Below, piece by piece: positions 1 to 20,220 of a stretch of DNA of 20,220 nt (within the stretch, counting starts at the first letter, position 1; each line of letters opens with the position of its first letter). The notes beneath the pieces were generated by a model. The model was not told where the DNA came from. It saw nothing but the letters and a program-made list of their open reading frames with translations, and made no database searches. Where the stretch lies: positions 1-20,220 of the forward strand of contig CDMY01000788.1 in the NCBI GenBank assembly GCA_001179505.1, given 5' to 3'. A program made the position numbers and the translations under genes. The DNA is from Vitrella brassicaformis CCMP3155 (lineage: Eukaryota > Protista > Chromerida).

Positions 1-179
1 GAAGTGAGATCTGTGTTGACCACCCTTCATGATGCCATACATGGACAGAAACAACTTTGACTGACTGGTCAGTCCATCGGTCTTACTAAAGTAAAAACAC
101 TCTTACTGGGACTTACCGCCCAGCAGATCCTCTCTTCAGCTAACTACAGGAAAGGTCCTCACCGGCCTTTTCGCACAGT

Positions 180-390
180 CGGGACTCCGCGTTCGCGAAA
201 TGCGTGCAAAGCCCCTCAAGCTCGCATAGAAGCCGTCAAAAAAGACGGTACCGAATGAAAAAGTCTCGCTCGGCCCCAATTACGAACAAACACGAACTTC
301 GGGTATGAAATTTCCCTCCTCCGTCGGGCTGGCGGGACTCGCTCGCGTTCGAGAAACGAAATGCAAAGCCCCCAAGCTCGCATGCAAGCC
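180..390. repeat. Degenerate direct duplication, about 50-bp unit with about 155-bp period
   Basis: 180-227 (CGGGACTC-CGCGTTCG-CGAAATGCG-TGCAAAGCCCC-T-CAAGCTCGCAT) and 333-383 (CGGGACTC-GCT-CGCGTTCG-AGAAACGAAA-TGCAAAGCCCC-CAAGCTCGCAT) share collinear blocks of 8, 8, 11 and 11 nt. Confidence 0.7.
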
Positions 391-550
391 CACAAGGGAA
401 CCGAAGAGAAGCTTGATAGACTTGAGTACTTCTTCTTGGAGGCATGCAACGGGTACAGCCCCCGAAGCAAAGCTACGCAACCCTAGGCAAACCCAAGCAA
501 ACCTAAACAAACCGAAACCCTCCAACAAAGCAAAGCAGAGCAGGGCCGAA

Positions 551-780
551 GGTGCATGGCCACGAGGGAGGGGAAAGATCAATGGAAAGTAAAGCAAAGC
601 AGGGCCCAACGTGCATGGCCACGAGGGAGGGGAAAGATCAATGCAAAGCAAAGCAAAGCGCATGGCCACGAGGGAGGGGAAAGATCAATGCAAAGCAAAG
701 CAAAGCAGAGCAGGGCCCAAGGTGCATGGCCACGAGGGAGGGGAAAGATCGATCCAAAGCAAAGCAAAGCAAAGCCAAAG
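551..780 (+). repeat. Minisatellite A: 4 copies of CATGGCCACGAGGGAGGGGAAAGATC separated by (GCAAA)n
   Basis: Copies begin near 555, 614, 661 and 725, with variable AAAGC spacers. Confidence 0.95.
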
Positions 781-1075
781 GCCAAAGGTGACGAGGGGGA
801 GGAGACAAGCAAAGCAAAGCCAAGCCAAAGCCAAAGCCAAAGCCAAAGCCAAAGGTGACGAGGGGGAGGAGACAAGCAAAGCAAAGCAAAGCAAAGCCAA
901 AGCCAAAGGTGACGAGGGGGAGGAGACAAGCAAAGCAAACCAAAGCCAAAGCCAAAGGTGACGAGGGGGAGGAGACAAGCAAAGCAGACAAGCAAAGCAA
1001 AGCAAAGCCCAAGCCAAAGGTGACGAGGGGGAGGAGACAAGTAAAGCGAAGCAAAGCAAAGCGAAAGCCAAAGCC
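781..1075 (+). repeat. Minisatellite B: 5 copies of GGTGACGAGGGGGAGGAGACAAG separated by (GCAAA/GCCAAA)n
   Basis: Copies at about 787, 854, 908, 957 and 1019. Two inverted copies at about 1461-1483 and 1505-1527 (the second with one mismatch). The core ACGAGGG-G/A-GG-A resembles unit A. Confidence 0.95.
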
Positions 1076-1222
1076 AGATGGATGGATGGATGGACAGACA
1101 CACAGACAGACAGGCAAGACGCTCATACACCACAATGATGGATGGATGGATGGATAAATGGATGGACAGACACACAGACACACAGACAGACAGACAGACA
1201 GACAGCCAAGACGCTCATACAC
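1076..1222 (+). repeat. Duplicated composite unit (GATG)n-(CAGA/CACA)n-CAAGACGCTCATACAC
   Basis: Two copies, ending at about 1129 and 1221, share the 16-mer CAAGACGCTCATACAC. Confidence 0.85.
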
Positions 1223-1812
1223 GAAAGCATGGCCGCACACAATCATGGATGGATGGACATCCGGGCGGACATGCGGGTTGGGCGAATGATAGGACCGATG
1301 CAGCTAGCCGTATTCACGTACGTACGCGTCGACATACACCACTCGCAGGGTGGCAGAGAGGAAGAGAGGAAGAGAGGAAGAGAGGGAGATAGGCAGACGC
1401 CCGACAATAGTGCAGTGCCTCCGCCATAGACACACATGCGCACACCCATGCTTTGCTTTGCTTGTCTCCTCCCCCTCGTCACCTTTGGCTTTGGCTTTGC
1501 TTTGCTTGTCTCCTCTCCCTCGTCACCTTTAGCTTTGCTTTGGCTTTGGCGAGCTTTGCTTGGCTTTGGCGAGCTTTGCTTGGCTTTGTCACGGGACCCA
1601 TTCGGCTGGCCCCCAGCTTTTCACTCAGCGCTTTCAGCACAGAGAGGGCTTTGCTCTGCTTCGCTTTGCTCTGCTTCGCTCATTGACCCTCCAGAGGAAA
1701 GGTTTGTCCGTTGGTTTGCTTTGCTTGGGCCGGTTTGGTAGGTTTGCTTTAGGGGCTGTAGCCGTTGCACTCTTGTCTGAGCGCGCCTGGCGTTCTGGTG
1801 CACTCATCTACT

Positions 1813-1859
1813 TGTGCGAGGGACACCTGTACAACATATGTGCGAGGGACACCTGTACA
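1813..1859 (+). repeat. Tandem duplication with 26-bp period
   Basis: TGTGCGAGGGACACCTGTACA occurs exactly at 1813-1833 and 1839-1859. Confidence 0.95.
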
Positions 1860-2246
1860 TATGTTAATGTGGATCAGACATCACCCATGGTGTGTGTAAG
1901 TCCGTTTGATTGATGTAATCACGATCGAGTCCATCCCATTGGTGCATCCCGTTCAGCCCGCCGCCTCACAGATATGCACACGCACACACAGACAGTGACA
2001 GGAAAAATAGTCAGAGCACACACAGGTGCTGCAACCAACCCCCTCTCTCAATCATTGGCTCGTCCATTCATCGCTGCACACAGGCAACGCATCTGTGCAG
2101 CAAGGCAAACGCCACGCTCAGCCCTGCTAAGTTACTCACTCACATCTCGCCACCCCTCAATTATCTCCATCCCTCTCGTCAAACACACTCATAGACAGCC
2201 AGACAGACAGGCGCTCTCGGCTGGCCGCCTCGGCATCCGTCTGCTC

Positions 2247-3774
2247 TCACAATGAGTGGTCGATGACCATCATGTCGGCCTCCTCGTCCACCTCCATCAT
2301 CTGCTCGTCGTCCGTAGGGGGCGACCCGATCGAGGCCATTGATGAGTTGGTGGCCGTGGGGGTGATGTGTGTGGGCTGGGGGAGGGGGAGGGGGAGGGGG
2401 GCGGGGACGGTGGGGGTGGGGATAGTGTGTGGCGGGGGGAACCCCCAGTCGATGTACGCCTTGACGACGGGCTGCAGCGCGGCGTCGTGGGTGAAGTAGG
2501 GATGCATGGAGAGCTCCTCAGCTGTGCGGCGTGACCCCGGCAGACACACCATCCTGAGGGCAAACAAACGCATAACAGACACACAGTGAGGACCTCTCTC
2601 TGTGTCTCCCTCTGTCTGTGGCTGCCTCCGTCTTACTTGGATAGCACGTCCAGCAGGCCCTCATCCCCCACCCCCCACCGCCGCAGCTTGGCCTTGATGC
2701 CGTCCGCACTGCTGACCTCGATTTCGCTAAACAGGCCCTGTGGGAATCCCATCGCCGCCGCCTCCTCGTTGCCCGGCCGTCCAGTGAACGTGAAAAGCTG
2801 CCGTGACAGCTGCGCTACGCCCTGCTTGGTGGCTCTGCCGAGAGGGAAGAGGTCCTTGGCGGCGTTCTTGCCCGTGGCCACCTCGACGGCCACGACACCT
2901 GTCTGGAAGATGTCTCCCTTCCTCTCATCATACCTCTGGAACATGGGTGAGCCTGAATGGACGCACCCATACATCAAGGACAGACCGACACAAAGGGATA
3001 AGGCATTGTCCATAGGGCATTGTCCCTTTCTCGCCTCTCTGTGATGTCCTGGCTGGCTGAGTGGATACCCTTGGGGTCGCTGTATGCCGCGTACGGCCAG
3101 GTCATCTCGGGCGTGAAGTAGCCCGGCGTGCCCCTCGCCCCCTGGAACCCCCGCCCACTCTCGGCCCCCATCGCCTGCTGCGCCTTGGCATGGACACTGA
3201 GGCCGAAGTCGATGGCGTTCAGCAGCGGCAGCCCCTCGATCTTTCTGCAGACCAGCAGGTTCTCCGAAGAGATGTCGCCGTGGGCGATGTCATTCTGGTG
3301 CAGGAAGGCCAGCATGCGGAGCAGCTCGTAGAGCACCGCCTTCGCCTCAAAGGCCGATACCTCCGAGCACCGCCCCAGCGACTGAGCCCCCTCCAGCAGT
3401 TCGAGCAGCAGCCACTGGTCCCCGTGCCGAGTGCTCTTGCTGGCCATGTGGTGGCCATATCGTCTGACGACGTTGGGGTGCCAGGCGCGGCGGTAAAAGC
3501 CGGGGGGTATGCTGCTGGCGATGGCCTTGGTCTCGGCAGCCGACTGCAAGACATCCAAGGCCAGCATCTCGTTGATGTTAGATGGGTGGACGGTGCTGCC
3601 CGCCGCCTCGTCCGGCTGCTGAGGGTCGTAGACTTTGAGTGCGAAGGAACGGCTCGGGTCGGCATAGGCTTTATCCTTGGCCTTGAACACGGTAGAATGA
3701 CCGCCCGCGCCCAGCGGCCTCGCAGCGACCTCAAAACGCCCAGATGCAAGGGCGTTGTGGCCTTTAAAGGCCAT
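2247..3774 (-). CDS. Divergent Ser/Thr protein kinase; complement(join(2247..2553,2637..2952,3069..3774)), 442 aa; possible extra 5' exon 3994..4059 spliced to 3816 (478 aa)
   Basis: Subdomains appear in order: LGAGGHSTVF (Gly loop), FALKVY, INEM (alpha-C Glu), AHGDISSENLL, AIDFGLS, GTPGYFTPE, KGDIFQTGVVAVEVATG, KMVCLPGSRRTAEELSMHPYF. Two GT-AG introns (3068-2953, phase 1; 2636-2554, phase 2) keep the frame to TGA at 2249-2247. The tail is Pro-rich and acidic. Confidence 0.92.
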
Positions 3775-4543
3775 CGCAGGGCGGTATGGATGGCCGGGGG
3801 GCGTCGTCAGGTGTGGCTGAAGAAGGCTGATGGACGGCAGGTGAGTGCTGATAGGTTAACGAAGAGCAAAACTCGGAAACAGATGACAATAGAGCTGAAA
3901 AGAGGGGCGACAGAACACGCTTGCATGCATGCACTGACCAGCGCTGGTCGTGGGGGCGGAAAAATCAGCCGTCTCACGTTTGGAACCGCTTACGGATTTG
4001 TCTTGGTGTTGCTTCTTCTGCACTGAGAGCGGCGGTTTGCAGTGCATTTTCGGCTCCATAGCTCTATACGCGAGCAGGTCCTCGGTATGGTCAGGCACTG
4101 ATGGGGAGTCTGATTCTGGCAGACAGCACAACGCGGTGATCTTCACTCTGTTTTTATTTGTTAGTGGATTTTTGCTGTCGACTTTTCCATCGCATTCGTG
4201 CATCCACATGCAGACCGTGTGAAAGAGGCATTCAGTGCATTCATCCGGATTGCCCTTCCTTCTACTCTCCAATGCTGCTTTCTCACGTGCATCAACATAC
4301 GTATGTGGTGAATGAACATGAATCATTCCAGCAAGTACTCAAACGTTCTCATCTCCTGACGCTTTGTTCCTCGATGCAATGCACACACACACAGACACGC
4401 AGTCCCGCCGCCCCCCTGCCTGACAGTCAGCTACTTGTGTGTCTTCCATGACGCCATTCAGGCTGCAGAACACACACCAACAAACACACAATGGAAACAT
4501 AGATCAGGTCCTCTGCATCACCTCTGTGGCCCTCACCTCCTGT

Positions 4544-5946
4544 CTATGGTGCCTGGCCGTCGAGGACGATGGGGGCGATTGGGCCGAGGACAGGCCTCGC
4601 CATGGCGGCTGTGAGGGGGTATCGCTGTGCGAAGGGCGCATCATTGGCCACTCCTGCTGCCGGCGCCTCGGTGGTGACGATGGCGATGGGCACTGCACGC
4701 AAACGATAGCAGATGATCGGACAACATGACAGCAATGAGTATGTGTTGAGGATGTGTTGTTCTTTTCGGTGTAAGCGTACCATTCTGGTCGTTGAGGCCT
4801 TGGGGGACACCCAAGGCAATGTATGCGATGAAGGGGTCATCGGACGACGTCAAAACATGCGACTGCCCACACCCCACACCGACCATCTCGTATGTCATCA
4901 CGTGTGAGCACTCGTGGAGGGGCGTGTGAGGCGATTGGGTCACGATGCGATCCAAATAACCACCATGCACAGCCCTGACACACAGATACATGTTTGAAAC
5001 AGACCACGAGCGACCTGCCGTCCATCCACTTACCGGTCTACCGCCACCATTGGCGACCGGTACATGCCGCCAATAGCCCGCATCCGGTGACTCAGCACCA
5101 GGTTCTTCAACAGGGAACTCGCCGATGCGGTAACGGAGGCCCCGCCGTTGACACCACCCGTCATCCAGCCCACACCAGGCCGCCACCCAATGCGGCAGCG
5201 GACGGGTGGGTCGTGCGGCTTGGCGTGTTGCTGGAAGGGGTGGCGGGAGAAGGGATGGATGGGGCGGCTGGGGAGGGGGAGGGGCGGGTTGATGGTGACG
5301 GTGAAGCCGGGCTGATTGCGGATGAGGCTTAGCTCGTTGTTGTGGTGGAACAGTTGCAGTGTGCCGTCTTGCTGGCCATTGGGGCGACGGAGGGCCACAC
5401 GGCGGCCGACGATCATCCACTGCGCACAGAATCGGGGCACCGATGAGTAGTCCTGCATTCAACACACACAGACACACACACACACACACACAGACAGAGA
5501 GCCATTCACTCATTGCCCCATTGCCTCTTCTCTTGTGTGTGTCGTGCTTACCGCCTTGGTGGCGTGTGTCTGCAGATCTCCGGCACCCACAGTGATGGGC
5601 AGCTGACAATAGCCGCACTGCTCGGCGAGTCTAATTGTATCTCGACCTCCCCCCAGCCGCCCTCGCCCCCCTCCTCCACCACCCAGGTGGCCTTCATGAC
5701 ATCGCCGTGGCTAAGCTGATCGTCGAACTGCACCACCCCGCCCACCCCCGCCCGCTCGATGGCCCTCCGCAGCCGAGTACGGCGGATGATGGGCCGCAGG
5801 GCGTTTCTGAAGTGGCGGGCTGTCGCCTTGAGTCGGGCGACGGCGGTGAAGTCAGAGAGTGCCAGGACGATGCTTATCGGCTCAGCGGGAATGTCAGACA
5901 CCTGCAACCGCCGAGCCTGACGACACACACAAAGACACACATAGAG

Positions 5947-5978
<32 letters not shown>

Positions 5979-6376
5979 TCTCTCTCTCACCAGTGTGTGG
6001 GTGTGTGTTGTGAGTGCGATGGTCGAGTCGATGTCGTCCGCCAGCTGGGCCAGACGGGCCGATTCGTTGGCGAGTTGACGAGTGACCTTGGCGACCATCT
6101 GACGAATCAATGAGAGCACACGAGACACCATGACACGGAGGCCTTTGTGCTGTGTGTGGCAGTTTGGCCGCACCAGTGGTGTGAACGCAGCGGTGTCCAT
6201 CTGAGTGAGTTGGCCGATGCCATTGTTGACCTGCATACCACAGCACACACAAACAGCACAAAGAAACCGATGAGCGACGGATGCACTGAATGAGTGAATG
6301 AGTGAGTGTGTTGGCTACCTACCCTGGCCTGATCGGTCTGATAGGTTTGAATCTGTGCCAGCAGCTGCTGCCGCAT
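4544..6376 (-). pseudogene. F-box-like hypothetical protein of a lineage-expanded (Vitrella-type) family with an apparent 1-nt deletion; complement(join(4544..4692,4781..4974,5034..5452,5552..5916,5991..6098,6174..6230,6323..6376)), about 448 aa if repaired
   Basis: All six introns are GT-AG with compatible phases, except that exon 5552-5916 is 365 nt between two phase-0 junctions. Its 5' part reads ...VSDIPAEPISIVLALSDFTAVARLKAT...GGWGEVE. Its 3' part reads TIRLAEQCGYCQLPITVGAGDLQTHATKA in the shifted frame, joining DYSSVPRFCAQW...HPFQQHAKPHDPPVR...TQSPHTP...TTEAP...FAQRYPLT. It may be an intact gene with an assembly indel. Confidence 0.75.
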
Positions 6377-6685
6377 CGCCGCCGTTGACGTCTGCAGCAG
6401 ACGTCACATGGCAAACAACAACACAATCAGAGATCTACGTGCTTTGCTTGGCCCCTCTTCTCTCACCTGAACAGCGCTGGCAGCCATCATCATCTGGGAA
6501 GGAGACGATGAATCAGACTGCTACTTCGGGACCTCACCAAGCTCTTCTCGCCTCTCTCGCCACCGCAACCCCCTCATTCTGCCCTCTCCTTCTCACTGCG
6601 AGCTTAGAGGTGCGATGAGCAGCTGCGAAAGTGATAGACCACGGCCGTCCATGTCAGCCGAGCGGTGACGTCAGATCAGCGGCCT
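6377..6685. promoter_or_regulatory. Short divergent intergenic region (putative bidirectional promoter) with GACGTC palindromes
   Basis: 309 bp between head-to-head ATGs (6376 -, 6686 +). Contains TGACGTCTG-cag-CAGACGTCA (6386-6406) and TGACGTCA (6666-6673). Confidence 0.5.
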
Positions 6686-8852
6686 ATGATGGAGGCCGAC
6701 GACAATCACGGTCAGCATCTGGATGATGTCGATGACGAGAGCCACGCATTCATCGACCCCACGGACGGCGTCGAGGCGGCCGTCCTGGAGGCCACAGAGG
6801 GGCTGGATGACTACGAGAACGGGTCAGAACACGAGAGGCGTCAATGAACGCATCCCATATCTCTGCTGGTTGTTTGCTTCTCTTTGTGTCAGGATGGATG
6901 ACGGCGAGCCAGATGAAGGCGACGAGGGAGACGACCAGATGGACGACGCCTCTCGCTTATCCGCCGCCCTCCCCGCCCTCCCCGACACTTCTCTGCTCAC
7001 CATCTCCTCCCACACCAAAGAGGTCTTCGCTGTCGCATTCGCGCCCACCGACCCGCGTCTCATAGTGACCGGCGGCTGTGACGACAAGGCATTCGTCCAT
7101 CGGCTGGTCGAGCGGCCCTCTGACGGGCCCTCAGCGCCATCCAAGTGGGCAGCCGAGCAGGTGTGTTGTCTGGAGGGCCACACCGACTCTGTTGTGAGCG
7201 TGGCTTTCGGCTTTGACGGCAACTATGCTGCCACCGGGGGCTACGACGGGATTGTCAAGGTGTGGGCCATGCAGAGGGACGGCGAGGAACCGGCCTGGTC
7301 TCTGCTGCACTCTCTGGAGGGGCCTTCAGAGGAGGTGGAATGGGTCGCCTGGCACCCGAAGGGCCACGCACTCCTTGCCGGTAATGCATACCCACACAGC
7401 TCAATCCATCCATCCATCCACGCCATCTGTGTGTGTGCGTGACGGGTGCAGGTAGTCGTGACTGCACTGCGTGGCTTTGGTGGGCGCCGACCGGCAAAGT
7501 GATGCAGATCTTCGCCGGCCAGCACGGCGGGGCCGTCTCGTGCGGGGCGTTCGGCATGGCCGGCAAACTCATCTGCACTGGTCCGCCCCGCCAGTCACCG
7601 ACACACCAGAATCCATCCCTCCGTGGCATTGATTGTAACAGGTTCAGAGGATGGCTCTGCGGCTGTGTGGAGTCCGAAGGGCGGTGAGGCCCTCCACTTT
7701 CTGCGTCGGGCGGAGGAGCGGTCGGAGGGCAGCGGCACCAGCACAGAGGCCTTCCACACCGACGCCGTCGTGGCCATCGCGACACACCAGGCACGGGATA
7801 TGCTGCAGGCAGAGGGCTCGCTCACATGGTCGCATCCCGCCTTCGCGTGTCTTCCTGTGCACATCAGAGTTTGCCGCTGATGGCGACTGGATCGGCCGAC
7901 ATGACATGCAAGGTGGTGCATCTGGAGAGCGGCAGGGTCCTCGCCACACTCGGTGAGTGGGTGGGTGGGTGATTGAGGAGACGAGAGAGACAGACAGAGA
8001 GAGAGAGAGAGAGGGCATATGTCGAGTGCATAGGATGACACCAGCTGTTGATAGGAAGAGAATGAGATGCATTACTTACGGCCGTCTCTGATTCATACTC
8101 TACCACGTGCAGCCTGACGCACCCCACCCGCCGGATGCACAACACACCCTGCCCTGCACACCCACTAGTGGATGGATGGATGGATGGATGGGCCATTGGA
8201 TGCGTGTGTGCACGTGTGTGTATGTCAGGTGGCCACAGAGGCAGTGTGGAGGGTCTGGCTTTCGGATGTTGGGACGCACAGCCGACGCTCCTCGCCACGG
8301 GCGGACTTGACGGCAAGATACAAGTCTGGGACTTGAGGTAACAGAGCCAGACACCCACTCGCTATGACACACACACACACGGATGGTCAGTCGCATATCT
8401 CGCTCTCTCTCACATGATCAGTCGATACGAGTGTCGGTGCACCATGGCCCACACCCACATCAGTGGTGCTGAGGACACCTCCAACCAGCAAGAGCAGGAA
8501 GAGCAGCAGCGGGAGCAAGACAGCGACATCAGCGGCATCGTCCGTCTCAAGTGGTGCCCCGACGGCCGCCCGCTGCTCGTCAGCTGCTCGACCGACGCGA
8601 CCATCAGGTGAACGCCCTGCACACACGCCTATATTCATCCATCCTTGTCCGTGTGGTGTGTGTATGTGTGCCGACAGGTTGTGGGATGGGCGCACCAGCC
8701 AGTGCGAGCGGCTGCTGACGGGCCACAGCAACGCGGTGCTCGACATGGACCTCCGTGTGGGGACGGGGGATGGTGGCAGCTGCCTGTGGGTGGCGTCGGG
8801 GTCTGACGACCACACGTGCAAGCTGTGGCGAGTCGAGCTGCCCAGTGTGTGA
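6686..8852 (+). CDS. SQT1: WD40-repeat protein, SQT1/AAMP-like (uL16/Rpl10 chaperone family); join(6686..6822,6893..7380,7452..7580,7642..7790,7868..7952,8229..8337,8422..8607,8678..8852), 485 aa
   Basis: Acidic N-terminus, then WD repeats (HTKEVFAVAF..TGGCDD; GHTDSVVSVAF..TGGYDGIVKVW; EEVEWVAWHPKGHALLAG; GHRGSVEGLAF..TGGLDGKIQVWD; GHSNAVLDMD..SGSDDHTCKLW). EWxxWHPxGxxLLAG matches the AAMP/Sqt1 signature as I recall it. Exons sum to 1458 nt with consistent phases; intron 7791-7867 is GC-AG. Confidence 0.85.
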
Positions 8853-8989
8853 ATGGATGGATGGATGATCGAGAAACGAGTCTTTGTTGTTGTACTATGG
8901 CTGTGTGCCGCCGGCGGTTGTTTGTCAGTTCGTTGGATCGAGACCCATGGTTGACTGAATGGATTGGATTGCCCGATTGGGCACTAACT

Positions 8990-11900
8990 AACCTGTCTGT
9001 TGGTCTGGTCCTGAAGCCTTTTGCCCATGTCAGTCAGTCTGTCTGTCTGTCTGTCTATACACCCGTACGCATGTACGCACCACAATTTCATTTCGTTCGG
9101 ATCAGCCAGCCAGCCAGCCAGCCGGCCACTGTGGACGTAAATACCCATCCCTACCGACTCACTCGCCGCCATCCCATCCACTCACTCTTTGTCACCAACA
9201 ACCAATACACCGTCATATAGATATGGAGAGAGAGGGAGGTAGATACGGACACCATATCCACCGACACGGATACCTATAGATCTCTAGGTAAGGCAGGGGG
9301 GCACCAACACGTATACATGCATGGACACGTACAGTCATTACATACACTTAGAGACACACACATACGCGCACACGCACGCACACACGAACGATTGAATGAA
9401 TGAATGGAGGTCTGGGCTCCATGAACGAACAGCCAGACAGACAGACAGACAGACAGACAGGTAGGATTAGATAGGTTGGTTGACACGTAGATGTTAGCAA
9501 GCACGGATTAGATAGGTGCATGGCATGGCATACACTGACACACATACACACATACATACATGTGTATATGAAGTAGTAGTATGTATGCACATTTCCTTCC
9601 TTCCTCTTTTCCACAGTGAACACCACACCAAAAACACATATACAGATCCATCGACCATATCCAGCCATGTGTACTCATCCATCCATCCATCGTCAGTGTC
9701 GGTCGGCATACAGCCAGCCACATCGACCAACCAATCAACGCGCAGTAAGTATTCACACACAGCCAGCCAGCCAGCCAGCCCTCTCTCTCCATCTATCTAT
9801 GGTCTATACACAAGTAGGGGTGGGCACGCAAAGAGAGCCAGACAGACAGACAGAGGGGGTGAGGTGGGCAACCAATCAATCAAATGAGACGGCAAAAATC
9901 AAAGCGCCGCCGTGGATATACTGATGTGACATGATCTGATGTGACGTCTTCTTCCTTCCTTGCTGCTTCCTTGCTCCCCGCCGATGGACGATGGACGATC
10001 GATGGACGGACCACAAACAAATAGAGAGAGTTCATACCATACACGGATATAGTATATACACCTCAGTCCCGCTGCCCCCCCCCCCCCCCCCNNNNNNNNN
10101 NNNNNNNNNNNNNNNNNNNNNNNNNNNNNNNNNNNNNNNNNNNNNNNNNNNNNNNNNNNNNNNNNNNNNNNNNNNNNNNNNNNNNNNNNNNNNNNNNNNN
10201 NNNNNNNNNNNNNNNNNNNNNNNNNNNNNNNNNNNNNNNNNNNNNNNNNNNNNNNNNNNNNNNNNNNNNNNNNNNNNNNNNNNNNNNNNNNNNNNNNNNN
10301 NNNNNNNNNNNNNNNNNNNNNNNNNNNNNNNNNNNNNNNNNNNNNNNNNNNNNNNNNNNNNNNNNNNNNNNNNNNNNNNNNNNNNNNNNNNCCCCCCTCC
10401 CTCCCCTCCCCCACAGGCCTACATAAGTGAGTAATGGAGATGATGGAGATGGTGGAGATGGTACAGAGACATGAAAGGGGGCAAAAACGACACACACGAG
10501 ACAGACAGACAAGAATGAATGATCACACGGACACCAACACGCCAGGCCCACATGCACCGACAGAACCAGACCTTATTTATCTATGCGTTTATGAATGGCC
10601 CCGACCAACATAACATAGCCAGCCGTGTGTGTTGCATCGGTCCTCAAACGCGCAAATAAACACCGGTCGGTCGATGAGATGAAGAGCATAACATTGGAAC
10701 GTATTGACAGACAAAACAAACACCGAAATGAAAGGGGAGAGACAGATGACAGACAGACAGACAGGCAGCAGGGCTACGGAAGCTTTGCACCGATAGGCAG
10801 ATGCACATAGGTACATGTATGTGTATGCATGGTATGCAGTCAGTCACGGGTAAGCAAGCGCAAACACACACACACACACACACCACCACACATCGTGTGG
10901 ATTGGATGCTTGGCCAGAGTGTCTCTGCGTGTGCACGCACGCAGCTTCAAAGAAAACATGAATGAAAGAAACGAAGAGTGGATATAGGAAGGAAGGCAAG
11001 CAAGAACCAAGGGAAGCTAAAGAAAACCCCCCTCTCTCTTCTGCCCTCTCCCCTCATATGTAGAAACTTTTATCAATCAAACACCATACATAACATACAC
11101 TCACTGTCGTGTGTTCTCAACCGTCCCTGTCTCGGTGTCTCGGTGTGTGTGTGTGTCGTGTGTCTGTTGGTGTGTCGGTCCACTGGCTCGGCTATCACCG
11201 ATTCAACCCAGCAGACAGACAGACACGCACACAGACACACGCACAGACACGCAGGCAGACGAACAGGCAGACAGGCAGACAGACAGACAGACATGTAGCA
11301 CAAAATTTAAATATACATATGAGCGAGCAGTGCGGGCAGCATCGGTCGGTGTGGCGGCGGGAGGGTGTGATGGGTGCGGTGCCATGCATGAAAGGAATGC
11401 AGCCACGGAGCCAGCCATGAGCCATGAGCCATGAAGACCACCACCAAGTCAGAGTGCAAATGAATTATAAAGCATTTGTGTGTAGGCCATTCAGGCAGCC
11501 AGGCAGCCAGGCAGGCAGCCAGGCAACCAGTACTAGGTATGGCGATACAAAGCGAGATATATCGATACTCAGTGTCTGATGAATACAAGCAGCACACAGA
11601 CACACACACACACAGAGCGGGCAAACATCAAGACAGCCGGGCAAACAACCATATATCGTTCCATGAGGAAAAAGGTCCGGGCAGCATCACATCAGCAGTA
11701 GGTAGGCATGGAGCCATGTGTGTGTGTGTGTGTCTGTGTATATGTGTGTGTGTGTGTGTGGTGTGTATGAGAGTGGCTGGTGTTATGAATAAAACTTCCG
11801 ACGGCGGAACAAATATGGCGAAGATGGCAGGCAGCCAGGCAGCCAGGCAGACAGACAGACAGGCAGACACGCAACCAACAGACGGGCAGACGGGCAGGCA

Positions 11901-12320
11901 GGCTGGCAGGCGTGTGCGTGTGCGTGTGCGTGTGCGTGTGCGTGTATGTCCCTCCCTCCCTCCCTCCCTGTGTCCGTATGTATGTATGTGTCTTTGGTGC
12001 GTATGAATGCATGCACGACTGCGTGTGGTGCCCCATCTCATGTGTGTATGCACTGCACTCATCCCCTCTCTCCTCTCCCACCCTGACAGACACGCAGACA
12101 GACAGAGACACCGACAGACAGCCATGTGCATAGCATACCCACGCAGTCACGCACACACGCAGGCAGGCACCTTTATCTCCTCCCTCTCCCAGACCCACCC
12201 GTCCCACCAACGATCAGCCAACCAACCAACATCACCTGACTGATCTGTCCCCGTTCGTGTGTGGATGCCATGGATGTGATAGTGTCTGTCACATCACACC
12301 ACATCACACCACATCGTACG
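8990..12320. repeat. Microsatellite-rich non-coding stretch between convergent genes: (CAGA)n, (CA)n/(GT)n, (CAGC)n, (CATC)n, (CAGGCAGC)n, (GTGC)n
   Basis: Many perfect tracts, e.g. 9430-9460, 9760-9780, 11190-11292, 11495-11525, 11715-11765, 11830-11945. All ORFs here are simple-repeat translations. Confidence 0.85.
10092..10391. other. Assembly gap (300 N) flanked by poly-C
   Basis: Run of N preceded by C17 (10075-10091) and followed by CCCCCTCCCTCCCC. Confidence 0.99.
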
Positions 12321-12322
12321 TA

Positions 12323-15241
12323 TCAGCGGGTCTGCCTCCCGCCCTTCCCGCCACCATGGTTCCCCTGCAGGCCCCCGCCCCTGCCCCCGCCCATGCTCGT
12401 CTCCGACCGCGTCGAATCCGTGTCCCACCTGGGGCTCAAACACACCGCCTCCGTCTTGCCGCTCCCGCCACGAGCGCTGAACGGCGGCGGACCGACCTCG
12501 CTGCTGCCGCTGCTGCTGCGACCTGTCGATGATGACGACGCACTGCTCGCCATGCTCTCGGCATGGGACGGTGGGGCGGCTGGTGGGGCGATTGTGAGTG
12601 TGGGAGGGGTGGGGGCGGGGGGGATGGGGCCGGGGGCCTCTAACACAGGGAGGCTGGGCGGGGGCGGGGGGGAGGGGGTGGCTGTCAGGGTGGGGGTGAC
12701 GATGCTGCTGGCGCTGCTGCTCATGGCGCTCCCGGTTGTGGTGGGCAATGTGGCCATGCTCGGGGCCGTCGTGATCGCGGCCTGACTCTGACTCGGTGTC
12801 GGCTGGGGGATCGGCATCGGTGGCGGCGGGGGCGGCTGTTGCTGCTGCTGCTGCTGTTGTTGTTGTTCGGGCATCGGGAGGTCAGTGCTGAACAAGTCCT
12901 TGTCCTTGGGCGAGGTCTTGCGGAGGCTGCCCGACACCCTGTTGGCCGTGAAGGCCATGGTGGGCCCGACGATGTTGTCTTGTATGCAGGGCTGCGGCGA
13001 GGAGGGGTAGTTGGATGGGGTGGAGATGGGCGTGCCGCACACACAGATGGCATGCTGTCTCGGGAAGGGGCTGCCGGTCTCGGCGGGCGTCAGGGGGTTG
13101 GTGCTGCGGCCGTGACGGGCCCGCCGCCGCTTCCGTGACGCGCCGCCACACATGCCGACTCCGCGACCATACGCACGCCGCCGTGTGCACCAACAGTAGA
13201 GCAGACGCTTGAAACACACACTGCAGCCAAGAAGCGGAGAAGGTGTCTCACAAACTTGTCTGTCTGTCTGTCTGTCTGATGGCTGTGTGTGTGTTTAGTT
13301 ACCTGATGAGAGGCAGTAGGAAAAATGCCGCGAGTGTGGCTCCGACGAGCCAAGCCCAGAGGGGTATGGAGTAGGGGGGTTTGGTGATGCAGGTGCCCTC
13401 CTTGCAGAGCCATCCCGCGTTGAGGCAGTAGAGGCCCGCGTGACGGAAGATCGCAGGCGCGCTGTGCAGGTGATCCACATACTGATAACCCGTGCACTGG
13501 ATGAACCGATGAATGAATGAATGAATGAACGAAAGAATGCGCGCACGACACGCCCACATTGCCCCTTTCTCTTGTGTGTGTGTGTGCTTCTCGTCTCGGT
13601 GGCTCACTTGGTCGTTTTGGTAGCCGGGATCGTGCAGCTCGAAGACCTGGCAGACGTCTGACGCCATGCAGTACTCAGCACACTGCTTAAAATTCCCCCG
13701 CCGCCCGTCATCCTCGACGTCCACCACAAACACGGGATCGAAGCCTCCCGCCCTGACGCCCCACCAGGGCAGCGGCACGATGTGCTCTAGCTGACCCAGC
13801 ACCATCGATGGGTCGTACCAACGGCCGGACGCCTGTGCACACAGGTCCTTGATGGTCGAGTTGGTCAGCGGCTTCCGGAGCGCCACTGACGCCGACGGGG
13901 CACCCGACAGCTCGGGGATCGACGAGGCCATCACTGAGAGAAACAAACAAGACAGAGGAGAGAAAGAAAGGCGTGTGTGTTTGCTGTCTGTCGCTCTGAG
14001 TGCGTTGTAACGTCTGTTTGGCTGGCTGGCTGACCGGTGAGGTTGACCATCGAGACCTTGAGAGGCGTCTCGTAGCCCTCCTCGCCGTCCACGGACACCC
14101 GGAAGGATCCCGACATCGGCAGGACGTCCATCTTGACAGAGTCCAGGCGGCCCGAGTCGACCGTCGGCAGAGGGGGGTCCTCGCTGGCCTCACACTTGGG
14201 CGACACCTCAAAGACGAGGTACGACTGCCCCAACCCCGGCTGCACGAGGTGCACGTTCTCCCTTGCAAAGTCGGCGTAGTTGATGTCGAAGGTGTGGGTC
14301 TCCACCAGCCATTTGTTGGCGTCCAGCTCGGGGTCGTCGAATGTGTCCTCCCACCGCTTGACAAAAGTGCGATTGGCGGTGTCGTAGTCGTACACGCGCA
14401 CCCAGTCGACGTAGGAGAAGGAGTGGTCCTGCCTGCGGCCGGCTGTGCGGTCCGTCCCGTCGATGTGGCTGTCGTACACACCCGCCCATGCCTCGGCGGC
14501 GTCGAAGGTGTTGAAGTTGAGGGGCCAGAGGTTGAACCGCAGGAACATGGCCTCGGTGAAGGTGCTGATGGCGTCGAGGCAGCCGAACATTTCGGCGTCA
14601 TGGAGAGATAAGTCGCCCCCCGCCACATACTCCGACACCAGCTCCCCGACATGCCGCCGCTTGCCCTCGTCTGCGCAGGTCGTCTCGACGCGCAGAGGGC
14701 GTTTGTCGAGGTACCATGCGACGTAGTCAGGCGTCCAGTCGATAGTGAAGATGTGGAACTGCTTCTTGATGAAGGCCGACTGGGAGTCGCTGTCATACAG
14801 CACCCCCGGGGCGGCGTAGTACTTTTCGGCGAGCTGCCTGTGCGTGACGTTGCCGGTGATGATGGTGGTCTGGATGGGGTCCTGGGTGTAGTGGCCCTTG
14901 CCGTGGATCTCGTAGTCGATCTCCTGCCAGGGGGCCGTGAGGTCCATGTGGCCGACCTCATACAGGTCCTTGTAGAGGAAAAAGGCGCTGATGGTGCCCT
15001 CAGTCTCGGTGCCCACCATTATGTTGGCTTCGAACCGGCCGTACGTGAACTTCTCAACCGAACTGATCTCGCCTGCCGAATACGGCTTGGTGCACTCGTC
15101 GCAACACGGGTAGCTGCTGCCGCTGCCTTTGCCTTTGTCCTTGCTCTCGCCTTTGTCGTCTGACGCCTCCTCCTCCTGGCACACGCCCGACATGAGGAGG
15201 GCCGCCAGGCAGACGAGCTTCATTCGCGCCGTGGTCTTCAT
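12323..15241 (-). CDS. Type-I membrane protein: signal peptide, GH16 beta-glucanase (lichenase-like, circularly permuted), PAN/Apple-like Cys module, TM helix, low-complexity tail; complement(join(12323..13220,13303..13496,13608..13933,14035..15241)), 874 aa (868 from ATG 15223)
   Basis: GH16 motifs: YSAGEISSVEKFTYGRFEANI, GTISAFFLY, WQEIDYEIHGK (ExDxE at 14923-14909), FHIFTIDWTPDYVAWYLD, LRFNLW, YVDWVRVYDY, WEDTFD..W..TFD. Hydrophobic N-terminus MKLVCLAALLMSGVC. TM segment PLWAWLVGATLAAFFLLPLISVCF is followed by KR..RRR. Three GT-AG introns in phases 1, 0, 2; total 2625 nt. Confidence 0.88.
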
Positions 15242-15480
15242 TTCTCACTCCCCCCACACCCACCGCAGCGGAGCCCAGACAGTCGTGTGCAGTAGGCAGG
15301 ATACAGAGTGTGCAAAACCTCGAACTGCCTGCCTGTCGTTGCGTCCTTTGACAGCCCCCTCCTTAATTACCCAGCACGCCGCCTCTCTCGCTGTACCTCT
15401 TCAACGGTTGTGTAAACGCGAGCGAGCTTACTAGCTCGCGGAACAAGGGGAAAGCGTGTGGTGCGATTGGATGAGGCGAG
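15242..15480. promoter_or_regulatory. Short divergent intergenic region (putative bidirectional promoter)
   Basis: 239 bp between ATG 15241 (-) and ATG 15481 (+), free of microsatellites. Contains a 7-bp inverted repeat GCGAGCT-tact-AGCTCGC at 15422-15439. Confidence 0.5.
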
Positions 15481-18685
<3,205 letters not shown>

Positions 18686-19531
18686 ATAGACACCCACACC
18701 AGTTTGCGCACGTGTGATGCCCTCCCTTTCATCCTGCGGGCCTTTATCGAGTCAGTCAGGCGTCTGGTGTTGTCTGTCAGCTGCTGTGCGTGAGTGAGCT
18801 TTTTTTCGTTTGGGGTAATCCCATACAGACAGTGTCATTGCTGCCTCAACTTGTTTGCTGTGTGTGTGTCTGGATAAACTGCGGTGACTGCATGTATTTA
18901 TTGTGCTGCACCACCGCGTCTATCTCGTCGACTCTTTTTCGTGACTGACGCTATGGGCTTTCCGCTCACTCTGCTGCCCAATGAAGCCTTGATGAGCCAA
19001 TCGGTCCACTCCACATGAATGTGTGTGACTTATCCTGAACGAGTCCTGAATCAGGATCGATTCGTCTGCCTGCGAGTGCTGCTTTCACACTTACAGACCA
19101 TGGCATCCACCCCTACCCAAGCAAACGCACGCAGCACACATCGAAACACCACACACGGAGACACACACCAATCACATCGACACGCACAAAGCTGCGGGCG
19201 GGGAGGGCACATATTTGTCTCCCGGGATCCTACTCCCGTTCCAATTCGACCGTGGTGCTGAGCGAAATGAGCGTCGAATATAAAATGTAGGCAGCGATGC
19301 ATACATTTTATTTCATTGGCCCTCGACGGCCTTATGTGTCGCTGTTGCTATGGTGTCTGTCGAGCCGTGCCTGGCGCTTCGGGCTAAAGAATGTGGTCGC
19401 CCTCACACTGACGACTCACGCCATCCACACCAACCTGAGACGCACGCGACACACATCGAAACGTACCCACACGTGCAGCGAGGATATGTCTGTCTGTGAT
19501 TTGCCTCTGCCCACCTTCGTCACGTATTTCG

Positions 19532-19993
19532 TCATCGATTCCTTCTTCGTCTGTTGCTCCCAGCTGCGTCGGCCTCTCTGCTCGTTGGCGCTGGTCTCCT
19601 TCGCCCCGGCTCTCGTGCAGGGCCGGCACTGTTGTCCATTCTGACGTGAGGTTTGGCCGCCATGCCGTTATAGACGGTTGTGGAAACGTTGACTTTCCTG
19701 CACACGTGTCAGAGTATCAATGCCACCTGAATGACACGAGACATACACACACGCATAAGTGTGGGTCGTTCGTTTGAGTACCTGCTTTCGCCGCCCACGC
19801 CGCTATGGGTGGCCCTGGTGGGTCGTGATGCCGTACGAAACCCGTGCGCCCTCGCTATGCCATCGGGGACATGCAGCCACTTCCCCTTCACCCACTTCCC
19901 CCCAGGCGCGAACTGGTTTTCGCACTCATGGACTACCCCTCCGTGCAGCTGCACCACGCCCGTCGGGAGGTGGATGGTGAAGGTCTCATCACT
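19532..19993 (-). CDS. Probable last two exons of an unidentified gene entering from beyond the right edge; complement(join(19532..19697,19782..19993))
   Basis: A GT-AG intron (19781-19698, with a GT-repeat interior) joins SDETFTIHLPTGVVQLHGGVVHECENQFAPGGKWVKGKWLHVPDG...GGES-R to KVNVSTTVYNGMAAKPHVR...NRRRRNR* in phase 2. No motif recognised. Confidence 0.4.
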
Positions 19994-20220
19994 CTACGTG
20001 ACCTCGCCGACGGGCTGAGGGGGAGGGGCAATGGGGAAGACGGGGCGTGGTGGGACACGTGGAATGGGGCGTGATGCTGCAATGGAAGGGGGCTGGGAGG
20101 CGGTCGGCGTCTCTCGGCTGGGTGGGCTACATGATTATCTACATCAAGTCAACATCAGGCAGGTGCCCCTCCCCTCTCCCTCTCTCTCTGTCTTTGCACA
20201 CCTCCTACCGGTCTGTTGCC

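What the first reader, a model, noticed from the sequence alone, without database searches (positions are those of the whole stretch)
14205..15085. Circularly permuted, Fibrobacter-type GH16 lichenase in an alveolate, encoded in one uninterrupted exon (HGT candidate)
Seen: the domain starts at YSAGEI..YGRFEA, reaches WQEIDYE within about 55 aa, and places WEDTFD..DANKW..HTFDINYADFARENV after the DWVRVY strand. Known: in Bacillus-type GH16 lichenases that W-x-D-x-F-D...W block is N-terminal. The reversed order is the natural circular permutation of the Fibrobacter succinogenes 1,3-1,4-beta-glucanase. From memory, its motifs (FSGAEL, GKFEARM, TVSSMFLY, WVEVDIE, QSNIITG, WTPNYVRW, LRFNLW, NWVKVY, WTDNFD, WTFD) match these one-to-one, including QTTIITG. 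The catalytic ExDxE is intact. The whole domain lies in a 1207-nt exon, the longest in a window where most exons are 50-400 nt. Inference: bacterial origin, later fitted with eukaryotic membrane modules by 3' intron-bearing exons.
Basis: partly seen in the sequence, partly recalled or inferred. Interest (0 to 1): 0.72.

Follow-up and report, generated by a model that had tools for sequence, protein, structure and literature searches.

The report
Permuted bacterial-type glucanase gene in Vitrella
The alga Vitrella brassicaformis, a photosynthetic relative of malaria-type parasites, has an intact four-exon gene for a membrane-anchored beta-glucanase with the rare "circularly permuted" chain order first seen in the rumen bacterium Fibrobacter; it is a further member of a Vitrella gene family, probably of old bacterial origin, that this scan has reported several times before.

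Summary
Minus-strand exon 15241..14035 encodes a signal peptide and a GH16 domain (Pfam E 8.6e-18). This domain aligns collinearly, end to end, with the Fibrobacter succinogenes 1,3-1,4-beta-glucanase. The AlphaFold model (pLDDT 89) matches that enzyme best (TM 0.82-0.87). It matches engineered permuted Bacillus enzymes next, and natural Bacillus enzymes only partly (TM about 0.5). The Glu-Asp-Glu catalytic residues and 15 of 19 other compared positions are kept.

The window is a Vitrella brassicaformis contig. The product is the public 874-aa protein CEM33550.1, annotated only as "GH16 domain-containing".

- Permuted GH16 is a large bacterial family spanning at least eight phyla.
- Ten Vitrella paralogue clusters form one clade (100/99), so any transfer predates the expansion.
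- The donor is unresolved and is not specifically Fibrobacter.
- Paralogues carry introns inside the domain, so the single exon says nothing about recency.

I also found a second eukaryotic permuted-GH16 clade in marine protists with a ciliate-like genetic code. A common origin with Vitrella is not rejected (AU p 0.22).

Expression of this copy and its substrate are untested. The scan has already reported this family on other DNA of this genome. Interest is modest.

The parts
14035..15241 (-). Exon 1 (1207 nt): start codon, signal peptide, the whole GH16 domain and a linker of about 55 aa
   Evidence: ORF; exact match to residues 1-402 of public protein P0004/CEM33550.1; GT donor at 14034
15179..15241 (-). 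Predicted signal peptide (MKTTARMKLVCLAALLMSGVC, residues 1-21), followed by an acidic, Lys/Gly-rich spacer
   Evidence: Read from the sequence; hydrophobic core followed by small residues. No predictor was run, so this is an inference
14201..15088 (-). Circularly permuted GH16 beta-jelly-roll domain (residues about 52-347)
   Evidence: Pfam PF00722; collinear PDB alignment to the F. succinogenes enzyme; AF2 pLDDT 89.3; Foldseek TM 0.82-0.87 to 1mve/3axd/1zm1
14909..14923 (-). Catalytic motif E107-I-D109-Y-E111 (EXDXE, no beta-bulge). It corresponds to E56/D58/E60 of the Fibrobacter enzyme
   Evidence: Columns E60/D62/E64 are at least 90% conserved in 128 sequences; residue map
14201..14353 (-). 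C-terminal segment WEDTFD...DANKW...HTFD...YLVFEV (residues 297-347). This segment is N-terminal in Bacillus-type GH16
   Evidence: this query segment maps upstream of the catalytic segment in non-permuted proteins
13934..14034 (-). Intron 1 (101 nt, GT..AG, phase 1)
13608..13933 (-). Exon 2 (326 nt): stalk and first half of a Cys-rich PAN/Apple-like module
   Evidence: Residues 403-511 of P0004; Pfam PAN_4 E 0.005, 17.3 bits against a cut-off of 27; BLASTP E 7e-4 to the module of paralogue P0154, with the Cys pattern kept
13497..13607 (-). Intron 2 (111 nt, GT..AG)
13303..13496 (-). Exon 3 (194 nt): second half of the PAN-like module and the TM helix
   Evidence: Residues 512-575 of P0004
13305..13367 (-). 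Transmembrane helix IPLWAWLVGATLAAFFLLPLI (residues 555-575), followed by a basic, Cys-rich juxtamembrane stretch. This implies type I topology with the GH16 domain outside the cell
   Evidence: Read from the sequence; the topology is inferred from the positive-inside rule
13221..13302 (-). Intron 3 (82 nt, GT..AG)
12323..13220 (-). Exon 4: low-complexity cytoplasmic tail of about 299 aa rich in Pro, Ser, Gln and Ala, plus the stop codon
   Evidence: Residues 576-874 of P0004; no Pfam family

Best explanation
This is an intact four-exon nuclear gene of Vitrella brassicaformis (public protein CEM33550.1, 874 aa). It encodes a type I membrane protein with these parts in order:
- a signal peptide;
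- an extracellular GH16 beta-jelly-roll domain with the natural circular permutation first described for the Fibrobacter succinogenes 1,3-1,4-beta-glucanase;
- a stalk with a divergent PAN/Apple-like Cys module;
- one TM helix;
- a disordered cytoplasmic tail.

Shown: the fold, the chain order, the intact Glu107/Asp109/Glu111 catalytic residues, and conservation of 15 of 19 other compared positions, most of them glucan-binding residues of the Fibrobacter enzyme.

Inferred: it is a retaining endo-beta-glucanase, or possibly a transglycosylase, working by double displacement. Glu107 would be the nucleophile and Glu111 the acid/base. It would be held at the cell surface and would cut or remodel a beta-1,3-1,4- or related beta-glucan of the alga's own multilayered wall, or of material in contact with it.

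Evolution (inferred): the permuted GH16 gene entered the Vitrella lineage from a bacterium before the family expanded to at least 10 paralogue clusters. It then acquired introns, host GC content, lineage-specific loops (a Cys-Cys loop) and fusions to PAN, C-type lectin, trefoil and TM modules. The donor lineage cannot be named.
For: - Identity and splice model: exact match of P0004 to four window segments with GT..AG introns.
- Family: Pfam 64.8 bits.
- Permutation: collinear alignment with 1mve/3axd and reversed segment order against non-permuted GH16.
- Fold: AF2 pLDDT 89.3, pTM 0.89. The top 9 Foldseek hits are all the F. succinogenes enzyme (E about 1e-22, TMt 0.82-0.87). Engineered permuted Bacillus 1cpn/1cpm follow (TMt 0.82-0.83), and natural Bacillus 1gbg reaches only about 0.50.
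- Active site: E58, F88, Y90, E95, W105, E107, D109, E111, Q124, E139, W169, R235, N237, W239, W252, W297, W311 and T317 are all retained.
- Bacterial breadth: 391 confirmed loci in Fibrobacterota, Bacteroidota, Pseudomonadota, Myxococcota, Verrucomicrobiota, Ignavibacteriota and Fidelibacterota, plus Treponema (Spirochaetota), all at 25-32% identity.
- Eukaryote side: only Vitrella proteins reach E<=1e-30 among 1.84 billion representatives.
- Phylogeny: ten Vitrella sequences form one clade at 100/99.
- Not contamination: three spliceosomal introns, host-like GC of about 0.61, and paralogues with introns inside the domain.
- Substrate context: mixed-linkage glucan has been reported in a dinoflagellate wall (PMC7997180). 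Vitrella also carries a bacterial-like expansin (bioRxiv 10.1101/637728).
Against: - The tree does not place Vitrella robustly inside any bacterial clade (55/34). A tree with all 52 permuted bacterial rows monophyletic is not rejected (AU p 0.255). The HGT direction therefore rests on taxon distribution rather than on nesting.
- A second eukaryotic permuted clade exists in marine protists with TAA/TAG as sense codons. It may share an origin with Vitrella (AU p 0.224).
- Four subsite residues differ from the Fibrobacter enzyme: N44D, N72T (unique to this copy), Q81R and W203H. There are also two copy-specific loop insertions. Lichenase specificity is therefore not assured.
- No transcript contig or transcript-derived ORF was found for this copy, although paralogues have them.
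Confidence: 0.7

Rival explanations
1. Old eukaryotic (alveolate-wide) gene. The permuted GH16 was already present in an early alveolate, through one very ancient transfer or vertical descent. It survives in Vitrella and in ciliate-like marine protists and was lost elsewhere.
For: More than 100 clusters of permuted GH16 lie on TARA Oceans and other marine contigs. If TAA/TAG are read as sense codons, these contigs hold ORFs of 1500-1650 codons whose tails are conserved between two contigs. Monophyly of this clade with Vitrella is not rejected (AU p 0.224).
Against: In the best tree the marine clade sits with Ignavibacteriota and Fidelibacterota (91/82), apart from Vitrella. No Chromera, apicomplexan, dinoflagellate or other named eukaryote appeared among the top hits or in the profile search. 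The marine clade lacks the Vitrella-specific Cys loop and insertions (P0114 and P0073 sequences compared with the Vitrella rows).
Confidence: 0.15
2. Binding module rather than enzyme. The domain works as a surface beta-glucan receptor or lectin with little or no turnover.
For: Three paralogues have lost the acid/base Glu: P0024 has Q, P0070 has A and P0088 has T. The family is fused to adhesion-type PAN and C-type lectin modules. This copy has N72T and W203H in the cleft.
Against: This copy keeps the nucleophile, the Asp and the acid/base, and 15 of 19 other compared positions. H at position 203 also occurs in bacterial homologues.
Confidence: 0.12
3. Bacterial contamination or assembly artefact on the Vitrella contig.
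For: The closest non-Vitrella relatives are all bacterial. The contig has a 300-N gap at 10092-10391.
Against: The gene has three GT..AG introns and shares its reading frame with eukaryotic-type modules. Its GC matches its neighbours. Nine further paralogue clusters lie on other Vitrella contigs of up to 614 kb. Identity to any bacterium is only about 30%. The gap is 1.9 kb away from the gene.
Confidence: 0.01

Closest known systems
Fibrobacter succinogenes 1,3-1,4-beta-D-glucanase (lichenase; PDB 1MVE, 1ZM1, 3AXD, 3H0O, 3HR9, 2R49)
   Same: GH16 jelly roll with the same natural circular permutation; full-length collinear alignment; EXDXE catalytic strand; E11, F40, Y42, E47, W54, Q70, E85, R137, N139, W141 and W148 equivalents conserved.
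   Different: Only about 26% identity. Four changed cleft residues: N44D, N72T, Q81R, W203H. It has Vitrella-clade insertions (a segment of about 10 aa after E139, a Cys-Cys loop, WAEHW-type residues) plus two copy-specific insertions of about 22 and 11 aa. It is eukaryotic, spliced and membrane-anchored, with a PAN-like module in place of the bacterial C-terminal repeats. It is not phylogenetically nested in Fibrobacterota.
Bacillus-type lichenases (GH16_21; PDB 1GBG, 3O5S, 1MAC) and their engineered circular permutants (1CPN, 1CPM)
   Same: Same fold and EXDXE motif. The engineered permutants superpose over nearly their whole length (TMt 0.82-0.83).
   Different: Natural Bacillus enzymes have the WxDxFD segment at the N-terminus. 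Order-dependent alignment therefore covers only part of the chain (TMt about 0.5; q53-188 to chain 58-170).
Vitrella brassicaformis paralogues (CEM01690, CEM31690, CEM35486, CEM35548, CEL97707, CEM38970, CEM17572/A0A7S1PDF3, CEM00455, CEM00815)
   Same: Same permuted GH16 with the clade-specific N-terminal Cys and Cys-Cys loop; one clade at 100/99; frequent fusion to PAN modules.
   Different: Identity is 26-40% to this copy. Paralogues vary from secreted 349-aa forms to a 2016-aa PAN and C-type-lectin protein. Three lack the acid/base Glu. Some have introns inside the domain, whereas this copy has none there.
Plant EG16/XTH and fungal Crh GH16 wall-remodelling enzymes
   Same: Eukaryotic EXDXE-type GH16 enzymes acting on the organism's own wall glucans. 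This is a functional analogy for the proposed role (PMC6827312).
   Different: They are non-permuted, belong to different subfamilies and give only weak structural matches (TMt 0.36-0.56). There is no evidence of common descent beyond the GH16 family.

Membership tests
Glycoside hydrolase family 16 (Pfam PF00722) | Profile score above the curated gathering threshold | tested here: met
   64.8 bits against a cut-off of 22, E 8.6e-18
Glycoside hydrolase family 16 (Pfam PF00722) | Beta-jelly-roll fold | tested here: met
   AF2 pLDDT 89.3 with a strand-rich model; 131 PDB matches at E<=0.001, and the 50 listed are all GH16 structures
Glycoside hydrolase family 16 (Pfam PF00722) | Catalytic E-x-D-x(-x)-E motif on one strand | tested here: met
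   E107-I-D109-Y-E111; these columns are at least 90% conserved in 128 homologues
Naturally permuted (Fibrobacter-type) GH16 beta-glucanases | Catalytic strand precedes the WxDxFD...W segment; full-length collinearity with the F. succinogenes enzyme | tested here: met
   Two collinear HMMER stretches; reversed order against non-permuted proteins; Foldseek TMt 0.82-0.87 over about 305 columns
Naturally permuted (Fibrobacter-type) GH16 beta-glucanases | Conserved glucan-binding cleft residues of the characterised enzyme | tested here: inconclusive
   18 of 22 mapped positions are identical; N44D, N72T, Q81R and W203H differ. Residue roles are taken from PDB entry titles and my own recollection of the F. 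succinogenes papers.
Naturally permuted (Fibrobacter-type) GH16 beta-glucanases | Strict endo-hydrolysis of beta-1,4 bonds next to beta-1,3 links (EC 3.2.1.73) | not testable with these tools
   Needs an enzyme assay
CAZy subfamily GH16_21 (licheninases) | Assignment by the CAZy/dbCAN subfamily HMM | not testable with these tools
   No dbCAN library is available here. Indirect evidence only: an EXDXE motif without a beta-bulge, as in GH16_20/21 (PMC6827312), and NCBIfam BglS as the best but far sub-threshold hit (49.9 bits against a cut-off of 300).
PAN/Apple domain (Pfam PF14295/PF00024) for the downstream module | Profile score above the gathering threshold | tested here: not met
   PAN_4 scores 17.3 bits against a cut-off of 27, E 0.005, on the exon-2 piece. 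There is no PAN hit on the whole protein at E<=0.01. Homology to a paralogue's Cys module is weak (E 7e-4). I therefore call it 'PAN-like' only.

The most novel reading that the evidence does not exclude
Vitrella and an abundant group of marine protists that read TAA/TAG as sense codons (probably ciliates) inherited the permuted GH16 from one ancient acquisition in early alveolates. They use surface-anchored versions of it to remodel an endogenous mixed-linkage beta-glucan wall or cyst layer. This would be an alveolate counterpart of the plant XTH/EG16 system.
Probability: 0.1. Interest if true: 0.6.

Novelty: new member of a known kind. Interest (0 to 1): 0.35.

Why it matters
Natural circular permutation of GH16 is a textbook case known from a rumen bacterium. 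This work shows three things. The permuted form is a large, multi-phylum bacterial family. It has been domesticated as a gene family of at least 10 members in a chromerid alga, where it is spliced, fused to adhesion modules and membrane-anchored. A second protist lineage also carries it.

For chromerid and apicomplexan biology, it points to an unstudied beta-glucan component of the Vitrella wall and to bacterial genes as a source of wall-remodelling tools. For this particular window the gain is small. The protein is already public, though its record does not mention the permutation, and the scan has already described sister genes.

Tried and rejected
- Transcript contigs: two exact exon-1 patterns searched in metagenome contigs found nothing. 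The 298-aa domain search found no transcript-derived ORF for this copy. This is a weak negative. I ran no positive control for the collection.
- The search for related loci with the 128-row alignment failed because no stretch was conserved enough. It worked with 14 rows.
- Donor identification failed. The backbone is unresolved, and both AU tests are non-significant (p 0.224 and 0.255).
- Outgroup choice: two 'non-permuted' outgroup candidates, P0048 and P0153, fell inside the permuted clade. P0048 is probably a truncated tandem protein. I dropped both. For the remaining outgroup rows I moved the N-terminal segment behind the rest of the chain, in a script, for alignment only.
- The last profile word search returned few hits and did not list the Vitrella paralogues themselves. 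It adds little to the case for absence.
- The apparent AT-rich island at 9.5-11 kb is a 300-N scaffold gap.
- PAN assignment by Pfam is below threshold.
For the spliced product I used the stored public protein P0004 by reference.
Full report
**What is there**

The finding lies on the minus strand. ORF 15241..13931 (436 aa) starts with a signal-peptide-like MKTTARMKLVCLAALLMSGVC and contains a GH16 domain (Pfam PF00722, 64.8 bits against a cut-off of 22, residues 53-192).

An exact look-up shows that the window is a complete 20,220-bp contig of Vitrella brassicaformis CCMP3155. The gene product is the public protein CEM33550.1 / A0A0G4GT18 (874 aa), named only 'GH16 domain-containing protein'.

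I mapped that protein back on the window (read). This gives four exons, all with GT..AG introns of 101, 111 and 82 nt:
- 15241..14035 (1207 nt)
- 13933..13608
- 13496..13303
- 13220..12323

The stored public protein was used by reference.

**Circular permutation**

By sequence:
- phmmer against all PDB chains ranks the truncated F. succinogenes 1,3-1,4-beta-glucanase first (3axd, 3h0o, 1mve, 1zm1, 3hr9, 2r49; E 1e-17 to 1e-19).
- The match is two collinear stretches that together span the domain: q52-184 to chain 5-120, and q225-331 to chain 127-218.
- Bacillus-type lichenases match only q53-188, to chain positions about 58-170.
- In the few non-permuted proteins among the database hits, the query's residues 245-285 map upstream of its residues 4-141.
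- The NCBIfam BglS profile matches the query's first residues only from profile position 79.

By structure:
- An AlphaFold2 model built on a 128-row alignment has mean pLDDT 89.3 and pTM 0.89.
- The nine best Foldseek matches are all the Fibrobacter enzyme (E about 1e-22, TM by target 0.82-0.87, about 305 aligned columns).
- The engineered circularly permuted Bacillus hybrids 1cpn and 1cpm follow (TMt 0.82-0.83).
- Natural Bacillus enzymes reach only TMt about 0.5.

The permuted topology is therefore established as far as prediction allows.

**Active site**

I used the numbering of 1MVE. It is recovered from the printed alignment, and V18, F40, E85 and W203 match the mutant names in the PDB titles. 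The residues line up as follows:
- The nucleophile, Asp and acid/base are kept as E107, D109 and E111.
- E11, F40, Y42, E47, W54, Q70, E85, W105, R137, N139, W141, W148, W186, W198 and T204 also have identical counterparts.
- Four positions differ: N44D, N72T (unique to this copy among the sequences compared), Q81R (common in the family) and W203H (shared with several bacterial homologues).

The motif is EXDXE without a beta-bulge. This is the lichenase/XTH type (PMC6827312).

Compared with bacterial members, the Vitrella clade has shared insertions that include a Cys-Cys loop. This copy has two further insertions of about 22 and 11 residues. These are the low-confidence parts of the model.

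**Rest of the protein**

- Exons 2-3 encode a stalk and a Cys-rich module. It resembles PAN/Apple but does not pass Pfam's threshold (PAN_4 17.3 bits against 27). It aligns weakly to the corresponding module of a paralogue with the Cys pattern conserved (E 7e-4).
- A TM helix follows (residues 555-575), then a basic, Cys-rich stretch.
- The last part is a low-complexity tail of about 299 aa with no family match.

The inferred topology is type I, with the enzyme outside the cell.

**Distribution and origin**

An exhaustive HMMER search of 1.84 billion cluster representatives gave 381 hits at E<=1e-3. Only four reached E<=1e-30, and all four are Vitrella. Look-ups identified ten Vitrella paralogue clusters at 26-40% identity. 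Several carry PAN, C-type lectin or trefoil domains.

Nearly all other top hits are collinear, meaning permuted, and look bacterial. A scan of one genome per prokaryotic species confirmed 391 loci. These fall in:
- Fibrobacterota
- Bacteroidota
- Pseudomonadota (Cellvibrio and relatives)
- Myxococcota (Sorangium)
- Verrucomicrobiota
- Ignavibacteriota
- Fidelibacterota

Treponema (Spirochaetota) was seen separately in the protein search. All of these share 25-32% identity with this protein.

I built a careful ML tree (72 rows, LG+C20+F+G4 PMSF). It was rooted with four non-permuted GH16 sequences whose N-terminal segment I moved, in a script, for alignment only. The results were:
- The ten Vitrella sequences form one clade (100/99).
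- This copy lies in a six-member subclade (100/99), weakly sister to CEM01690.
- The position of the Vitrella clade among the bacteria is unresolved (55/34). It is not inside Fibrobacterota.
- A tree holding all 52 permuted bacterial rows together is not rejected (AU p 0.255).

Bacterial origin is therefore the economical reading of the distribution. It is not proven by nesting, and no donor can be named.

The transfer is old:
- It predates the family expansion.
- The gene's GC content matches its neighbours.
- Paralogues have spliceosomal introns inside the domain: CEM01690 after residues 297 and 385, and CEM31690 after residue 275.

The uninterrupted exon of this copy is therefore not a sign of recent arrival.

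**A second eukaryotic clade**

Two unnamed hits, P0114 and P0073, led to more than 100 clusters of close relatives on short marine contigs, including TARA Oceans scaffolds. On these contigs the GH16 reading frame continues through many in-frame TAA and TAG codons but no TGA. This gives 1537-1648-codon ORFs, and their tails are conserved between two independent contigs. It indicates a nuclear code with TAA/TAG as sense codons, as in ciliates.

These proteins are also permuted. In the best tree they form a 100/100 clade next to Ignavibacteriota and Fidelibacterota (91/82), apart from Vitrella. However, forcing them together with Vitrella is not rejected (AU p 0.224).

It keeps an older, possibly alveolate-wide, origin alive at low probability.

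**Function**

The chemistry is inferred from the family: a retaining double-displacement mechanism with E107 and E111. The substrate is not known.

A wall-remodelling role on a mixed-linkage or related beta-glucan is plausible for four reasons:
- The enzyme is tethered outside the cell.
- The family is expanded and fused to carbohydrate or adhesion modules.
- Mixed-linkage glucan has been reported in a dinoflagellate wall (Nevo and Sharon 1969, as cited in PMC7997180).
- Vitrella also holds a bacterial-like expansin (bioRxiv 10.1101/637728).

Three paralogues have lost the acid/base Glu, so part of the family probably binds rather than cuts. This copy looks catalytically competent.

**Limits**

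- Two exon-1 patterns found no transcript contig, and no transcript-derived ORF of this copy was found. Paralogues do have such contigs. Expression of this copy is therefore untested.
- I found no paper that mentions both Vitrella and GH16, or Vitrella together with HGT of glycoside hydrolases beyond the expansin preprint.

**Earlier notes from this scan**

Notes on other DNA of this genome already describe the same family. I verified the following from those notes:
- the organism;
- the 2016-aa member;
- the loss of the acid/base Glu in some copies;
- introns in paralogues.

**Verdict**

This is a new member of a known kind, and the interest is modest.

Noticed in passing
L080 1-1906; L085 143-5086; L088 236-4846 (marine/TARA contigs, not the window): A large environmental clade (more than 100 clusters at 90% identity) of permuted GH16 proteins. 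In-frame TAA/TAG codons are evidently read as sense, a ciliate-like code. The GH16 domain is the N-terminal tip of proteins of 1500-1650 codons rich in His, Asp, Glu, Pro and Lys, and their tails are conserved between independent contigs.
   Followed up: partly
P0009 (Chitinispirillales, 440 aa); also P0079 and P0133: These bacterial proteins carry two or three permuted GH16 units in tandem. P0009 has an N-part, a C-part and then a second N-part. This is the kind of tandem intermediate expected under the duplication model of circular permutation.
   Followed up: no
Vitrella paralogues P0024 (CEL97707), P0070 (CEM00455), P0088 (CEM00815): The acid/base Glu of the EXDXE motif is replaced by Q, A and T respectively, while the nucleophile and the Asp are kept. 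These are probably non-hydrolytic, glucan-binding copies.
   Followed up: partly
window 10092-10391: A run of 300 N (scaffold gap), preceded by a poly-C tract. It explains the apparent GC dip and skew at 9.5-11 kb in the composition profile.
   Followed up: yes
window 15930-16706 (+ strand): The neighbouring gene on the other strand looks like a 2-isopropylmalate synthase homologue ([12 protein letters not shown] motif in the ORF). It is transcribed divergently from the GH16 gene, with about 690 bp between the two ORF starts.
   Followed up: no
window 13540-13600, 13260-13300, 15690-15730: Introns and intergenic DNA around the gene carry short CA/GT and (CAGA)n / (TTCA)n microsatellite runs.
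   Followed up: no
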